From: a virus
Virus record (IMG/VR): IMGVR_UViG_3300017989_000078
DNA length: 64,000 nucleotides
Strand: one strand, 5' to 3'
Shown here: one piece after another, positions 1-64,000 of the stretch
Position numbering within the stretch: position 1 is the stretch's first letter
How the letters are laid out: every line of letters starts with the position of its first letter
Notes under the pieces: model-generated
Seen by the model: the letters and a program-made list of their open reading frames with translations, nothing else
Told to the model about the DNA's origin: nothing
The model's database searches: none
Position numbers and translations under genes: made by a program

Positions 1-3
1 AGA

Positions 4-87
4 CCCCCCCCTTACCAAGGGGGGCAAAACTCAAGAACACCCCCCCCTTACTAAGGGGGTGAATCCGAAGAATACCCCCCCCTTACC
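4..87. repeat. Three direct copies of a C8-TTAC motif; the first two can fold as C/G-clamped hairpins
   Basis: C8 runs at 4-11, 40-47 and 75-82 are each followed by TTAC. Copy 1 continues CAA+G6 and copy 2 TAA+G5, so C-run and G-run can pair. A fourth C8 run lies at 203-210. Confidence 0.8.
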
Positions 88-92
88 GAGCC

Positions 93-122
93 AGGATCAG
101 GATCAGGATCAGGATCAGGATC
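93..122. repeat. Tandem hexamer (AGGATC)x5 giving five GATC sites 6 nt apart
   Basis: Read directly: units at 93-98, 99-104, 105-110, 111-116 and 117-122. Confidence 0.9.
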
Positions 123-249
123 AAGAACATAGTAAGCAGGGTGATGAGGTCAGGCGAGAATCGCCTTCCCTCCTGATACCGGATCCAGTTACTGGTCCAC
201 CGCCCCCCCCAACGGAGCATCGGATAAACTCAAAGCGATATATCTGGCC

Positions 250-570
250 ATGCAGACTGTCAAATTCCTGGTACCCGGCAAGGGCGACGAGACGATGTGG
301 AAAAACATAGGCAACAAACGTGGTCCTGGATTGGCAGCTAAATTTGAGGATGCCTGCCCAGGTGTCCAGGTTGACAAGTTGATAACAAACCTTGCAGGAT
401 GGACATATGCGAACCCCCGAAAGGGAAAACGGGACTTGGGACGTTTTGTGTGGAACGCAGCAGTTAAAGAGCAAGATCAACCGAAGAGGTCACCAGTGAA
501 CGATGCGTACCGCCATGGTGGTGATCTTGCAGACAAGATACAGCACACCAGAAGGGGAGGTTCTAGATAA
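250..570 (+). CDS. hypothetical protein (weak call)
   Basis: 106-aa ORF ending where dnaB starts. No clear RBS, and it follows the repeat region. Confidence 0.35.
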   Translation: MQTVKFLVPGKGDETMWKNIGNKRGPGLAAKFEDACPGVQVDKLITNLAGWTYANPRKGKRDLGRFVWNAAVKEQDQPKRSPVNDAYRHGGDLADKIQHTRRGGSR

Positions 571-2036
571 TGGAAGGTCGAATTCCGCCGTACGATGCGC
601 ATGCTGAAGCGGCATGTCTCGGAGCAATTCTGCTAAACAACGAAGCGTTGCCGATTGTAGGCGCCGCATTAAGTGATGCATCAGATTTCTATGTCGAATC
701 AAACCGTAGGATTTTCGAGGCAATGGTGAAGCTATCTCGTGCTGGATCCGCCGTTGATCAGGTTACTCTTGGGGCCATGTTGATAGAAGATGGGAATTTG
801 GAAAAAATCGGCGGCGCGATTGTGATACACAGACTGACCGAATCGGTCGCTACCGTGGCTAATGTTGAGCACTACGCTCGAATTATTACGCAACACGCCG
901 CTGTGAGAAGGATGATCTACGCTGCACAGGAAGTTGTTGCCGATGGATATCATAGAATTGAAAACACATCTGAGTATCTGGCTAAATCGCGCAAATTGAT
1001 CACGATGGCTGCTAGTTCTGGTGCTGTGGACGGACCAGTTCAGATCGGTGCTGAGATGTCGGAAACCATCAAAGAACTGGAATCAAAGCAGATGCCGAAA
1101 GGATTGGTTCGAACAGGTATAGGGAATGTCGATTCGCTTGTCGGTGGATTGTGGCCTGGGCTGCTACATATTCTTGGGGGTCGTCCCGGAATGGGGAAAT
1201 CGGCATACCTGCTCAACGTTCTGACCAATGCTGCGCTCGACGGCCGCAATGTCCTTTATATTCCGACAGAGGATGCCATGCGGTATGTTGTGCTGAGGGA
1301 ACTAGCCCGGTTTGCAGACGTTGATCTGAACGATCTTATGATGCGGTCAGTGCACGACAACGATTGGGGACGAATCATTGATGCCGCAAACACAGTGAGC
1401 AATATGCCACTGTGGATAGACGACACTCCTGGGCTGTCATCGGAGCGAATTGCTCAGGTAGCTGCTCTTCACAGCCAAGTGCACGGTCTTGATCTGCTGG
1501 TTGTGGATCATCTGGGCGAATTGACAGACAAGGGTGACAGCCAGACACATAGTATAGAGAAAGCCGCAATGGGGTGTCGCGACATAGCAAAAGAATTAGA
1601 TATTCCAGTGATTCTGGCCTGCCAATTGAATCGCGAAGTAGAGTACCGTAAGGATAAGCGCCCAACGCTGCACGATCTTCGTCAGAGTGGCGCCATTGAA
1701 CAGGCTGCACGAATAGTTTGGTTTGTGTATCGCCGTGGTTATTACCACCAGGGGTGTGACGAGGATCCGGATATGCAGTTGATCGTTGCGAAGTCGAGTC
1801 ACGGCAAAACGGGCACGATACGGATGTGGTCTGACATGAGCAGGATGTATATTCGTGGGTGGGAGATAGACAGAGACGGGCCTTTCCCGGATGAGAACTC
1901 TGGCAAATATGCTCCGCCTCAACACAATTATGGACCACATAGTGGGCGGAACACCTCCGCACAACAGGAGGATTTTTTTAACGGACAGAAAAGGTCGGGG
2001 GTTAAGAAGCCACCCCATTGGACAGAAGAATATTGA
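570..2036 (+). CDS. dnaB: replicative DNA helicase, DnaB family
   Basis: N-terminus PPYDAHAEAACLGAILLNNEAL. Walker A GRPGMGKSAYLLN, Walker B LLVVDHLGEL, and QLNREVE / LRQSGAIEQAARIV motifs. GGGAGG RBS upstream. Confidence 0.9.
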   Translation: MEGRIPPYDAHAEAACLGAILLNNEALPIVGAALSDASDFYVESNRRIFEAMVKLSRAGSAVDQVTLGAMLIEDGNLEKIGGAIVIHRLTESVATVANVEHYARIITQHAAVRRMIYAAQEVVADGYHRIENTSEYLAKSRKLITMAASSGAVDGPVQIGAEMSETIKELESKQMPKGLVRTGIGNVDSLVGGLWPGLLHILGGRPGMGKSAYLLNVLTNAALDGRNVLYIPTEDAMRYVVLRELARFADVDLNDLMMRSVHDNDWGRIIDAANTVSNMPLWIDDTPGLSSERIAQVAALHSQVHGLDLLVVDHLGELTDKGDSQTHSIEKAAMGCRDIAKELDIPVILACQLNREVEYRKDKRPTLHDLRQSGAIEQAARIVWFVYRRGYYHQGCDEDPDMQLIVAKSSHGKTGTIRMWSDMSRMYIRGWEIDRDGPFPDENSGKYAPPQHNYGPHSGRNTSAQQEDFFNGQKRSGVKKPPHWTEEY

Positions 2037-2050
2037 AAGGAGTCAATTAA

Positions 2051-3358
2051 ATGACAGCTAAAAAGAAAAAAATGAACACCAAGAAAAAAGCACCGACTAA
2101 GAAGGCGGCAACCAAGAAGGTAGCGAAGAAAAATCCAGCGAAGGCACCAGAGGAAACAAAACCTGAGATGAAGAAGCCAGTGGAGACACAGGAAAATCCT
2201 CCGGCCCCGGTTGCGTCGAAGCCGCCGGCAGGGGGCAAGCCCACGTTGGAATCCATGATCATTGCCTGCCAGTGCGGATCTGCACGGTACGAAGTCAAGA
2301 AGCGTACCAAGACATCGGTCAGTCTGATATGTGCCAAATGTGGATTGCGTTGCAGCGTCAAGGGTAACGTGGCACAGGTACGTGTCGGTCAACAGGAGGT
2401 CCTATACGCTTTGGCCCATACCGTGATTACCCCTGACGATACGCCCGAAGATTCGGGGCCTGGAGTGGCACCTGGCGAGAAGGTCGGAGATGGCACAGGC
2501 GGATTTGGTGCAAAGAAGAAAACATGGCGGTGCCAACTCATGGATGGAGATCAGTGGAACGTTGTAGCCGATGCGATGGAACTTGCCAGGATCATGAATT
2601 GCAACTCCGATGAATTTCGTGAGCAAACGTGGCAAGGACATGCCTTTGAGTTTATATGCGCAGATTTCAGATCAGGTGTTCCACAGGATGCGTTGCAAAT
2701 CCTGGAGGCAATGAAAGCATCAGAGGCAGACGCGAAGAGAATAGCTGCTCAGGACAGCAAGCCCGAACCCACTGCTAGGAAGATACGCGACATCAGGGCG
2801 AATGTGCGGGATAAGCTGGCTTACGAGTCGGGTTACCTCACAGCAGAAAAGATGGGTGGGGATGCTCGTACGTTGGACCTTCCCGGGGTGGATGATAACA
2901 AAGGGGTGCAGAACGAAGACAGTGAAGCAGAGAAACCTGAGCCCATCCAAGACGGTGGCCGTTTGATGCGTGCCGTTTCGAAAACATTGGAATCGTATGC
3001 AAGCGATGCAGCGGATATTGGTCTCGAGGGATCTGAACTGCCTGAGTTCGTTGTGCGTCAGGCATACATTCCTCCCAAGGACCTTATTGAAAAGTGGGCA
3101 TCTGGGGGCGGTTACCTGGTAAGGATTCTGGGCAGTGATCGTACAATCGATCCCGATGGTGAGCGTGCAGTAGTTTGTGCCTGGGTATCGGTAGAACCTG
3201 CTGAGTTGGCGCTGGACTTCGAAATGGAGTACGATGACGCGGTGGAGGATATACTGACCACTGGGGCGGTTGAGGTCATTGAATTGCTGCCTCCGGACTA
3301 CGACGATATTGAGCCATGGGACAAACCGCACTTTGCGGATAGAAGGGAGAAGCTATGA
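2051..3358 (+). CDS. hypothetical protein with Lys-rich N-terminus and zinc ribbon
   Basis: AAAGGAG RBS. KKKxxKKK N-terminal tail. CQCG...CAKCG pair. Its position after dnaB suggests a replication accessory role (inference only). Confidence 0.6.
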   Translation: MTAKKKKMNTKKKAPTKKAATKKVAKKNPAKAPEETKPEMKKPVETQENPPAPVASKPPAGGKPTLESMIIACQCGSARYEVKKRTKTSVSLICAKCGLRCSVKGNVAQVRVGQQEVLYALAHTVITPDDTPEDSGPGVAPGEKVGDGTGGFGAKKKTWRCQLMDGDQWNVVADAMELARIMNCNSDEFREQTWQGHAFEFICADFRSGVPQDALQILEAMKASEADAKRIAAQDSKPEPTARKIRDIRANVRDKLAYESGYLTAEKMGGDARTLDLPGVDDNKGVQNEDSEAEKPEPIQDGGRLMRAVSKTLESYASDAADIGLEGSELPEFVVRQAYIPPKDLIEKWASGGGYLVRILGSDRTIDPDGERAVVCAWVSVEPAELALDFEMEYDDAVEDILTTGAVEVIELLPPDYDDIEPWDKPHFADRREKL

Positions 3359-3768
3359 ACGACACCAACACCAAGGAAAGTTCTGACGGAGTTGCCAACG
3401 ATAGCGCGGAAAAGCCAGAAACCATGGAGGTCAAGATCAGACGTCGCATAGGTGCCGCTATTCAGGGCGAGGTGGACAGGCTCAACAAATACGCTGCAAT
3501 AGCAAAGGATCAGAGGGGCGACGGCGCGTTCAAGCAGTATTGCCATGCCATTGAGTCGATTGCTTCTGTGAAAGGCCGTGCTGAGATGTACTGTATCCAG
3601 GTCGAGATGGCGATGCAGACAGCTGCCATGGCTTCAGTCATGGGCGGTGTGATGGGTGGAGCAGCGAATAACAAAGGTCCGCGCAGTATGCCAACTGCAC
3701 AGTCGGCACTTGAAGATCTGGTTCGTCGTGGCTCCAGTCCGGGACAGGAAACACCAAAAAAAGACTGA
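3355..3768 (+). CDS. hypothetical protein
   Basis: ATGA overlap with the upstream stop; 137-aa ORF. Confidence 0.55.
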   Translation: MNDTNTKESSDGVANDSAEKPETMEVKIRRRIGAAIQGEVDRLNKYAAIAKDQRGDGAFKQYCHAIESIASVKGRAEMYCIQVEMAMQTAAMASVMGGVMGGAANNKGPRSMPTAQSALEDLVRRGSSPGQETPKKD

Positions 3769-3814
3769 ACGTGCTATTATTCTTTCGGTAGAAACTAGAA
3801 AGGAGAGTGCTGCT

Positions 3815-4729
3815 ATGGCAGTCACACAGAAGATTTCTCTCACGGGATCCCCGTTCAACGCTGACAATGCGCTCATCATAGATGGTGTTGCGATTGACAT
3901 CGGCAATCGGGTCATCAAGTGGTACGAAGAGATAGGATACAGCCAATATCCCACGAATCGCTCAGTTCTCAAGACCGAGGATATGAAAACTGGCAAGGTG
4001 AAGACGAGGGTAATTCAGGGCAAGCGGTACAAGGAGCGTCCCAAGGGCATCGCAGACATCCGACAGATACTGATACATCACTCAGGGGCGGATCGTGCAG
4101 ACCCTGGTATTATGCGTGAAGTACTCCACAATCAACGTGGCCTGTCTGTTCCGTTTGCAATAGAAGATGATGGCAGGATCTTTCAGTTTCTGGACGCGGT
4201 AAAACTTGCCTATCACGCAGGTCGTATCCACAATAAGATCAGTATTGGCGCGGAGTGTTGTCTGTGGCCAGACGCAGGTGCACGGCCAAACTACTACTCA
4301 GCATCCAACAGGAAACGCACCGGCAACCTTCCGCACAAGATCCGAACAGAGGTGCTACAGGGCATGAAGAAGGATGTGTTTTGCTTCCCGGTTCCACAGG
4401 TAGAGGCCACTGCGAAATGGGCAGCTAGTTTATGGCTTGCCGTATGTATGCTTGGGGGAAAACGCACTGGAGAATACAAAGTTCGTAACAGCCCAGTTGT
4501 TGAACTCGACCAAATGTTCAATGGGCCACCAAAATTTCCACGGAACGGAAAGGGAGAGATCCCCCGCAAGGTGTTTCCTCAACACTCGGAACATGTGGGA
4601 CTGATAGGACACCTCCAATGCAGCAAGCGCAAATGGGATCCGGCAGGATTTCCATGGGAGTCGTTTGAGCAAATGGTAGAAGAATATTTCTTGAAATACC
4701 GGAAAGAGTGGCGTGTCGAAAGGAGATAG
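3815..4729 (+). CDS. N-acetylmuramoyl-L-alanine amidase (amidase_2/PGRP-like)
   Basis: ILIHHSGAD, FAIEDDGRIFQF, AYHAG and ISIGAEC resemble the T7-lysozyme/PGRP amidase pattern. Start moved to ATG 3815, which sits behind AGGAGAG. Confidence 0.75.
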   Translation: MAVTQKISLTGSPFNADNALIIDGVAIDIGNRVIKWYEEIGYSQYPTNRSVLKTEDMKTGKVKTRVIQGKRYKERPKGIADIRQILIHHSGADRADPGIMREVLHNQRGLSVPFAIEDDGRIFQFLDAVKLAYHAGRIHNKISIGAECCLWPDAGARPNYYSASNRKRTGNLPHKIRTEVLQGMKKDVFCFPVPQVEATAKWAASLWLAVCMLGGKRTGEYKVRNSPVVELDQMFNGPPKFPRNGKGEIPRKVFPQHSEHVGLIGHLQCSKRKWDPAGFPWESFEQMVEEYFLKYRKEWRVERR

Positions 4730-4730
4730 C

Positions 4731-5549
4731 ATGAGGAATGTATTGACTTATTCGATGATCGGAATTGTGGCGGCAGTATTTCTAATAGCGAGCACGGTGA
4801 ACAATCGTGGTGATGCAGAGGCCGAGCCGCTGATTGATGAGAGAGCCCAGGAGGCGCTTGTGTTCGACGAACACTGCTGTACATGTGATGACTGCGAACA
4901 GAACGGATGTGATGATGAAATAGAGGCAGTTGACCGTGCCGAATTTGAGATCAGCAGGGACCGGATGACACAGGAGGTCGAGTTACTCTGGCAGATGTGG
5001 TTTGACGACGAGAACGCGTCAATGACCGATCCACGCCGAGCACGCTTCACGGAATTTGCAGAATACGTCGCTGATGCTGTTATCATGTATCAGGACACAC
5101 CAACTGACGTCGGTGGCCAATTACCTGGACACAAGAACGATCACTTGATTATGGCATACATGATAGCCAAGGAGTCATCTGTAACTCACGACGTAGTTGG
5201 GACATCCAACGAAGAGGTTGGGCTGATGCAATTGCACGGTGTATCTCTGGCTGGTTACTGCGATGAAAAGGTACAACACAATCCGAAACTGGGTGTTCTG
5301 CTCGGAGTCAGGTGGCTGACATCGATGTTGCCCAAATGCGCTAGCGAAAATTCGGGTGTGCTTGGTGCGGAGTATGACGCGTGGGATGATTATGACTGGG
5401 TTGGTCCATTGTCTGTTTACGCTGGTGGACCGAGGGGATACGGCAAAAACGGTAAGTGCCTCCACTTCAAGACAATGCGAGAGCGTGTGGACACGGTCCG
5501 GATCTATCGGACGAGAATCGATCACGAAATGGAATACTGGGAGGATTGA
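4731..5549 (+). CDS. lytic transglycosylase (SLT domain) with N-terminal membrane anchor
   Basis: N-terminal hydrophobic stretch IGIVAAVFLIAS. AKESS...EEVGLMQL resembles the catalytic Glu-Ser and GLMQ motifs of SLT. AGGAG RBS before ATG 4731. Confidence 0.7.
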   Translation: MRNVLTYSMIGIVAAVFLIASTVNNRGDAEAEPLIDERAQEALVFDEHCCTCDDCEQNGCDDEIEAVDRAEFEISRDRMTQEVELLWQMWFDDENASMTDPRRARFTEFAEYVADAVIMYQDTPTDVGGQLPGHKNDHLIMAYMIAKESSVTHDVVGTSNEEVGLMQLHGVSLAGYCDEKVQHNPKLGVLLGVRWLTSMLPKCASENSGVLGAEYDAWDDYDWVGPLSVYAGGPRGYGKNGKCLHFKTMRERVDTVRIYRTRIDHEMEYWED

Positions 5550-5556
5550 AGTGGGC

Positions 5557-5853
5557 ATGCCTCTTATTGATACAATTGACAGGTTGCTGGAGGTGGCACG
5601 CCCCACGGGTCAGGCCCATCGCAGACTGCTCAAATATAGGGACCAGGTAACGCGCAATGTGTTTCTTGGACCGTCAGTGATGCGGTACATCAACGGCCTG
5701 GTTGAAAAGCTGGACGACAAGATAGAATGTCGTTATCTCACACAACTAGGCAAATGCCGCAGCAAGAAGAGGGTATGTGATCATCTTGACGACAACAGCG
5801 CGTGCCCGATCTATAAACCCAATAAAAAGGAAACAAATCGGAGGTACCAATGA
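5557..5853 (+). CDS. hypothetical protein
   Basis: Internal ATG 5557 just after the upstream stop. The 5' part of the longer ORF lies inside the SLT gene. Confidence 0.5.
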   Translation: MPLIDTIDRLLEVARPTGQAHRRLLKYRDQVTRNVFLGPSVMRYINGLVEKLDDKIECRYLTQLGKCRSKKRVCDHLDDNSACPIYKPNKKETNRRYQ

Positions 5854-6218
5854 AAAGTAATAACGCAGTAGTGGGAATCTACCGTCACGATGCAGAGGGG
5901 CGTGGCAAAGAAGGACCGACGACATTGGTGGAGCGTGTGGAATTGGACATGCCAGTCAAGGCTCTTCTGCGCGGAAAAGGCTGGAAGGATCGTGTGAGAT
6001 CCGAAGGCGCAAAACGTGGGTTTCGTGTTTTGGCAGTGAGCGTTATCCATGGCGATGCAAATCTGGACATCGACATCGCACTGACAGTGGCGAAGATACC
6101 GGCTAAATTCGGAGAGAAGCGCAAAGCTGCAACCAAGTCAGGACGTCCAGTCGAGGGGCCCATAAAGACAGGGAAGACCATGGCAGCCAAACGCAGAGCG
6201 GTCAGGGACGGGCAGTAA
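5850..6218 (+). CDS. hypothetical protein
   Basis: GGAGG RBS and ATGA overlap. Confidence 0.55.
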   Translation: MKSNNAVVGIYRHDAEGRGKEGPTTLVERVELDMPVKALLRGKGWKDRVRSEGAKRGFRVLAVSVIHGDANLDIDIALTVAKIPAKFGEKRKAATKSGRPVEGPIKTGKTMAAKRRAVRDGQ

Positions 6219-7039
6219 TGAATTGGCTTGAACTATTCGAGTCGTCCGAATACGAGCTGCCACTGGAGATGACAGGGGGAGATCAGTATAGAGGGGGCCC
6301 TGGCTATCCGGACGCTACAATACGAGAGTCCGAGTTGATGATTCCCACCCGCACCATTGTGCAGCGTGTTGAACTAGCTGCTACAGACTCCAGTGGTGAG
6401 AGGGAGGAGAAGATACGGATCTATCGAGTATTGGCTGAATTGGAAAATGGCGAGTTGGTAGAACTGACACGCAAGGCAGTCGCATCTGAGGCTCCCGATC
6501 CAGTCGATACCTCAGTGTGTGCAGCATGCCTTGGCAAAATACCTGACGGGCAGGCGAAGATCCAGGACGGCAAAGCCTACCATCGGATTTGTATTGGAGG
6601 CGGTGATGTGGTTGCAAGTTCTAGTGGCAATCGTGGTGGCGGTGTTCCTGCTGTCGATTCTGGTAGGAGTGATAACGGATCTTCTACGCCAGGGGACGCG
6701 CAGACAGCGGATGCAGTGGCACGAGAGGTTGAAACGCCGACGGTGACAAAAGTACTTGGTGATGACGTCAACACTGTATCACACCTCGTGTCTGTAACAA
6801 GCATTGACAAATACAGACAAGCTGTTACACTGTGGGCCATGATACACGGGACACGAAGTGGGACTGTTGTTGGGCGTTGGCCGTCTGGATTATTCCACGG
6901 TGACATCCCAAGCAGGCACGACGTGGAGTACATCGATGATAAGTTTTTCGGATCCGACAGGGTGGTAACCGCGTCCGACCTGCGTGCGTGGAACGGCCTG
7001 TACAAGAAGGCCTTGAGCGAATTAAACCCGCCGCGCTGA
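6218..7039 (+). CDS. hypothetical protein
   Basis: TAATG overlap; 273-aa ORF. Confidence 0.55.
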   Translation: MNWLELFESSEYELPLEMTGGDQYRGGPGYPDATIRESELMIPTRTIVQRVELAATDSSGEREEKIRIYRVLAELENGELVELTRKAVASEAPDPVDTSVCAACLGKIPDGQAKIQDGKAYHRICIGGGDVVASSSGNRGGGVPAVDSGRSDNGSSTPGDAQTADAVAREVETPTVTKVLGDDVNTVSHLVSVTSIDKYRQAVTLWAMIHGTRSGTVVGRWPSGLFHGDIPSRHDVEYIDDKFFGSDRVVTASDLRAWNGLYKKALSELNPPR

Positions 7040-7067
7040 AGCGGTTGGGCGGAAGGGGTAGAAGCAA

Positions 7068-7574
7068 ATGGGAACCAAGGATGACATCATAGCTGCGATC
7101 CAGGTGGTCGCGGATGCAACCCTTGATGGGAACATGAGGATTTCGCTAGGAGCCCCTGGCGACAACGTAGAGAATAGCATCTGTGCATGGCAGCCAACTG
7201 GCGCTGCATGGGTGCCTGAGCCGAAGACATGGCCGGTGGTGGTCCAGGGATTTGCTAGTTGGATGGATAGCCATGGAGTTGGCAGGGCGGACGTGTTCAC
7301 AGCTGTCAATGTGTTCACAGTGAGCGGCAATATTACGATCAATCACTGGGTGGTGGAGATGAATGCGGCCGGTATAACGCTGACACTACCAGCGGCGAGT
7401 GCTGTACCGCGTGGCAAGCAAGTAATTGTCAAGGATGTTTTTGGTTCTCCTGCAAATGGTGTTGGTCCGACAGGTGTAGATACGATAGACGGAGCACCTG
7501 GTCCGATTCTGACAGGACCGAATGGCGCGATCAGGCTATATAGCGACGGTGTATCGGATTGGAGGACATGGTGA
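7068..7574 (+). CDS. hypothetical protein
   Basis: 168-aa ORF in the + strand gene array. Confidence 0.55.
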   Translation: MGTKDDIIAAIQVVADATLDGNMRISLGAPGDNVENSICAWQPTGAAWVPEPKTWPVVVQGFASWMDSHGVGRADVFTAVNVFTVSGNITINHWVVEMNAAGITLTLPAASAVPRGKQVIVKDVFGSPANGVGPTGVDTIDGAPGPILTGPNGAIRLYSDGVSDWRTW

Positions 7575-8206
7575 TGTTTCCCAAGTCGAAACCGTACAGG
7601 TCGAAGGCATTCTTGAAATTCTGTCACGAAAACATGAAGCCGGCGCCTTGTTGTGTTTGTGGTGATCGCCCATGGGATCAACTTCACCACTTCGGAGACG
7701 ACGGGGGCCAGTCGTTGAAACCAAGTGACAACGAGGTAGCGCGTATTTGTATGCACTGCCACATGAAGTGGGATATGAAACGGAAAAGCCTGACCAAGCA
7801 GATTGATTATGAGAAACTAAGTATTTTGGAATCGTTCCAGAACGACGCGCTAAAGCTGAACCGTGCCTACATCGAACACCTCGAGGAAATCAAGGAGCGT
7901 TCCACAGACAGCATGATACGCCATCTGCTCAAGGGCAACGATGAGTGTGCCCGGGAAGAGGCAGTCCAGCGTATATTTGGGCGCCACGGACTTCATGGGC
8001 AGCATGGGATGGATGAGCAGGAATGGTGGGAGGCGTGGTCAATCAAACGATGTGGAAATATTCTCGACTATTTTGCCGATTATCTTAGGGAGATCGCAAA
8101 CGAGTCCGACGGCGAACTGTCGCGAATTACTGCACAGGAAGCGTTGAAAAAAGTTGGGATGGAGGGGGAAGCACATGGGGAAAACAAAGATCGAATGGTG
8201 CGATGA
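7574..8206 (+). CDS. putative HNH-like nuclease (DUF968-like N-terminus)
   Basis: PKSKPYRSKAFLKF...CCVCG...LHHFG...KPSD...CMHCH pattern. ATG 7574 is 7 nt after GGAGGA and overlaps the upstream TGA. Confidence 0.45.
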   Translation: MFPKSKPYRSKAFLKFCHENMKPAPCCVCGDRPWDQLHHFGDDGGQSLKPSDNEVARICMHCHMKWDMKRKSLTKQIDYEKLSILESFQNDALKLNRAYIEHLEEIKERSTDSMIRHLLKGNDECAREEAVQRIFGRHGLHGQHGMDEQEWWEAWSIKRCGNILDYFADYLREIANESDGELSRITAQEALKKVGMEGEAHGENKDRMVR

Positions 8207-9041
8207 GACGATCAACTTTATCACTGGTTGCCGTGGTAAATGTTCCTACTGCTACGCGAGAGGAACTGCTCAACGAAATGCACGCATGGGCTCGGCCAGG
8301 TACGTGGCAGTGGAGCAACTGACAGGAGATCCGTTCCACCCGACGTATCACCACAATGTGATGGAGCATGAACTGAAACGCTTGTCACGTGCGACGAAGC
8401 CGCGTGTTGTGTTCATAGGCTCCATGTCAGATCCGGCAACTACTGGGCCGTGGATGTATCTAGATGGTACTGGACGCGGGGGCAGGCATCAGGAGGTTTC
8501 TGACACGTGGGTACAGGAGATGATTATCGCGTTTGCTAAAGAGTTGCCACAACACACATTCATCCTGTTGACCAAACGTCCAGATAACCTGAAGATGGGG
8601 CCGTGGCCGAGTAACGTATGGATAGGAGTGTCTGCTGCGGACGAGGTGTCAGCAAATAGCAATATACCATATCTGATGAGCCAGACGCAGTGGAATGGTC
8701 GCGTGGACTGCATGGGACCAATGAGGCCTACGCTACAATGTGGTGGATTGTTTACAAGCATAGAACCATTGCAGGGTGGTCCAGATCCGATGGACTTTGT
8801 TGATCCAGCGATATTCGATGATGTGATAACCAAACCAGGATGGATAGTGATCGGTTCGCAGAAACGTCCAAAGCTGGCACATGGACAAGGCAGGTTTGTT
8901 GTAAAGAACGCATTGGAGATCGTAGAATGGGCGCGTGTCAATGACGTTCCGTGTTTTATAAAAGATAACCTGATTCGGCTCGCACCGGATTACAGCTGGC
9001 CGCGGCAATTCCCCGCGGCGTTTGGAAAGGCAGACAAATGA
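8175..9041 (+). CDS. phage Gp37/Gp68 (DUF5131)-like protein
   Basis: N-terminus MGKTKIEWCDETINFITGCRGKCSYCYA is typical of that family. GGAGGGGG RBS. Confidence 0.65.
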   Translation: MGKTKIEWCDETINFITGCRGKCSYCYARGTAQRNARMGSARYVAVEQLTGDPFHPTYHHNVMEHELKRLSRATKPRVVFIGSMSDPATTGPWMYLDGTGRGGRHQEVSDTWVQEMIIAFAKELPQHTFILLTKRPDNLKMGPWPSNVWIGVSAADEVSANSNIPYLMSQTQWNGRVDCMGPMRPTLQCGGLFTSIEPLQGGPDPMDFVDPAIFDDVITKPGWIVIGSQKRPKLAHGQGRFVVKNALEIVEWARVNDVPCFIKDNLIRLAPDYSWPRQFPAAFGKADK

Positions 9042-9379
9042 CAAGCAAGGAACGAAAAGAACTGGGCAACAATTACGAGAAGCGATGGTATCACAGCAAG
9101 AAATTCCTGGCCTTCTTGCTGATGGAGTTGTTGCTTGCGGCGATGTCAATGGTGGCGCTGTTCACGCAGCAGCCAGCAGGCTGGCCTTTAGCTGCGTTCA
9201 TGACTGGCATAGTTGTCACGATGGGCAGCATAGCACTAACATTCAATGGATATCAGGCAAAGCTGGACATGTATGTGCGCGGCATGGCGCTCACCGGTGA
9301 TCCACCAAAGAGTTTGATGGACAAGCTGCTTGGTAGAAAGGAACCGCAGGATCCTGACGACGAAGACGGTGAAATATGA
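9038..9379 (+). CDS. small two-TM membrane protein (holin-like)
   Basis: Two hydrophobic helices (FLAFLLMELLLAAMSMVALF and LAAFMTGIVVTMGSIALTF) followed by a charged C-terminus. ATGA overlap. Confidence 0.5.
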   Translation: MTSKERKELGNNYEKRWYHSKKFLAFLLMELLLAAMSMVALFTQQPAGWPLAAFMTGIVVTMGSIALTFNGYQAKLDMYVRGMALTGDPPKSLMDKLLGRKEPQDPDDEDGEI

Positions 9380-9765
9380 TGTTACCGATTCCGACATGGA
9401 GACTATTGAAAGATCTGTGGCCAGTGTTGGTTTTGCTGATCGCTGGTGGTGCGATCATGGTAGCCGGCGCATTGTTTGCAGTCCGAGGGTGCAGCACAGA
9501 ACCACCTGAAGATGGGTTGCTTGTCGCCAGGGATCAGATCTTGGATCAGGTTCGTCGCGAACGGGAAGAGAACGCTAAGAAGTTGGAAGTACTGGGGCAG
9601 CAACTTGACTCGCTACGATTCCAGGTGGATCAACTCGATCTGGAAATTGCAAACTCCGCCAGGGAGAGAGAGGAAATACACGATGCGATTGACAATGCTA
9701 CATCTATTGGTGACGTTGACAGTGCTCTTAAGCGCGGCGGCCGCGTTGGCAGACGAGGACGTTGA
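9376..9765 (+). CDS. membrane-anchored coiled-coil protein
   Basis: N-terminal TM segment LWPVLVLLIAGGAIMVAGALFAV, then a heptad-like charged region. ATGA overlap. Confidence 0.5.
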   Translation: MMLPIPTWRLLKDLWPVLVLLIAGGAIMVAGALFAVRGCSTEPPEDGLLVARDQILDQVRREREENAKKLEVLGQQLDSLRFQVDQLDLEIANSAREREEIHDAIDNATSIGDVDSALKRGGRVGRRGR

Positions 9766-10243
9766 TGGTGGTGTCGATGGTGGTATGTCGGCAGATCCGG
9801 AGGCAGTACGGCCGGCTGCTCTGATCGATGTACCTCCAGGTGTTGTGTTGACACCACGTGACGAAAATAACCGCCGTACAACGTTTCGCCCAGAACAGGA
9901 GTACAAATGCTTCCCGGTGGACCAATGGATTCAGTTAGGCAACTTGATCACGGATTACCGGTGGTTCTGGTACTACTCGATGCGTCTCGAGTCAAAGATT
10001 GCGTTGCTAGAGTCTCAGATTGGTAATTTGGAGATACAACTCGTGATATGGAAAGACACGCACGAGTCGACACAGCGCGCTCTGCTGTCCGTGAGTGGTC
10101 TGTTGGATAAGGAGCACGACGCCAGACTGCACACAGCGGCACGAGATAATCTGGAGCTATGGGGGTGGCGCATAAGTACTGTTCTGGGATTGGTTGCCGC
10201 TGGCGCATTTGGCGCTGCGTGGGGAGTGGAGCGAGCCAAATGA
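9683..10243 (+). CDS. secreted protein with C-terminal TM segment
   Basis: Signal-peptide-like MRLTMLHLLVTLTVLLSAAAALA and a C-terminal hydrophobic VLGLVAAGAFGAAWG. Start lies inside the previous gene in another frame. Confidence 0.45.
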   Translation: MRLTMLHLLVTLTVLLSAAAALADEDVDGGVDGGMSADPEAVRPAALIDVPPGVVLTPRDENNRRTTFRPEQEYKCFPVDQWIQLGNLITDYRWFWYYSMRLESKIALLESQIGNLEIQLVIWKDTHESTQRALLSVSGLLDKEHDARLHTAARDNLELWGWRISTVLGLVAAGAFGAAWGVERAK

Positions 10244-10914
10244 GGTACTGGGAACACGTCGCAGAGACATTCAACCAAGATGGTGTCGAGACATTGACCA
10301 ACAAGCTCACGATCGTAGATGGTGAGAAATGCGGGCACGACTTTTATGTGAAGGTTGGATGGTGGCGTGGACGTCCGGTATGGATAGATATTACAAAGGC
10401 GCGTCACTCCACGGAGGGGATTGGAGACACGGAGAACATCCATGGGGACGAACTATTGGTCGTTGTGGAGTTGCGCCGGCGCTTAATGGATGTGACCAGG
10501 ACGTCCCTAGAATTGATCTGTCGTGAGGCATCGCTGCTTCTTACGTCTCGCCGGTCGACATTGGATGACATGGCTCAATTGTGGCGTGTCACGACGATGG
10601 AACCGAAGGGGCGATGTTCACAGGTAGCTGACGAACTAGGTGACAGGGTGACAGGCCCGTTGGATGCGGTGGCCAAACTGATAAAACTCAGAGGTGGCGA
10701 GTGGGAGGCGAAGATGGCACATACTTATACTGAGGATCAGATCGAATTGATGCTCGAGAATTGCCAAGCGGCCGTGGAAGAGCGTAGGGATGATTTCACT
10801 GCCTGGGAGTTGAAGTTCATAGAGGAAGTCGAAGACGCAAACCAGACGCTGCACCTCACTGAAAACCAGATCGAGAAACTCGAGCAGATATGGGAAGAGC
10901 GTGGCTGTGGGTGA
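10240..10914 (+). CDS. hypothetical protein
   Basis: ATGA overlap at 10240-10243. Confidence 0.55.
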   Translation: MRYWEHVAETFNQDGVETLTNKLTIVDGEKCGHDFYVKVGWWRGRPVWIDITKARHSTEGIGDTENIHGDELLVVVELRRRLMDVTRTSLELICREASLLLTSRRSTLDDMAQLWRVTTMEPKGRCSQVADELGDRVTGPLDAVAKLIKLRGGEWEAKMAHTYTEDQIELMLENCQAAVEERRDDFTAWELKFIEEVEDANQTLHLTENQIEKLEQIWEERGCG

Positions 10915-11434
10915 TATAAAACAGATAGAGATTTCTAATCCTGAATCGATTGCCGATTATCTCATGGGCTCAGACAGTGTGTGTACGGAAGACGCAGACG
11001 TCACGGCCGATGGGATGTGGTTGTGCAAGATCCGAGACGGTCAAGTAACAGCGATTGGCTGTGATCATCCCAGGCATGGATGTCACCCTAAATACCGAGA
11101 GGCGTACGCTAAAGTGCGAAAGATCCTGTCGAAGTTACGCAAGGAACTAGATACTGGCCCGTGCCCGAAGTGTGGTGGCGCGGGGTGGCTGGACAACAAC
11201 ACGGCTGAGGCACGGCACACTATGTTGATGGCACTGACGTTTGGAATGTGGCGAGGAATCTCGTTCACACCAAGAGGGTTGCAACCTGGAAGTGCTGCTG
11301 ATACAATGGATTCGCTTCTGGCGGATCAATCATCCGCTGGTGCCTCTTCCGCCCCGGTAGGGATGGCTGCTCCCGCCGGGGCTTTTTTACAAGTTGAAGG
11401 CAAAGGAGAGGGTAATGGAAAAGACGACGGTTGA
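10901..11434 (+). CDS. hypothetical protein with CxxCxGxG zinc knuckle
   Basis: CPKCGGAG motif. GTG start overlaps the upstream end. Confidence 0.5.
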   Translation: MAVGDIKQIEISNPESIADYLMGSDSVCTEDADVTADGMWLCKIRDGQVTAIGCDHPRHGCHPKYREAYAKVRKILSKLRKELDTGPCPKCGGAGWLDNNTAEARHTMLMALTFGMWRGISFTPRGLQPGSAADTMDSLLADQSSAGASSAPVGMAAPAGAFLQVEGKGEGNGKDDG

Positions 11435-11867
11435 TGAGCAGGTTGGCAACGTGCAGGTAGATGTTACATGTTCCAACGAAACGAAGGTTGTAGGAAGGAT
11501 CACAGTGCCTACGAACGCAGGAACAAAGGGTTTTCTTTTGAGTTCGCGAGCGGTGTGGTCAGGATACAGGCCATTGCTTGAGGAGTACAGACTGCCACAA
11601 AAGATGCAGGGAGACGGTCAGAGTCTCCAGTGTCCACGGTGTGGTGGTTTACTATGTATCCAGGGCGAGACGAAAACGGCAAATGAAGCCGAACGTTTGA
11701 GCCGTGGAGGGAATGACACCAGATTGCGTGACGCGGCGCGTCGGAGGGCTATGGACGCTGCCAATCAAATGAAGGAGGGCAGTGTCGACATGCACATGCC
11801 CGCAGCTGGAATCAGTCCGGACATGATGCCGATCACACTGGGTAAGACCAGGATCGAGGCTCGTTGA
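11415..11867 (+). CDS. hypothetical zinc-ribbon protein
   Basis: AAAGGAGAGGG RBS before ATG 11415; CPRCGG motif. Confidence 0.5.
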   Translation: MEKTTVDEQVGNVQVDVTCSNETKVVGRITVPTNAGTKGFLLSSRAVWSGYRPLLEEYRLPQKMQGDGQSLQCPRCGGLLCIQGETKTANEAERLSRGGNDTRLRDAARRRAMDAANQMKEGSVDMHMPAAGISPDMMPITLGKTRIEAR

Positions 11868-12097
11868 TGGGCAGGGAGAAGAATTGGGAAACGATGACCC
11901 CAGAGGAAATCCAGGCGGAGAATTCGCGACTTGAACGCGAACTTTACCAAGCGTTGCACAGCAACGATAGACTGGCCAGGGAACTGGAGATGGTAAGGCG
12001 AGAGTTCAGAGCGGCGAAAGAGAATTGGTCAAAGAAGTGGCGAGGAATAGCGACCACAACCGCACGGATCCGTCCATCGACAGAACTTCCTGTCTAA
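11867..12097 (+). CDS. small coiled-coil protein
   Basis: TGATG overlap. Last gene before a 190-nt gap. Confidence 0.5.
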   Translation: MGREKNWETMTPEEIQAENSRLERELYQALHSNDRLARELEMVRREFRAAKENWSKKWRGIATTTARIRPSTELPV

Positions 12098-12212
12098 GTC
12101 TGAACGCACAACTCCATTCATAAATATTACCCACACATGTTGTGGCCACAGGTCTGAGTTCTAGTGGTCATCGGTGCCGGTAATAAAATATACAATCAAA
12201 TCATAAAAAAGG

Positions 12213-12240
12213 TTGACACGCACGGCGAAGGCTGTAATAT
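12213..12240 (+). promoter_or_regulatory. sigma70-type promoter P1 (TTGACA-16 nt-TAATAT)
   Basis: -35 at 12213-12218 and -10 at 12235-12240, with an A-tract just upstream. Lies in one of the few intergenic gaps. Confidence 0.6.
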
Positions 12241-12285
12241 GAACAGGTAGTGATGATTTGCGTGAATGCGCGGAAGGAGTTTCGG

Positions 12286-12486
12286 ATGGATGAATGTCAA
12301 AAAGCAGCTTTTGTATTTGCACAGGCAGTCGCAGCAATGGCGGAGATTGAGGGTATGAAGGCGGCTAATGCTAGTCAGGCAATGAAAAATGATTTTCCAT
12401 TGTACGATGAGAAGAAATTCATGGCCGTGATCGACGAGTATGGGTTGGGCTACAACACGCTCATGTCCGAACTGCGAGGGGGATGA
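12286..12486 (+). CDS. hypothetical protein
   Basis: GGAAGGAG RBS before ATG 12286. Confidence 0.5.
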   Translation: MDECQKAAFVFAQAVAAMAEIEGMKAANASQAMKNDFPLYDEKKFMAVIDEYGLGYNTLMSELRGG

Positions 12487-12492
12487 AAGGGG

Positions 12493-12807
12493 ATGCCAAT
12501 GAGTAGCGATACTAAGCCAAATGGTGGAACAATGTCTCGATGCTCTGGCGACGATTGCTTTCACTGTGACCTGCTGAAAGAGGCAGAAGCAGAGATCGAA
12601 GTCGAAGAAGAGAAGGATTGGTACTTCACATTTGGTTTCGGTCATATGTACAGACTTCAGTCAATGGCAGGCAAGTATGCAGTCTTCCATGGCACGTACG
12701 AAAGCGCCCGCGAGAAGATGATCGAGAAGTACCTTTTTAGGTGGGCCTTCCAGTACGGTTCGGCCGAAGAAGCTGGCGTCGATAGATGGAATTTAAAGAA
12801 AGTTTGA
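12493..12807 (+). CDS. hypothetical protein
   Basis: 104-aa ORF in the array. Confidence 0.55.
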   Translation: MPMSSDTKPNGGTMSRCSGDDCFHCDLLKEAEAEIEVEEEKDWYFTFGFGHMYRLQSMAGKYAVFHGTYESAREKMIEKYLFRWAFQYGSAEEAGVDRWNLKKV

Positions 12808-12842
12808 AGCACCGAGCTTAAACAAGTGAGGAAATAGACAGT

Positions 12843-13259
12843 ATGAAACCTTGTGATCAAATTGATATTTCAAAGAATTCTGGCGATTGTTTCCGTGCTG
12901 TAATAGCCAGCATATTGGAGTTGCATCTCTGTGAAGTTCCACACGTCTATCGTGATCATCCTGATAGTAGGGATGCTTGGAAAGCATTCCAAAGATGGGC
13001 GGCGACAGTTGGATTTAGCGTGGTTGAGATAGATACTAAATACACAAAAGAGGGTTGGTTTTTACCAGCTGAGGGGCAGCAATGTTGGCTGTGCGGTCCT
13101 TCACCGAGATTCGATGGTGTACAGCACGCGGTGGTTGGGAAATGGGAGAATGGACAGTACGTTATGACTCATGACCCACATCCAAGCCGCGCAGGGATTC
13201 CATCATTTGAGCAGGCCGGATTTTTTATCCAGATCGAACCATCAATCAGAAACAATTAA
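12843..13259 (+). CDS. hypothetical protein, possibly a papain-like cysteine peptidase
   Basis: SGDCFRAVIASIL (candidate nucleophile Cys) and QHAVVG...THDPHP (candidate His). Weak, motif-level only. Confidence 0.4.
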   Translation: MKPCDQIDISKNSGDCFRAVIASILELHLCEVPHVYRDHPDSRDAWKAFQRWAATVGFSVVEIDTKYTKEGWFLPAEGQQCWLCGPSPRFDGVQHAVVGKWENGQYVMTHDPHPSRAGIPSFEQAGFFIQIEPSIRNN

Positions 13260-13274
13260 TTTTGGAGAAGAAGA

Positions 13275-13952
13275 ATGACACGACGAGACTTTGACAACTA
13301 TGGCACACACCCAGGGATTGCGCGATGGGCAGTTGGGCACGCTACCAGATTGTGCGGGAAATACCATGATGGAAGGATCTTGGAGCCGTGTTGCGGCGAT
13401 GACGCGCCTTTTGCATCGGCCGGCAAGGAGGCTGGGCTATTTCCATTTGGATATGACATCCGTGATGTTGCCCCTGAACTATGGAGTGGACGGGATGCAG
13501 ACTACGTGTATCCCGATACGTCCGTGAATGAGTTCGCAACGCAGTGGTGGGATGGAAGGTTGTTTGACATAATAGCAACGAATCCGCCGTTTAGAATCGG
13601 GGAGAATGTTATTCGTAAGTCATTGGAGCTTTTGTCACCGTTTGGCTCCGCTGTTTTTCTAGTTAAGATGGCTTTCTTGGGCACGCAGGAACGTTCTAAG
13701 ATGTACATAGAACGGCCACCGGCGGAGATACACATTCTCACAAAGCGCCCATCTTTCTCAGGTGATGGCAAGACAGACGTGGCACAGGAGTACTGCCTTG
13801 TGTTCTGGCTAGGGGACGAACTGGACCGTATGTGGCGAAGGTGGAATAGACCGACGATGATCTCATGGCTGGACAACAAACCGTTGATGACAGACGCACA
13901 AGCGAAGCCACGCACTGTTGTCGAGAAAGGTGAAGAAGATGGCACGCAATGA
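13275..13952 (+). CDS. N6-adenine DNA methyltransferase
   Basis: LEPCCGDDAPF (motif I-like) and IATNPPF (NPPF catalytic motif IV). GGAGAAGAAG RBS. Confidence 0.8.
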   Translation: MTRRDFDNYGTHPGIARWAVGHATRLCGKYHDGRILEPCCGDDAPFASAGKEAGLFPFGYDIRDVAPELWSGRDADYVYPDTSVNEFATQWWDGRLFDIIATNPPFRIGENVIRKSLELLSPFGSAVFLVKMAFLGTQERSKMYIERPPAEIHILTKRPSFSGDGKTDVAQEYCLVFWLGDELDRMWRRWNRPTMISWLDNKPLMTDAQAKPRTVVEKGEEDGTQ

Positions 13953-14283
13953 TCAGATCCCATTGCCTGAATTCGATCCGATCACAGAGGCAAGCGAGTC
14001 GGACCTTGGCAAGAAGTTCCGTCAGTTCCACAGGATAAATCCCTGGGTGTACAAGGAGTTGCGAAGGTTGTCGCTTGAGATGGTGAAGCGAGGTCACAAG
14101 CACTACGGGATAGCTGGGCTGTTCGAGGTTCTGCGTTGGCAACGAGCAATGTCTACGTCGATGCAGGATGGTTTCAAACTGAATAACAACCACAAATCTT
14201 TCTACTCTCGGATGTTGATGTCCAACGAGTCAACCCTGGAGGGGTTCTTTCGTCTGAGAGCGAGTGAGGCCGACAATGAGTAG
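13939..14283 (+). CDS. hypothetical protein
   Basis: ATG 13939 overlaps the end of the MTase gene. Confidence 0.55.
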   Translation: MARNDQIPLPEFDPITEASESDLGKKFRQFHRINPWVYKELRRLSLEMVKRGHKHYGIAGLFEVLRWQRAMSTSMQDGFKLNNNHKSFYSRMLMSNESTLEGFFRLRASEADNE

Positions 14284-14704
14284 ACGCAAAATCAAGAAAG
14301 GCGATCACAAACCAAAGGTGCGTGGCCATCGAGGACAACAGGCTGTCCAGCGTAACGAACGGGAACGGACACGACGGATCATGCAGGAGCAAACCCGTCG
14401 CCGTCGGATGACCAGAGTGGATGAAAGCACAGGGGAGGAATACACTCTCTCACGTTTGACACTACAAAACAAGGATGACGGCTGGAAGTACAAGGATGCG
14501 CTGGACGCAGCCGTAGGTGCCGCTGATGTTACCGTGGAGGCGCAGGCAACTGCGATCCAGGAATTCATCCAAAGCTGGGTAGACGATAAGCGTCTCGTTC
14601 CTATTCCATGTGGCGTTAAAGAGATCCCTGTGTGCAAGGTGTACGGCGGCGAGAACAAGCGTGTTGTTGTTATGCGGCAAGACGTCCCAGGTGTAGTGCG
14701 ATGA
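14276..14704 (+). CDS. hypothetical basic protein
   Basis: ATG 14276 overlaps the upstream stop; Arg/Lys-rich N-terminus. Confidence 0.5.
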   Translation: MSRRKIKKGDHKPKVRGHRGQQAVQRNERERTRRIMQEQTRRRRMTRVDESTGEEYTLSRLTLQNKDDGWKYKDALDAAVGAADVTVEAQATAIQEFIQSWVDDKRLVPIPCGVKEIPVCKVYGGENKRVVVMRQDVPGVVR

Positions 14705-15549
14705 TGTCTTCTCGTCACAAAAGAATCGAGGCGTTGCGACGGTTGGCTATAGATCCCGGTGCGACCAGTGCTGAAAAGGAGAATGCACAGCGACGAATCG
14801 CGGAACACGAAGAGAAGTATGGTCATCATCATCGATCCGACCATGGCCCGAGGGTTCGCACTAGTAGGGTTAACGATGTCGGAGTCAACTGGGATATATT
14901 TGTGAATATGGTCAAAAGGGGTGTTGTATGGCCTGGACAAACTCCGTTCGACTACGCCGACTTCAGAGGCAGTACTGCTCCTGCAGAACCTGCTCCTGTA
15001 GATTATGACAAGCCGTTTACCGGGCGCAAGCTTTCTGAGTTCGCAGACTATGTGTGCGGACGATGGAGGGCGAGCACGGCGGGTTCCGGAAGTTTCGGGA
15101 TTGCTACTGGTGTTGCTTGTGATTCAATAACATCCGAGCATGTTACATTCTCTTGGAATTGCCCACAATGCGGCAGCAAAGCCACCAACAAGGTTCCATG
15201 GCAGGAGGCATCGTACGCGGCCGCAGAACCTGTGGCTATGGATAAGTTGCTGGGTAGGCTTTTCGCGATATGGAATGGTGAGTCAAACAATTGGTGTGAA
15301 AAATGTAGAAGGGAACGTGCTGGAGCACGGCATGGATCAGTATCTGCTTTCGAGAAAACATGGATAGCTGATTGCACTAGTGACGACAGCAATGTGGACG
15401 CGGAGATTGTCTTCCCTGATGGTTCGAAGGCAAAAGTGACAAGGTTCAGTTGTACCATTGGCCATGAAGAGGATGATCCAGAGATGCTATCACGTGGTCG
15501 TGCTGACGAGGTGAAGATTGCAACTCTTTTTGGAAAGGACAAGAAATGA
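14701..15549 (+). CDS. DUF2786-like N-terminus plus zinc-ribbon protein
   Basis: KRIEALRRLAIDPGATSAEKENAQRRIAEHEEKYG resembles DUF2786. CPQCG...CEKC pair. ATGA overlap. Confidence 0.5.
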   Translation: MMSSRHKRIEALRRLAIDPGATSAEKENAQRRIAEHEEKYGHHHRSDHGPRVRTSRVNDVGVNWDIFVNMVKRGVVWPGQTPFDYADFRGSTAPAEPAPVDYDKPFTGRKLSEFADYVCGRWRASTAGSGSFGIATGVACDSITSEHVTFSWNCPQCGSKATNKVPWQEASYAAAEPVAMDKLLGRLFAIWNGESNNWCEKCRRERAGARHGSVSAFEKTWIADCTSDDSNVDAEIVFPDGSKAKVTRFSCTIGHEEDDPEMLSRGRADEVKIATLFGKDKK

Positions 15550-16079
15550 AGGCAATAACACTATGGCCGGAGTGGGCATGGGCCATTTGCCGTCTCGGTA
15601 AGAACGTCGAGAACCGTACATGGAAGCCTCCGAAGTCAATTGTGGATGGAACTCCAATTGCGATCCATGCCGGTGTCACGTTAGGCGGTGGTCAACTGAG
15701 AGGCAAATTCAGTGCGGAGCAAGTATTTCAGCCAGTGGTCGAGATGGCTGAGAGGGCTGGGTGGCGCGTAGGTTTCGACATTGCGGAGAACATGATCAAG
15801 GCCTACTCGATACGAGAACCGATATCTCTTGGCGACAGGATGCTGTCCATTGGCAAAGGGTGTGTGGTTGCCGTCGGTGAGTTTGACGGGTTGCTCATCC
15901 CTGGCGTGGACGATCCGAGGGACTGGCCTTGGTGGGCTCCGGATCAGTTCGGATGGCGTTTGCGTAACATCCAGCAGCTGAAAAACAAAGTTCCGTGCCG
16001 AGGGCGTCAGCGTCTTTGGGGATTACCAGAAAACGCGCTTCAGCAAGTACTCGATAATTGCGATTTGTCAGATGGTTGA
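15546..16079 (+). CDS. ASCH/PUA-like domain protein
   Basis: MKAITLWPEWAWAICRLGKNVENRTW...IAIHAG resembles phage ASCH proteins. ATGA overlap. Confidence 0.5.
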   Translation: MKAITLWPEWAWAICRLGKNVENRTWKPPKSIVDGTPIAIHAGVTLGGGQLRGKFSAEQVFQPVVEMAERAGWRVGFDIAENMIKAYSIREPISLGDRMLSIGKGCVVAVGEFDGLLIPGVDDPRDWPWWAPDQFGWRLRNIQQLKNKVPCRGRQRLWGLPENALQQVLDNCDLSDG

Positions 16080-16638
16080 TAAGACGCAAGACTTGAGTTT
16101 GTGGCCACAAACCAGTAATATAACTCCCATGGAACATGTTATAGGAATCGACCCTGGTGCCAGTTCTGGATGGGGAGCAGTTTCAGTAGCTCCAAACCCT
16201 GCACTCTTGTTGTTCGACTCGATCACGTGGCCAAAACCAGGCACCAAAAAGGATCTGCCATCTAATACGCCCAGCGCCATCGTGGAAGAATTAGTGGGCA
16301 AGGTCGGGCAGTTAGGCCATACGATAGTGTGTGCGGCAATCGAGGATCAGTACCTCAGTGTGAATCCAGATTCCATGAAGAAGCTTGCACGCAATGGTGG
16401 CCGCTGGGAGGAGAGTTTCAGGCGTCTCGGAATACCTGTAGTGTGGATCAACACGCAGAAGTGGCAAAGCGCGGAGCTGGGTACGGCACGGATCAAAAGC
16501 GATGAGGTCAAGCGCCGATGTGCCATGAAGGTCCGAGGGTTGTGGAATGTCAAGATCGGACAACACGCAGCGGATGCAACTCTAATAGCCAGATACCATG
16601 CGGTGCGATTGGCGTACAGAAAGATGCGTGGCCAATGA
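16072..16638 (+). CDS. ruvC: RuvC-like Holliday junction resolvase
   Basis: VIGIDPGASSGWG, AAIEDQY and HAADATLIA acidic motifs. Alternative start ATG 16129 places M directly before VIGIDPG. Confidence 0.8.
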   Translation: MVDKTQDLSLWPQTSNITPMEHVIGIDPGASSGWGAVSVAPNPALLLFDSITWPKPGTKKDLPSNTPSAIVEELVGKVGQLGHTIVCAAIEDQYLSVNPDSMKKLARNGGRWEESFRRLGIPVVWINTQKWQSAELGTARIKSDEVKRRCAMKVRGLWNVKIGQHAADATLIARYHAVRLAYRKMRGQ

Positions 16639-16892
16639 ATGTGAACTGCCCACATTGCGGTAACTCTATCCAGATCGACGATGTGACAACAGACGAGCAG
16701 CGTGATGTTGGATTGATATATCTGAGCACAAAATGTGGATGGTGCAGTACCCGCATCGATGCCGCAGGCGTCGGGCTTGACGAGGCTAAGAGGGACATGT
16801 GGAACAAGATCAAGGAACGCAAGGGCGCATCACCTGAGCGTTGGAAGGTCAAGACCAGAAAGACACGTATGGGACGCAGGAGCAGAAGGTGA
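16635..16892 (+). CDS. zinc-ribbon protein
   Basis: ATGA overlap; CPHCG...CGWC. Confidence 0.5.
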   Translation: MNVNCPHCGNSIQIDDVTTDEQRDVGLIYLSTKCGWCSTRIDAAGVGLDEAKRDMWNKIKERKGASPERWKVKTRKTRMGRRSRR

Positions 16893-17053
16893 CAAAAAAA
16901 TCAAACAGAGATCAAATGCTGAAATTGAGAGTGACGCCTGAAGAGCGTGAGCGCCTGGAAACGCTGGCGTCCGATGCAGGCATGAGCTTGTCCGAATACA
17001 TGCGTAGAAGAGGGCTGATGAAGTCGATAAAAAGAAATAAGGGATTTAGATGA
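16889..17053 (+). CDS. ribbon-helix-helix (MobC/CopG-like) DNA-binding protein
   Basis: LKLRVTPEERERLETLASDAGMSLSEYMRRRGL. GTGA overlap at 16889; the longer ORF starts at 16841. Confidence 0.55.
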   Translation: MTKKSNRDQMLKLRVTPEERERLETLASDAGMSLSEYMRRRGLMKSIKRNKGFR

Positions 17054-17298
17054 GTGAGGACGCCAAATTGGTAGAGCAAGGACAGTGTCCGTCGTGTGAG
17101 CAATGGTTTGATGTCGAACAGGAAGTATTCATTGTTCCGTACGATGATGTTGATAGCGATGGAAACGAGACTGTTGATGTTTGTCTTGCGTGTGCTCCCA
17201 CCTGGTGGAAGGACAATACGAACGGGGGCGGGTGTCCTGGCTGTGGTTCAATCATATTGGTTGAGAGTGAATGCAATTTTCGGAGGGTAAGTGGATAA
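17050..17298 (+). CDS. zinc-ribbon protein
   Basis: CPSCEQW...CLAC...CPGCG; ATGA overlap. Confidence 0.5.
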   Translation: MSEDAKLVEQGQCPSCEQWFDVEQEVFIVPYDDVDSDGNETVDVCLACAPTWWKDNTNGGGCPGCGSIILVESECNFRRVSG

Positions 17299-18031
17299 GG
17301 TAACTGAGCAGGAGATTGCTGCCGTCGTTGTTATGTATCTGGAGCAACTAGGATGGGATGTTTTCCATGAGGTCGAATATGGGTCGCGCAGGGCGGACAT
17401 CGTGGCAACGAATGGCCCACTGGTTCGTGTCATCGAGGTAAAGACGTCGTTTACAGCAGCACTAATCGAGCAGGCCTGGCACTGGAGGGGCCTTGCCAAC
17501 TTAGTACACGTTGCCGTTCCTCGTTTGAAGACGTCCTCCCATGTCCGGGGCCGAAGGGTCCTGACCCGATTTTGTAACGATCATGGGATCGGCGTGTTTG
17601 CTGTTGATGATACTTGTATGCGCAAAAGTCGTGGCGACTACACATCAGTTAGAAGAGTCGTTGAGACGGAACAGGCACGGCTCGAAAGGCGTATCCCAGA
17701 CTGGTTGCGATCCGCACTTCGTGATGAACACAAAAAGTGGGGGCAGGCTGGCAATGCAAATAATAGGTATTGGACACCGTTCAAAGGGACGTGTGAACAG
17801 TGGAGACGATACGTAGAAAGTAACCCAGGTTGCACTCTCAAAGAGATTGTCAAAGCAGTGGATCACCATTACGCGTCCGACAATTCTGCAAAAGGATCCA
17901 TGATTGGGTTAATCCAAAGGGGCATCGTTCCTGGTATCGAGTCACGGCGTGACGGCAGGAAATGGACACTATGGCCGAAGAAGGACCCGCCAAGAATAGC
18001 AGGTCACGGGAGAGAAGGGACTAAAATTTAA
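17291..18031 (+). CDS. PD-(D/E)xK-type nuclease-like protein
   Basis: GWDVFHEVE...RADIVA...VIEVKTS matches an E / D / ExK arrangement. Confidence 0.55.
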   Translation: MDKVTEQEIAAVVVMYLEQLGWDVFHEVEYGSRRADIVATNGPLVRVIEVKTSFTAALIEQAWHWRGLANLVHVAVPRLKTSSHVRGRRVLTRFCNDHGIGVFAVDDTCMRKSRGDYTSVRRVVETEQARLERRIPDWLRSALRDEHKKWGQAGNANNRYWTPFKGTCEQWRRYVESNPGCTLKEIVKAVDHHYASDNSAKGSMIGLIQRGIVPGIESRRDGRKWTLWPKKDPPRIAGHGREGTKI

Positions 18032-18033
18032 TT

Positions 18034-18309
18034 ATGGAACAGCAAGGATCAAGACTGCCGGCGATTGTAACACCGGCGGATCTGGAAAAAGCACTTGGGC
18101 TGTGGATGTTTGTTGTCAGACATCACGACGGACAATCTGGAAAAATCGAACTACGTTTGCGGCGACCATGGCATATTCTCGGGCGACGGTTCCACCTGTG
18201 GGTGGCGCAGAAGGTCAGTGCCATTGTTGCGTGGAGACTTCCGATTGGTGTGAGTCTGTGCGTTTGGCGAAACTACAAGAAAGATAAGAAGACGGTCTCA
18301 CAGGAGTAG
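18034..18309 (+). CDS. hypothetical protein, paralogue of 19362-19703
   Basis: ALGLWMFVVRHHDGQSGKIELRLRRPWHILGRRFHLWV aligns with ALGWWMFVLDHYGGHTCHIELRLRRPWRILGKRFHQWV. Confidence 0.55.
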   Translation: MEQQGSRLPAIVTPADLEKALGLWMFVVRHHDGQSGKIELRLRRPWHILGRRFHLWVAQKVSAIVAWRLPIGVSLCVWRNYKKDKKTVSQE

Positions 18310-18312
18310 ACA

Positions 18313-19365
18313 ATGGGTTACGTCATCGGAGATGCGCTCACTGAACTGAAGAACTTGGAGCCCAACACCTTCAACTGTGTTGTCACGTCTCCCCCATATT
18401 GGGGACTTCGAGACTACGGCACCGGCCGATGGACTGGAGGGGATCCGGACTGTCGTCACGATAGTCGAGAGGGAGTATGCGCGTCGTGTGGAGCGCGTCA
18501 TGTGGATTTCCAGTTGGGATTGGAGCAGACGCTGGAAGAATACCTCGAGAGAATGGTCGAGGTGTTTGCTGAGGTTCATCGAGTACTGCGGGATGACGGA
18601 ACCCTGTGGTTGAATATCGGAGATTCATACATCCGAAGTAGCACTTCAGGTTCTCGCGATTCAAACAGATGGCCTAAGCAGAGTTGTAAGTTAATTAATC
18701 CAAAGCGGACTAATAGTCCTCACGGGTCACTGAAGATAAAGGACATTGCCGGAGTACCGTGGAGACTGGCCTTTGCTCTCCAGGATTATGGCTGGTATTT
18801 ACGCCAGGACATTATATGGCACAAATTAAACCCCATGCCGGAGAGCGTGAGAGATAGGTGTTGCAAATCTCATGAGTACATATTTCTGCTCACCAAGAAT
18901 GAGCAGTATCATTTCGATGCCGATGCCATCAAGGAGCCAGTCACGGGGACCGCCCATAGTAGAGGGAGTGGTGTCAATCCGAAAGCCAGGAAGAGCAATA
19001 CTGGTGTTGGATGGGGATATACTGAAGGCAAACCAAAACCCAGAGCCAAGCAGAACTCGTCATTCTCAGCAGCAGTCAGTGGTCTGGTAGATTCTAGAAA
19101 TAAACGCTCTGTCTGGCAGGTAGCCACTCATCCCTATAAAGGATCCCATTTCGCGACGTTTCCCCCTGAACTTATCAATCCGTGTATTCTGGCAGGGTGC
19201 CCGGTAGGAGGGAAAGTACTCGATCCTTTCCTGGGCAGCGGGACAGTCGGAGAAGTATGTGAGAGATTGGGAAGGGATTGGTTTGGGATCGAACTGAACC
19301 CAGACTATGAATCGTTGATTCAGGAACGAACAGCTCAGATTGGACTGTTCAATACCGAGAGATGA
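18313..19365 (+). CDS. beta-class DNA methyltransferase (N4-cytosine or N6-adenine)
   Basis: VVTSPPYWGLRDYG (SPPY motif IV) lies N-terminal. DPFLGSGTVGEV...GIELNPDY (motif I) lies C-terminal. AGGAG RBS. Confidence 0.85.
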   Translation: MGYVIGDALTELKNLEPNTFNCVVTSPPYWGLRDYGTGRWTGGDPDCRHDSREGVCASCGARHVDFQLGLEQTLEEYLERMVEVFAEVHRVLRDDGTLWLNIGDSYIRSSTSGSRDSNRWPKQSCKLINPKRTNSPHGSLKIKDIAGVPWRLAFALQDYGWYLRQDIIWHKLNPMPESVRDRCCKSHEYIFLLTKNEQYHFDADAIKEPVTGTAHSRGSGVNPKARKSNTGVGWGYTEGKPKPRAKQNSSFSAAVSGLVDSRNKRSVWQVATHPYKGSHFATFPPELINPCILAGCPVGGKVLDPFLGSGTVGEVCERLGRDWFGIELNPDYESLIQERTAQIGLFNTER

Positions 19366-19703
19366 AAGAGGATCTGACGATGAAAGATTCAGTACGAGAA
19401 TGCTGGGAAATAAGCAAGGAACAGAACAGCGAAACGGATAATATGCCAAGAGGTAAAGTCGTAACAGATGCAGAACTTAGGAAGGCACTCGGATGGTGGA
19501 TGTTTGTCCTGGATCATTATGGGGGACATACGTGCCACATCGAACTCCGCTTGCGGAGACCATGGCGCATCCTTGGTAAACGGTTTCACCAATGGGTAAC
19601 ATTTAAGGTCGGACACATTGTTGCAGGATTGATGATAGACAAAATTCGCCAGACTCCTGCGGGGCAATTGCCGGCACCTGTAAATTTGTATATCTGGCGA
19701 TAA
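19362..19703 (+). CDS. hypothetical protein, paralogue of 18034-18309
   Basis: ATGA overlap; see the alignment for 18034-18309. Its N-terminus MKDSVRECWEISKEQ (from ATG 19380) resembles the N-terminus of the next gene. Confidence 0.55.
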   Translation: MKEDLTMKDSVRECWEISKEQNSETDNMPRGKVVTDAELRKALGWWMFVLDHYGGHTCHIELRLRRPWRILGKRFHQWVTFKVGHIVAGLMIDKIRQTPAGQLPAPVNLYIWR

Positions 19704-19720
19704 CCGAGGGGGATCCGAAG

Positions 19721-19993
19721 ATGAAGAACACAGTACAAGAGGGTTGGGAATCCTATAAGAAACAAGTAATGAATCCAGAAGCGTCCAAGGAGCAGGAACA
19801 GACAATGGAGGAGACCTTTTATGGTGGTGCGCTTTGGATGTTTGGGATGATGATGGGTATTGATGACGATCTGTCTACGGAAACTTTTGTTCAAATATTG
19901 CGAGGCATTAAGGATGAGTTTCGTAGGTTCTCGGAGAAGAAGATGCCTTCTACGGAACACGGCAAAAGTTCTGACAGGGAATCAATGATCTAG
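19721..19993 (+). CDS. hypothetical protein
   Basis: GAGGGGGA RBS; N-terminus MKNTVQEGWESYKKQ. Confidence 0.5.
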   Translation: MKNTVQEGWESYKKQVMNPEASKEQEQTMEETFYGGALWMFGMMMGIDDDLSTETFVQILRGIKDEFRRFSEKKMPSTEHGKSSDRESMI

Positions 19994-20009
19994 CGAAAGG
20001 CGGTGATCA

Positions 20010-21002
20010 ATGTTTGTTCTTTTATTGGCATTAGTTTTGTGTGGTTGCGAAGTTTCAACCAGGACTGGCTGGATGGTGGACGGCAACCTTGGAGCCTCAT
20101 CTGATACTGACACCGACGCTGATGCTGACGCTGATGCTGACGCTGACGCTGACACTGACGCTGACACTGATACCGATACCGATACCGATACGGATACTGA
20201 CGCAGATGCCGACAGCGACACCGACACCGACAGCGACTCTGACGCCGATTCTGATGCTGACAGTGATACTGACACTGATTCGGATACAGACGCCGATAGC
20301 GACGCTGACACTGACGCTGACAGTGACACAGATAGTGATGCCGATAGTGATGCCGACACCGATGCGGACTCGGACACCACATATTGCATCGACAACGGAG
20401 CGGAGTGCCACGGCACGGTCCTAGTAGAGTGTATTTCAGGGGAGTGGCATATGTGGAGAGACTGTGCCGATACCGAACGAATCTGCAAGCAGGGCCAGTG
20501 TGAATCGACAGCCGGCGATGCTGACACCGACAGCGATTCTGATACTGACGCTGATAGCGACACCGATTCTGATACAGACACGGATACAGGCACCGGGACA
20601 GGCACCACACTTTGTGATGGTGCGCCTATTGATCCGGGTCTATGGTGCGATCCTGACAGTGGTTATTTGTGGGAGATTGACGGTCCAAGTTCGGCGGTGG
20701 CCAGTTACTATATACATGAGGCGCGTTGTGAGGCGTTGACACTTGGCGGTCTCGACACATGGCGACTGCCCGAATATTACAGCGAACTGGTAACAATGAT
20801 CGAACCGGAGGGACCACTTGGTTGCCACTGGAACGAGGATGTGTTCGGCGGCGAGTGTGCCGCTAAAATATTCTGGACAGCGCCATATGACCCGGACAAC
20901 CCGATACAGCAGACTCTTGGTATGAACTTCAACACGGGGTCAGCAGTGGGGATCAGTTTTCTGACATACAAAGCACGTGCGATTTGCATCGGTGAGTTTT
21001 AG
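20010..21002 (+). CDS. putative lipoprotein with Asp-X dipeptide repeats and a DUF1566/Lcl-C-like C-terminal domain
   Basis: MFVLLLALVLCGC is lipobox-like. There are about 90 aa of D[TAS] repeats, a Cys-rich spacer and a second D-X block. The C-terminus DTWRLPEYYSELV...ARAICIGEF resembles DUF1566. Confidence 0.65.
   Translation: MFVLLLALVLCGCEVSTRTGWMVDGNLGASSDTDTDADADADADADADTDADTDTDTDTDTDTDADADSDTDTDSDSDADSDADSDTDTDSDTDADSDADTDADSDTDSDADSDADTDADSDTTYCIDNGAECHGTVLVECISGEWHMWRDCADTERICKQGQCESTAGDADTDSDSDTDADSDTDSDTDTDTGTGTGTTLCDGAPIDPGLWCDPDSGYLWEIDGPSSAVASYYIHEARCEALTLGGLDTWRLPEYYSELVTMIEPEGPLGCHWNEDVFGGECAAKIFWTAPYDPDNPIQQTLGMNFNTGSAVGISFLTYKARAICIGEF
20101..20377 (+). repeat. imperfect GAY-RCN hexanucleotide repeat tract (encodes the D-T/A/S repeats)
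   Basis: Read directly, e.g. gacgctgatgctgacgctgatgctgac. Confidence 0.85.
20515..20606 (+). repeat. second, shorter GAY-RCN repeat tract
   Basis: Read directly; encodes DADTDSDSDTDADSDTDSDTDTDTGTGTGT. Confidence 0.8.
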
Positions 21003-21080
21003 TCAGTTGGGAATATCAGATACCGCACTAAACGCAATACTTGCCAATTGATAAAAATAATAGACGGATAAGAAAAAACA

Positions 21081-21108
21081 TTGACACACAGGAACGGCCA
21101 TGTATTAT
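21081..21108 (+). promoter_or_regulatory. sigma70-type promoter P2 (TTGACA-16 nt-TATTAT)
   Basis: -35 at 21081-21086 and -10 at 21103-21108, with an A-tract upstream. Architecture is very similar to P1. Confidence 0.6.
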
Positions 21109-21155
21109 TGTCGGTAGATGATGATTCACACGCTGGCAAGGGGAGGGAACAGCAG

Positions 21156-21950
21156 ATGGAACTTTTGGAATTGGCCGACATCGTAAGGGCGAACGCTGTA
21201 TTGCATAGATATAAAAATACGGACAAGCCTTGGTTCGCGTCTTTCGAGAATTGTGAAATAAAAGAAGACGGGGTATTAATCACGGTTTCCGGGAATGGAC
21301 ACTCTCCTTGTGCTGCTCTTGCTAATTATGCGGAGAAGATACGCGGCAAAACAATTGTTCTAAACGCGTCGAAAGGTGCGCGTAGGGAATTTGACGTTCC
21401 GGACAGTCTGGCTGCAGACGAAGAAGAGAATTTCTTGTGCATGACTGCACAGGATGAGTCACCGTTAAGTGAGGAAAATGAATCACTTCGTAATCAACTA
21501 GAGTCCCTACAGGCCAAGCTCAAGTGGGCACGGGCTGAACGAGACTACTTGCTTGGCTTTATTGACACTGAGGTGAGAGGTTCCGCAGACGGCGTTGTTC
21601 AGGTCTATGAAGACGAACTACGAAAAGAGATCGAGCCTTTTTTTATTGAGAATTCACAGGAATATACAATTAGGGGAATGGTGCGTCGAGCAGCTGCTAC
21701 TAAACAGGCAATCGAAGGTAATGGGAATGGTGCAATTCTGATTACAAAGAGTGAGTTAGATGAACTGCCAGAACATTCAAAATCTCTTCCACAAGTTGCT
21801 GTAATTGGTAAAAAATGGAAGCGGCGCAGAGATATCAACGACGAGTCCAAGGGATGGATGCTCGGCGAGTACGTCGAGTCTTCCGATGACCAGGATGGCG
21901 TAGACATCTTCTGGATGGATCTGACGATCGTGGATTTCACGACGACGTAA
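21156..21950 (+). CDS. hypothetical protein
   Basis: GGGGAGGGA RBS before ATG 21156. The longer ORF would begin inside the promoter. Confidence 0.55.
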   Translation: MELLELADIVRANAVLHRYKNTDKPWFASFENCEIKEDGVLITVSGNGHSPCAALANYAEKIRGKTIVLNASKGARREFDVPDSLAADEEENFLCMTAQDESPLSEENESLRNQLESLQAKLKWARAERDYLLGFIDTEVRGSADGVVQVYEDELRKEIEPFFIENSQEYTIRGMVRRAAATKQAIEGNGNGAILITKSELDELPEHSKSLPQVAVIGKKWKRRRDINDESKGWMLGEYVESSDDQDGVDIFWMDLTIVDFTTT

Positions 21951-22008
21951 TCTGGCCAGTAGATGGAGATGACCGAACGAAACAATACGATATAAGGAAC
22001 AACGAAAA

Positions 22009-22449
22009 ATGAAAAAGAGAGAATCAGAGAAACAGATCTTCGAAACACAAATAATACACTTGAAGACACCTGCAAACGGCGGTGTGACATTGGCAGTTCG
22101 AGAGAGCGAAATATTCGATGATCCGAATGGTATCGATGTTGGAGCGGCATTCTGTTCACCGACTGAAAAACAATTCAACAAGAAGAAAGGCAGAATTATC
22201 GCAGAGGGGCGTCTTGCGGCAAGACGCAATGGATTTCTGTGTTATTGCCATTATGGGAAGGATGATCAGCGGTGCAAGCTAACTGACAACAGTAAGGAAC
22301 TGCTTGAAGTCCTTGTGCAGGTAGGGACCAGATGTCACCGTGGCACAGGCGTTCGTGGGCCGCTTTGGTGGCCAGGTTTCATACTGTCAATACGCAGACA
22401 GTTTGGCATCCGCAGAACACGTGAAGAGAGGGCAGCAGGCGTTCTATGA
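22009..22449 (+). CDS. hypothetical protein
   Basis: 146-aa ORF. Confidence 0.5.
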   Translation: MKKRESEKQIFETQIIHLKTPANGGVTLAVRESEIFDDPNGIDVGAAFCSPTEKQFNKKKGRIIAEGRLAARRNGFLCYCHYGKDDQRCKLTDNSKELLEVLVQVGTRCHRGTGVRGPLWWPGFILSIRRQFGIRRTREERAAGVL

Positions 22450-22522
22450 TGAGGCAGCGGGACTGCTGAGTGCCCAATCGGTGAGGAGCTAACGATTCAT
22501 AAGAAATTCAGAGGGGCAAAGA

Positions 22523-22972
22523 ATGATTGAAGACCGAATGGAAAGAGAAAGAAGGGGGAAGGTGTTTAACCTATTCAGTGGATTTTTTATTACTCTTAGT
22601 TGTGTTCTAGTGGTCTTTCTGTATAGCGAGCGGAAGCAAAGGATTGGTCTCGAGTCCCAGTTAGAAGCACTTGAGACGTCGTCTAAAACATCTATAAAAA
22701 CAATCAAAACACAGAGTTACAAGAATTGCATGAAGAGACGTTCGTACAACTTTGAGAAATGCAAAGGCGTGAGCCAGAGGGTATTCAGTGCTCTTGAGGC
22801 GTGCGTTATCTTGTATGAGGAGGAGGGGGATTCTGTCCCATTGGATGCTGAAGGGTATCGTCAATATAGTGCAATGGAACGTTTAGTATCAGAAACATAT
22901 GCTGAGTACTACGAACTTTATGGTGATGAGGAAGGTCTTAAACAGTGGTCTAGGACCGGATATATAATGTGA
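22523..22972 (+). CDS. membrane-anchored hypothetical protein
   Basis: N-terminal hydrophobic FSGFFITLSCVLVVFLY; AGAGGGG RBS. Confidence 0.5.
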   Translation: MIEDRMERERRGKVFNLFSGFFITLSCVLVVFLYSERKQRIGLESQLEALETSSKTSIKTIKTQSYKNCMKRRSYNFEKCKGVSQRVFSALEACVILYEEEGDSVPLDAEGYRQYSAMERLVSETYAEYYELYGDEEGLKQWSRTGYIM

Positions 22973-23016
22973 CAATCGTGCGATTCTAGGGACAGATGAC
23001 TGAAGGAGAGTTGAAA

Positions 23017-23664
23017 ATGACGGTTAAGGCTGGGACTACATTCGAAATCAATGGTTGCAAGTATGAGGTTGTCAAAAAGTGCGTGGGGCCCAACGCCGGA
23101 TACGTTTTTGTCAATCCAGAAATTGGTGAGTCTGCACCGAGGACGCTCATGGTTCCCGAGGCGTTTGTCGAGGCGATTATGGGTAAATGTTCTCCGGCGA
23201 TTGATGCACTGGCCAAGCGCAACACAGAACTCCAGCACCAGTTGGAACAGATGACACTGCGCAGGGCAGAAGCCATTCGGATCATAGAGGAGAAACGCGA
23301 GGAAATACGTGTTTTAAAAGGTGATACCAGCAAGTTGTCTGTCGACTTGGCAACTGAGCTAAAGGACGCAACCGGCGTGAGCGAATGGGAAATTGTTGAT
23401 GGCGTGAAAACACTGAAAGCGCATTCTGTTTTTTTGAATGAGGAGCATCAAAAGCGCCTTCTAGCGGCATTGAAGGATCCGCCCCAGACGCTAGAGAGTG
23501 CAGATCGAATTATTGACGATATTAGGATATTGGTCGATGAGCACCTTGAGCGCATGTATCAGCTTGGCTATTTTAAAGAACGCATTCCCCCAGCACCAGA
23601 TGGGGACTGTCTTGATCATGAAGCGTGTACCGATGATGGCGGTTGCGATGGATCCGATGAGTAG
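23017..23664 (+). CDS. coiled-coil hypothetical protein
   Basis: GAAGGAGAG RBS 7 nt before ATG 23017; the ORF is open from 22996. Confidence 0.5.
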   Translation: MTVKAGTTFEINGCKYEVVKKCVGPNAGYVFVNPEIGESAPRTLMVPEAFVEAIMGKCSPAIDALAKRNTELQHQLEQMTLRRAEAIRIIEEKREEIRVLKGDTSKLSVDLATELKDATGVSEWEIVDGVKTLKAHSVFLNEEHQKRLLAALKDPPQTLESADRIIDDIRILVDEHLERMYQLGYFKERIPPAPDGDCLDHEACTDDGGCDGSDE

Positions 23665-23702
23665 GCCAGAAGGCATTTTAGACGAGGAAGGTGGAACCAA
23701 CG

Positions 23703-24122
23703 ATGGTTGATGAAATATTCAGAACAGTGGCGGACTTCCTCTTGATTGGGGTTTCAGTTGCCTGTGCGTTACTTGTGTTGTTTTATGTTTTTCTAGACAT
23801 ATACGAACTGGTTTCACAGTGGCCGCACAAACGTCGACACAGGGCGTGCAACGATTCTTCCACCAAATTGTCTGACAACTCAGCAGCCGAGCAAACTGGA
23901 CACGACGAGATAGAGTCGATGCTTGGCAAGGAAGAAACGTTTGTCTACTGTGCGGAGTGTATCTACTCAGGGTGGCGCCAATTTGCAGATACTTACCACG
24001 GCAAGTGTTTCGGAGAGCAGTCCAAAAACTACGGGTTTGATATATATCGGATCGATGACTTGACCGGAAAGCAGGTTGGAACAGGTTGTTACGACGGTAA
24101 TAAGGGGGCATCGGATGGGTAA
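23703..24122 (+). CDS. membrane-anchored hypothetical protein
   Basis: N-terminal TM FLLIGVSVACALLVLFYVFL. Confidence 0.5.
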   Translation: MVDEIFRTVADFLLIGVSVACALLVLFYVFLDIYELVSQWPHKRRHRACNDSSTKLSDNSAAEQTGHDEIESMLGKEETFVYCAECIYSGWRQFADTYHGKCFGEQSKNYGFDIYRIDDLTGKQVGTGCYDGNKGASDG

Positions 24123-24669
24123 GTCAAAAAGCATTTTGGAAGAGTATAGAGAACGGCTACCTAAATACATTGACACAAATTCTCGCAATTGTGGCGAGGC
24201 CATGGGAATTCTATGTACGATACTGGATGAGCGGTTAGAACGAATTCAGAACTCACAGCAAATAGAAAACGAAATTACAGCGAATGACGAACCAGACGAT
24301 AGACCATGCTACCACATCGAAATCGATGGTGTATGTGTTTGCAGGTTCTCAGAACCTACACATATGGTTAGATGTCAATTTTATAGCAGAAAAGAGGCAG
24401 ACAAAGAATGTCGCATCTATAGCAAGATCAGGGAAAACACTGTTGTAGTTGATGGCAAGTGTCCTCACGATCGGTCGGAAAGCATACAGAAACCTACCAA
24501 TGGAGACACTGTGGTGGTGAACAAGGTTGCATTGGAACAGATATTAGACTCTTATTCAGATAATGTACAATGTGGAGATTGTGCGGTGCCTTGGAGAAGA
24601 TTGAAATGCCAAAAATCGCTGCCTAAAGAATGTCTCCATATACTGCGTGGAAAGTTAGGGATTAAGTAA
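24115..24669 (+). CDS. hypothetical Cys-rich protein
   Basis: ATG 24115 overlaps the upstream stop. Confidence 0.5.
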   Translation: MGKSKSILEEYRERLPKYIDTNSRNCGEAMGILCTILDERLERIQNSQQIENEITANDEPDDRPCYHIEIDGVCVCRFSEPTHMVRCQFYSRKEADKECRIYSKIRENTVVVDGKCPHDRSESIQKPTNGDTVVVNKVALEQILDSYSDNVQCGDCAVPWRRLKCQKSLPKECLHILRGKLGIK

Positions 24670-25094
24670 TGACCAAACTAACTGAGCGACAAAAAAACAT
24701 CCGGTCCGCAATCGTGTTCGGGATAGGAAAGTGGAAGGCTTTAAGGGACAGCGAAAGCACACTGGTGGAAGGCATCGCATGGTGCTCTCTCTGCTATCTA
24801 TTTATGGATCGAGATAAACAGAAATGCATCGATTGTCCCTTGGATAAGGCGGGGAAACACTGTCTAACAGATGGCGGCTATTTTGATAAATTTTACACAA
24901 ATGCGGCTCGTCCTGGAATGACTGAAAAAGCTGGTCTCAACCTATATTGTGAAATTGAGCATGGATGCGAGATGTATCTTGAAAATCTCGACGGCGAGTT
25001 GAAAGTCGAAACCGCTGCCTTAATCGACGGCATGATTTCCGATCTGAACCTGGCATTGAAGTGGTTTGATGATGGTGGTTACAGCGAATACTAG
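24669..25094 (+). CDS. hypothetical Cys-rich protein, paralogue of 36274-36678
   Basis: TAATG overlap. The proteins share LTxRQK...GKW...C.LC...C..CPLD.AGKHC and an almost identical C-terminus LENLDGELKVETAALIDGMISDL.LALKWFDDGGY.EY. Confidence 0.6.
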   Translation: MTKLTERQKNIRSAIVFGIGKWKALRDSESTLVEGIAWCSLCYLFMDRDKQKCIDCPLDKAGKHCLTDGGYFDKFYTNAARPGMTEKAGLNLYCEIEHGCEMYLENLDGELKVETAALIDGMISDLNLALKWFDDGGYSEY

Positions 25095-25159
25095 GTTTGC
25101 TGGACTATTGGAGTGTAGATCCTACACCGACTGAAAATATGCATTGAAAGGTTTAGACA

Positions 25160-25603
25160 ATGATGAGTGAAAACGTAGTAAAAAAGCCTCCCAAGGTGGT
25201 AGTGATCTGTGGTTCGTCCAGGTTCATCGATGTCATGATGGTCTGTGGCTGGTTTCTAGAGAGAGACGAGGGCGCTATCGTGATGGGTCTCCATTTGCTT
25301 CCAGGTTGGTACTCCGAGGAGAACATTCCACACCATCTGGCAGAGCACGAAGGTGTAGCTGATGCGCTGGACAACTTGCATCTTCGGAAGATCGATCTCG
25401 CCGTGCACGCCAGGGAGACAATGGGCTGCGAGGCAGAGATTTTCGTGACCAACGTGAAACACTACATCGGCAAAAGCACCACACGAGAGGTGCAGTACGC
25501 CAAGGACAAGGGGGTTCCGATTCGTTGGTATACCGATGATCCGATTGGTGTTCTGGTAGATGAGAGAATCCGTGTTGCATGTGTTAGGGACGGGATTAAA
25601 TAG
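25160..25603 (+). CDS. hypothetical protein, possibly nucleoside 2-deoxyribosyltransferase-like fold
   Basis: VVVICGSSRF...LHLRKIDLA...YIGKSTTREVQYAKDKGVPIRW resembles a phage family I recall only by pattern. Low confidence in function. Confidence 0.45.
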   Translation: MMSENVVKKPPKVVVICGSSRFIDVMMVCGWFLERDEGAIVMGLHLLPGWYSEENIPHHLAEHEGVADALDNLHLRKIDLAVHARETMGCEAEIFVTNVKHYIGKSTTREVQYAKDKGVPIRWYTDDPIGVLVDERIRVACVRDGIK

Positions 25604-25690
25604 GCCAAATGTCAGGGGAGGCAAATCAATCTTCTTTAGGATCGCGCATGGGGTGTGATTCTAGATGATAAACCGATACAGGAGGAAGAC

Positions 25691-25975
25691 ATGTCGATAG
25701 AACAGCATTTCAGTAAATTAGGCAAACGCGCCAAGGATGTCGTAACAGGCGCCGAAGGGGTCATTGAAACAATCAGTTTTGATCTCTACGGATGTATTCA
25801 GGTAATCTTGAAACCACCGGTAGACAAAGACGGGAAGATTCAGGATGGTCGCTGGTGTGACATCTCACGTATTGTCATCATTGATGATGAGCCAGTAATG
25901 CCCGTACCAGACTTCAACTCTGGTGGTCCGGTTGCTGAAGGAAAGAAAGGTCCTGCCGACAAACCAGTTCCTTAG
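25691..25975 (+). CDS. hypothetical protein
   Basis: AGGAGGAAG RBS before ATG 25691. Confidence 0.5.
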   Translation: MSIEQHFSKLGKRAKDVVTGAEGVIETISFDLYGCIQVILKPPVDKDGKIQDGRWCDISRIVIIDDEPVMPVPDFNSGGPVAEGKKGPADKPVP

Positions 25976-26000
25976 ATGACACCGTAGGGCATGATCAGGC

Positions 26001-26540
26001 ATGGGGGCAAAACACGTAAAGGACTTTCCGATGAAACGAACAAGAGTACTGACATATCTGTGGACACTGCAATGGGACCTGCTGGTTTGGCTCGTGGCGC
26101 TGATCGTATTTGCGATCAAGGGAGGCAGGTTGGCCTGGCAGGATCTTGGATTGTGGGCAGTGTTGCCGGATCCGGAGGATTGGCAAGGAAGCGGATGGCT
26201 TGGAATAACGTTGGGGCACGGCGGCGTGTTGACGGCAAAGGCCTTTGGTACTAGGCAGGACACAACAGGAACAGAGCGGCACGAGGGTGTCCACGTGGAG
26301 CAGTATGAAGCTATGGCGCTTGCCGGCTTTGTCCTTGGTCTGATCGTATTCGGTGTGGTCGCCCTGTCTGGCTTGCCTGTCACCGGCGCGCTTCTGGGTG
26401 AATTGGTGTGGCTAGGGGCTTTTCCAGCAGTGATTGGCGCTGGGCATATCGTAGCCAAGGTGCGTGGTGAGGATCTGTACTGGGGCGCGACTCATGAAGA
26501 GGCGGCCCGGGCGATTTCCGAGAAGCAATCGGGATGTTGA
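26001..26540 (+). CDS. multi-pass membrane protein with HExxH motif
   Basis: Several hydrophobic helices; HEGVH at ERHEGVHVEQYE. Confidence 0.5.
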   Translation: MGAKHVKDFPMKRTRVLTYLWTLQWDLLVWLVALIVFAIKGGRLAWQDLGLWAVLPDPEDWQGSGWLGITLGHGGVLTAKAFGTRQDTTGTERHEGVHVEQYEAMALAGFVLGLIVFGVVALSGLPVTGALLGELVWLGAFPAVIGAGHIVAKVRGEDLYWGATHEEAARAISEKQSGC

Positions 26541-26911
26541 CGGCGATAACAGAACAATGCTGGGCGAAGAAGCCGCCAGGGTGGACAATGGGCGACGGAT
26601 GGGGCGATGCCACTTCATGGCACAACCACAAGAAGGGCTTAGCTGTTCTAGGTGGTGTCGAGGAAATAGACGGCGAGAAATGGCTTCACGTGTCGATTTC
26701 ACATCAGAAGCGCATGCCGACATACGACGAAATGGTATATCTGAAGCGTCATTGGTTTGGTAATGAGGCCACTGCGTTGGAGATACATCCACCTCGAAGC
26801 GAGCATGTAAACCTTCACAAGTTCTGCCGTCATTTATGGACAAATCTGGAAAGACGGGTTGTTCCAGATCTGCGCAGAGTGTGTTCAATAACAGGGGACA
26901 AATCTATTTGA
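26534..26911 (+). CDS. hypothetical protein
   Basis: Overlaps the upstream stop; 125 aa. Confidence 0.55.
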   Translation: MLTAITEQCWAKKPPGWTMGDGWGDATSWHNHKKGLAVLGGVEEIDGEKWLHVSISHQKRMPTYDEMVYLKRHWFGNEATALEIHPPRSEHVNLHKFCRHLWTNLERRVVPDLRRVCSITGDKSI

Positions 26912-26959
26912 GCGCCGCAGCCAGGCGTGAAGAGAAAGAACCAATGGGAGGAGACACCT

Positions 26960-27964
26960 ATGAAGGAAAAGTTTTGTGATAAGAAATTCAGAGAGACAAC
27001 CCTGCAATTGATAGAAACATGTGCGGGGATCTTGGACGAATATCAGTCTGAAGGATACAAGTTGACGTTGCGTCAGTTGTATTACCGCATAGTTGCGTTG
27101 GATTTATTCCCTGATGACAGGAGATGGCGTTGGGACCATGACCGCCGCAAATGGTACAGGGATCTCAATGGAACAAAAAACGCTCTACCCAATTACAAAT
27201 GGCTTGGTGGAATAGTTTCTGACGCTAGAATGGCCGGATTATTTGACTGGGATATGATTGTTGATCGTGGTCGCGAGACCATAGAAAACTCACACTGGAG
27301 GCATCCTGGTGAGATTCTCAAGGACGCGAAGGCATCGTTCGGTATAGATAAATGGCGAGAACAGCCATGTCATGTAGAGGTGATGTGCGAGAAACAGGCG
27401 TTGGAAGGTATACTTGAGCCTGTCTGTCTTGAACTGGACGTTCCATTCTGTTCAAACAAAGGGTATTCATCGCAGAGTTTTATGTATCGAAAAGGCAAAG
27501 AACTAAGAATACACGCCGATAACGAAAAGAGTATTCATGTCCTATACTTTGGGGATCATGATCCGAGTGGTTTGGACATGGACAGAGATGTGGAGGAGCG
27601 TATCGGTTTGTTTTGTAACTATGAAGCATTTGGTGGTTATTACGAGTTGAAGCGAATTGCACTTACAATGCCGCAGATCGATCTCTACGATCCTCCTGAG
27701 AATCCAGCGAAGCAAACAGACAGCAGATTCGCCGAGTACCAAAAGAGACACGGCGATTCCAGTTGGGAATTGGATGCACTTGAGCCAAAGGTTCTGGCTA
27801 GATTGGTGCGGAATTCTGTTGAAGATCTGCGTAACGAACAACTTTGGCAACAGGCGTGCGAAGATGAAGAAAATATGCGTTGTGAGTTGGAAGAAATATT
27901 CAAAGGATACAATCCTGCCAAGTGGTTTAAACTGTGGAAGAAAAGGTTGGAACTGGAAAGATAA
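26960..27964 (+). CDS. TopoVI-A/Spo11-like protein (5Y-CAP tyrosine motif plus Toprim)
   Basis: LTLRQLYYRIV resembles the R-x-(L/I)-(Y/F)-Y catalytic-Tyr motif. VEVMCEKQALEGIL is Toprim Glu-like. VLYFGDHDPSGLDM is DxDPxG Toprim-like. GGGAGGAG RBS before ATG 26960. Confidence 0.65.
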   Translation: MKEKFCDKKFRETTLQLIETCAGILDEYQSEGYKLTLRQLYYRIVALDLFPDDRRWRWDHDRRKWYRDLNGTKNALPNYKWLGGIVSDARMAGLFDWDMIVDRGRETIENSHWRHPGEILKDAKASFGIDKWREQPCHVEVMCEKQALEGILEPVCLELDVPFCSNKGYSSQSFMYRKGKELRIHADNEKSIHVLYFGDHDPSGLDMDRDVEERIGLFCNYEAFGGYYELKRIALTMPQIDLYDPPENPAKQTDSRFAEYQKRHGDSSWELDALEPKVLARLVRNSVEDLRNEQLWQQACEDEENMRCELEEIFKGYNPAKWFKLWKKRLELER

Positions 27965-27981
27965 TATTGGAGGGAAAAACG

Positions 27982-28677
27982 ATGGTAGAGGCAGAAAAGA
28001 ATGTATTGTTGGTGTCGATAACGACCGAACCTGGATGTTGTTTTGATGAAGGCGAATTCCTGCTGGCTATTTACAGTATCGAAGAAGGCTGGATTGGGGA
28101 GGAAGATTTTGATCTGGTTGACGAATGCGTAGTTGAGAACTTGTCTTCGGGAGACCTTCCTGAAGAGGGTTCAACATGTTTTAAATTAACAGAAACCGGG
28201 GAATGGGAAGACGTCCGCTGGCTCAAGTACTACGAAATAACGGAGAGGCTTGGGGTGGCTAGCGAGGAATCTGGGTTGCTACTTGTTTCAGATGACAGCA
28301 CTAGTAGTGAGAAAGAGAAAAAAACTATTGAGCGAGCCCAGAAAGAAATACTTCGGCTTCGTAAACTGATAAGAGAGGATCATCCTGGTATCGGTCTGAG
28401 CAATATTGCCATGGCGCTTAGCGAACCGATGGAGTGTGGGCACCACGTGGACTGTCTCGATGACGATACAAGCGAATGTGGGTATTGTAAGGCGATAGCC
28501 GGTCGGGACGCGTTGCGCGAGGTCATGGAAGAGATCTCAATGACATCGACTTCTATGGCACCAGGATACAATGATGAAGTATCACATTATCGGCAAATCG
28601 CGCTTAATCTCATCGGCAAAGGCACTTGCGCGATCATGGATGTATTTGGGGAGGAAGACGCGGGGGAAGAGGGGTAA
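27982..28677 (+). CDS. acidic hypothetical protein
   Basis: GGAGGGAAA RBS before ATG 27982. Confidence 0.55.
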   Translation: MVEAEKNVLLVSITTEPGCCFDEGEFLLAIYSIEEGWIGEEDFDLVDECVVENLSSGDLPEEGSTCFKLTETGEWEDVRWLKYYEITERLGVASEESGLLLVSDDSTSSEKEKKTIERAQKEILRLRKLIREDHPGIGLSNIAMALSEPMECGHHVDCLDDDTSECGYCKAIAGRDALREVMEEISMTSTSMAPGYNDEVSHYRQIALNLIGKGTCAIMDVFGEEDAGEEG

Positions 28678-29273
28678 TGCGTGAGCTGGCACTTTTCGCG
28701 GGCGCTGGTGGAGGAATACTTGGAGGCAAACTCCTTGGATGGCGCACTGTTTGCGCTGTTGAAATCGAACCATATGCCCGAGACATATTGCTGGCTAGAC
28801 AGAACGACGGAAACCTTGAGCCTTTTCCAATATGGGACGATGTCAAAACCTTCGACGGCCGGCCCTGGCGAGGAATTGTTGACGTGGTTTCGGGAGGGTT
28901 TCCGTGCCAAGACATCTCATGCGCTGGAAAGGGCGCAGGTATCGAGGGAGAAAGATCTGGACTTTGGGGCGAAATGGCAAGAATTATCGGTGAGGTACGA
29001 CCGCCGTTTGCATTTATGGAGAACGTTCCGTCACTTCGGTTACGTGGTCTTGCCGTGGTCATCGCGGACTTGGCCGGCCTGGGGTACGATGCGAGCTGGT
29101 GTCGTGTATCGGCGGAGAACGTCGGAGCGCCCCATCGCAGGGACCGAATCTGGCTTGTTGCCCACTCCAACAAAGAGCGCGGCAAGCCAGGGACAGAATC
29201 AACCGGACGGAAAACGTGGGCAGACTCTAGTGGGAGCGGCCCGGGGGCAGACGTGGCCGACACCAAGAAATAG
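28677..29273 (+). CDS. DNA (cytosine-5) methyltransferase, N-terminal catalytic part (motifs I-VIII)
   Basis: LFAGAGGG (I), GGFPCQDIS (IV), ENVPSL (VI), APHRRDRIWLVA (VIII). The frame then runs into unrelated sequence and stops at 29273. Confidence 0.85.
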   Translation: MRELALFAGAGGGILGGKLLGWRTVCAVEIEPYARDILLARQNDGNLEPFPIWDDVKTFDGRPWRGIVDVVSGGFPCQDISCAGKGAGIEGERSGLWGEMARIIGEVRPPFAFMENVPSLRLRGLAVVIADLAGLGYDASWCRVSAENVGAPHRRDRIWLVAHSNKERGKPGTESTGRKTWADSSGSGPGADVADTKK

Positions 29274-29670
29274 TACTGGACTGGACAAATCAAAGAGGCA
29301 CTTGAATCTGCAAGGGGCAGTGAAGTTGTGGCCAACGCCGATCAAGACCGATGCACTCAAAAGGGGGAAGGTATCTCCACGTCCCGGAGCAATGGGATTA
29401 TCCGAGACACTGGGAGGACAGTTGAATCCTGAATGGGTTGAATTGCTGATGGGTTGGCCGTTGAATTGGACGAGTATGATTCCAATGAACAGGGAAGAAT
29501 ACGAAAGATGGCTCAGTACGATAGAAGACAGATTTGCAGACGATTCTTGGGAGGACGGCATCTCCAGAGTTACTAAAACAAAGGACAATAGTGTACAACG
29601 ACTCAAGTGCTTGGGCAACGGACAGGTGCCGTTATCGGCGGCAGTAGCATGGAAGATACTCAAAGAGTAA
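28681..29670 (+). CDS. C5-MTase C-terminal part (target-recognition region and motifs IX-X) in the +1 frame
   Basis: The C-terminal half has LLPTPT, TWPTPR, LWPTPI, LNPEWVELLMGWPLNWT and RLKCLGNGQVP. The ORF is open from GTG 28681, and an internal ATG at 29089 is a possible real start. See finding. Confidence 0.65.
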   Translation: MSWHFSRALVEEYLEANSLDGALFALLKSNHMPETYCWLDRTTETLSLFQYGTMSKPSTAGPGEELLTWFREGFRAKTSHALERAQVSREKDLDFGAKWQELSVRYDRRLHLWRTFRHFGYVVLPWSSRTWPAWGTMRAGVVYRRRTSERPIAGTESGLLPTPTKSAASQGQNQPDGKRGQTLVGAARGQTWPTPRNSTGLDKSKRHLNLQGAVKLWPTPIKTDALKRGKVSPRPGAMGLSETLGGQLNPEWVELLMGWPLNWTSMIPMNREEYERWLSTIEDRFADDSWEDGISRVTKTKDNSVQRLKCLGNGQVPLSAAVAWKILKE

Positions 29671-29710
29671 ACGAAAAGCTAAATACAAGAAAAAAAGTAC
29701 GTGTACATAC

Positions 29711-29738
29711 TTGACTTTCGAAATCAGATGGCTACAAT
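29711..29738 (+). promoter_or_regulatory. sigma70-type promoter P3 (TTGACT-16 nt-TACAAT)
   Basis: -35 at 29711-29716 and -10 at 29733-29738, in an intergenic gap. Confidence 0.55.
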
Positions 29739-29796
29739 GAGAGAGTAATGTTTAGAGAATCTACAGACCAATTTGCAAGTAACGGAAGGAGGACCG

Positions 29797-30162
29797 ATGA
29801 AGAACTTCGGAATCATGATGTTGTTCTGCATACTGGCGACGGCATTATTCGCATCGAGCGCGATGGCCAACGTCGATATGAACGAACCGACGCTGGGAAA
29901 GGGGGTGACCGCCGAAATTGTTCCGATGGTCACCACTGCCATGCCGGCAGTACAAGAGGCGAAAGCGATCGCGATCCGCGGCGCAGACGTCGAGGTAACT
30001 GTGCTGAAGTGTTTTACGGGACCCGCCGCAATGGCGAAACAACACATAAGAAATCAGATAGTTGCCAGCGAAGATCAATACACAACGAACAGAAACTTGC
30101 CCATGCTATGGCGAGGATCTACAGCCCAAGACTCCCCTATCCACCAATGGATCAAATCCTGA
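29797..30162 (+). CDS. small secreted protein
   Basis: GGAAGGAGG RBS; signal-peptide-like MKNFGIMMLFCILATALFASSAMA. Confidence 0.6.
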   Translation: MKNFGIMMLFCILATALFASSAMANVDMNEPTLGKGVTAEIVPMVTTAMPAVQEAKAIAIRGADVEVTVLKCFTGPAAMAKQHIRNQIVASEDQYTTNRNLPMLWRGSTAQDSPIHQWIKS

Positions 30163-30213
30163 CGTAAGACGTCCAAAACCGATCCCAGGCCCAGAAAAGA
30201 TTAATCGACATAC

Positions 30214-30243
30214 TTGACAGCCCGATAGGCCCTGTTGTATATA
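30214..30243 (+). promoter_or_regulatory. sigma70-type promoter P4 (TTGACA ... TATATA)
   Basis: -35 at 30214-30219. Best -10 is TATATA at 30238-30243 (18-nt spacer), or TGTATA at 16 nt. It ends only 7 nt before ATG 30251. Confidence 0.5.
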
Positions 30244-30250
30244 CACCAAT

Positions 30251-30454
30251 ATGGCTTCTAGACCAAAAAAAACCAGAACAGAGCAGATAAACATACGCCT
30301 CACCCCAGAGGAAAAAGAGATGATCCAGGGCTTTGCAGAGGCCATGGAAATCACAATCACACAACTCATGGTGGAAGCCACCTATGACAAGATGGAGAAA
30401 GAGACCGGCCAGACTTTCAAGGGAACTCTGCGCCGATTCGTCGAAGGTAACTAG
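30251..30454 (+). CDS. ribbon-helix-helix DNA-binding protein
   Basis: INIRLTPEEKEMIQGFAEAMEITITQLMVEA. No RBS; probably leaderless (see finding). Confidence 0.6.
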   Translation: MASRPKKTRTEQINIRLTPEEKEMIQGFAEAMEITITQLMVEATYDKMEKETGQTFKGTLRRFVEGN

Positions 30455-30456
30455 GG

Positions 30457-31101
30457 ATGCCTATCAAAAGAAACAAAAATGGGAGATGGGTCAAACCGCC
30501 TAAGAGCAGGCGAACTGGGATGGCTCCTGGAAAGGGGGGCATCAAGTCAAAGCCAGGTAGCACTAGGGGCCCAGGGATAAAGCCGGCCACTTATAACAAG
30601 CTCATGGACGCGTTTTTCGTACACCAAAGTATCCAAAAAGCAGCCGATACGGCCGGGGTTGGTTGGAAGTGCGCGAAGTTCTATATCGATGGTCCCGGGA
30701 AGCCTCAGAACGGGATGGGACCGATCCGACAGGCCTACCTGGACGTGCAGGTCGAAGCCCAGGAGAAGAAGCAACTGACGTTGTTACGGTTTCATGAGGA
30801 GCAGACTAAGGAACTGGAAGAGATATTGGCCGTGACCCTTGCCGAGTTGCGTCTGATTAAAGCGGAGATATTGGAACGCGCCAAAGAATTTCATGACAGT
30901 AATGGAAAGACAATCAAGACCGGGGCAACGCTGGGGTCGGCTCTAAAGACGTACGAGAGAGGGGCGAAACTGATGGAGCGGTTCCTCGGTGGGCCCGACC
31001 AGATACACGAACATCGTGTTGACGATACCTATGCCAACTGGACAGATGAGGAGTTGGTGGAATTCATGACTACCGGCAAGATGCCGGATCACGCCCGCTA
31101 G
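30457..31101 (+). CDS. hypothetical protein with basic N-terminus and HTH-like segment
   Basis: 214-aa ORF; SIQKAADTAGVGWKCAKFYI is HTH-like. Confidence 0.55.
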   Translation: MPIKRNKNGRWVKPPKSRRTGMAPGKGGIKSKPGSTRGPGIKPATYNKLMDAFFVHQSIQKAADTAGVGWKCAKFYIDGPGKPQNGMGPIRQAYLDVQVEAQEKKQLTLLRFHEEQTKELEEILAVTLAELRLIKAEILERAKEFHDSNGKTIKTGATLGSALKTYERGAKLMERFLGGPDQIHEHRVDDTYANWTDEELVEFMTTGKMPDHAR

Positions 31102-31116
31102 GGCGGAGGGGGGGAT

Positions 31117-31605
31117 ATGGTAAAGGAAAAGCGTTTGAGTAACTCTTGGATACTCGAGGAACTCAGGAAGTTCGTTGATCGATGCGGCTTGTTTGAAGGT
31201 GATCCTAACTTTGAGCAAGTAGATCAGGCCCACTTTGGTTATCTGAATACTGACCTGCTTAGGTCTCTTGATCCGGACACCAAAGATGGGATGTTTGGTA
31301 TGTGGTTAATAGACGAGCTTGAGGGTATCGACTTTATTGGGGAGATAAAGTCAGCAGGAGCGGTTACGATAGAACATCCGCGCGATGCACCTAAAATAAT
31401 GCTGCACACGGTGTTTAGTGCCATGACCAAAGAGTTGGCGAAATATTCGGATGAAATACCAGGACCAGAGGACGGTCGTTTATGTATCAAGACGCAGGTA
31501 CCTATCAAGGTTAGCCCGTTTATAATAAAGCCACCTGCTGTTCATGAAAATGATGTTGGTTTTTGTGTCAAAATACGCGTTACGTGCGCAAGAAGTGGGA
31601 TGTAG
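31117..31605 (+). CDS. hypothetical protein
   Basis: GGAGGGGGGG RBS. Confidence 0.55.
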   Translation: MVKEKRLSNSWILEELRKFVDRCGLFEGDPNFEQVDQAHFGYLNTDLLRSLDPDTKDGMFGMWLIDELEGIDFIGEIKSAGAVTIEHPRDAPKIMLHTVFSAMTKELAKYSDEIPGPEDGRLCIKTQVPIKVSPFIIKPPAVHENDVGFCVKIRVTCARSGM

Positions 31606-31658
31606 TCCCGGACGTTCTCGGCTCGGCAAGCAAAAACACGGACAAGGGATAAAAAGTA

Positions 31659-31686
31659 TTGACAGGCCAAGCGAAGGTGGTATTGT
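31659..31686 (+). promoter_or_regulatory. sigma70-type promoter P5 (TTGACA-16 nt-TATTGT)
   Basis: -35 at 31659-31664 and -10 at 31681-31686, with an A-tract upstream. Confidence 0.55.
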
Positions 31687-31723
31687 GGGTTTGTAAGGAT
31701 GATTCATAAAGGGGAGTGGAAAA

Positions 31724-32308
31724 TTGAGTAATTCTAGAGAAAATCCAGGCAATTCGGAACAAGAGATAAAGCCGTGCCCATACAGACTCTTTGATGAAGA
31801 GCATCTGACAATATGTGCTTCTAAGACAATGGAACACGGACTTGTTGAAACTCGGTTATATTGGGTTGAATGTTCCAGTTGTGGCGCGAGGGGCCCGCGC
31901 CGTATGGACCCGACAATAGCCATTGGATTCTGGAACTCCGTTGCTAAAAGTGGAGAATGCACTTTTAGGCCCGACATCGAGCGCAGAAATGTTTTTGAAG
32001 TTGAAGTCACCGCAGATGAGGTTGAGAAAGGTGTGCTTGAGACAACGAATGGTCTTGGTTCGGCAGTAGGTACAGAGCCAGAGAGTGTAAAACACGCATT
32101 CAATGAGCAAGTCTATGAAAATGCGCTGTATATTGTCGATGTTAGCAAAGAAATGCTCGCACATATGATGGGACTCACTCCATGGTCTCTCTATCTCCGT
32201 GTGGTCGGCACGCTAGGATGGTCATCCGAAGAACTGAAATTGCTCTCTAAAATTCTTCAGGTTCCGTGGGAGCAGTTACTTATAACTCATGAGCAATCTG
32301 AGAAATAG
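31724..32308 (+). CDS. Lar-like zinc-ribbon domain fused to a C-terminal HTH-like region
   Basis: CPY...VECSSCGARGPRRMDPTIAIGFWNS resembles the Lar restriction-alleviation family pattern C..CGA.GP...AI..WN. TTG start behind GGGGAG. Confidence 0.55.
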   Translation: MSNSRENPGNSEQEIKPCPYRLFDEEHLTICASKTMEHGLVETRLYWVECSSCGARGPRRMDPTIAIGFWNSVAKSGECTFRPDIERRNVFEVEVTADEVEKGVLETTNGLGSAVGTEPESVKHAFNEQVYENALYIVDVSKEMLAHMMGLTPWSLYLRVVGTLGWSSEELKLLSKILQVPWEQLLITHEQSEK

Positions 32309-32316
32309 GAGTTGAA

Positions 32317-32556
32317 ATGGCACTAATTACATGCGGGCAGATTGCAAGGTCGGCAGAAAAATTCATCAATGAGCATAATGACGATTTACCGATAAGGATA
32401 GGAGTAACGGTAATTGACAATATTGTACCAGGTGAGGCTGGCCTGTTGCTGATGGAGAACCCCCCAACTGCTTTTCTGGCTACGATGTTATACGGCGCTG
32501 GTGTTTCCCTTTTGCGGACTGCCAAACGGGTGGAACAGCGGGCAAGGGAGCAATGA
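32317..32556 (+). CDS. small membrane protein
   Basis: AGGAG RBS; hydrophobic segments. Confidence 0.5.
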   Translation: MALITCGQIARSAEKFINEHNDDLPIRIGVTVIDNIVPGEAGLLLMENPPTAFLATMLYGAGVSLLRTAKRVEQRAREQ

Positions 32557-32566
32557 GAGGAATATC

Positions 32567-32749
32567 ATGGGAATCTTCGATTTCGTAGAGGATGTGATTG
32601 ATTCGGCAGTGGAAACACCGGGTAAAGTGGTGGAGGTGGTTTCGGAGGCAGTGGCTCGAACACATGAGACTGCCGTCAAGACGGTGGCAGGAGTTGCCAA
32701 GGGAGTGGAGAAGGCTATTAGAAAGGCCGAAGAGGCACTGGGGGATTAG
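32567..32749 (+). CDS. small hypothetical protein
   Basis: ATG 32567 behind GAGAGGAA. Confidence 0.45.
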   Translation: MGIFDFVEDVIDSAVETPGKVVEVVSEAVARTHETAVKTVAGVAKGVEKAIRKAEEALGD

Positions 32750-32769
32750 ATGCTACGAGTAGGGAGGGG

Positions 32770-33078
32770 ATGATGGAGAAGAATCAGACGGCTGAGGCCA
32801 TCATGAAGAGAATAGGTCAGCATGTCGACAATCTCGACAGTACTCGCGGTCCCCGTACTAAGATAAAGATTCTGGGTGATCCTTCGGTAGCGTCTGAACT
32901 TGTCGAGATTACGATGGTGCAGGCCGTACCTCGAAGATACGAGGCCAAGGGCCCCTATTTCCCAGGTGAACAGACAGGCGAGGGGGCCACCGAAGAAGAT
33001 GCCAAGAGTGATCTGATTCGGAAAGTGGCTCAATACGTATTAAATTCGGGCAACGGCAATCCAATCGCGGTGATCTAG
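32770..33078 (+). CDS. hypothetical protein
   Basis: GGGAGGGG RBS. Confidence 0.5.
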   Translation: MMEKNQTAEAIMKRIGQHVDNLDSTRGPRTKIKILGDPSVASELVEITMVQAVPRRYEAKGPYFPGEQTGEGATEEDAKSDLIRKVAQYVLNSGNGNPIAVI

Positions 33079-33139
33079 CAGACCAAGGCGAACGAAAGTT
33101 GGTTCTATGGGGGCCGAATAAAGTGCGGGAGGGATCGAG

Positions 33140-33430
33140 ATGATAGAAGTGCCAGGACGTGACATGCGACCGAAACTGGGATTCTGGGCACCAGGTCACT
33201 ACCTGCGGGGATGTATTCTGTGTGATGGCAAGTTCATCGGAGATAAACGCGCACAAGTTTGTGCGGACTGTGCCTACGTCCCTGGCAACTCATCATTACT
33301 GGTGCGTGGTGCCATTATAGTGTCTGGGTTTGCTCAAGAGATGTACGCCAAGTATTTAATGCTGAAGGTTCGGCATATTGTGGAACAACGCAAGAAACGA
33401 CAGGAGACTGGAGGAGGGGACAATGGGTAA
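33140..33430 (+). CDS. hypothetical Cys-containing protein
   Basis: GGGAGGGA RBS. Confidence 0.5.
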   Translation: MIEVPGRDMRPKLGFWAPGHYLRGCILCDGKFIGDKRAQVCADCAYVPGNSSLLVRGAIIVSGFAQEMYAKYLMLKVRHIVEQRKKRQETGGGDNG

Positions 33431-34346
33431 GCGCACAAGTGAACAGTGGATAGAATGTTTTAAATCACATCCTTTGACTGCAACTCTAGCAAGGCACCAG
33501 ATGATGGATCTGGCTAGAGCATTGGAGGGATCAGATCCGACTCTGGACACGGACGAAGAGGTCCAACTTTGTATGTGTCCGTTTTGTCTCAAATGGGGAC
33601 CGGATGCGTTTTTTGTAGAAAACGACAAAGCCAAAGCACAAGTTGTGACTGACTATGAAGTTGGACATTGGGTTGTGTGTCGTCATTGTCTGACAAGGGG
33701 GCCTATTAAAAGGTCGCATGATGACGCAGTTAGGGCGTGGAATGATCGTGAGTTACCTGAACTAACCGGTGTTGAAGATGTAGCCACCGAGGAACTCTAT
33801 TACATCAGCAGTGGTGATATAATATCTGAAAGAATCCTGTGGATAGTGAAAGGTAATCAGATTTGTAGTTCAGATCTGGCTGGTGCTTCGGTTTTTACCC
33901 TGGATGAAGCTATGGCATACTTGCAGGACGAGAACGGCTGGCGTTACTGGAAGATTTTTCCAAAGAAGTACGTAGACCAGCAATGTGGCAGGGTCGTGTT
34001 GAGTAGTAATTTTGACGATTCGATGGCGATAGAAGCAGAACATCGAGACGTAGTCAAAGGCGATGAGACAGAGGACGATATAGAAGAACCTTTGAGCAGG
34101 AAGTACAAACAACTGAAGCACGACTATCAGGCTCTACAAAACCAGGAAATGCTAAAGAGCAAGGATCTCAGAAGATATGGTGCGTTGGATCTATCAGAGT
34201 TTGAGACACATTTAATGGAAACTGTTTCACAGTGCATTCCGGATGAAGGTGTCGAGCGACATCTGAAGAGGCAACTGGACTTGGTTCATAAACTACAATC
34301 AAAGTACAAAAGAGGTGGGGACGATGAAAGAACAAGAACTACGTGA
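33423..34346 (+). CDS. Lar-like zinc-ribbon domain protein with a long C-terminal extension
   Basis: MCPFCLKWGP...VVCRHCLTRGPIKRSHDDAVRAWNDRE. ATG 33423 overlaps the upstream stop. Confidence 0.55.
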   Translation: MGKRTSEQWIECFKSHPLTATLARHQMMDLARALEGSDPTLDTDEEVQLCMCPFCLKWGPDAFFVENDKAKAQVVTDYEVGHWVVCRHCLTRGPIKRSHDDAVRAWNDRELPELTGVEDVATEELYYISSGDIISERILWIVKGNQICSSDLAGASVFTLDEAMAYLQDENGWRYWKIFPKKYVDQQCGRVVLSSNFDDSMAIEAEHRDVVKGDETEDDIEEPLSRKYKQLKHDYQALQNQEMLKSKDLRRYGALDLSEFETHLMETVSQCIPDEGVERHLKRQLDLVHKLQSKYKRGGDDERTRTT

Positions 34347-34650
34347 AAGAGCAACGTGCGGAGTCTGTAGGAAAAGAATCGGTCATACAGGGCTGCCCAT
34401 GTTCTGGACTTTAAAAATCGAGAGGCACGGGTTGAAGGCCGATGCGATGCGACGCCAGGACGGCTTGGCTGCGATACTTGGCAATAGCGTTCTAGCCAGT
34501 GTCATGGGTCCGCACGAGGAGATGACAACTCCACTCATGGATAAGCCGGTGACAGTGACGGTGTGCGAATCCTGTGCCGTGGAACGTGTGTGCATCGCTC
34601 AGATTGCCGAAGAGCATGGCAAGAATGATGACGAAGATGAGGAAATCTAA
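34324..34650 (+). CDS. hypothetical zinc-ribbon protein
   Basis: CGVC...CESC; ATG 34324 behind GGTGGGGA. Confidence 0.5.
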   Translation: MKEQELRERATCGVCRKRIGHTGLPMFWTLKIERHGLKADAMRRQDGLAAILGNSVLASVMGPHEEMTTPLMDKPVTVTVCESCAVERVCIAQIAEEHGKNDDEDEEI

Positions 34651-35158
34651 AAAAGAGCGATTGAACAATGGGATGTTTGTGTTTTCAATAACACTTGCTC
34701 TGATTGTATCTACAACGGTGTCAGTGGCTGATATTATTTGCGCCCAGTATGACATGGTTCGAGACGTTGTGTTTGAGATTTTGATCATTGCTGTTTCTGT
34801 GATTTATGCAATGGTTCTGCTGTTTTATGTCGTTGCGCGAGCTTCTGAACCTGTGGCCGGCTGGATATTGGAACGCCTTGGTAAACATCGGGGGAATCGT
34901 AAACACAAAGAATCCGGACGTGTTGGGATGCCACCATATCATCATAATTGTCGATCACTGATTTTGCCACTAACCGACGTCGGAACACTTGGTTTTGTGC
35001 ATTGCGAGGATTGCAGACATTCCGTTAAAACTCACGATGTGAGTGACGTCATTGGCATTTGCTGCAATGGTAAAAGCCCCGAATTCAGCAAACAAATACA
35101 ACTGTTTCAGAAAGGGACCGGTTGTTCAGCAGGAGAAACGCGGGAATGGGAGATATGA
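34637..35158 (+). CDS. membrane protein with Cys-rich C-terminus
   Basis: Two hydrophobic helices; the exact start is uncertain (candidate ATGs at 34616-34637). Confidence 0.45.
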   Translation: MRKSKKERLNNGMFVFSITLALIVSTTVSVADIICAQYDMVRDVVFEILIIAVSVIYAMVLLFYVVARASEPVAGWILERLGKHRGNRKHKESGRVGMPPYHHNCRSLILPLTDVGTLGFVHCEDCRHSVKTHDVSDVIGICCNGKSPEFSKQIQLFQKGTGCSAGETREWEI

Positions 35159-35249
35159 AGCATGAGTAGATTTCCAAGACCGTGGTATCGAGGCGATTGT
35201 TGCGGCAAGTACGTCTGGTGCTGCACTTGTTGGCTGTAGGAGGGGCGTT

Positions 35250-35621
35250 ATGAGCAATGCGATCAATGAATCCGGAGCGATGTCGATGTTGCGTGAGATG
35301 GCCAGGATTCTCGCCAAAAAGATAGACACGGATGGGCTACTGATGGCTGAAGACTATGCTACGCGAGCAGTAGCTGTTATCCGGAGATTGGAGAAAGAGC
35401 GCGTTGACCTGACCGACAAGATCCTCAAGCAAGAGGCCATAATCGAAGAGATGGGCGGTGCTGTTACGACTGCCATGTTGCGCCAGGGGATACTGGCTAC
35501 GCACGAGGATTGTCCGAAGTGCGGTACGCGTGGGTTCGAAAATGGTGTGGCCTGTGAGGAATGTGGAGGAGTTGGACGAAGGAAGCTCGATAAACAAGTT
35601 CGGCAGCGGAGTGAGCCATAA
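35250..35621 (+). CDS. coiled-coil protein with CxxCxGxG zinc knuckle
   Basis: AGGAGGGG RBS; CPKCGTRG...CEECGGVG. Confidence 0.55.
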   Translation: MSNAINESGAMSMLREMARILAKKIDTDGLLMAEDYATRAVAVIRRLEKERVDLTDKILKQEAIIEEMGGAVTTAMLRQGILATHEDCPKCGTRGFENGVACEECGGVGRRKLDKQVRQRSEP

Positions 35622-35641
35622 AAGACGGATGGAGGTTCGTA

Positions 35642-36247
35642 ATGATCAAACAAACAACGACAGTACAAGAGGTAGTGGAACTACTTAACGATCTAACAAA
35701 GCGCGACAGGGAAGGAATGGAGACGCTGGTAAACACTAGAGTCTCTGTAGAAGCGCCCATTGCCGACCATTCCACAGTCCAGGTCATGGTTCACAAAGCG
35801 GACGACGGGCGCACGTTGTATCTTATCGGCGCGTTGGGATTGCTCAACGGGCTCTTCGGGGTAGACGAGTCGACAGGGATGGGCGCTATTGCCGCTGTAT
35901 TCGGAGTCCAGTGTCCAAAATGCGGATCCGATGACAACGATGGACGTGTCGTTGGTGATAACTGTAGCGACTGCGGCGAAGCATTGGTATTGGGCAAGCT
36001 TCAGGGGTTCGCGCTTACGAATGTGGCGCCTTTGGTGTTCGACGATGACGATATCGAAGATATTTGGGCTATGGAGGACGACAACGGTGGGGACGACCTA
36101 TACCTATTGACATGTCGTGACCGTGGTTTAATCGGCGGTGATACGATCAGTATTGTGAGCATTGGTGACTACGATGGCAATTATACAGTCGTGAATGTCT
36201 CTCCGGCGACTGATGGGTTCGTTCGGATCACACTGAGGCTGTTGTAG
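35642..36247 (+). CDS. hypothetical zinc-ribbon protein
   Basis: GGAGG RBS; CPKCG...CSDCG. Confidence 0.55.
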   Translation: MIKQTTTVQEVVELLNDLTKRDREGMETLVNTRVSVEAPIADHSTVQVMVHKADDGRTLYLIGALGLLNGLFGVDESTGMGAIAAVFGVQCPKCGSDDNDGRVVGDNCSDCGEALVLGKLQGFALTNVAPLVFDDDDIEDIWAMEDDNGGDDLYLLTCRDRGLIGGDTISIVSIGDYDGNYTVVNVSPATDGFVRITLRLL

Positions 36248-36273
36248 TATAAAAATGGAGAGGGGTGGTGAAG

Positions 36274-36678
36274 ATGTCGACCAAATTAACAAAGCGACAA
36301 AAACAAGTTCGTACAGCAATCGTACTCGGGCTAGGAAAGTGGAATGATTTAAAAAGCAGTAAATTAGATTTGTCGAATGGTACTATCTGGTGTGGTCTTT
36401 GCGACATATTTATGTTCGGAACTAGAATGTGCACCAATTGTCCTTTGGATCTCGCGGGCAAACACTGTTTGGCGGAGAATGGTTATTACGACAAATTCGC
36501 AACGAATGAAGATGATGGGTGGGGATTGTATTACGATCACGAAAACGATAGCGATAAGCGTCTTGAAAATCTCGACGGCGAGTTGAAAGTCGAAACCGCT
36601 GCCCTAATCGACGGCATGATTTCGGATCTGGAATTGGCGTTGAAGTGGTTCGATGATGGGGGCTATCGTGAATACTGA
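36274..36678 (+). CDS. hypothetical Cys-rich protein, paralogue of 24669-25094
   Basis: See 24669-25094. The last ~117 nt are near-identical at DNA level. Confidence 0.6.
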   Translation: MSTKLTKRQKQVRTAIVLGLGKWNDLKSSKLDLSNGTIWCGLCDIFMFGTRMCTNCPLDLAGKHCLAENGYYDKFATNEDDGWGLYYDHENDSDKRLENLDGELKVETAALIDGMISDLELALKWFDDGGYREY

Positions 36679-36838
36679 GAACAAAGAAGAGGCTCACAAG
36701 CATGATGACTGCTGTTGGGGGTTTGAACGGAAGTCCGGGGAGGGTGGATACGATCGTTGTGCTATTTGCATTCATGCCGACATCCAATGGGAGGGCATCT
36801 ATTGCTTACGAGGCGCAGTGAAAAAGGGTGATAAATGA
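36653..36838 (+). CDS. small Cys-rich hypothetical protein
   Basis: 61-aa ORF overlapping the upstream gene by 26 nt. Confidence 0.4.
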   Translation: MMGAIVNTENKEEAHKHDDCCWGFERKSGEGGYDRCAICIHADIQWEGIYCLRGAVKKGDK

Positions 36839-37215
36839 GATTTATCAAAGGGCAATTCGACACGATCAACACTACTGAGCAAATATTCGAGAAACTGATG
36901 GCGCAGATAAAGCCCCCTAAGCTAGTAGGCAACGTCATGGGAATGGATTTATACGAATCTGAGCACATGCGGGAAGGCGTTGTTGCAATTATTAATAAGT
37001 CCGGGGGTGTTGTGGGCGTTATTGACGCAAGGGGGGAAGATAAAAACGAAGAAGATGGTGTAGTTCCGATGAAACCTCATCCGAGCGAGTGTCCCAGTTG
37101 TAGTTGTGAGGTGGTGTATTACGGGCGATTCGGTAACGAGTATTACTGCGATGATTGCGGTTGGAGCATGGATGCGACTACCGGCGAGATAACCTATGAA
37201 GGCGAACCCGACTGA
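36835..37215 (+). CDS. hypothetical zinc-ribbon protein
   Basis: ATGA overlap; CPSCSC...CDDCG. Confidence 0.5.
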   Translation: MRFIKGQFDTINTTEQIFEKLMAQIKPPKLVGNVMGMDLYESEHMREGVVAIINKSGGVVGVIDARGEDKNEEDGVVPMKPHPSECPSCSCEVVYYGRFGNEYYCDDCGWSMDATTGEITYEGEPD

Positions 37216-37232
37216 GTTAAGGATCAATAAAG

Positions 37233-37616
37233 ATGGCAACTAGAAAAGAAGCATTGATGAATTTGATAAGCGAAATAGATGATGACGCAAATACAATCCT
37301 GATAGAGCACAGTCAAACCGAATGCAAATGGAAGATGGCTTATTCATACGACTATAAAGTTGCTAAGGAATTGTCTGGTGGTAGTGCTATTCATGGATGG
37401 AGATTTCACCATTCCTACGACCCGCCAAGGAAACCTGTACCAAGAGGCGGGTGGGCATTAGCATGGGATGATGACGAGTCAAAAGCTGATGCCTTAATAT
37501 CAACTGGAAAGGTTGAATCTGGGCAGTTGCGCTGTTGTTTAGACCCACCAGGTGGACCGGTGGAATCAACAAAATTGTACTCAAACTGGAAACATTTGGT
37601 GGTGAAGGATGACTAA
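37233..37616 (+). CDS. hypothetical protein
   Basis: 127-aa ORF. Confidence 0.5.
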   Translation: MATRKEALMNLISEIDDDANTILIEHSQTECKWKMAYSYDYKVAKELSGGSAIHGWRFHHSYDPPRKPVPRGGWALAWDDDESKADALISTGKVESGQLRCCLDPPGGPVESTKLYSNWKHLVVKDD

Positions 37617-38028
37617 GAAAAAGTATGCAGTCACTGTACATATAAATCAGGCCGATGGATACCAGGTTTACGGCATCGAAGCAGAGAGTGAGGAGGAAGC
37701 CAGAAATAATTGGTACAACGGAGACATCATATTTGAAGAGTACGAAACTGGATGGGACAAAGGCTATGGATCAGAGCCAGAACCGGAGGTTGAGGAGGTT
37801 TCTGAATTTGATTATGGATGCGACCAGAGAGCCACGCATGATCTGAAAACAGCCAATGAGAAGATAAAGATTCTCGAAAAACGAATTGATGATCTAATAA
37901 AAGAATCCGGCATTGTAGAAATGAGAGCCCAGTCACTGATGGTGGCCAATTTATACAATATACCGGAGCGGTTGGGAGCCTTGGAACAAGCAATTGTGCA
38001 TCAGAGGCGAGTCCTAAGGGGGGATTAA
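37609..38028 (+). CDS. hypothetical protein
   Basis: Overlaps the upstream gene by 8 nt. Confidence 0.5.
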   Translation: MTKKKYAVTVHINQADGYQVYGIEAESEEEARNNWYNGDIIFEEYETGWDKGYGSEPEPEVEEVSEFDYGCDQRATHDLKTANEKIKILEKRIDDLIKESGIVEMRAQSLMVANLYNIPERLGALEQAIVHQRRVLRGD

Positions 38029-38565
38029 ATGTCAAAAGAATATTTCAACGAAACAGAAGATCATTACGCTATAGACATTGAGGTCGAGTGCTCTAATTGC
38101 AAGGGCACCGGCCTTTATGTTGGGATGAGCGAGCGTGACGGTGCGGCGGTAGTCTGCCATACCTGTGCTGGTTCTGGTAAAGTCACGTTTAAACGCGAGT
38201 TCCCAAAGTTCGTAGGGCGTAAGCGTCGGGACAATGTGAAGCGTGTCTACAAGTCAGGAGCAGGTTACACGATTTCCGCCAGCGATGTTACAACGAAAGA
38301 TGGTAAGCTCATACGTTTTTCACAAGCTGGATCCGACTACGACAAGTGGTTGTGGGGGGCCGTTCCAAAGCCCATTGAAGATCTCCACTGTCCTTATATG
38401 CATACAAATCAGAATATGCAGTTGTCCGACCATGAGGCGCACGCCGTCTACGAGGAGTATTGTATGGCGCAAGGCTTATGGGGTTGCCTTGTTTCTGATT
38501 GTAAGCGTTTTGAGAATAAAGCCGAGTGTTGGCGTCGTTACCACGAGTTGTTGGAGGCTAAGTAA
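38029..38565 (+). CDS. protein with two DnaJ-type CxxCxGxG zinc knuckles
   Basis: CSNCKGTG and CHTCAGSG; starts immediately after the upstream TAA. Confidence 0.55.
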   Translation: MSKEYFNETEDHYAIDIEVECSNCKGTGLYVGMSERDGAAVVCHTCAGSGKVTFKREFPKFVGRKRRDNVKRVYKSGAGYTISASDVTTKDGKLIRFSQAGSDYDKWLWGAVPKPIEDLHCPYMHTNQNMQLSDHEAHAVYEEYCMAQGLWGCLVSDCKRFENKAECWRRYHELLEAK

Positions 38566-38747
38566 TGCCACGAAAACCAACTAGACTCTCGCTGATCAAG
38601 AAGGCGCTCAAGAAGTTGCAACAACACATGTACGCATGCAGGCTGACAAGTGGTACGCGTGCATGTAAGAAATGTTCAGCTGCAGATGTCTGCTCGCAGT
38701 ACTCGGTAGAGACAACACTCAAAGAAGCGATCAAATTGGATGATTGA
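38565..38747 (+). CDS. small hypothetical protein
   Basis: TAATG overlap. Confidence 0.45.
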   Translation: MPRKPTRLSLIKKALKKLQQHMYACRLTSGTRACKKCSAADVCSQYSVETTLKEAIKLDD

Positions 38748-39030
38748 AATCAAGAATGCAGAAAGAGAAGAGTTGGCAAAGTGTTTTTGCGGCTGCAACG
38801 ATAAGCGTTTGAGGGTTCGTTGTATAGTCTTTAGGAAAAGGCATTCAATGATGTTTGCGTCAAGAGTTGCCCATTACCAGGTGCGCTGTTCTGCTTGCGG
38901 TAGAGAGGATCCGTGGTGTGAAGATATCGATGAAGCGATATGTACTTGGAATGAGATACACAAAAAGAAACTATTGCGATGCAAGGCTTTTGTGGTAAGA
39001 ATAATAAAAAGAGTTTTCAGATTGATCTAA
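38740..39030 (+). CDS. Lar-like zinc-ribbon protein
   Basis: CFCGC...VRCSACGREDPWCEDIDEAICTWNE. Confidence 0.5.
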   Translation: MIEIKNAEREELAKCFCGCNDKRLRVRCIVFRKRHSMMFASRVAHYQVRCSACGREDPWCEDIDEAICTWNEIHKKKLLRCKAFVVRIIKRVFRLI

Positions 39031-39048
39031 AGGGAGGGGGCCATCAGC

Positions 39049-39339
39049 ATGGGAGCGTTAATTGATCCAAACAAAGACAACAAGAATGACCAGAGAACAG
39101 CCTATGTATTCGATAAGACAAAGGAACATTATGTGAAGGTCGATTTCATGGATATAAAGAGAGGCGATATTTTTGTTTTAATCGAGCCTGATGGTACGCC
39201 TGTGGCAAACTTAGTCAGAGGGAGCGTGGCATCAATAGCAGTGGATAATGTCTTTGTACAAGACGGAGTAGAAGGTGTTCGGGCTATACCGTACAGAGAA
39301 CCAAGCGAGATTGACGTTGCTAAGGAAGCGAAGATTTAG
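39049..39339 (+). CDS. hypothetical protein
   Basis: GGGAGGGGG RBS. Confidence 0.5.
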   Translation: MGALIDPNKDNKNDQRTAYVFDKTKEHYVKVDFMDIKRGDIFVLIEPDGTPVANLVRGSVASIAVDNVFVQDGVEGVRAIPYREPSEIDVAKEAKI

Positions 39340-39371
39340 GCGAATAAAGATCAGAAAGTAGGTATAAAATA

Positions 39372-39578
39372 TTGGGAGAACGCACCGATAATTGGAATGA
39401 ACGAAAAGTGAAGTCCGAGTCTTGGATTTGTCCAGACTGTGGATCGGCGCTCAAAGAGATCCCTGCAAAGGATATGCATCCTGTGTACAGTGATGACGCA
39501 AAGGCACGAGGCTGTACTAATCAGGAATGCAACTTCAAGTGTTTCATTTCGCAGGAGGTAACAGATGCCCAAACTTAA
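39372..39578 (+). CDS. small zinc-ribbon protein
   Basis: CPDCG...CTNQECNFKC; TTG start, so uncertain. Confidence 0.4.
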   Translation: MGERTDNWNERKVKSESWICPDCGSALKEIPAKDMHPVYSDDAKARGCTNQECNFKCFISQEVTDAQT

Positions 39579-40164
39579 CGACGCACGCTGGGTTAAACTC
39601 AGTGTGGACAAACTAGTTGCAGCTGACTGGAATTACAAGGTCGAGGATCCGGACCAAGAGGAAAAGCTGATTGCGAACATCAAGCGCAACGGCCAGGTGG
39701 AAAACATCCTGGTAAGAGAACTTGAGTCAGGTTTCTACGAGGTGATCAACGGGAATCACCGGTTGGATGCGTTTAAGAAGCTCGGTATTCCCACTGCAAT
39801 TTGCTACAACTTTGGCGAGACATCGGATGCGCAGGCACGGCGGATTGCAGTAGAAACCAACGAGCCAAAGTTCCGCCGCGATGACGCCAAGTTGGCCGTC
39901 CTTATCAAGGAGATGATGGATGGTCCTGGCAGTGAATTTACGCTGGAAGATCTGAGTACCACGATGCCCTTTGACCGAACTGCTCTGGAAGGGCTCGTGA
40001 CTATTCCTGGCTTCGACTTGGACAAGTTCAAAAAATCTAACGATAAAGAATTGGCGAACCTTGCCAAGAAAAAAGAGAAGAAAACCCCTGGCGTATCCAT
40101 CACCGTGCATGCCACATGTCCTGACTGCGGACGTAAATTCAAGGTGAGCGGCAAGAAGAAGTAG
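39565..40164 (+). CDS. ParB-like nuclease domain protein with C-terminal zinc ribbon
   Basis: GQVENILVRELESGFYEVINGNHRLDAFKKLG is typical of the ParB N-terminal domain. CPDCGRKF at the C-terminus. AGGAGG RBS. Confidence 0.7.
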   Translation: MPKLNDARWVKLSVDKLVAADWNYKVEDPDQEEKLIANIKRNGQVENILVRELESGFYEVINGNHRLDAFKKLGIPTAICYNFGETSDAQARRIAVETNEPKFRRDDAKLAVLIKEMMDGPGSEFTLEDLSTTMPFDRTALEGLVTIPGFDLDKFKKSNDKELANLAKKKEKKTPGVSITVHATCPDCGRKFKVSGKKK

Positions 40165-41741
40165 TGACCGAGGCGATACACAAAGACTTTCGGCCGCCCC
40201 TAGGCCACCTTCCACGTGTGATCCAGGACGAGATGGTTCGGCCGCCATCGAGGGAGCGCCTTGTAAAACGTATCGCAGCGATGAAGGCGCACCACATCAA
40301 CATGGCGCGAAAGTCTTCGTCAGCGTTCATGGAGTATGCCTTCTTGGACGAGGACACAGGCTTGCCCTATGAGCAGCAGTGGTTTCATGACGAGTGGCAT
40401 CTGGCTTGGGACCGTTATCAACGTGTGATGGTGATTGCTCCACGAGACCATGCCAAGACCAGTAATGTCGTGGGACGGGTAATCTGGGAGTTGGGCAGCA
40501 ATCCGAATCTGCGTACGAAGGTAGTATGTGCCAGCGATGGGAAGGCTAAGGAGCGACTTTATGAGATAGATCAGCACATCACTACCAATCCCAGGGTACG
40601 AGAAGTCTTCCCTGAACTGATGCCAAACCCCAATGCCCAATGGAACGCGCACCACCTGGTTCTGAAGCGTACGGCAAGACACAGAGACGCCTCTGTTGAG
40701 GCTCTTGGTATTACGTCGTCAGCGACAGGCGGACGCGCCGACCTGCTGCTTGCTGACGATGTGGTAGACCGTCGTAACGCGCTCACAATGCCTGCACTGC
40801 GCGCACAGATTAAACAAGCATGGAAGTCGGACTGGGTAAATCTGCTAGAACCGACTGGCCGTCTCTTTTATATCTGTACATTGTGGCATCCGGGAGATCT
40901 GTCACATGAGATATTGGAAGGAAACACCTTCCATGTGCTCCGATACGACATAGACGATAATTTTGGCGCGATGTGGCCGTCCAAGTGGAGCGAAGCTGCG
41001 CTTAGAATGCGGTATAACGAGATCCTGAGCATCGAGTTCAACCGAGCATTTCGTAACCAGGCTATCGATCTGGATTCTGCCATGGTGCAGCCCTCGTGGT
41101 TTCAGTTCTGTGATTTGCGTACAGATGAACGGTTTGCTGAACTAGTGGAGCAGGATAGCCTTGTATTTTTCACATCTTACGACCCGGCCGGAACACCGAC
41201 TGGCAAGAAAGATCAGGACTATACAGCGGCTTGCATTGGAGCAGTAGACAAAGATCGGGGAGTTCTGTACATCGTCGACGCCTGGCGTCAGCGAATGTCC
41301 ATAAAATCACTGGTAGATACAATCTTTGTCGAGGCAACGACATACGACCCGTGGCTTGTCCTGATCGAGAAGGTTGGTCAAGCCACAGTGGACGACTGGG
41401 TGATTAACGAATACCCACAGATGGAAGGACACATCAAGGTAACGAAGCCTCGGATTAGCAAGCAGATGCGTCTCCTAGGAACTACACCACTCCTGGAAAA
41501 AGGGAAGGTTGTGTTCTCGGCGCACTTGGATCCGAATAGTAAATTATTTGATGGTGCCAGGGGCTCTCTTGTAGACGAAATGATCGAGTTTCCATTTTCC
41601 AAGCATGACGACATGGTGGACTCGTTTTCACAGCTTGTTGCTGTCGCACGAACACACTTCCTTGACGTGGACGCCGACGGCGGCGAAGATGTAATGGAGA
41701 TCCGCATTGGCGACGAAGAGGAAGATGACTACGTATTCTAA
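40164..41741 (+). CDS. terL: terminase large subunit
   Basis: VMVIAPRDHAKTS (P-loop-like), LLLADDVVD (Walker B-like), ICTLWHPGDL, and C-terminal nuclease Asp motif KHDDMVDSFSQL. 525 aa, just upstream of the portal. Confidence 0.85.
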   Translation: MTEAIHKDFRPPLGHLPRVIQDEMVRPPSRERLVKRIAAMKAHHINMARKSSSAFMEYAFLDEDTGLPYEQQWFHDEWHLAWDRYQRVMVIAPRDHAKTSNVVGRVIWELGSNPNLRTKVVCASDGKAKERLYEIDQHITTNPRVREVFPELMPNPNAQWNAHHLVLKRTARHRDASVEALGITSSATGGRADLLLADDVVDRRNALTMPALRAQIKQAWKSDWVNLLEPTGRLFYICTLWHPGDLSHEILEGNTFHVLRYDIDDNFGAMWPSKWSEAALRMRYNEILSIEFNRAFRNQAIDLDSAMVQPSWFQFCDLRTDERFAELVEQDSLVFFTSYDPAGTPTGKKDQDYTAACIGAVDKDRGVLYIVDAWRQRMSIKSLVDTIFVEATTYDPWLVLIEKVGQATVDDWVINEYPQMEGHIKVTKPRISKQMRLLGTTPLLEKGKVVFSAHLDPNSKLFDGARGSLVDEMIEFPFSKHDDMVDSFSQLVAVARTHFLDVDADGGEDVMEIRIGDEEEDDYVF

Positions 41742-42318
41742 GTCGGGTACACTTGTGGATGTAGAGACCGGAGGGCAATTCTGCCGGCATGATCATGGAG
41801 GTGCCATTGTGACAACCGAAATCGCGCAACATCCGTTTCTCATCTTAGATGGCAAAGCGTTTGTGACGTTGACAGATACCACCATTGTCACCATAAGAGA
41901 CAGCAAATGGAACAGCATACTTGGGACGTGGATGCGCCTACCCGGTGGGTGTGAAGTCGACGTGGATAGTGACGAGATAAAGAGCGCCATGAAAGAAATC
42001 GAATCATGTGGCCAGCAATGGGACGAAGCTGCGGTTATTCGTCCCGACCTCTTTACCATTTGTGAAGGCGGGATGGAACTCCTGGTCCCTTGCGTGGTTC
42101 GAGACGGAGATCTTCCGCCCGTGCATGTCATGGTACCAGTCAGTGACATCCAGGAGTCATTTCAACAGATAGAGATAGGAACCGGGGCTCACGTGGACGT
42201 GCAATCGAAATGCAAACACACAGGCGCGCAGATCGGTACCACGAATTGCCGTTGTTGCGCTCGTAGATGGTGGCAGGCTGCCGTCCAGAAGCTGGAGGAA
42301 CACGATGGCGAAAAGTGA
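41725..42318 (+). CDS. hypothetical protein
   Basis: ATG 41725 behind GAAGAGGAAG, overlapping the terL end. Confidence 0.5.
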   Translation: MTTYSKSGTLVDVETGGQFCRHDHGGAIVTTEIAQHPFLILDGKAFVTLTDTTIVTIRDSKWNSILGTWMRLPGGCEVDVDSDEIKSAMKEIESCGQQWDEAAVIRPDLFTICEGGMELLVPCVVRDGDLPPVHVMVPVSDIQESFQQIEIGTGAHVDVQSKCKHTGAQIGTTNCRCCARRWWQAAVQKLEEHDGEK

Positions 42319-42841
42319 GCAAGCACCGCCGCGTGTGAGACTATCGAAAAGCATCGATCTTGGTAAGGCCAAGGATGGTTGCAAGCGATGTAACGGCCGG
42401 GGGATAACGGGATACAAGGAAGCAGACCTTGGCGATGGCGAGGGAACACAGAATATCCCAATCATCTGTAGGTGTGTGAGCCGTGGTGGCGGGGTGGCAC
42501 CAGACGAACTTGACAGGATACTGGCAGAAGCAAAGAAGAATATCGACGATGGTGTGTTTCATGAGCACGTAGTTGCTGACTTCCACGCTACATCGGACGA
42601 GCAGAAGCCAAGGATTGTCGCTGCGTTCCTCCGGGACGTGGTCGATGATCGCAAGGACAGTGTTTCAAAGGAAGCAATTGGAAAGGTGTTGGAGTTGATA
42701 CGCCGGCGCAAAGACTGGAACGATCTGCGAGTGGAGGCGACAAGGATACTGATGCGCCAGGCAGCAGATCCACTTGCGGAGCAAGATACGCGGGACTTGG
42801 CCCACAAGGCTATGGCACAGTCCAGAGAAAATATGAACTAA
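42305..42841 (+). CDS. hypothetical protein with CxxCxGxG knuckle
   Basis: CKRCNGRG. Confidence 0.5.
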   Translation: MAKSEQAPPRVRLSKSIDLGKAKDGCKRCNGRGITGYKEADLGDGEGTQNIPIICRCVSRGGGVAPDELDRILAEAKKNIDDGVFHEHVVADFHATSDEQKPRIVAAFLRDVVDDRKDSVSKEAIGKVLELIRRRKDWNDLRVEATRILMRQAADPLAEQDTRDLAHKAMAQSRENMN

Positions 42842-42851
42842 GGAGGACACG

Positions 42852-43169
42852 ATGGCATTTCCAGAAATCAGACTTTATGAATTTGATGAGAACCCGGCCG
42901 GCACTTTGCCACTTGGCGATGGTCACGTACACGACGTGAGGCAGATGTCGGACAAGGGTTATGAGTTCAAGACGGCCCTTGGTTGCGCTGCGGTCTTTAC
43001 TCTCGAGGGATCCGTAGCCGGCAGCGTATGGACGACGATACAGGCCGGGATAGGTGCGGCTGATGCTCAGGGTTCTATTGGAGACGAATACAACTACGTG
43101 CGAGTCAATGGGACGACTGCGGGTGTGTTGTTAGGCGCTGAACTGAAGATAGCAGGGAAGGTACTGTAA
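42852..43169 (+). CDS. hypothetical protein
   Basis: AAGGAGG RBS. Confidence 0.5.
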   Translation: MAFPEIRLYEFDENPAGTLPLGDGHVHDVRQMSDKGYEFKTALGCAAVFTLEGSVAGSVWTTIQAGIGAADAQGSIGDEYNYVRVNGTTAGVLLGAELKIAGKVL

Positions 43170-45085
43170 TGGCCCCCCGGGTAAGGAAGAGCGGCAAAGC
43201 CGGGGCTACAAGAAAAAGTAACGACCCAGCGTTCCACGTGGACGTTCGCGAGATACTGGCCAAGGCATCTGTGATGACCGGTCGTGAGGTTAACGAGTCC
43301 TCTGCCATTGCTGCTCTTGACACACGGCGTGACATGTACGGCGATTCAGGCGCCGTTGAGCCGCCATATGATCCGGAGTCACTGCTGAACTACATCGAAT
43401 TGACACCACACCTCGCGCCCAATATCGCCAGCTACCAGACGAACATCGAGGGGTATGGCTACCAAGCTGTAGTGAAAGTGCCTTGGATGGAAGATCTGGA
43501 CAGCGAAGAAGCGACGGAGGCTATCCGTAACGCACTCCAGATCGAGAGGTATGTGGACCAGGAGGAGGCGATTTTAGCAGCGGCTGAAAAGGCAGAAGAC
43601 GATGCGCCAGTGGATGTGGACGACGGCGGCGAAGTGACCGACGAAGAAGTGGATGAGGTGCGCAAGAAGTTGGCAATTGGCCTACGCAGGGAAGAGTACT
43701 TCTTCAATGCATTCTTCGATACCTGTTGCAGCACGATGTCGTTCATCAAGCTTCGCCGAATCACTAGATTTGACATCGAGGGCAATGGGTGGGGCGCGTG
43801 GGAAATGCTCGAGGATGGTTATGGTAGACTCAAGCGGCTCAACTACATCCCAGGATACACAGTGCGCCCAATGCGTGACGAGGGAGAACTAGTCGAGACA
43901 ACGGAAGACGACCCGATTACACCATTGTCAGAGGGACGTGAGATCCCTGTGCATCGCCGGTTCCGTCGGTATGTCCAGATAGTTGGAGATCGGAAGTCTT
44001 ATTACAAATCCCCCAATGATCCCAGAGTGATAAGTGCCACTACGGGCAAGATCTACAAGTCAGTGGAGGAAATGCGCAAGCCCAAAGACGATGGCGGCGA
44101 AGGAAAGAATGCCAGAGAAGCCAACGAGTTGATCTACATACCGCTCCATGACCCGCGTACGCCGTGCCCTCCACCTCGCTGGATAGGCAACCTGCTGGCA
44201 GTACTTGGTGTACGAGAGGCAGACGAGACCAACTACTTCTATCTGGACAGTAGTGCGATACCACCAGGCATCTTGTTTGTTGGAGGCGGCAAGGTACCAC
44301 GGGATATGAAGGACCGACTCGAGCAGCGGATGACACAGGAGTTTGGTGGTAGCGAGAACCGTCACAAGATCTTAGTTGTGGAGGCGCATCCGATGAAGCA
44401 AAAGGGTGAGGAGCGGACCCTGATGCCGACAATGGAGTTTGAGTCACTTCGTGGAGCACAGCAGTCTGACGCCACATTCACGAACTACGACGAACGCAGT
44501 GCCGACAGGATAGGTGCTTCGTTTCGGTTGCCTCCGATGCTGCGTGGTTACACACCAAAGAATCTGAATCGTGCAACTGCCATCGCGGCACTTTCGTTTG
44601 CTGAGGAACAGGTTTTCGAGCCAGAGCGCGAGGACATCGACTGGATCATCAACAAGTACATATTGCCACGGATCGGTGTGACTCTTCATACCTTCAGGTC
44701 AAACTCTCCACCGACCCGTAGTCCGGAGGAAATTGCCGAGCTGATCAAGGTTGCAGCGCCTAATGGTGGATTGCTTCCATATGAGATTCGTTCGTTATTG
44801 GGCGATGCCCTGAACCGTGGCCTAGCGAAAGTCGAAGAGGAGTGGGCTCGGTGGCCAATGCCGATGACACTTGCAGGGATTAGCGATGGCGGACAGGTCA
44901 CACCAGAAGAGGGTGATGAAGAAGCCGTTCTTTCAATGGGCCAAGTGACAAACCAGCTAGATCAGCTCACAAAGCGTGTCGAAGCGATCTTGACCGATGA
45001 GTTGCGCCAGGCCGGGTTTGATTTGGATCTTGAGGTTTCAGCGCGTAATATAGACGAGCTGCCCGTGGAAGGCGACGATGAATAG
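43169..45085 (+). CDS. portal protein (PBSX-type pattern)
   Basis: 638 aa downstream of terL. VEPPYDPESLLNYIELTPHLAPNIASYQTNIEGYGY and FDIEGNGWGAWEMLEDGYGRLKRLNYIPGYTVRPMR fit portal family patterns as I recall them. Confidence 0.75.
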   Translation: MAPRVRKSGKAGATRKSNDPAFHVDVREILAKASVMTGREVNESSAIAALDTRRDMYGDSGAVEPPYDPESLLNYIELTPHLAPNIASYQTNIEGYGYQAVVKVPWMEDLDSEEATEAIRNALQIERYVDQEEAILAAAEKAEDDAPVDVDDGGEVTDEEVDEVRKKLAIGLRREEYFFNAFFDTCCSTMSFIKLRRITRFDIEGNGWGAWEMLEDGYGRLKRLNYIPGYTVRPMRDEGELVETTEDDPITPLSEGREIPVHRRFRRYVQIVGDRKSYYKSPNDPRVISATTGKIYKSVEEMRKPKDDGGEGKNAREANELIYIPLHDPRTPCPPPRWIGNLLAVLGVREADETNYFYLDSSAIPPGILFVGGGKVPRDMKDRLEQRMTQEFGGSENRHKILVVEAHPMKQKGEERTLMPTMEFESLRGAQQSDATFTNYDERSADRIGASFRLPPMLRGYTPKNLNRATAIAALSFAEEQVFEPEREDIDWIINKYILPRIGVTLHTFRSNSPPTRSPEEIAELIKVAAPNGGLLPYEIRSLLGDALNRGLAKVEEEWARWPMPMTLAGISDGGQVTPEEGDEEAVLSMGQVTNQLDQLTKRVEAILTDELRQAGFDLDLEVSARNIDELPVEGDDE

Positions 45086-45317
45086 CCTGTTTTCAAAACC
45101 TCGAGGAGTGTCTGTTGGAGACGTATTTATCAACAAGGAATTGGAGGCGAAGGGTGAGCCTCATCCGATGCGCGTAGTTCGTGTGAAACGGGTAGACGAT
45201 ACAGGAATGATCCTGCTTGTATCGAATATTTACGGGATTGGTGGCATGGAGCATACAGTAACCAACGAAACACTACGTAAAGAATATCGAAGTGAAAAAG
45301 AAGGAAATGACAAGTGA
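45078..45317 (+). CDS. hypothetical protein
   Basis: Overlaps the portal stop. Confidence 0.5.
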   Translation: MNSLFSKPRGVSVGDVFINKELEAKGEPHPMRVVRVKRVDDTGMILLVSNIYGIGGMEHTVTNETLRKEYRSEKEGNDK

Positions 45318-45889
45318 TTTCGAAACTCACAAGTGACAACATCCAGGGAATGCTTAACGCACTTGATCATCCCGTGGCAGCGAAGATCAATGAGATCATC
45401 GACATGGTGAACGCAGGTGGCATTCTTCAGGACCTCCAGAGCGTTCTCGACACCGGAAGCGTGGCTGCTATCACCACGCCGTTCGACATCGGCTTCGGGA
45501 TGCTCGACGTCTTCGACCTCGTTGCAGGTCACGGCACGGTCCACGGAGCCTTTGACATATCCAGTACTAACACCTATGGACCGGCGTACCCACCAAGGGA
45601 CCCAACTGCTGCCCTTGGACCGTCGTCGTTCGCGGCTGGATTTCTTAACGAGGTCACTGGGTACGCCGCAGCTGCCTTTGCGGGAACCAGCAAGCCACAG
45701 GCTCATATGCCTTCGCTCAGGGCGAGAACTGTGAGGCATCTGGGTATGCTAGCCGCGCTGTCGGAGATCAGTGCAAGGCGGCTCACTCTTACACCGAGGC
45801 CAGGGGCTTCAACTGCGAGGCATCGTACTATTCGGCGCTGGCGATGGGGGGGTTCTGTCGAGCTACTGCGGCGTCGGCAACAGCGATAG
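45314..45889 (+). CDS. tail-fibre-like protein, 5' portion (sensible translation only up to about 45683)
   Basis: GTGA overlap. The sequence ...SSFAAGFLNEVTGYAAAAFAG then degenerates into an Arg-rich tail. Confidence 0.5.
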   Translation: MISKLTSDNIQGMLNALDHPVAAKINEIIDMVNAGGILQDLQSVLDTGSVAAITTPFDIGFGMLDVFDLVAGHGTVHGAFDISSTNTYGPAYPPRDPTAALGPSSFAAGFLNEVTGYAAAAFAGTSKPQAHMPSLRARTVRHLGMLAALSEISARRLTLTPRPGASTARHRTIRRWRWGGSVELLRRRQQR

Positions 45890-46431
45890 GAAATGGCTAC
45901 TGGAATGGTGGTTCTATCTACAGGTGGCTCCAGGCTCACGGTCAAGGCGCGTTCAATTTGTCATCGGTCAATGGGTCATACGGTGCTGCACAGACCGGAG
46001 CCTCTGGTGCAAGGTCTTTCATCTTGGGGGGAGTCAACCACGAGACCGAGGCCGGATCTGCCGATGCGATGATTCTTGGCGGAGGGAACGTCAAGATGGA
46101 GACCAGCGCCTTACGGTCTGTCGCCATCGGCCTTATGAATGCCGTCATAGCTGACCCAGACAAGGTATACCTCCGGAACTTGAACCTATGGGATGCGGTG
46201 CCACGGGATGACTCCCTCACTGAGTTGTTGGCCTACAAGCCTGCCGACAAGTCAGTTCAGTACGTGGACAAGACTTCTGTCTCAATGCACCTGGGCTACG
46301 GAGCAACAGGAGCGAGGCCGGCAGGCCTAGTCGGGACTGATACTGGCAAGCAATATTTCGACACCACCGTTGGAGCGCCGATTTGGTGGAACGGATCCGG
46401 GTGGGTTGACGCTAGCGGCTCGCCCATCTAG
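45649..46431 (+). CDS. tail-fibre-like protein, 3' portion in the -1 frame (no start codon until 45844)
   Basis: Frame open from 45649. NQQATGSYAFAQGENCEASGYASRAVGDQCKAAHSYTEARGFNCEASYYSALAMGG continues the same G-x-x-A-x-A-x-G style repeats. The C-terminus QYFDTTVGAPIWWNGSGWVDASG is typical of fibre tips. Confidence 0.55.
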   Translation, partial: RGHWVRRSCLCGNQQATGSYAFAQGENCEASGYASRAVGDQCKAAHSYTEARGFNCEASYYSALAMGGFCRATAASATAIGNGYWNGGSIYRWLQAHGQGAFNLSSVNGSYGAAQTGASGARSFILGGVNHETEAGSADAMILGGGNVKMETSALRSVAIGLMNAVIADPDKVYLRNLNLWDAVPRDDSLTELLAYKPADKSVQYVDKTSVSMHLGYGATGARPAGLVGTDTGKQYFDTTVGAPIWWNGSGWVDASGSPI

Positions 46432-46442
46432 AGGAGGAAGAC

Positions 46443-46514
46443 ATGAACAAGATAGACGACAAACCGAAACCGGGGCAGCCCGACCCTAAGAAGTGGCCAC
46501 CCGAGTGCGACTAG
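46443..46514 (+). CDS. 23-codon micro-ORF (MNKIDDKPKPGQPDPKKWPPECD)
   Basis: Strong GAGGAGGAAG RBS 5 nt upstream. Not in the ORF track because of its size. Confidence 0.3.
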   Translation: MNKIDDKPKPGQPDPKKWPPECD

Positions 46515-46539
46515 TAGTGTGATGACAAGTAACTATAAT

Positions 46540-46659
46540 GTGTCGTTGGCGGAATGTTATACGCAGCCCTCAGGTAAGGGGCTCGTTGAAAATGGTGGAA
46601 CATCTGTTGTTGAACAGTATTAAACCTCAACGATGCAGGTGCGAATCCTGCACGGCACA
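46540..46659 (+). ncRNA. tRNA-like cloverleaf element with an oversized extra arm (non-canonical)
   Basis: 7-bp acceptor stem 46540-46546/46652-46658. D stem 46549-46551/46562-46564. Anticodon stem 46566-46570/46578-46582 with 7-nt loop CAGGTAA. T arm GCAGG-TGCGAAT-CCTGC at 46635-46651. A 52-nt insert (46583-46634) has its own 7-bp stem. Confidence 0.45.
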
Positions 46660-46728
46660 CTACGCAGACATTATAACCATCCACGAAAGGAGGACAGCAT
46701 GTTGAAATAGAAAAAGGAGAAGTGCAGA

Positions 46729-46956
46729 ATGTCGCACCACAAAAGACGTAAACCTAGGAATCAACGCGCCGGATGTAAGCAGTGCAAGCCATGGAAAATA
46801 AACGGGGTTGGTAAAGACAAACCAATTTCGGAAGCATGGTCTGATTACAAGCGCAGACAATTTAAAATGCGAGACATGAAAGAAGACATCGCAGGACAAG
46901 ATTCAATCATCGTAGCCAATTGCCGGGAGGAGAAGCAAAATGGGAACCTTCCCTGA
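46729..46956 (+). CDS. small basic hypothetical protein
   Basis: AAAAGGAGAAG RBS. Confidence 0.5.
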   Translation: MSHHKRRKPRNQRAGCKQCKPWKINGVGKDKPISEAWSDYKRRQFKMRDMKEDIAGQDSIIVANCREEKQNGNLP

Positions 46957-47434
46957 TCGACTGGATCCAATTACTGTTCCGCTGCCGATTATGATACCGG
47001 GCAGTGAAGGTGCGCCAGACATAACAGAACTGACATTCACCGTCACAAAGGTGCTCGAGCGTGAATACGGGGACGGCGTTTACATCATGGCCTCGGCCCG
47101 ATATGAAATGGTGACAGATCTAGAGACGCAAGAATTTGGTTTTGTAACAAATCGGAACACGGGCAAGATCCAGGAGGCTTCGGAGGCCATCTTCTTTTCT
47201 GCCGCTAAGTATGCAGCGTTTGTGCTGGCATATACAAAGCAGACACCACCATTACCGTTGCCAGACAACCCAGGACTGTTCTCGCCATGGTCCAGCGCAG
47301 TCATTGACACAGTGGATGGGACATCACCATTCCGTGGTTTCTGTGCCGGCATCCACTCATTGGCGTCGGATGCAGTAGAAACTGCGGAGATCTTATTCCG
47401 TTCAATGTGGCACGAAGAACCGCATGGAGATTAA
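46940..47434 (+). CDS. hypothetical protein
   Basis: GGGAGGAG RBS. Confidence 0.55.
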   Translation: MGTFPDRLDPITVPLPIMIPGSEGAPDITELTFTVTKVLEREYGDGVYIMASARYEMVTDLETQEFGFVTNRNTGKIQEASEAIFFSAAKYAAFVLAYTKQTPPLPLPDNPGLFSPWSSAVIDTVDGTSPFRGFCAGIHSLASDAVETAEILFRSMWHEEPHGD

Positions 47435-47817
47435 TGATGGCGCAAAAAGAATGGTACAATGGTCCGTACAAAGTTGTAGATGGAATAGACACATTGGGGC
47501 GCCGTCCGAGCCCCGGACTAGGTGATATTATCGCACATCGCAGTGGTGCCTTGGTATTGCGGTGTCCCAAATGCCATGCGATGCAGTTCACCCGGGCCGT
47601 TGTCTACAATAGCAAGGAGAACCCAACACTGGACCGTCCGATACATTGCGGCAGCGGTCATTGCAAGAAGTGCGGGATATGGTTCAGTATTACCGGCGGA
47701 ACATCAGAGCAGGTAGATGAACCTGTGAAAGCAACGAGGCCAATTCCACGCAAGCTCGCCAAGGCCGGCGTGCATCCATCTCCAAAGATCAAGATCAAAC
47801 AACCACAGGATTCATAA
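47434..47817 (+). CDS. hypothetical zinc-ribbon protein
   Basis: TAATG-type overlap; CPKCH...CGSGHCKKCG. Confidence 0.55.
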   Translation: MMAQKEWYNGPYKVVDGIDTLGRRPSPGLGDIIAHRSGALVLRCPKCHAMQFTRAVVYNSKENPTLDRPIHCGSGHCKKCGIWFSITGGTSEQVDEPVKATRPIPRKLAKAGVHPSPKIKIKQPQDS

Positions 47818-50800
47818 TGCTTGGCGTGTATTCCAATCCAGCACGTGGCTTCATGACTTTATATCCGGTAGCTGATCTTGGTGATGACGCTGTCGTTGCG
47901 TTGTGGAAAGTTGGTGTGCGCGCCAAGAGTCAGATTTGCAAAGCAGAAGGTTTTGCTCTTCTGGTCATGTCCTGCGATAGGGTGCTTCCCATACGAATCA
48001 ACTCCAAGACAGTCCAGCAGGCACGCCAGGAAGCGATCAAGTGTGTTCGCTCAGGGGAGGTCACCCTGCTCAAGTCCAGATACAGGGGACGGCACACGGT
48101 GTTTGAGAGGGTAGAGACGATCAGCGTGATGAGACCGGGAGTTGCTGAGTTGGACAAAGCCGCCAGTCTCGTTGCTCCGAGCGGTGTATTGCTGGAGAAG
48201 GCGCTATCTCCGCAGGATCCAACCGATGCTCGTATGATCGCTAAACGTCTCGGAAGTCAGTTGCGGTTTGCAGAACAAAAGGTATTGGGAAACAAACTGG
48301 AGAAGTACGTTAAGCGCCTGAATGTAGACTGGCCAAACCTATCTCACAAGGAAACATCGAGACATCTGGCGAGTATTCGTGGAGAACTCCGAAAGATGCT
48401 TGGTACGGCGGCCGTTGAGGTAATGCCCACATGGAGTGGCAAGATAGAAACCAGATTGAAAGGTGTCTTTGCGAATGCACGAAAGGTGGTCCAGAGCAAC
48501 TTCCTTCCTAGTGTGGGTGTGTCACTACGCCAGCCAGATGTTGTGGCAATCGGAGCAATTGCAGATCAGAGCGGTTGGTGGATGCGCGATGCCGCAGGCG
48601 TCCGGTCGGACAGACTAACTGCACGTGCACGCAAAGTGGTGGCACAGGGGCTGCGCGATGGACTAGGCCGTCATGACATTGGGGAGATGCTGCAGAAGAC
48701 CTTGCCCAAAGCGTGGCAGGCCATGGGGTCCAACTACTTCACTGTTGTTGCAGCAGCTGCGGTAAACAGAGCACGCTCATATTCGGAAGTCAGTGGTTAC
48801 ATCGAAGTTGGTATCGAGGCGCTGGAGGTGCAGGCAGTACTCGATGAGCGCACGACGGAAATATGCCGATGTCTGGACGGACAGGTCATCGATACGCATG
48901 TGGTCAGTCAGCAAATTGTAGGCGCCATGAACGTGGCACGTCCGGAGGACATCCGTGATGCCTCTCCATTCCTGAAGGAGATTACCAACCAAAAGACTGG
49001 TGTGCGCAGCATTGTCACCGCGAATAACGGGACCAAAATTGCGGATGTAGTTCGCAGCGGTGTTGGGCGCGTCGATGATCGTGGAATATTCAAATACTTC
49101 AAGGCCGGCAACCAGCTCGCCGATGCCAACATAGGACCGCCTCCTTATCACCACATTTGCAGATCATGGACGATACCTGTCACTACGACAGTGTCCGTTC
49201 CGAGAAATAAAATGGCTCGGGCAGGCGGCGGCGCACCTACTGCACCTAAGATAGTTCCAAAGGGTGGGAAGCCACGTCCAGGGGTTGGACCACGGCCGCA
49301 GATTATGCATCCCAAGCCGACTACCAGGGAGCAACCGCTTGTCGGTGATCCAGACCTGATCGAACGCTATCCGTTTACACAGGATTTTGTTACGCCAGGC
49401 AATCTTCCAGCTCGTTGGTACAAGGATGCTGCTACGGGAGAACTCAAGCATGCAGCGGTATACCAGCGGTATCAGTACGACCCACAGAGCCGCGTCATTC
49501 GCGGGCTCGGTAGACCGTCGCAGGTAGCCAAACCCAAAGATCCGCTTAAGGACGTGTTGTCCGATCTGTCCAGGAAACTGAAACTATCTGCAGATACAAA
49601 CGGCGTAGTAATGAATGTCGAGAAGCTGGGCACTAGAACTACGAAGGACTTTGTGCTCGCCGAAACTAAACAGCCAGCTGCCCATCGGGTCTACACGGTA
49701 CGGAGCACTACAACGGGTGAGCTAGAATATTTGAAATTCAACAGTGACCTGCGTCGCAAATCCAGAAATGCTCTGTCAGATCTACGCCATGCAGAATCGG
49801 CAGCTAAGATGGAACAGGCGTTGGCACGCATGGAGAAACAGGGATACCTGATCCGTACCAAGGACGCATCCACGGTTACTTTTGGGAAACCAGCACCGAA
49901 GATGGCTCCCAAGGCCAGCCCTGGTCCAAAGCGTCCCCCCGCTACTCCACCTAAAAAGACGCCAAAGAAAAAGCCAACAGACCCAACGATTGCACCGAAG
50001 CCAAAACCGAAGATTGTGGCACCCAATAAGAAGCCTCCAAAAAAGAAACCGCCACAACCCCCAGAGCCACAACAGCCCGCATCAGGTAAGGTAGATGACT
50101 ATAGTGAATATGGATTGATAGAAAACAAACCTGTCACGGAGCAGTTGCAAAAACGAATAGAGATGGAAGGGGCTCGTCTATCCGATTATTTGTCCAATGA
50201 AACGGCAAAGATGCAGTCAAGGTTTGGACGGAATCTTTTTGACCATGAACGGGCAGATAGAATCAGAGATTTTGTTGCGGCAGAGACAGGCAGTGTCAGT
50301 AAGTTTACAAGAAAAGTCATCACCGACAACACGGAGGCTCCTAATTCTTTTACAAAGGCAGTTTTGAAAAGGACCACCCAGCGCAAGGTGCGCCGTGGCT
50401 CGATGGGAGCGAACGTATTACCGTCGAAGGTAGGATTGAGGAAAGTCTCAATATCAGATACGGCCAAGTTGTATAACGATGCCTTTGAACATCTCAGTCA
50501 GCGTGTTATGGATGCAGCCTTGGACAAGGGACTTCCTCGAGTGTTTTACGCAACCAAAGTCCGAGGTGGCGCATATCACTCCCATAATTTTAACGCGATT
50601 GTTTTGCCAGGAGAAGCCAGTGCGGCGGAGATTAAACGAATATTCCGTCATGAGTTCGGTCATTATGTAGATACTTTGGGAAAAGGAAAGGAAGCGGCCA
50701 TTGAATTTCGAGAGATATACGCCACTCATGGTGGGCGGGTATTTACCAAGACGTATCCCAGTGGTTTCAGTTACAAATACAAACGAGGAAAGTGGGAAGA

Positions 50801-50966
50801 CGAGTATTGCGGCAGAGTGTATGAGCATGCCGCTGCGGAAACAAATTCAGTGATGTCAGAGTCGTTCGCAGAGAGCACAAAACTCAAGCTAAATAAGATG
50901 TACGAAGCCAATCCAGACCATGTTGGCTACTACATGGCACAGGCAAAGGGGAGTTTCATACCATGA
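47817..50966 (+). CDS. MuF/SPP1 gp7-like minor head protein with Pro/Lys-rich linker and C-terminal HExxH domain
   Basis: VQAVLDERTTEICRCLDGQVID matches the MuF D-x-R-T...C...DG signature. PKKTPKKKPTDPTIAPKPKPKIVAPNKKPPKKKPPQPPEPQQP is the linker. IFRHEFGHYVD is the HExxH motif. TAATG overlap. Confidence 0.75.
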   Translation: MLGVYSNPARGFMTLYPVADLGDDAVVALWKVGVRAKSQICKAEGFALLVMSCDRVLPIRINSKTVQQARQEAIKCVRSGEVTLLKSRYRGRHTVFERVETISVMRPGVAELDKAASLVAPSGVLLEKALSPQDPTDARMIAKRLGSQLRFAEQKVLGNKLEKYVKRLNVDWPNLSHKETSRHLASIRGELRKMLGTAAVEVMPTWSGKIETRLKGVFANARKVVQSNFLPSVGVSLRQPDVVAIGAIADQSGWWMRDAAGVRSDRLTARARKVVAQGLRDGLGRHDIGEMLQKTLPKAWQAMGSNYFTVVAAAAVNRARSYSEVSGYIEVGIEALEVQAVLDERTTEICRCLDGQVIDTHVVSQQIVGAMNVARPEDIRDASPFLKEITNQKTGVRSIVTANNGTKIADVVRSGVGRVDDRGIFKYFKAGNQLADANIGPPPYHHICRSWTIPVTTTVSVPRNKMARAGGGAPTAPKIVPKGGKPRPGVGPRPQIMHPKPTTREQPLVGDPDLIERYPFTQDFVTPGNLPARWYKDAATGELKHAAVYQRYQYDPQSRVIRGLGRPSQVAKPKDPLKDVLSDLSRKLKLSADTNGVVMNVEKLGTRTTKDFVLAETKQPAAHRVYTVRSTTTGELEYLKFNSDLRRKSRNALSDLRHAESAAKMEQALARMEKQGYLIRTKDASTVTFGKPAPKMAPKASPGPKRPPATPPKKTPKKKPTDPTIAPKPKPKIVAPNKKPPKKKPPQPPEPQQPASGKVDDYSEYGLIENKPVTEQLQKRIEMEGARLSDYLSNETAKMQSRFGRNLFDHERADRIRDFVAAETGSVSKFTRKVITDNTEAPNSFTKAVLKRTTQRKVRRGSMGANVLPSKVGLRKVSISDTAKLYNDAFEHLSQRVMDAALDKGLPRVFYATKVRGGAYHSHNFNAIVLPGEASAAEIKRIFRHEFGHYVDTLGKGKEAAIEFREIYATHGGRVFTKTYPSGFSYKYKRGKWEDEYCGRVYEHAAAETNSVMSESFAESTKLKLNKMYEANPDHVGYYMAQAKGSFIP

Positions 50967-51265
50967 AGGGGCAGATACCGATAATTGACAAAAAAGGGGA
51001 TGTGGTGGCAAGACTCAGTTGGAAGGGCGATGAAAGAAAAGGCACCGGTACATGGTGGTATGCTACAAAGGATGTAGAAAAGTCGATTATCAATTTGATA
51101 GAATTCAATGCAGATCTCAAGAAGGTTGGTTATGCTGACATGACCCACGATGCAGGAACTGTGAGGGGTTGGACGGGGTTCGCAGGCAACTACCAGGCGC
51201 TCTGTTCGTCGTTGCCGAGCATAGGATTAGATGTTGACGACGAGAATATTACGTGGCCAATGTAA
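50963..51265 (+). CDS. hypothetical protein
   Basis: ATGA overlap. Confidence 0.5.
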   Translation: MKGQIPIIDKKGDVVARLSWKGDERKGTGTWWYATKDVEKSIINLIEFNADLKKVGYADMTHDAGTVRGWTGFAGNYQALCSSLPSIGLDVDDENITWPM

Positions 51266-51310
51266 GGTCACGGTTGACGCAGTCCGTCAGGAAGGGTTAG
51301 GCTGTAAGGA

Positions 51311-51679
51311 ATGGAAGTGCTGATACAAAAACCTTTGGGGTCGTCTACAGGTGGACCATTTGCACAATTATTGCTAGAACCACACCAGGCTGTACGTGCA
51401 GCCCGGATGTTCGAGCGCGTGTTGCGCGAATCCTTTGAATACGACGAGAAAACCATGGGAAAGCCCTTCCGGGAACGGGTTCAAAACGGAACAGAGATGA
51501 AGAGACGTGCGCAAAAGATGGCACGATGGTTTAGGGTGTTCCGTGCCGACCTGGGGTATTCTATTTCCAGGATCGAAGCTGAGTTGGCGCAAGCGTTGCG
51601 CTGCGAACTAGACGGAGGAATCTACACGCCGGCTCCAAGTCGGGGTTCTTATGGCGTGCCGGAAGGAGACACACAATGA
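51311..51679 (+). CDS. hypothetical protein
   Basis: 122-aa ORF. Confidence 0.5.
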   Translation: MEVLIQKPLGSSTGGPFAQLLLEPHQAVRAARMFERVLRESFEYDEKTMGKPFRERVQNGTEMKRRAQKMARWFRVFRADLGYSISRIEAELAQALRCELDGGIYTPAPSRGSYGVPEGDTQ

Positions 51680-52596
51680 AAAAGAAATTTATGGAGCTTG
51701 TAAAACGTCAAACAGTACTCGCTGCGAAAGCTGCCAGCGGTACCGCGTCCAAAGTGGAGGTTGCAGAACTTGCCAAGATCACAACGGCGATCAAGGCTGC
51801 CACTGACGATGACAACGACACACAGGCCACCACACTCACAACCATGACACTCACCGAGTTCCGTACCTGGCACGACAAGGCGGTCAAGGCCATCGAAGAC
51901 GGTGACGCGGAACTGCTGCCGCTGGTCAAGAAGAACTTGGCCTCCATCAAAACACAGGCGAAGACCGACGGTGAGGATATCGTAGCGGTCGAGATGCCGG
52001 TGGAGAAGTCCGAGACCGACCGTATCGCAGAACTCGAGGCCAGGATCAAGGCGCTTGAGTCGGAGGATGAAGATGGCGATACCGGCGGTGAAGGAGATGA
52101 TCCTGAAGGAGCAGCTGCCGCATCCAAGGAAGCGAAACCCACAGCGCAGGCTCTGGCCTTGGAAGCGATAGACACATTGCTCGCCAAGTATGAAGAGGTT
52201 AAGACTGCAATCGAAGCCGGTGGTGTTACCAAGGAGCAATTGGACGCGATGTGGGACGACTGGCTCCTCAAGGATGCGATTCGCACGAGTGCCGCCATTA
52301 TGGCCAAATGCGAGGAACTTAAGACTTGCGTTACCGATGTGATGCCAGTCCTTGAGAAGTTGGATGACGGAGAAGATGGCCGGGACGGCGATGGTGATGG
52401 CGGCGACGGAGACGGTGGTGACGGTGAAGAAGATGACGCCGGTGGTGAGGGTGACGGCGGAGACGGTGGGGAAAATGACGTCAACAAATCAGGTCCTTCC
52501 AGTGCATGGCTTGGCGGCCGGGATTTGGCGGCGAAGAACCAGACACCAGAGGAACAAGTTGCGGCGATAAAAGCGGCTAAGGAAAAAGGTCGGTAA
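51676..52596 (+). CDS. acidic coiled-coil protein (scaffold-like) with GDG repeat tract
   Basis: ATGA overlap. Helical acidic sequence plus DGDGDGGDGDGGDGEEDDAGGEGDGGDGGEND. Its position is before the protease and capsid genes. Confidence 0.5.
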   Translation: MKKKFMELVKRQTVLAAKAASGTASKVEVAELAKITTAIKAATDDDNDTQATTLTTMTLTEFRTWHDKAVKAIEDGDAELLPLVKKNLASIKTQAKTDGEDIVAVEMPVEKSETDRIAELEARIKALESEDEDGDTGGEGDDPEGAAAASKEAKPTAQALALEAIDTLLAKYEEVKTAIEAGGVTKEQLDAMWDDWLLKDAIRTSAAIMAKCEELKTCVTDVMPVLEKLDDGEDGRDGDGDGGDGDGGDGEEDDAGGEGDGGDGGENDVNKSGPSSAWLGGRDLAAKNQTPEEQVAAIKAAKEKGR

Positions 52597-52623
52597 TAGG
52601 TCTCAACGTTCCGGAGGTACACC

Positions 52624-53655
52624 TTGGAAATCGGAATCTTTACATCGAGCCAGAAGAACGACGATGGCGTGCCGATATCTTTTTTCGGCATGAACGACAC
52701 CCACATTTTGGCGGCACTGTATAAAGCTGCGACAGCGATTGCTGGTCCTGGCATGGACTCATTTGATCCGCCGGCAGGCATGAAGGTGCACAAGGTCGGT
52801 TCTGTTTCGGTGGAGGGAGTCGACGACGAGTCGGTGTATGTTATTCAGGCCGATGATGCTGCCAAGCCAGAGGGTGGTCGCATGCCAGGTGGTGCCAACG
52901 GGACATGGGCCATACAGTCGCTTATCTTTAGCAAAGATGAATTCACCGTTGAGACCGCGCGCAAATGGGTAACCGACCACGATGGCTTCGGTGACTATGG
53001 CGTGGACGAGACCGAGACTTCGTTTAGATTCCGTCAGTACGACCCTGAATATTTCGATGAGTTCCGCACGATAACAGTGGACACGGGCATATCGGCCTCC
53101 TATGGCAAGATTGACAAAGAGACGGATACCACGACAGAAGATGCAGCCAAATCTTTGGAGGCGTCTATCCGCAAGTGGGAAGCTGTTCACAACGTCAACA
53201 AGGCGATCATGGCCTCTGGGCTAAAGGTCCTTTCCGAGACGGCAGTTGTGACCAAAGGCGAGGATGGCGAATCCGAGGAACGCTTTGTCATGTCCCTAGT
53301 GTTGGAGCCGAACGACGGCCAAGACGGGGCTCCTCTTAAGCCTGATACACAGGGTGACATTTACAGCGCGGCAGATGTACGCAAAGCGGCTCATGCTTGG
53401 ATGGAGCACCACGGCGCGATAGATCTGCGCCATTCCTGGAAGGCACTTGGCAAGGACGAGGTCCGGCCACTCGAGACATACGTGGCTCCTGTAGATTTCA
53501 CATTGGGTGAAGGGGACAATGCGTACGACGTAATCAAAGGAACATGGCTGCTAGGTGTTCGTATCGTAGACGATAAATTATGGGACGAAGTCAAAGACGG
53601 CGAACTAGGGGCTTATAGCATCGGTGGCACCGCCATCCGTGAGCCAGCAGAGTAG
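52624..53655 (+). CDS. XkdF-like putative prohead serine protease
   Basis: ERFVMSLVLEPNDGQDG..KPDTQGDIYSAADVRKAAHAWMEHHGAIDLRHS...KGTWLLGVRIVDDKLWDEVKDGELGAYSIGG fits the XkdF (Peptidase_S78_2) pattern. TTG start behind GGAGGT. Confidence 0.65.
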   Translation: MEIGIFTSSQKNDDGVPISFFGMNDTHILAALYKAATAIAGPGMDSFDPPAGMKVHKVGSVSVEGVDDESVYVIQADDAAKPEGGRMPGGANGTWAIQSLIFSKDEFTVETARKWVTDHDGFGDYGVDETETSFRFRQYDPEYFDEFRTITVDTGISASYGKIDKETDTTTEDAAKSLEASIRKWEAVHNVNKAIMASGLKVLSETAVVTKGEDGESEERFVMSLVLEPNDGQDGAPLKPDTQGDIYSAADVRKAAHAWMEHHGAIDLRHSWKALGKDEVRPLETYVAPVDFTLGEGDNAYDVIKGTWLLGVRIVDDKLWDEVKDGELGAYSIGGTAIREPAE

Positions 53656-53664
53656 GAGTTAAGA

Positions 53665-54708
53665 ATGACTATTCCACGCAGTTGGAGCAATAAGGGCGCC
53701 GACGATCAGAAGAATGTTTTTCGTCTAACGGATATGGATCCGGAGTTTGTTTCCCTAGTCACAGCAGGAGCTAATCGCCAAAAGCAGTTTCAGGTAGTCA
53801 AGGCGGACGATGCCTCTGATGATGTTCCCGGGGACGACGCGGACAACGACACAAAGGTGAAGACCCATAAAGCACGTGCCGAACATTTTGGAATCGAAAT
53901 GCGTGAAGACGGCAACTTGTCATACCCAAGCGGAGAGCCAACGACGAAGTCCCTTTATGGAGACCCGGTCAATCTCATGTATCCGCTTGGAGTGAATGGC
54001 AACGAGGCAGATGGTGAGCTGATCAGCAAAGCCATCGCTCTATTTGAAAAAGACTCGGATAAGTACAAAGATATGATATCCAAGGTAGGAGTTTTTGCAC
54101 GAATCATAACGGCTGCGTTGGCAGCAGATGTCGATGTGACCTGCCAAAAAGATGACGAGATATACGAGGCGCTACCCGCTGAAATCAAGGAGCGCATCAA
54201 AGAAAAGGCGGCAGCTGGTGAAGACGGCGGCGACGATGAAACCGATGGCAACGGGAACACCTCTCAGGGCGAAGATCTCTCGTCCTGGCTACAAGATGCA
54301 GGTGACCACGTGCAGACGCTCTCTCTGGATGTAGCAATCCAGAACGCGCTGGACGCCCAGGCCGACGGAGACGCACCTGAACACGCAGCAGCCAAAGGGG
54401 CGCAAGAGATCAACACCACGGCGGCGCCTCCCGTGGCGAAGGTTGGGGTACAGGCAGACAGTGACGGGCAGAATTTACAAGATGCCAAGATTGCCAAGCT
54501 CGAGGGTGAGCTTAAGAAAGCGCGGAGGGAAATCGTCGCGTTTAAGGCTAAGGTATCGCGCCTGTCCAAGGGTGTGGGCAAATCCAGTGTTATGTTGACC
54601 GGCGAAGTCGGAGCACCAAGCACATCTGCTCATACTGAAAAATCAAGTCCTTCTCACGGTGCATTTAGCGCCGGAGGTGACATCGCTGCGGCGATTAGAG
54701 AGGACTAA
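53665..54708 (+). CDS. scaffold-like / head-associated protein
   Basis: AGGAG RBS. Acidic, with a C-terminal coiled coil (KIAKLEGELKKARREIVAFKAKVSRL). Lies directly upstream of the capsid gene. Confidence 0.5.
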   Translation: MTIPRSWSNKGADDQKNVFRLTDMDPEFVSLVTAGANRQKQFQVVKADDASDDVPGDDADNDTKVKTHKARAEHFGIEMREDGNLSYPSGEPTTKSLYGDPVNLMYPLGVNGNEADGELISKAIALFEKDSDKYKDMISKVGVFARIITAALAADVDVTCQKDDEIYEALPAEIKERIKEKAAAGEDGGDDETDGNGNTSQGEDLSSWLQDAGDHVQTLSLDVAIQNALDAQADGDAPEHAAAKGAQEINTTAAPPVAKVGVQADSDGQNLQDAKIAKLEGELKKARREIVAFKAKVSRLSKGVGKSSVMLTGEVGAPSTSAHTEKSSPSHGAFSAGGDIAAAIRED

Positions 54709-54740
54709 CACCAACAAGACCCACAAGGGAGGAACTAAAA

Positions 54741-55679
54741 ATGGCAACTGCAAATCAAACAATCATGGCCAAAGCGGACATGGAGGTCGCTGACCTCATC
54801 GCCGATGGTGGATATCTTCAAGCCGAGCAATCTGAGAAGTTTGTCGTAGACATGATCAAAGCATCCGTGCTTATGAGCATGATCAACGTGCAGACTACGA
54901 AGTCGCACACCAAGCAAATCGACAAGGTCGGGATCAGTGGCCGCGTACTGCGCCCTGGTACCAGTGGACATGCACTCGCAGCGGCGGACAGGGTAAAACC
55001 CACCACCGACAACGAGACATTGCACACGCATCTAATGAAGTCCGAGATCAACCTCAACGACGAGGTACTCGAAGACAACATCGAGGGCGGAAACTTCAAA
55101 ACGACGGTCATGGCCATGATGGCAGATCATACGGCCCTGGACCTGGACGACCTCCTGGCCAACGGCGACACCACTTCGGCCGACCCGTTGCTCGCGCTGC
55201 TCGACGGCATGATCGTGTCGGCAACGTCGCACATCGTGAACGCAGCTGGTGTACCAATTGCGAAGTCGATGCTGAAGGATGCGATCAAGGCGATGCCATC
55301 GCAGTACAACCGCATGAAACGGAACCAGCGATTCCTGACGTCGGAAGATGCGCAGATCGACTACCACGACTACCTGGCCGACCGAGCCACTGTCCTGGGT
55401 GACAAGAAAGTTCAGGACGACTCGCCAGATCGCTACGGCAACAGGGCGATCACGGGTATTCCGGTATTCCCGGACGACTTGGGCGTTGGTAGTGACGAGA
55501 CAGCGGTTCTGTTACTGGATCCCAAACTGGCGATCTGGGGATTCTGGCGCAAGGTCAAGGTCGAGACCGATAGGGATATTCGCACAGGCGAATGGATCAT
55601 GGTCACGTCCTTGCGTGGTGGATTCCTCTACAAAGAGGAAGACGCGGTCGTCAAAATCATAGGCGTCAAGACTCAGTAG
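54741..55679 (+). CDS. major capsid protein
   Basis: AAGGGAGGA RBS; 312 aa. Position after protease and scaffold. The sequence style (MATANQTIMAKADMEVADLIADGGYLQAEQSEKFV...) is typical of HK97-fold coat proteins. Confidence 0.7.
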   Translation: MATANQTIMAKADMEVADLIADGGYLQAEQSEKFVVDMIKASVLMSMINVQTTKSHTKQIDKVGISGRVLRPGTSGHALAAADRVKPTTDNETLHTHLMKSEINLNDEVLEDNIEGGNFKTTVMAMMADHTALDLDDLLANGDTTSADPLLALLDGMIVSATSHIVNAAGVPIAKSMLKDAIKAMPSQYNRMKRNQRFLTSEDAQIDYHDYLADRATVLGDKKVQDDSPDRYGNRAITGIPVFPDDLGVGSDETAVLLLDPKLAIWGFWRKVKVETDRDIRTGEWIMVTSLRGGFLYKEEDAVVKIIGVKTQ

Positions 55680-55743
55680 TCCATAGCGTCACAGTTGTTC
55701 GAACGAATACGGCGTAATATTCGCCTAAAAATGGAGGAATAAA

Positions 55744-56097
55744 ATGGCCCTTGGAGCAATTACAATTCATGCCGTAAGGCAAACAGAGGCGGGTGGACAA
55801 GCACTGGTATGCAGTTGTGCAGGTGATGGTGCGTACGTGGCCGGCGGAACAGCCGACTTCAACGCATCTCTTCGCGCCGCGATCAAAACACTTCACGCCG
55901 CAGCAACCGACAAGAACGTGCGCGGTGAAGAAAATGTCTCGTGTCTCTACGTTGTCCCGGCAAGGGCAGGCGTTTACGTGCCCAGTTATGACTACGCGAA
56001 CGACAAGCTGTTCGTGTATGACAACAGCACAGACGCAGAGTCCATCGTCGCAAACATGAGCGGCACAACTTTCGAATTCGTCGCGGTTTGTAAGTAA
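55744..56097 (+). CDS. hypothetical head protein (possible decoration protein)
   Basis: GGAGGA RBS. Small ORF directly after the capsid gene, followed by a structured gap. Confidence 0.45.
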   Translation: MALGAITIHAVRQTEAGGQALVCSCAGDGAYVAGGTADFNASLRAAIKTLHAAATDKNVRGEENVSCLYVVPARAGVYVPSYDYANDKLFVYDNSTDAESIVANMSGTTFEFVAVCK

Positions 56098-56125
56098 GAA
56101 TCGCGTTCGACAGACCTACGGGGAA

Positions 56126-56180
56126 GCGGCGGCCCTCCGCCCAAGTGATCCCCCCCCACATCAACGGGGGGTCGCCGCCA
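56126..56180 (+). terminator. GC-rich structured element: GGCGG-CCCT-CCGCC hairpin, C8-N8-G6 hairpin, flanking GGCGGC/GCCGCC pairing
   Basis: Read directly: 56128-56141 hairpin; C8 at 56150-56157 and G6 at 56166-56171; 56128-56133 is complementary to 56173-56178. No U-tract follows. Confidence 0.4.
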
Positions 56181-56223
56181 AACTGTACAGGGGGTGAAGA
56201 GTAGTAAAGAAAAGGAGAATCGC

Positions 56224-56838
56224 ATGATCACGGCAGTTAGACTATTAGAATACGACAAGCGCAAGAATCATTGTCTGCGGACCTACACCTCTGGGGCGAC
56301 AGGTACTAAGTACACGTCTGGGTCGGTGGCAAGCCCGTCGGCATTTCGCGTCGTCCGCAACAGGAATGAACTGCAGGAGCTTTCCAGTTTTCCACAGTTT
56401 GAAATCAAACAGTTTGAAGATCTGGATCATCTGCATGAGTTCGTGCAGCACGAGATGGAACAGCGTGCACGAGTTGGTTTGCCAGCGGTACGTGCTGCAG
56501 TAATGGGAGGACCGTCAGGAAACGCAAGTGGCAAGCATGTACGACCTACAGTAGAAAGCCGTCTGCCACGTGCCGCATCCGGACCTCCATCTGATCACAC
56601 CAAGACGAACACAGGTCGTCAGCCATTGGTTCCGAACACCAAAGAAGATGGTGCCAACCGAGCCGATGGAGGGGACGCGAAGAAGACAGAAGAGAAAAAT
56701 GAAAAGAAGGTCCAGGAACCGTCGACGGGCAAAAAGACTCCGCCAAAGAAGTCCGGCAAGGGCAAGGGCGGAAAGAAGACCAGTAATAAAAAGGCTGCGA
56801 GAAAACGAGCGGTGAAACCAGCGGACAACGACAAATAG
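56224..56838 (+). CDS. hypothetical protein with Lys-rich C-terminal tail
   Basis: AAGGAGAA RBS before ATG 56224. The C-terminus is ...PPKKSGKGKGGKKTSNKKAARKRAVKP. Confidence 0.55.
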   Translation: MITAVRLLEYDKRKNHCLRTYTSGATGTKYTSGSVASPSAFRVVRNRNELQELSSFPQFEIKQFEDLDHLHEFVQHEMEQRARVGLPAVRAAVMGGPSGNASGKHVRPTVESRLPRAASGPPSDHTKTNTGRQPLVPNTKEDGANRADGGDAKKTEEKNEKKVQEPSTGKKTPPKKSGKGKGGKKTSNKKAARKRAVKPADNDK

Positions 56839-56850
56839 TCGGAGGAAGTT

Positions 56851-57126
56851 ATGGGACAAACACCGCAGCCGCGACACGCGGCGATACGAGACACTGGGGA
56901 CTTGGCACTAGCTGCCTTTGCCCACATGGAAGGTTTTCGGGTTGTCAAGGCAGAGGAGAACAAACGTGGCCGCATCACTGAGTACAGGTTTACTATCGAG
57001 GATCCTGACGAGCGGTGGGAATCACTTTGTTTGGACTTTGCAAACTCAGAGGCACAGCGACACGACGCATCTGTGCGCATGTTGAAGCGCCTCTGTAAAC
57101 GTTCGGCCCGTAACGGGGGTCATTGA
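56851..57126 (+). CDS. hypothetical protein
   Basis: GGAGGAAG RBS. Confidence 0.5.
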   Translation: MGQTPQPRHAAIRDTGDLALAAFAHMEGFRVVKAEENKRGRITEYRFTIEDPDERWESLCLDFANSEAQRHDASVRMLKRLCKRSARNGGH

Positions 57127-57139
57127 CTGAGGATGACAC

Positions 57140-58192
57140 GTGGCGATTGCGAATATTAGATGGCAGGTTGATGCGGTAACACTGGCGGCGCTGGTTGCTG
57201 CCGGGTTCGACGCATGGCTTGTCGAGCGCCAAGACGGACCATTCTGGGCAGAAATATCCTACGAGACAACACGACCACCAATAAACGCAGCGGCACTAAC
57301 CTATCTGTACACAGATCCTTCAGGTCCTGTCGATGCCATTACTGGTGAGGCCAGCGGTAACTACAGGGCCACACCTTATCGTACAAGTGATGCAGCGACA
57401 GACGTACCCATCGGTGCGACCAAGGCAAGGCGCGGATACATAACACCCGATGACGTCTGGGCCGAGGGTTATGCAAACCCACCCTGGACTCCTGCTTTGG
57501 TATGGCGAGGAATTGACAGGGCTACCAACACAATTGATGCCTTGTGCCGCCAGTGGTTTGAGCCGAGGTATTCGCAGTTTAGTTTCGACGGAACAGGCCA
57601 TGATCAATTATGGCTGGACCTGCCGATAGCCGCACTTCACGCCATGCTGTATCAAGACGACACAGTTGTGGAGGTTGACGACTTTGAGGTGTACAATCGT
57701 CATCTCACAAGGGGGCAGCTAAACCCTGACGACCGTGCGAGTCCTAAAGTTACATACGCAGATGATCTGTTCTTAGGATCCCGTCGCCGTCGTAGTAGCA
57801 GATATAGGGACGGAGCATTGTTTGGATCTGGCAGGAAGAACGTAATCCTCAAGGGCATATTTGGATACACGGAACTTGGCCCCGGCGATATAGCGGCCGA
57901 GACAGTTGTACACTCCCAGATTCCAATAAGCTATGGCCAGACGCCGTCGGAGATAGTCCGTGCCTGTTTATTGCTGACACTGACATACATGCTGCCGGCA
58001 GATGAACAACAGGAAGCTGCACTGGCCAGTAGGATAACCAAGGTGAAGACGAGGGACCAGTGGATGGAGTTCGCAGATCCTGGCGGCGGCGGTGCTAATC
58101 CAGACGCGAGTTATGGTCTGACTGGCAACATCGAGGTGGACAACATTTTGATGAGATATTCTGGTCCGATTCGAATGGGTGGAATTGGATAA
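57140..58192 (+). CDS. hypothetical structural protein
   Basis: 350-aa ORF in the head-tail module; GTG start. Confidence 0.5.
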   Translation: MAIANIRWQVDAVTLAALVAAGFDAWLVERQDGPFWAEISYETTRPPINAAALTYLYTDPSGPVDAITGEASGNYRATPYRTSDAATDVPIGATKARRGYITPDDVWAEGYANPPWTPALVWRGIDRATNTIDALCRQWFEPRYSQFSFDGTGHDQLWLDLPIAALHAMLYQDDTVVEVDDFEVYNRHLTRGQLNPDDRASPKVTYADDLFLGSRRRRSSRYRDGALFGSGRKNVILKGIFGYTELGPGDIAAETVVHSQIPISYGQTPSEIVRACLLLTLTYMLPADEQQEAALASRITKVKTRDQWMEFADPGGGGANPDASYGLTGNIEVDNILMRYSGPIRMGGIG

Positions 58193-58722
58193 TGGGTATC
58201 GTTACACGAGGCCGTCTGATCAATAAATTCGTGGCTGTGATCATGCGCTTGGACACAGAGGCTACGTCTCTTGTTGCCGGTGGAGGATATGATCCAGAAT
58301 TTGACGCTACGATACCGGTCAGCGATGGCACACAACTTGGCTCGACGTCTCGGAGAGAAATGGCAGCGTTGCGTCTCAATGTTCAACTAGATCGGAAGTC
58401 CTGGGGTGAACAGAACATGACACGGGGCGGTCGCCAGATAGTGGCTGATATTGTGCTTGTGTTCCATTGGCCCGACCTGGAGAACATGGGACTGATCAAT
58501 GCAGATGGCGAGTGCACCTTGAAAAAGGGCGACAGAATCGACCGTATCGAAACTCGCAAAGGAGCAATCGAGGCGACATTCGATAATCCACCTGGGATGT
58601 TCATCGATGGTTTCGAACGCGCCGGCCATGGGCTTGCACCGTTTGGAACGCCGAGAACAAATCTGTTATACACATACTGCGCATACGACCGAGTGGCCGG
58701 TGTTGCCGCTGGAGGTGTATAA
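58192..58722 (+). CDS. hypothetical structural protein
   Basis: TAATG overlap. Confidence 0.5.
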   Translation: MGIVTRGRLINKFVAVIMRLDTEATSLVAGGGYDPEFDATIPVSDGTQLGSTSRREMAALRLNVQLDRKSWGEQNMTRGGRQIVADIVLVFHWPDLENMGLINADGECTLKKGDRIDRIETRKGAIEATFDNPPGMFIDGFERAGHGLAPFGTPRTNLLYTYCAYDRVAGVAAGGV

Positions 58723-59267
58723 TGACGGTACGAATCTCAGTGACTCAGCACGGTATAGATAGGATGTTCCAATCTGTAGAACGTTGGGCCCGCAAGTCCG
58801 AGGGTGCAGTGGCGCGTACAACTGGGAAACTGGCGCAGGAACTCCGGAAGGACATTGTCACCGGCATAAAGAGCCAGGCACCGGGAGGGATGCAGTTTGT
58901 TCCGTTGAAAGCGGCGACGATAGCAGCCAAAGGTAGCAGCAAGGCACTCATCGACAACGGCGATATGCTCAGGTCTGTGAATGTTACCAAACTGAACCCA
59001 TTGGCCTACTTTGTAGGAATTCACCGCGCAGTTAAAACACGAGACGGCAAGTCGATGGTGAACCTTGCCGAGGTGCACGAATATGGTTCTAAGAAAGCCA
59101 ACATACCACCTCGGCCGTTCCTTGTCCCTTCGTACAACGCATGGGCATATGAAGTGCAGAAGCGTTTTGCGGAGATGGTAGCACGTGACATCGGCGTTCC
59201 AATGATCGGTTCGCTACAGGGCAACGTAGGCAGTCGCATGGGCGGCGTCACGTTTGGAGACGGCTAA
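58722..59267 (+). CDS. virion morphogenesis / tail-completion-like protein (Mu G or HK97 gp10-like)
   Basis: GMQFVPLKAATIAAKGSSKALIDNGDMLRSVNV resembles that family pattern. TAATG overlap. Confidence 0.5.
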   Translation: MTVRISVTQHGIDRMFQSVERWARKSEGAVARTTGKLAQELRKDIVTGIKSQAPGGMQFVPLKAATIAAKGSSKALIDNGDMLRSVNVTKLNPLAYFVGIHRAVKTRDGKSMVNLAEVHEYGSKKANIPPRPFLVPSYNAWAYEVQKRFAEMVARDIGVPMIGSLQGNVGSRMGGVTFGDG

Positions 59268-60235
59268 TGGCAGTCCCAACCGTAACAGGCGTGAACCCAG
59301 CGAGCGGGAGCACCCGAGGTAAGAACGTGATTCGTATAGAGGGTACTAATTTCAGGCTTCAGGATCCTCCGCCTTTAACTGGCGAAGTACAGTCCGAACA
59401 ACAGAAGACGGTATCTGTGCAGTTCGAGGGTGAAGAATCAGAGTGGGCATACAGCGCGAGCGATTCGCTCATATTGGCCCGTGTGCCAACATGGAATGGG
59501 CCCTATGATATAACCTTCCCGGCACAACTAGATGTGCGTGTGGCCAACCTGGACAACAGCGGCGTGGAGATCCCCGGTGAGAACGCCACATTAGCTGACG
59601 CCTATTCGATCAACAGGCCTTCCCTTCAAAACGAGTCATATTTGCAACGTGTTGTGCGCGAGGTGATTCGTTTATTCAGACGCCACGTGCTGGAGAACAC
59701 ACACCACACGACCTCCAGGGACTTCTCGTTGTCACCTGCTACACAGGAGACGCTTCGTGCAGAGGGGCCCCTGGTACAACTAGGAGGGCCCAGTCTCGTA
59801 CTGAACAGGTTTCATACCATAGAGCGCGAGACCGTAGAGGAAGACCCTTTGGGTGGCGTAGACGGCAGGATGCGTCGCAAACCTCCTGTGACTGTTGACA
59901 TGAATTTCTTGACAACGGTCTGGGCAAACAACATCTACCATCTCGAGGGACTTGTTCAGGCACTCTTGTTGTTTCAACGCGACATAAAACTGGTCAAGGT
60001 TCCGAGAGATCCGACAAATCCTGCCGCTGGCACGAAGGACTATGAGTTCCGGATGTCCTGGGATTCGTATCCAGATATCAATTCCGACCCAACAACTGAT
60101 GATCTGATGTACGCCGCGGCAACATTTTTCGTAAGAGGCGTGCATATTGACGAAGATATTGGTACCATAGTCGAGCGTGGCTGGATAATTACGCAGAACA
60201 ACGGGGATCCCGTGCTGCAAGTCCAGTCACACTAG
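59267..60235 (+). CDS. structural protein with N-terminal IPT/TIG-like Ig domain
   Basis: VTGVNPASGSTRGKNVIRIEGTNF; TAATG overlap. Confidence 0.5.
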   Translation: MAVPTVTGVNPASGSTRGKNVIRIEGTNFRLQDPPPLTGEVQSEQQKTVSVQFEGEESEWAYSASDSLILARVPTWNGPYDITFPAQLDVRVANLDNSGVEIPGENATLADAYSINRPSLQNESYLQRVVREVIRLFRRHVLENTHHTTSRDFSLSPATQETLRAEGPLVQLGGPSLVLNRFHTIERETVEEDPLGGVDGRMRRKPPVTVDMNFLTTVWANNIYHLEGLVQALLLFQRDIKLVKVPRDPTNPAAGTKDYEFRMSWDSYPDINSDPTTDDLMYAAATFFVRGVHIDEDIGTIVERGWIITQNNGDPVLQVQSH

Positions 60236-60244
60236 GAGGTCAAG

Positions 60245-60607
60245 ATGAAAACGGGACAAATTATTATTGAAAATCAAACAGAGCGGCACGTCACGTACCG
60301 CATTGATCACAAGGCCGTGTGCGTAAAAATAGGCAAATGTTTCTGTCGCCAGGGGCGTCGAAGCCTGGTTGCCTATTCGTTCCACGTACCCGGCGGTAAG
60401 GGTAAGCGGACTTTGCCGTTGCATCCAGGGGTCACAATGATTCCAGAGTTGAAACGGGATCTTGGTGGACGGAAACCAGCGATGAAAATCGTTGGAGCGA
60501 AGCCCAGCGAGGAAGCCGCGGAGAAACTGGCTAACAAAGCGGCCAGTGGTGATAAGCCAAGTTCCAAGTCCGGCAAGGGCAAGGGCGGCAAGACGGGGCA
60601 GAAGTAG
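60245..60607 (+). CDS. hypothetical protein with Lys/Gly-rich C-terminal tail
   Basis: AGGAGG RBS. The C-terminus is ...SSKSGKGKGGKTGQK. Confidence 0.5.
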   Translation: MKTGQIIIENQTERHVTYRIDHKAVCVKIGKCFCRQGRRSLVAYSFHVPGGKGKRTLPLHPGVTMIPELKRDLGGRKPAMKIVGAKPSEEAAEKLANKAASGDKPSSKSGKGKGGKTGQK

Positions 60608-60654
60608 GACAACCACAATAGCAACCGCTTCCGCATGGAAGCAGGAGGACGACG

Positions 60655-62931
60655 ATGGGAGCAGAACTTCTTGCCAGTAAAGTCGTGATCCTTGAGGAGG
60701 AGCCGTCAATCCCAACCATAGCAGCACTGCCGAGTGCAGTGACATTGTGCTTGGGAATTACGGAGCGCGGTCCCATCGCTGACCCGCAACTCCTAACTTC
60801 GTTTGAGGATTACAATAGAATCTTCGGTGGGTTCACCCTGGATAGTGACGTAGCAGTTGCCGCGTACGGATTCTTTCGCCAGGGCGGTACTTTCATGTGG
60901 GGTAGCCGTACGTGCCACTTCACCGATCTCACCGATCCAAACACAGCAACGGCCGAGAAAGGTAGTGTGATGCTGAACAACAGCGGATCGCTTGCCACGC
61001 CTGCGGTAGTGGGACCAGGCACAGGGGTGTCTCCGTTTGTGATGACCGACGGCATGCACATCGACATCGACATCGGTGCTGGTCCTGTCGTGGTGACATT
61101 CAACGGGACTCCGGCACAGGTGCCAAACGCGCCAGTGGTCGGGCCGTACGCTCTAATCGGTGGCGAGACGCTGCTGGTGGACGTGGATGGTGTGAGCCAA
61201 ATCGTAACGTTCTTGCCAACAGACTTCGCAGTTCCAGGTGCAGCGACCGGTCTAGAAGTTGCAGCAAGGATCAACTCCGACCTGAGTGGAGCCAAGTGTA
61301 TTCCTGTGGGCGTAGCTCCAGGACCATACGGTCTGATGCTGGAGACGGATGGATCTGGCAACGACTACTCGCTCAACGTCACCGGTGGAACCGCTGCGCC
61401 AGTATTGCTGTTTGCTCCTGGTCTTGTAGTGGGACCTGGCAACGTTGGTAACATCGCGCTTGTCCTGGCAACAGAGGTCGAGGCGATTGTTGAGGCTACG
61501 GTTGGTTTGCTCGGTTTGATCGACGTGATCGTTGGTGGTGGTGTCCCAGGTGACATTACAATCGAGACGATTGCAACTGGTCTGTTGGCGCAGATCCAGG
61601 TCATGCCGGCATCCACAGTGGACTTCGGTCTGGACAACTTGGTTCACAATGGAGCCGATGCTGCGGTGCAGCCGACACTCTTGGTCGAGGGTAAAACACC
61701 CGGGAGTTACACAGACGACATCCGGATCATCATCGAAGCGGCCACCAACGGCATCGCCACATATTTCAACCTGAAGGTTGATGTGAGCGGTATCGTTAAA
61801 GAGACGTGGCCAAACTGCACAATGGACGACACATCTGCCGACTACGTTGAGACGTTGATGAACGACGTGAATCTTGGGTCTTTGCTGGTCAAGGTGGTCG
61901 ATCAGGGTCTGGCACCGGTTGGTATCAAACGCCCCGCAGACGGAACGAGCGCGACGATGACAGGTGGAGACGATGGTCTTCTGGGGATCGCAGATGCCGA
62001 CTACGTAGGGAACGTAGCAGGTCCAACTGGTCTCTACACATTTGACCGAATTCAGACCGGCCGGATACTGATCATTCCTGGTCTGTACACGGAAGTTATT
62101 CACAAGGGCATGCTGGACTATGCGGAAATCGACCGTAACGGTTCCATGTTCTGCTTCTTGGACTGTCCGCCTCAGAACACGAAGACACAGGTCGTGACGT
62201 ACCTGGTTGGTGCAGGATTGCTGGAGTACAGCGAATTCGGTGCCATCCACTGGCCTTGGATCAAGGTTGGCAACCCGCAGCCGGCGGTTTTTGGCACAGA
62301 CAGCGAGATCACGATCCCGCCATCGGGTTGGATTGCTGGCAAGTGCGCAGCAAACGACCAGCGGCGAGGTGGAGTATACGAGGCACCCGCCGGCTACGGC
62401 GAGGGATGGGGCGTGATACGGGGCATGACCGATGTGGAAGATGATCCACAGGGTCAGACCGAGCACGAGGTACTGGACGAGAAGACACGAGACTATGTGT
62501 ATCCGTACAGGATCAATCCATTCAACCGGACCAACGGAGGCCTGTGGTATATGGACGGGTCACGCACGTTGAAGTCCACTGGCAACTTCCCAAGCATCGG
62601 AGAGCGGCGCGGTGTGATCTTCATCGCAGAGTCGATCAAGGCAGGATTGCAGGTTTTCCGTCACCGATTCAACAACAGGGCGAACCGCATGCGCGCAGAG
62701 AGGTCTACCAGGGTATTCCTCGAGGTAGAAATGAACAAGGGAGCATTCCGCAGCACGAATCCTGCGACTGCGTTCTTTGTGGACTTCTCGGATGCTCTGA
62801 ACCCGGTGGCCAACGAGTTCGCGGGAATCATGACTGGTCGTATCGGTCTTGCCACAAACAAGCCGACTGACTGGATCATATTGCTAATTACGCAGGACAC
62901 GAGGGCACTAGAGGAAAGCCTCGCAGCCTAA
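60655..62931 (+). CDS. contractile tail sheath protein
   Basis: 758 aa. The C-terminal region YPYRINPFNRTNGGLWYMDGSRTL...GVIFIAESIKAGLQVFRHRFNN is typical of sheath proteins. Directly precedes the tube gene. AGGAGG RBS. Confidence 0.8.
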   Translation: MGAELLASKVVILEEEPSIPTIAALPSAVTLCLGITERGPIADPQLLTSFEDYNRIFGGFTLDSDVAVAAYGFFRQGGTFMWGSRTCHFTDLTDPNTATAEKGSVMLNNSGSLATPAVVGPGTGVSPFVMTDGMHIDIDIGAGPVVVTFNGTPAQVPNAPVVGPYALIGGETLLVDVDGVSQIVTFLPTDFAVPGAATGLEVAARINSDLSGAKCIPVGVAPGPYGLMLETDGSGNDYSLNVTGGTAAPVLLFAPGLVVGPGNVGNIALVLATEVEAIVEATVGLLGLIDVIVGGGVPGDITIETIATGLLAQIQVMPASTVDFGLDNLVHNGADAAVQPTLLVEGKTPGSYTDDIRIIIEAATNGIATYFNLKVDVSGIVKETWPNCTMDDTSADYVETLMNDVNLGSLLVKVVDQGLAPVGIKRPADGTSATMTGGDDGLLGIADADYVGNVAGPTGLYTFDRIQTGRILIIPGLYTEVIHKGMLDYAEIDRNGSMFCFLDCPPQNTKTQVVTYLVGAGLLEYSEFGAIHWPWIKVGNPQPAVFGTDSEITIPPSGWIAGKCAANDQRRGGVYEAPAGYGEGWGVIRGMTDVEDDPQGQTEHEVLDEKTRDYVYPYRINPFNRTNGGLWYMDGSRTLKSTGNFPSIGERRGVIFIAESIKAGLQVFRHRFNNRANRMRAERSTRVFLEVEMNKGAFRSTNPATAFFVDFSDALNPVANEFAGIMTGRIGLATNKPTDWIILLITQDTRALEESLAA

Positions 62932-62945
62932 GAAGGGAGTGAACG

Positions 62946-63401
62946 ATGGGAGAACCGACTTACTATGATAAAAAGTTCGCGTTCATCGTAGACATCGATG
63001 GAGTGGGCTGGGCAGGTTTTACGACGTGCAGCGAGATCGCTGGGGAGTTCGAGGATGTTGACCACCGCGAAGGTGGGAGGCGCCATAAGCACAAGGCTCC
63101 AGGGCTCGTAGACTTTCCGGATGTCACGCTGACGCGTGGTAGTACCGAAGACTTCGACCTCTACAACTGGTTCAAGGAGTGTTATGACGCTGCTGCTGGG
63201 ACTGGCCAGGTACCCCCTGATCTGTTCCGTACAGTGGACGTGATACAATTGGACGAGGCAGGGAACGAGTTGCGTCGCTATCGTCTTTTCAAAGCATACT
63301 GCAAGCGTTGGTCTTCAGGAGACTGGGACAACAATGCAAGCGAGGCCTTGATGGAGTCGGTAGTTATCCGGTTTGACTACCCGGAGAAGAATCCGAGTTA
63401 G
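62946..63401 (+). CDS. tail tube protein (gp19/TIGR02241-like)
   Basis: FAFIVDIDGVGWAGFTTCSEIAGEFEDVDHREGG...PGLVDFPDVTLTRG...LYNWF. Confidence 0.8.
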   Translation: MGEPTYYDKKFAFIVDIDGVGWAGFTTCSEIAGEFEDVDHREGGRRHKHKAPGLVDFPDVTLTRGSTEDFDLYNWFKECYDAAAGTGQVPPDLFRTVDVIQLDEAGNELRRYRLFKAYCKRWSSGDWDNNASEALMESVVIRFDYPEKNPS

Positions 63402-63519
63402 AATATTTGCCGTTAAGCGGCGATAAGGCATAGGCAATGCCGGCGGTTGTCCCAATGATTGGGGTGGCCGTCGGCCGGTCCCTTCGGGGATAGATAACAG
63501 TACAGGCAAAGGAGGGGTC

Positions 63520-64000
63520 ATGAAGACCACGAACGTCAAGCTACCGTCAGGCGCAGTAATTGAGATCAGGAAAATCTCACTCCGTGATGAGAACTTCCTC
63601 GCTGGTGCGGCAAGATCCAAACGCAAGAACAATGACAAGGTTCTGATCGAGGTGATGTCCAGGTGCACAATTGGATTTGTGGAACCTGGCCCATACAAGG
63701 ATGTGAACGCAGGAGACAAGGTTAAGTGGGACGACATGCTGTCCGGTGACTGGTTTGGGGCGATGATCGAACTTCGCAAATTCAGTTACAGGGAGGGTTC
63801 CAGCTACGACATACAGGTACAATGTCCAGCCCTTGGATGCAATAACAAGTTTGGATGGAAGGTTGATCTGGACAAGGATTTATTTGTCAAGGGTCTACCG
63901 GAGGAGTCTGTAGAGGCGATGGCTGAGGGTAAGCCACTGTCGACGACAATCGATGGTCGTGTGGTGGAGTTCAACCTTGGATACGTCAAGGATAACGAAG
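63520..64000 (+). CDS. hypothetical tail-module protein (partial; runs off the window)
   Basis: AGGAGGGG RBS before ATG 63520. My own translation gives MKTTNVKLPSGAVIEIRKISLRDENFLAG..., open to the window end. Confidence 0.5.
   Translation, partial: MKTTNVKLPSGAVIEIRKISLRDENFLAGAARSKRKNNDKVLIEVMSRCTIGFVEPGPYKDVNAGDKVKWDDMLSGDWFGAMIELRKFSYREGSSYDIQVQCPALGCNNKFGWKVDLDKDLFVKGLPEESVEAMAEGKPLSTTIDGRVVEFNLGYVKDNE

Follow-up and report, generated by a model that had tools for sequence, protein, structure and literature searches.

A C5-cytosine methyltransferase is written in two reading frames in the stretch of viral DNA analysed here, 64,000 nucleotides from IMG/VR record IMGVR_UViG_3300017989_000078 (the window), which is part of a tailed-phage genome. 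The locus raises the question of how one enzyme can be obtained from two ORFs between which its motifs are divided, and why the second frame is open over the very DNA that encodes the catalytic motifs of the first. The first-pass annotation, made from the letters alone, had described two overlapping sense ORFs that share the motifs and a third ORF on the opposite strand, and all of these are present. For the division it had offered a 1-nt indel, a split enzyme or +1 recoding, without choosing among them. Our preferred answer, to which we give a probability of about 0.7, is that the locus encodes a two-subunit split C5-cytosine methyltransferase, one stretch of DNA yielding both subunits through different frames, with a long beta chain starting at GTG 28681.

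The two sense ORFs

The alpha subunit gene (28677-29273, forward strand, frame 0) runs from ATG 28677 to TAG 29273 and encodes 198 aa. This frame-0 ORF contains, in the canonical order, motif I (FxGxG, here FAGAGGG, 28695-28715), motif IV (PCQ with the catalytic Cys, here GFPCQDIS, 28896-28919), motif VI (ENV, here ENVPSL, 29019-29036) and motif VIII (RxR, here RRDRIWLVA, 29136-29162). Pfam PF00145 matches alpha with E=3.6e-32, covering just profile positions 2-168 of 324, and the match to TIGR00675 (E=6e-24) falls under the curated cut-off of that model because half the protein alone matches. In a PDB sequence search alpha aligns with residues 13-170 of M.HhaI. It corresponds to the large catalytic domain minus motif X, followed by an unconserved tail of 36 aa. 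The identical 198-aa product (P0122) is on record from three contigs of three sources; a search for contig records encoding the exact alpha product found none. The methyltransferase gene adjoins no recognisable restriction gene.

The long beta ORF (28681-29670, forward strand) lies in the +1 frame, extends from GTG 28681 to TAA 29670 and encodes 329 aa. Counted from the first base of the alpha start codon, its GTG lies 4 nt downstream, and about 590 nt are open in both sense frames. The parts of this ORF are, in order, a leader (28681-29088), which is the +1 reading of the DNA encoding alpha motifs I-VI, a variable, putative target-recognition region (29155-29421) with three (L/W)PTP repeats (LLPTPT, 29155-29172; TWPTP, 29251-29265; LWPTP, 29326-29340), motif IX (LNPEWVELLMGWPLNWT, 29422-29472) and motif X (RLKCLGNGQVP, 29599-29631), the last of which is in the beta frame here and in the alpha frame in most relatives. 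Motifs IX and X were assigned by pattern, by homology to single-chain enzymes and by a non-significant profile alignment, which weakly places LNPEWVELLMGWPLNWT on residues 272-296 of M.HhaI, RKLHPRECARVMGYPDSYKV.

Searches of Pfam, NCBIfam and PDB sequences with beta and with an alpha-beta chimera returned nothing past motifs I-VIII, and zero of the 4355 beta homologues carry a Pfam domain; phrog_1008, described as 'DNA methyltransferase', spans beta residues 50-327. Among the best 120 of these 4355 homologues, 107 have MSW as their N-terminus and 32 have motif X downstream of motif IX in the same ORF. The AlphaFold2 model of the whole +1 ORF (121-sequence alignment) is confident only around motif IX, with pLDDT 88-95 at residues 241-300; for residues 1-100 the values are 41-54 and the leader is predicted to be mostly unstructured. 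A Foldseek search of this beta model against the PDB gave no match, and the model of a conceptual alpha-beta chimera (17-sequence alignment) had a mean pLDDT of 48, too poor to serve as a fold test.

Relatives and their layouts

A set of 163 viral loci was retrieved with methyltransferase queries, namely the frame-0 N-domain and the single-chain relative P0123. Two full-length ORFs were found in 128 of them, frame 0 carrying motif X and the +1 frame the PTP repeats and motif IX. This M.EcoHK31I-like arrangement of two full-length ORFs 4 nt apart is the common form of the family and also occurs in seven cultured phages, whose hosts are Salmonella, Pseudomonas, Acinetobacter, Klebsiella, Vibrio, Ralstonia and Microcystis. 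By host, the family covers seven genera among cultured phages, and its members are also found in genomes or MAGs placed in six bacterial groups. A literature search of incomplete coverage found no description of this phage family.

The layout of the window, in which alpha stops after motifs I-VIII and beta carries the leader, the variable region and motifs IX and X, recurs in loci L178, L179 and L181. These are independent, come from different samples and share 38-50% beta identity, and their alpha ORFs end at 168, 166 and 229 codons. Judged by this layout, the window is an M.AquI-like variant in which motif X has been shifted into the +1 frame and alpha truncated. There are also single-chain relatives (45-53% identity) with motifs I-VIII, the PTP region and motifs IX and X in one frame and a PF00145 match; they look like secondary fusions, because the points at which the halves are joined differ among them. 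The search with the single-chain query P0123 gave mostly two-frame genes. Rare odd layouts were seen among metagenomic contigs (L089, L102, L162) and may represent errors or decayed genes.

In the relatives, the better conserved frame is frame 0 along motifs I-VIII and the +1 frame along the variable region and motif IX; at motif X it is once more frame 0. This alternation matches the known structural division of C5-methyltransferases, whose large domain is formed by motifs I-VIII plus X, and whose small domain is formed by the variable region and motif IX (PMC3404938). Over the variable region the +1 amino-acid identity is about 0.32 versus 0.19, and the third codon position of the +1 frame is the least conserved. 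At motif IX the +1 frame dominates conservation as well.

Both readings are constrained in one overlap (29071-29172, forward strand), where frame 0 encodes the stretch of alpha motif VIII (GYDASW...GAPHRRDRIWLVA) and the +1 frame encodes the beta segment WPAWGTMRAG...ERPIAGTESGLLPTPT, which the single-chain relative P0126 retains by means of a duplication. Beta residues P132, G135, G140 and G158 are invariant in the alignments. Moreover P132, W134 and G135, just before an internal Met, are invariant or nearly so and demand fixed synonymous codons in frame 0; the fixed four-fold sites of frame 0 are Ala133 (GCC in 31/31) and Gly136 (GGG in 38/39). Constraint at the amino-acid level on both frames is clear solely for the motif VIII / WGxM...SGLWPTP and motif IX stretches.

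The open frame over the catalytic motifs

Selection keeps the +1 frame open along the DNA of the catalytic motifs. Among 92 non-redundant relatives, picked without regard to the +1 frame, 89 have a leader without stops when 3.4 would be expected from synonymous shuffles, and this openness persists down to 44% N-domain identity and across several phyla. The reciprocal holds for frame 0 over the variable region, which is open in 73 of 73 relatives with 3.69 stops expected, whereas the third frame is rich in stops in both passenger stretches, the N-domain and the variable region; the +2 frame over the N-domain of the relatives has 8.75 stops. In the window itself, shuffling the synonymous codons of the frame-0 gene left the +1 frame without a stop in the 136 codons before ATG 29089 with P=0.0018, and over all 198 codons with P=0.0006; with the codon usage of the neighbouring genes the value was P=0.0002. 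The longest +1 open runs in nine other genes of the window were of 41-129 codons. Codon usage in the N-domain differs from that of the flanking genes (GGA 0.52 vs 0.17; CGA 0.42 vs 0.13; TTA+CTA 0.05 vs 0.17), and this skew touches the +1 reading alone. The view of the first-pass annotation that the +1 frame is open beyond chance is therefore sustained by its own codon-shuffle test, such open frames being uncommon, and by the relatives, 89 of which lack the stops upstream of 29089 that would have spoken against it.

The antisense ORF (28634-29335, reverse strand, 233 aa) had been counted by the same annotation towards this excess, and that part does not hold. In the window 1.26 stops are expected in the antisense phase and zero are present, and by a Poisson estimate the chance of this would be about one in four. 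In 39 relatives the same phase has 2.85 stops against 2.90 expected, and the window alone has zero. No Pfam match to the antisense ORF was found. We rejected it as a coding sequence, as none of the 38 other relatives is free of stops, and regard it as a chance open frame outside the system.

The sequence of the leader is only weakly constrained, though it is kept stop-free. In a tree-based simulation of the four-fold sites of motifs I-VI, 3 sites had a major allele of at least 0.85 vs 0.59 simulated (P=0.025; SD P=0.002). The residue-level constraint on the leader that emerges from this simulation is less than raw column counts had suggested. The genuine dual coding raised by the first-pass annotation stands as regards the openness and the start codon, but does not clearly extend to two independent functions over the catalytic motifs, given the weak constraint and the low AlphaFold2 confidence; likewise, synonymous variation is suppressed only in modest excess over motifs I-VI and clearly over the two stretches named above. 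Because of this weak constraint and low model confidence, the leader is read as a translated passenger segment of the beta subunit.

All six single-chain relatives examined keep the leader ORF open, and their variable region can be reached without it. These fusions may be recent, so their open leader speaks neither for nor against the passenger idea. In one divergent clade a W(V/I/L)Y(I/V)P motif is conserved at the N-terminus where the alpha reading is unconserved. On account of the six open leaders, this motif and the codon-usage-shifted composition of the leader, we entertain as a tentative, rather unlikely idea that the leader itself is functional and that, for example, it docks beta onto alpha, prevents beta from acting before the two assemble, or fixes the alpha:beta ratio by way of the twin starts. 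If so, this would be a conserved same-strand overlap of >135 codons with both readings functional, in thousands of phage and prophage genomes from several bacterial phyla, and few overlaps of this kind in prokaryotic viruses would be as long or as widespread.

Start sites

The twin-start region (28669-28683, forward strand), read directly from the sequence, has a Shine-Dalgarno-like GAGGGG (28669-28674) ahead of the ATG of alpha (28677-28679) and the GTG of beta (28681-28683). The gene upstream ends here in a TAA (28675-28677) that lies in the frame of beta. The beta start is conserved. A +1 start codon is present at position +4 in 85 of the 92 non-redundant relatives (ATG in 73, GTG in 12), the second codon of frame 0 is Asn written as AAT 71 times and as AAC 0 times, and a Shine-Dalgarno-like motif precedes the twin start in 76 of the 92.

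There is a probable internal beta start as well (29081-29091, forward strand), formed by a Shine-Dalgarno-like GGGG (29081-29084) and ATG 29089-29091, from which a short beta of 193 aa would be obtained. In 72 of 73 relatives one or other of two neighbouring +1 codons is an ATG, so the beta start at ATG 29089 proposed by the first-pass annotation is supported, with a flexible position. The frame-0 codon pairs at this site are TTTGAT (32), TATGAC (24), TTCGAT (8), TATGAT (8) and TACGAT (6), and none without an ATG at the internal start was found among the frame-0 pairs of the relatives examined. The conserved ATG and the upstream GGGG probably give a shorter beta too. In addition, the Mycobacterium phage DarthPhader carries a methyltransferase of the same split in which the upstream +1 frame is closed; together with the conserved internal ATG this indicates that a leaderless beta can suffice, and hence translation from GTG 28681 is something we infer from the avoidance of stops and the conservation of the start codon.

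Alternative explanations

The beta chain might be made from ATG 29089 only (193 aa), the sequence 28681-29088 being untranslated or its translation irrelevant. An internal start of this kind has been described for M.EcoHK31I and M.AquI and is the annotated one for DarthPhader gp22. The flexible ATG in 72 of 73 relatives with its upstream GGGG would agree with this, as would the low AlphaFold2 confidence and weak sequence constraint of the leader, the +1 frame of DarthPhader, closed upstream of its position 1443, and the beta of M.EcoHK31I, which withstands truncation at its N-terminus and makes use of Met codons inside its ORF (PMC2836561). Nevertheless we hold this to be improbable, as it leaves unexplained the 89 of 92 stop-free leaders (3.4 expected), their persistence to 44% N-domain identity in several phyla, the start codon at exactly +4 in 85 of 92 and the 71 AAT against 0 AAC. 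Moreover the invariant or nearly invariant P132, W134 and G135 lie upstream of the Met and need fixed synonymous codons in frame 0.

The frame junction is placed at 29155-29165, precisely where motif VIII gives way to the first PTP repeat. A programmed +1 frameshift after motif VIII would there join the frames into one complete methyltransferase of about 333 aa, and single-chain relatives with such an overall order exist. However no conserved shift site, such as a slippery codon beside an in-frame stop or rare codon at a set position, is shared by the junctions of the four window-type genes, whose codons after motif VIII differ and whose frame-0 stops lie 5, 6, 36 and 67 codons past it, and in the common form of the family a further shift, of -1, would have to occur between motifs IX and X. 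Frameshifting would depend neither on an open +1 frame upstream nor on a frame 0 that stays open across the variable region, and yet both have been kept. The +1 recoding that had been listed for this locus is thus not supported and we consider it very unlikely. Transcriptional slippage was rejected by eye, no long A or T run being found near the junction. The other possibility that had been put forward, a pseudogene or assembly artefact in which a methyltransferase of one ORF was interrupted by a 1-nt indel near 29150-29170, could draw on the single-ORF relatives at 45-53% identity and on the odd metagenomic layouts L089, L102 and L162, which could be errors or decay. Against it, the split recurs in three independent relatives from different samples and in the 32 of the 120 best beta homologues, the identical alpha ORF comes from three contigs of three sources, neither half has lost any motif, the +1 frame is selected to remain open, and the single-chain relatives, which fuse the halves at differing points, look like secondary fusions. 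An indel is accordingly disfavoured, and to our mind extremely doubtful.

Proposed organisation of the enzyme

The overlapping alpha and beta genes that the first-pass annotation had compared with M.AquI are the explanation favoured here, since L178, L179 and L181 share the layout of the window and the common form of the family fits M.EcoHK31I. In the two-subunit reading, alpha, translated from ATG 28677 (198 aa), would supply the AdoMet-binding and catalytic motifs I-VIII, and beta, in the +1 frame, would contribute the target-recognition region with its PTP repeats as well as motif IX, to which motif X is added in the window. Beta presumably initiates at GTG 28681 and would share the ribosome-binding site of alpha, with the stop of the upstream gene just before this GTG and in the frame of beta. 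Its first ~135 codons would then give a passenger leader that is hydrophilic and for the most part unstructured, and the internal ATG 29089 with its upstream GGGG probably adds a shorter beta. By analogy with M.AquI and M.EcoHK31I, for both of which such assembly was demonstrated by experiment, the two chains may associate non-covalently into one active enzyme. Translation of both chains and their assembly are predicted, as is a possible role of the methyltransferase in shielding the phage DNA from host restriction.

The arrangement of M.AquI and M.EcoHK31I, treated until now as two isolated curiosities, is seen from the relatives of the window to define a large and widespread phage and prophage family. 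In it one stretch of DNA specifies the large structural domain in one frame and the small domain in the other, and selection keeps the passenger segment of each chain stop-free. Public records of these genes are inconsistent: either frame may be called, the +1 ORF is sometimes a 'hypothetical protein', the pair is never marked, and beta is without a model in Pfam or NCBIfam. For research on overlapping genes the family offers a testable natural case of 600-1000 nt of same-strand double reading with twin start codons. It can also be useful for methyltransferase engineering as it contains many natural split enzymes, with fused, M.AquI-like and M.EcoHK31I-like versions in one family.

Comparison with known systems

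To our knowledge M.AquI and M.EcoHK31I are the only C5-methyltransferases so far known to consist of two polypeptides from overlapping frames. The two genes of M.AquI overlap in different frames. The beta of M.EcoHK31I comprises an internal 176 codons, whereas in the family of the window the beta ORF extends over the full length of the alpha gene (230-330 codons). C5-methyltransferases made of two polypeptides from overlapping frames have an experimental precedent (PMC2836561; PMC3404938).

The beta of M.AquI, from Agmenellum quadruplicatum, contains the rest of the variable region and motifs IX-X (PMC3404938). Likened by layout, the window has the same division, with motifs I-VIII in alpha and the distal variable region and motifs IX-X in beta. 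It differs in that the beta ORF reaches back to 4 nt past the alpha start, with a conserved start codon there, and in that the gene is phage-borne with no recognisable restriction gene beside it. In M.EcoHK31I, from E. coli HK31, beta lies wholly inside the alpha gene in the other frame and both are required for activity; alpha has motifs I-VIII and X, beta has motif IX, and the predicted target-recognition domain has been assigned to alpha (PMC2836561; PMC3404938). By this published description, most relatives of the window have the M.EcoHK31I layout. It is not that of the window, where the +1 frame holds motif X and alpha ends at 29273, before motifs IX and X. Moreover the family conserves its variable region in the beta frame and not in alpha.

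Among phages, the adjacent 'DNA methylase' genes gp21 and gp22 of DarthPhader show the +1 frame change right after motif VIII, as in the window. The annotation begins gp22 at the ATG that corresponds to 29089, and the protein contains LPTP repeats, EWMMGWPEGWVT and motif X. Unlike the window it has no leader, its +1 frame being closed upstream of locus position 1443, and the N-domain identity is 40%. The locus also resembles the overprinted same-strand genes of viruses, in which the second frame is likewise open and its start conserved across divergent relatives. However, overprinting pairs an old gene with a new one, whereas the two frames of the methyltransferase specify domains that complement each other within one enzyme, and each of the chains would bear a passenger segment dictated by the functional domain of its partner.

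The methyltransferase ORFs

The alpha ORF (28677-29273, + strand, frame 0, 198 aa) runs from an ATG to a TAG, carries FAGAGGG, GFPCQDIS, ENVPSL and RRDRIWLVA, and matches Pfam PF00145 (E=3.6e-32) over profile positions 2-168 of 324 only; it also aligns to M.HhaI residues 13-170. Past motif VIII it continues for 36 unconserved codons and then stops. The beta ORF overlaps it in the +1 frame (28681-29670, + strand, GTG to TAA, 329 aa) and contains three (L/W)PTP repeats from 29155 onward with, 3' of these, LNPEWVELLMGWPLNWT (29422-29472, +) and RLKCLGNGQVP (29599-29631, +). These two elements are assigned as putative motifs IX and X by their pattern, a non-significant alignment with M.HhaI 272-296 and the single-chain PF00145 relatives, in which all motifs share one frame. 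The AF2 chimera model of alpha and beta was too poor and the fold was not confirmed.

Relatives and conservation

The blastn search against phages matched Pseudomonas phage phPA-G and Acinetobacter phage ABMM1, each with two full-length ORFs shifted by 4 nt relative to one another. The first is a complete-looking methyltransferase (MNELALFAGAGGG...GNGQV) and the +1 ORF reads MSW(L)(F/Y)S...WG.M...SGLWxTP...LNPxWVEWLMGWPxGWT. The same pair was found in Salmonella (P22-like), Klebsiella, Vibrio, Ralstonia and Microcystis phages. The +1 protein belongs to PHROGs group phrog_1008 and has 4355 homologues, none of which carries a Pfam domain; the MSW N-terminus occurs in 107 of the best 120. No literature description of this phage methyltransferase family was found, the literature coverage being incomplete.

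Viral loci were gathered by two queries, the frame-0 N-domain (motifs I-VIII), which takes no account of the +1 frame, and the single-chain protein P0123. Motif X lies in frame 0, and the PTP repeats and motif IX in +1, at 128 of the 163 loci. The distance from the start of motif IX to motif X is always 22-23 codons, hence both are read from one DNA stretch. The layout of the window, where alpha ends after motif VIII and X follows IX in +1, is a minority form of the family (32 of the best 120 beta homologues). The two-frame arrangement is kept down to 44% N-domain identity and is absent at 32-34%; the genomes or MAGs that contain it bear the labels Planctomycetota, Burkholderiales, Patescibacteria, Acidobacteriota, Chloroflexota and Alphaproteobacteria.

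When 31 non-redundant full-overlap genes were aligned by codon, conservation formed a mosaic. Over motifs I-VIII frame 0 dominates (identity 0.66-0.89 against 0.38-0.53 in +1) and its third position is least conserved, as it is again in the last ~20 codons with motif X (0.64 against 0.40). The +1 frame dominates, with its own third position least conserved, in the variable region (0.31-0.34 against 0.17-0.21 in frame 0) and in the motif IX stretch (0.70 against 0.59). In C5-methyltransferases the large domain comprises motifs I-VIII together with X, the small domain the variable region and IX (PMC3404938), and the mosaic equals this split.

Some relatives depart from these layouts. In nine proteins (P0125, P0131, P0133, P0139, P0149, P0180, P0184, P0194 and P0231) and at loci L102 and L162 the N-domain continues in frame into the variable region and motif IX, with motif X in another frame; they could represent gene decay, errors or an additional architecture. 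In the single-chain P0126 the motif VIII region is duplicated, with one copy per frame. Five scattered two-frame copies (L195, L196, L198, L205 and L207) lie on one 1.63-Mb Dehalococcoidia MAG contig (CBDFJT010000002.1), where a repeated mobile element may carry the gene.

Open frames and start codons

The absence of a +1 stop in the 136 codons 5' of ATG 29089 exceeds chance, as the first-pass annotation had supposed (P=0.0018 with synonymous shuffles of the gene itself, P=0.0002 under the codon usage of neighbouring genes); +1 open runs in other genes of the window reach 41-129 codons at most. The openness is also conserved in homologues: of 92 non-redundant loci (<90% nucleotide identity), 89 have no +1 stop over the N-domain, whereas shuffles predict 3.4 such loci and 2.87 stops per gene; stops in the +2 frame number 8.75. 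Four-fold sites have a mean identity of 0.47 (39-sequence subset), so there were many chances for change. Frame 0 through the unconserved variable region (mean 106 codons) is likewise stop-free in 73 of 73 genes, against 3.69 stops predicted by shuffles and 5.07 in the third frame. Since both passenger segments are kept open, alpha and beta seem to be translated over their whole length. The same annotation had also seen more than chance in an antisense ORF (28634-29335, - strand). This was rejected, as the expectation for the window is 1.26 stops and relatives have 2.85 against 2.90 expected, none of 38 being stop-free.

At 73 of the 92 loci the +1 codon located 4 nt past the first base of alpha's start is ATG, at 12 it is GTG, and frame-0 codon 2 is AAT in 71 and AAC in none. 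In the window an SD-like GAGGGG ends 6 nt 5' of GTG 28681 and 2 nt 5' of ATG 28677. An internal start for beta had been proposed at ATG 29089 (+), which follows GGGG at 29081-29084. Among relatives with a recognisable WGxx motif, 72 of 73 have an internal Met at either of two adjacent codons, GGG encodes the preceding frame-0 Gly in 38 of 39, and no frame-0 Tyr/Phe-Asp codon pair without ATG was seen in the relatives compared. The flexible position suggests to us that the codon serves as a start and not for a structural residue. Production of beta solely from this start leaves unexplained both the passenger openness and the conserved start codon at +4.

An indel, pseudogene or assembly error, raised earlier to account for the split, is disfavoured because the window-type layout recurs, not only among the best beta homologues but at DNA level in loci L178, L179 and L181 (alpha ORFs of 168, 166 and 229 aa), and because an identical 198-aa alpha is on record from three contigs. 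Recoding by a +1 frameshift joining frame 0 to the +1 frame, also proposed, finds no conserved shift site, the frame-0 stops lie at varying distances, and it would require neither an open +1 frame over the N-domain nor an open frame 0 over the variable region. The comparisons thus favour a two-frame split methyltransferase that is real and selected.

The beta leader

The AF2 model of the +1 ORF has no secondary structure in residues 1-100 (pLDDT 41-54), four short strands in residues 101-145 (49-70) and high values near motif IX (88-95). Excess constraint at 48 strict four-fold sites is modest (P=0.025 and P=0.002, uniform-rate simulation). Codon usage in the N-domain differs from that of flanking genes (GGA 0.52 vs 0.17, CGA 0.42 vs 0.13, TTA+CTA 0.05 vs 0.17, ACG 0.05 vs 0.26), shifts which matter for the +1 reading only, and the leaders are hydrophilic (GRAVY -0.48). 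For these reasons we read the leader (28681-29088) as translated yet largely passenger, except from about W134 on, where beta overlaps motif VIII, has invariant residues and was kept through the duplication in P0126. Of the dual coding first suggested, the openness and the start codon at +4 (85/92) therefore stand, while constraint on the leader sequence itself is modest. A functional leader is possible, given that six of six single-chain relatives keep its ORF intact and that in one divergent clade (L195, L199, L203 and L208, 44-50% N-domain identity) the beta N-termini share W(V/I/L)Y(I/V)P, with alpha and beta starts separated by 2-5 nt and that DNA unconserved in its alpha reading. The leader kept free of stops is the most interesting element.

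Gene neighbourhood and annotation

All genes of the window, a tailed-phage genome, are on the + strand, among them those for a DnaB-like helicase, large terminase, portal protein and tail sheath. A second, unrelated DNA methyltransferase (18313-19365, +; phrog_67, E=9e-71) and an ORF that weakly matches a Lar-like restriction alleviation protein (33378-34346, +; phrog_599, E=3e-7) are present, and the two methyltransferases with the Lar-like ORF suggest an anti-restriction gene set. Within 27934-28683 (+), a 247-aa gene of unassigned function upstream of alpha shares the frame of beta and has a 31-nt overlap with a topoisomerase-like gene (26927-27964). The stop codon of this 247-aa gene (TAA, 28675-28677) shares a base with the alpha ATG (TAATG), and one codon further lies the beta GTG, so termination-reinitiation could supply both starts. 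Directly 3' of beta, a small ORF (29773-30162, +) without PHROG match has a signal-peptide-like N-terminus, MKNFGIMMLFCILATALFASSAMA.

Public annotation of the pair is inconsistent. In phPA-G (L001, PP083311.1) and Ralstonia phage Gerry (L087, MT740739.1) the +1 ORF alone is annotated, as a hypothetical protein; frame 0 alone is annotated in other records (among L002, L085, L086 and L088), and the RefSeq E. coli hits H21-H24 bear 'DNA cytosine methyltransferase' as sole annotation. None of these records marks both ORFs.

Comparison with known systems

In M.EcoHK31I motifs I-VIII and X belong to alpha, beta has IX and is encoded within the alpha gene in a different frame, and activity needs both (PMC2836561; PMC3404938). 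Compared by layout, this published arrangement is the frame mosaic of the full-overlap genes. The form in the window corresponds, again by layout, to M.AquI, with motifs I-VIII in alpha and IX-X in beta (PMC3404938), as the first-pass annotation had proposed; it is best regarded as the M.AquI-like variant within a large phage family whose members mostly resemble M.EcoHK31I. The methyltransferase of Mycobacterium phage DarthPhader (L003, NC_054785.1, 1085-2096) is annotated as two genes, gp21 and gp22, that overlap by 101 nt. Its junction follows motif VIII as in the window and gp22 has its annotated start at the ATG equivalent to 29089, in agreement with the internal start, but unlike the window its +1 frame is closed further upstream.

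Follow-up and report, generated by a model that had tools for sequence, protein, structure and literature searches.

A candidate oversized tRNA-Leu-derived RNA gene in the head-gene module of a phage recorded in IMG/VR

Phage annotation leaves an empty gap around positions 46540-46659 of the IMG/VR virus record IMGVR_UViG_3300017989_000078 and standard tRNA finders skip the element that lies there, which raises the question of what this element is and where it came from. The stretch of DNA analysed, 64,000 nucleotides (64 kb) in length, is referred to here as the window. A sequence-only reading of the window had drawn a tRNA-like cloverleaf with an unusually long extra arm at this place, and had proposed that it may be a degenerate phage tRNA, a tRNA mimic, a tRNA gene with an insertion at an unusual site or an attP-type tRNA fragment. 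The structural details drawn by that reading are all present in the sequence, and the unconstrained minimum free energy (MFE) fold of 46540-46659 (plus strand, 120 nt) is the cloverleaf itself at -43.2 kcal/mol, in which A at position 33, G at position 55 and an extra arm composed of 7 bp, 3 bp and a 5-bp hairpin are all seen. The parts of the element are as follows:

46540-46546, plus strand: 5′ strand of the acceptor stem, GTGTCGT, with 7 of 7 pairs to 46652-46658 in the MFE fold, one of them U-G; aligned to the acceptor of covariance model R2 (see below)
46547-46565, plus strand: T8, G9, a tRNA-Leu-type D arm (GCG GAATGTTATA CGC) and A26; nearest to tRNA-Leu among 580 phage tRNAs
46549-46551/46562-46564, plus strand: D stem of 3 bp, from the MFE fold
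46566-46570/46578-46582, plus strand: anticodon-like arm GCCCT/GGGGC of 5 bp, one of them U-G, from the MFE fold
46571-46577, plus strand: anticodon-like loop CAGGTAA of 7 nt with A at position 33, from the MFE fold
46583-46633, plus strand: extra (variable) arm of 51 nt, from the MFE fold
46583-46589/46627-46633 (7 bp), 46594-46596/46624-46626 (3 bp) and 46604-46617 (apical 5-bp hairpin), plus strand: stems of the extra arm, from the MFE fold
46635-46651, plus strand: T arm GCAGG-TGCGAAT-CCTGC with T54, G55, C56, A58 and G53-C61, from the MFE fold, the Rfam tRNA alignment and R2
46652-46659, plus strand: 3′ strand of the acceptor stem, ACGGCAC, and discriminator A73 (46659), followed by C-T-A, CCA not being encoded

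The cloverleaf is real. It comprises 35 base pairs, two of which are G-U, with no mismatch, and dinucleotide shuffles of the same 120 nt folded at -32.6 +/- 3.5 kcal/mol (z = -3.03), just 2 of 200 being as stable, so that the pairing passes the comparison with shuffles of the same composition which the earlier reading had proposed. The reverse strand is less stable, at -35.8 kcal/mol. The interior of the element folded alone was also more stable than its shuffles (z = -2.6), as was the extra arm alone (46583-46632, 50 nt folded; z = -2.5), a second copy of which was found neither in the window nor in approximately 2 Mb of fetched loci. The canonical features present include the 7-bp acceptor stem, the 5-bp T stem, T54, C56, A58 and the G53-C61 pair.

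The element is located in the head-gene module, where all surrounding genes are on the plus strand:

43169-45085, plus strand: portal
45844-46431, plus strand: 195-aa virion protein
46443-46514, plus strand: 23-aa ORF
46515-46939, plus strand: 425-bp block with the tRNA-like gene, a leader mini-ORF and most of the 75-aa ORF, missing in relatives L001/L002
46699-46710, plus strand: leader mini-ORF ATG TTG AAA TAG of 3 codons, with its own Shine-Dalgarno sequence (SD) at 46687-46694
46729-46956, plus strand: 75-aa basic CxxC ORF
46940-47434, plus strand: 164-aa ORF
47817-50966, plus strand: MuF-like head protein
52624-53655, plus strand: protease
further downstream of the protease, plus strand: sheath, tube and baseplate genes

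The gene upstream, which had been read as fibre-like, encodes a virion structural protein near the portal for which identity as a fibre is not demonstrable. In the nearest relatives, loci L001 and L002 (the 195-aa protein being 66% identical and the 164-aa protein 54%), the short ORF and the 164-aa homologue are directly joined, the stop of the 22-aa ORF in L002 (3673) abutting the ATG of the 164-aa homologue (3674), which identifies 46515-46939 as an extra block in the window phage. No close homologue of the 164-aa protein was found. The proline/lysine-rich ORF of 22-23 aa, which the JGI gene caller does not call, is itself conserved after the 195-aa gene (window 46443-46514, MNKIDDKPKPGQPDPKKWPPECD; L002 3605-3673, MRTDDKPKPRPVPKDWPPKDED). 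A scan for promoters and terminators found none adjacent to the element, which fits co-transcription with the neighbouring genes, and neither the window nor the 9 kb of contig beyond it (L351), together at least 72.8 kb of phage, contains another tRNA. The locus, and likewise the 12 kb around it, had no match in GenBank phage DNA; exact and gapped scans of IMG/VR for the T arm plus acceptor, and for the anticodon arm, returned 0 matches, and the interior of the element had no homologue in any collection searched. The only other copies of the locus, from two independent assemblies, are 100% identical to the window, and no orthologue of the element with sequence variation was found.

The other major constituent of the block links it to tRNA arrays. 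The 75-aa protein is basic, carries a CxxC motif, starts with MSHHKRRKPRNQRAGCKQCKPWKING (MSHHKRRKPRxQRAGCKMCKPWKING...) and is conserved over its first ~55 aa only; it belongs to no family in Pfam, NCBIfam or PHROGs, a PDB sequence search returned nothing, and its AlphaFold model is of low confidence (pLDDT 57) with no recognisable RNA-binding fold. Its closest homologues (64-69% identity) lie inside tRNA/tmRNA arrays of larger phages, in the order tmRNA, tRNA-Met(CAT), structured spacer of 150-340 nt, SD-mini-ORF, protein and tRNA-Ile, and 20 of 60 distinct loci of the protein family have a same-strand tRNA within 500 nt, the closest homologues following tRNA-Met(CAT). As the homologues sit in such arrays, the block looks like an array piece that was moved into a head-gene operon. 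None of 51 metagenome loci of the protein family has a homologue of the element upstream. The closest homologues are preceded by a conserved SD and M-x-x-stop mini-ORF, arranged as in the window.

A number of further observations were made on this protein family and its surroundings. Members with the motif HHKRRxPRxxRAGCKMCKPWK are encoded at 46729-46956 of the window, L008 2955-3204, L013 2960-3186 and L297 1460-1680, and in L302 and L303, and the leader mini-ORFs of the closest members, of 3-4 codons, read MLK*, MAR*, MAK*, MAS*, MAD*, MVR* and MAMK*. An SD followed by a mini-ORF of 3-4 codons calls to mind the 'bar' minigenes of lambda. Structured spacers of 120-340 nt separate tRNA-Met(CAT) from the protein leader in L008 (2654-2960, the same as in L016), L297 (1277-1470) and L017 (2342-2470); they have no Rfam family, and in L008 a terminator-like hairpin closes the spacer. 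The phage tmRNA is directly preceded, at L008 ~1916-2075, L302 ~470-600 and L017 1508-1618, by a circularly permuted tRNA-like element in which the T arm and acceptor 3′ strand come first, followed after a short loop by the acceptor 5′ strand and D arm, a topology which equals that of the YrlA/Y-RNA tRNA-like module, albeit with no Rfam match at gathering level.

The failure of standard tools to detect the element is due to its extra arm. ARAGORN found 0 genes in the 64-kb window and no Rfam match at gathering level was obtained, so that neither of these checks proposed by the earlier reading recovered the element; at E<=10 the Rfam tRNA model aligned with the T arm and acceptor only, at 13.9 bits as compared to a gathering score of 29. 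When the extra arm was shortened in silico, ARAGORN at default settings called a tRNA with anticodon GGT, and arm length alone thus conceals the gene. The longest of 580 ARAGORN-called tRNAs fall in the 95-99-nt length bin, as compared to 120 nt for the element.

The tRNA-Leu ancestry of the element is evident from several comparisons. A covariance model built from its single sequence (R1) scored best, in other phage contigs, on class II tRNAs, namely Leu and Tyr, at 40-48 bits. A second covariance model (R2), representing the acceptor/D/T 'shell' and built from 30 other sequences with the window left out, matched 46540-46659 end to end across the 74-nt insert (28.3 bits, E = 2.5e-7), the element being its sole match in the 64 kb; true tRNA-Leu scored 40-51 bits with R2. 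Positions 8 to 26 (TGGCGGAATGTTATACGCA) were compared with 580 unique ARAGORN-called phage tRNAs and Leu was nearest, with a maximum of 13 and a mean of 5.9, as against 2.9 for the mean of the next isotype; mis-called Leu shells made up the best matches outside Leu. Two G-to-T changes separate the D arm from GGCGGAATGGTAGACGC, and as genuine tRNA-Leu genes with ...GGTATACGC occur (L250), the D loop of the element is just one or two changes from a working D loop. The discriminator is A (A46659), as in tRNA-Leu, the long arm exits the cloverleaf at the class II position (positions 44-48), and the anticodon loop holds T-CAG-G, corresponding to U33-CAG-G37 of tRNA-Leu(CAG), one base off register with the 5-bp stem, so that the loop has either 7 nt with A33 or 9 nt, TCAGGTAAG, beginning with U. 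CUG is used more than any other Leu codon in the window (187 of 613), which is weak evidence. By its D arm, its discriminator, the site of its long arm and the R2 match, the element derives from a class II tRNA-Leu and is no generic tRNA mimic. The proposal of a degenerate phage tRNA or tRNA mimic is thereby upheld and narrowed to a tRNA-Leu (class II) derivative with its anticodon loop out of register; that of an insertion at an unusual site is better replaced by one of expansion of the usual class II variable arm, as the arm exits just where tRNA-Leu has its long arm.

The positions that form the tRNA elbow required separate consideration. Reviews describe pseudouridine 55 as the most universally conserved modification, and G55 of the element had been listed as a broken universal position which, together with A33 and a D loop devoid of GG, would abolish the elbow contacts. 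The T-arm core CAGGTGCGAATCCTG is present in more than 120 IMG/VR contigs, with 80 of the 120 matches listed lying in ARAGORN-called tRNAs. Among the 546 tRNAs whose T loop could be recognised, position 55 and the D loop were distributed as follows:

T55 with GG: 485
T55 without GG: 3
G55 without GG: 45
G55 with a GG somewhere: 11

Position 55 therefore covaries with the D loop (485 GG/T55, 45 AG-type/G55 and 14 mixed), G55 tRNAs having AG at the place of G18-G19, which makes G55 legitimate as long as A18 pairs with it. In loci chosen without regard to G55 there was T55 in 224 of 224 cases, GG in 232 of 234 and T33 in 216 of 234. Examples of A18-G55 tRNAs in loci L033-L152 are L081 (tRNA-Leu GAG), L034 (Gly), L036 (Tyr) and L038 (Ser), and L117 has a whole set of them. 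A18-G55 seems to have taken over from G18-pseudouridine 55 as the elbow pair of a whole lineage, a variant for which no description was found in the literature searched.

The element itself, with G-T at the 18-19 spot and G55 (D loop AATGTTATA, T loop TGCGAAT), conforms neither to GG/U55 nor to AG/G55, except when its D loop is shifted by one base, whereupon U-G would face G55-C56. What had been claimed of these positions is therefore in part correct. G55 is present in many ordinary-looking phage tRNAs with A18 and alone is no defect, but the D loop of the element fits neither convention, and the elbow is probably weakened. Similarly, GG is indeed absent from the D loop, but one G is retained, leaving it 1-2 changes from real tRNA-Leu D loops. 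Overall, the element departs from the norm at G19, in the register of U33 and at U55, all three near-universal, and its stems are undamaged. The U33 off register, the atypical D-loop/T-loop contacts and the 51-nt arm indicate that it should not serve as an ordinary elongator tRNA, and normal decoding is unlikely.

We consider the element to encode an oversized tRNA-shaped RNA that does not decode and descends from class II tRNA-Leu, which is carried in a small cassette and is probably still processable, and assign to this reading a probability of about one half. The element, the 75-aa CxxC gene and the leader mini-ORF would have entered the myovirus together as a block of ~425 bp, such as occurs within the tRNA/tmRNA arrays of larger phages. 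Transcription may then occur by read-through of the late structural operon, and the intact acceptor/T-arm minihelix with A73 would direct RNase P to cut at G46540, while the 3′ end would be trimmed after A46659 and CCA added. Such processing would release a stable RNA of ~120 nt and would free the downstream leader/small-protein mRNA. A weakened elbow could, on the other hand, impair recognition by RNase P, and any role of the RNA as a tRNA-Leu mimic or as a carrier of cargo is, like its transcription and processing, one that we infer.

The main rival to this reading is that the element represents a dead relic, i.e. a tRNA-Leu pseudogene which hitch-hikes with the small protein gene, is functionless and is no longer efficiently processed. 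The alteration of near-universal loop positions (G19, U33 register and U55) is as expected of a relic, and so is the occurrence of a lone copy, whose interior is without homologue anywhere searched, in a phage with no other tRNA in at least 72.8 kb. Against this, none of the 35 pairs, 15 of them in the extra arm, is broken, and the changes are confined to loops, whereas random decay should strike stems too, and the fold is significantly more stable than that of shuffled sequences. Perfect stems could also be the consequence of recent acquisition, not selection, and decay to a relic is accordingly a possibility to be taken seriously, albeit one which we doubt.

Tentatively, the non-decoding RNA proposed above may be placed in a broader context, as a search of IMG/VR for a Leu D arm separated by 70-100 nt from a T loop yielded at least 120 contigs. 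A perfect 7-bp acceptor stem could be formed from the flanks in 102 of the 121 matches listed, even though the acceptor was not part of that search. Pooled with the G55 variant, these amount to at least 110 unique elements of 100-180 nt, with 47 different acceptor stems and 94 unrelated interiors, in which a perfect acceptor, a TGGCGGAAT D arm and a GGTKCGAATCC T loop surround an interior of 50-130 nt; the element of the window agrees with the search pattern and has the perfect acceptor. Acceptor pairing was selected for in the shell alignment and is no proof by itself; pairing in the T stem, on which no selection was made, is 100%, with double changes at three positions. A73 followed by C is the rule in the class. 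The shells occur in tRNA arrays, with up to five per contig, as identical shells with different interiors, which are weakly structured (mean z = -0.7); an anticodon-like hairpin is present in 12 of 102 shells and U33 is not conserved. ARAGORN does not call these shells, and its -i mode applied to 63 of them gave essentially random results, with 33 different isotype/anticodon calls. They have no Rfam family, no full-length match was found in cultured phages in GenBank and no description in the literature searched, where reviews describe irregular tRNAs and allo-tRNAs but none of this size. The oversized Leu shells apparently constitute a large class of phage RNAs that has escaped description.

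Among loci L153-L296, shells are present in L257 (7183-7313, 8263-8371, 9025-9134, 11360-11501 and 12094-12207), L265 and L159, frequently with AGTCAGG/CCTGACT as the acceptor, and in L257 each is followed by a small ORF. The array of L283 harbours both a ROOL RNA (8833-9455, 229.8 bits) and an oversized G55-type Leu shell (7068-7201). Canonical T arms were also observed in further long tRNA-like RNAs, of 97-144 nt, at L049 4586-4729(-), L082 6304-6445(-), L119 1516-1623, L045 1562-1658, L046 4763-4882, L066 2731-2855(-), L121 7435-7549 and L303 488-609, the last just upstream of a tmRNA; some of these have an 8-bp acceptor (L049, L082 and L119) and anticodon-like loops without U33.

It may be that the element is a working member of this shell class, in which the tRNA-Leu acceptor/D/T frame would be kept and the anticodon and variable arms replaced by 50-130 nt of fast-changing cargo, the resulting RNAs being processed and perhaps leucylated without decoding. 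The frame that is retained would be that which RNase P and the CCA-adding enzyme, and possibly LeuRS and EF-Tu, recognise, and shell RNAs might act as decoys for tRNA-directed host factors, carry hairpins as cargo or punctuate mobile cassettes of small genes. We put this forward tentatively and at odds well short of even. The element shares with the class the acceptor/D/T frame, A73-C, an interior of 70 nt (the class mean being 70), its invisibility to ARAGORN and a small ORF downstream of it. It differs in that the class keeps GG (or AG with G55) and the element has neither; in being single and located in a head-gene module, whereas the class is multi-copy in tRNA arrays; in retaining an anticodon-like arm, of which the class is mostly devoid; and in its well-folded interior (z = -2.6 versus a class mean of -0.7).

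A different role would be that of a cis-acting leader for the mRNA of the mini-ORF and 75-aa protein, serving either to signal processing or stability or as the binding site for autoregulation by the CxxC protein. The position of the element is in keeping with this, as it ends 27 nt before the SD of the mini-ORF; relatives have tRNA-Met(CAT) at that place, with or without a structured spacer of 150-340 nt, and small ORFs come after each oversized shell in L257. The RNAs found at this position differ among homologues, however, such that no specific RNA-protein pairing is conserved, and the 75-aa protein, for which the AlphaFold model (pLDDT 57) reveals no recognisable RNA-binding fold, has no family. 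A leader function is for these reasons unlikely.

That the element is a functional decoding tRNA able to accommodate a giant variable arm, whether as Leu-CAG with its loop enlarged or as Thr-GGU, is very unlikely. It does have T-CAG-G in the anticodon loop, CUG as the top Leu codon of the window and a canonical acceptor, T arm and A73, and ARAGORN -i calls it tRNA-Leu(CAG). That call, however, needs a mismatched anticodon stem here and comes from a mode which produced random isotypes on 63 comparable shells, while U33 is not in register, the D loop conforms to neither elbow convention, the length of 120 nt exceeds the 95-99-nt top bin of the 580 ARAGORN-called tRNAs, and the Rfam tRNA model covers the T arm and acceptor only (13.9 bits versus 29).

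Least probable are an attP tRNA fragment (tRNA 3′ halves are common att sites, but the cloverleaf is full and not a 3′ half, no tRNA with the 3′ 21-mer of the element, GGTGCGAATCCTGCACGGCAC, was present in one genome each of 185,579 species, contrary to the att-site proposal, and the sole match was coding sequence in one actinobacterial MAG, by chance), an intron-containing tRNA (ARAGORN -i proposes a 29-nt intron, in the same model with the mismatched anticodon stem), a relative of tmRNA (position 3-70 is G-C, not G3-U70, with no ARAGORN or Rfam tmRNA call) or of Y RNA/YrlA (the ends are in the acceptor stem, the topology is not permuted and there is no Rfam match), and a small protein gene (a 55-aa ORF at 46538-46705 spans the element, but has no SD and no PHROG match and is not called by JGI). 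An antisense regulator was rejected also, one 11-mer match in the window being about the chance expectation.

Under the preferred reading of an oversized, non-decoding RNA derived from tRNA-Leu, this locus indicates that a tRNA-derived gene and a protein gene can move together, in a small cassette, into a structural operon. It is chiefly of value for pointing to the oversized Leu-shell class, of which more than 100 were found, and to the A18-G55 elbow lineage.

Of the known systems, class II tRNA-Leu is the closest to the element, with which it shares the 7-bp acceptor, T8, a 3-bp D stem with a GCGGAAT...ACGC D arm, A73, a long arm between the anticodon and T stems, a 5-bp T stem with T54/C56/A58, and T-CAG-G; the element differs in its variable region of 52 nt as compared to about 13-20 nt, in the replacement of G19 by U, in U33 being out of register, in G55 without a compensating A18 and in its total length of 120 nt. 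Allo-tRNAs and irregular metagenome tRNAs, some of which are translation-inactive and thought to travel with mobile elements, likewise have tRNA-Leu/Ser-like class II frames with non-standard arms, but the acceptor/T stems that define allo-tRNAs are 8/4 or 9/3 as compared to 7/5 in the element, and these papers describe no 50-nt arm (Mukai et al. 2017, PMC5389517; PMC7609411). T4 species 1 RNA (rnaC, 139 nt), by its annotation a small stable RNA of the T4 tRNA cluster, is similarly a phage RNA longer than a tRNA, with a canonical T arm by the terminal stem and long inner hairpins; it has no sequence similarity to the element and no tRNA-Leu D arm, and in contrast to the element it is located in a tRNA cluster. 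We know of no function assigned to T4 species 1 RNA. If the oversized shells are processed or charged, they would represent a new kind of phage tRNA mimic, and might illuminate stable RNAs of tRNA clusters such as T4 species 1 RNA.
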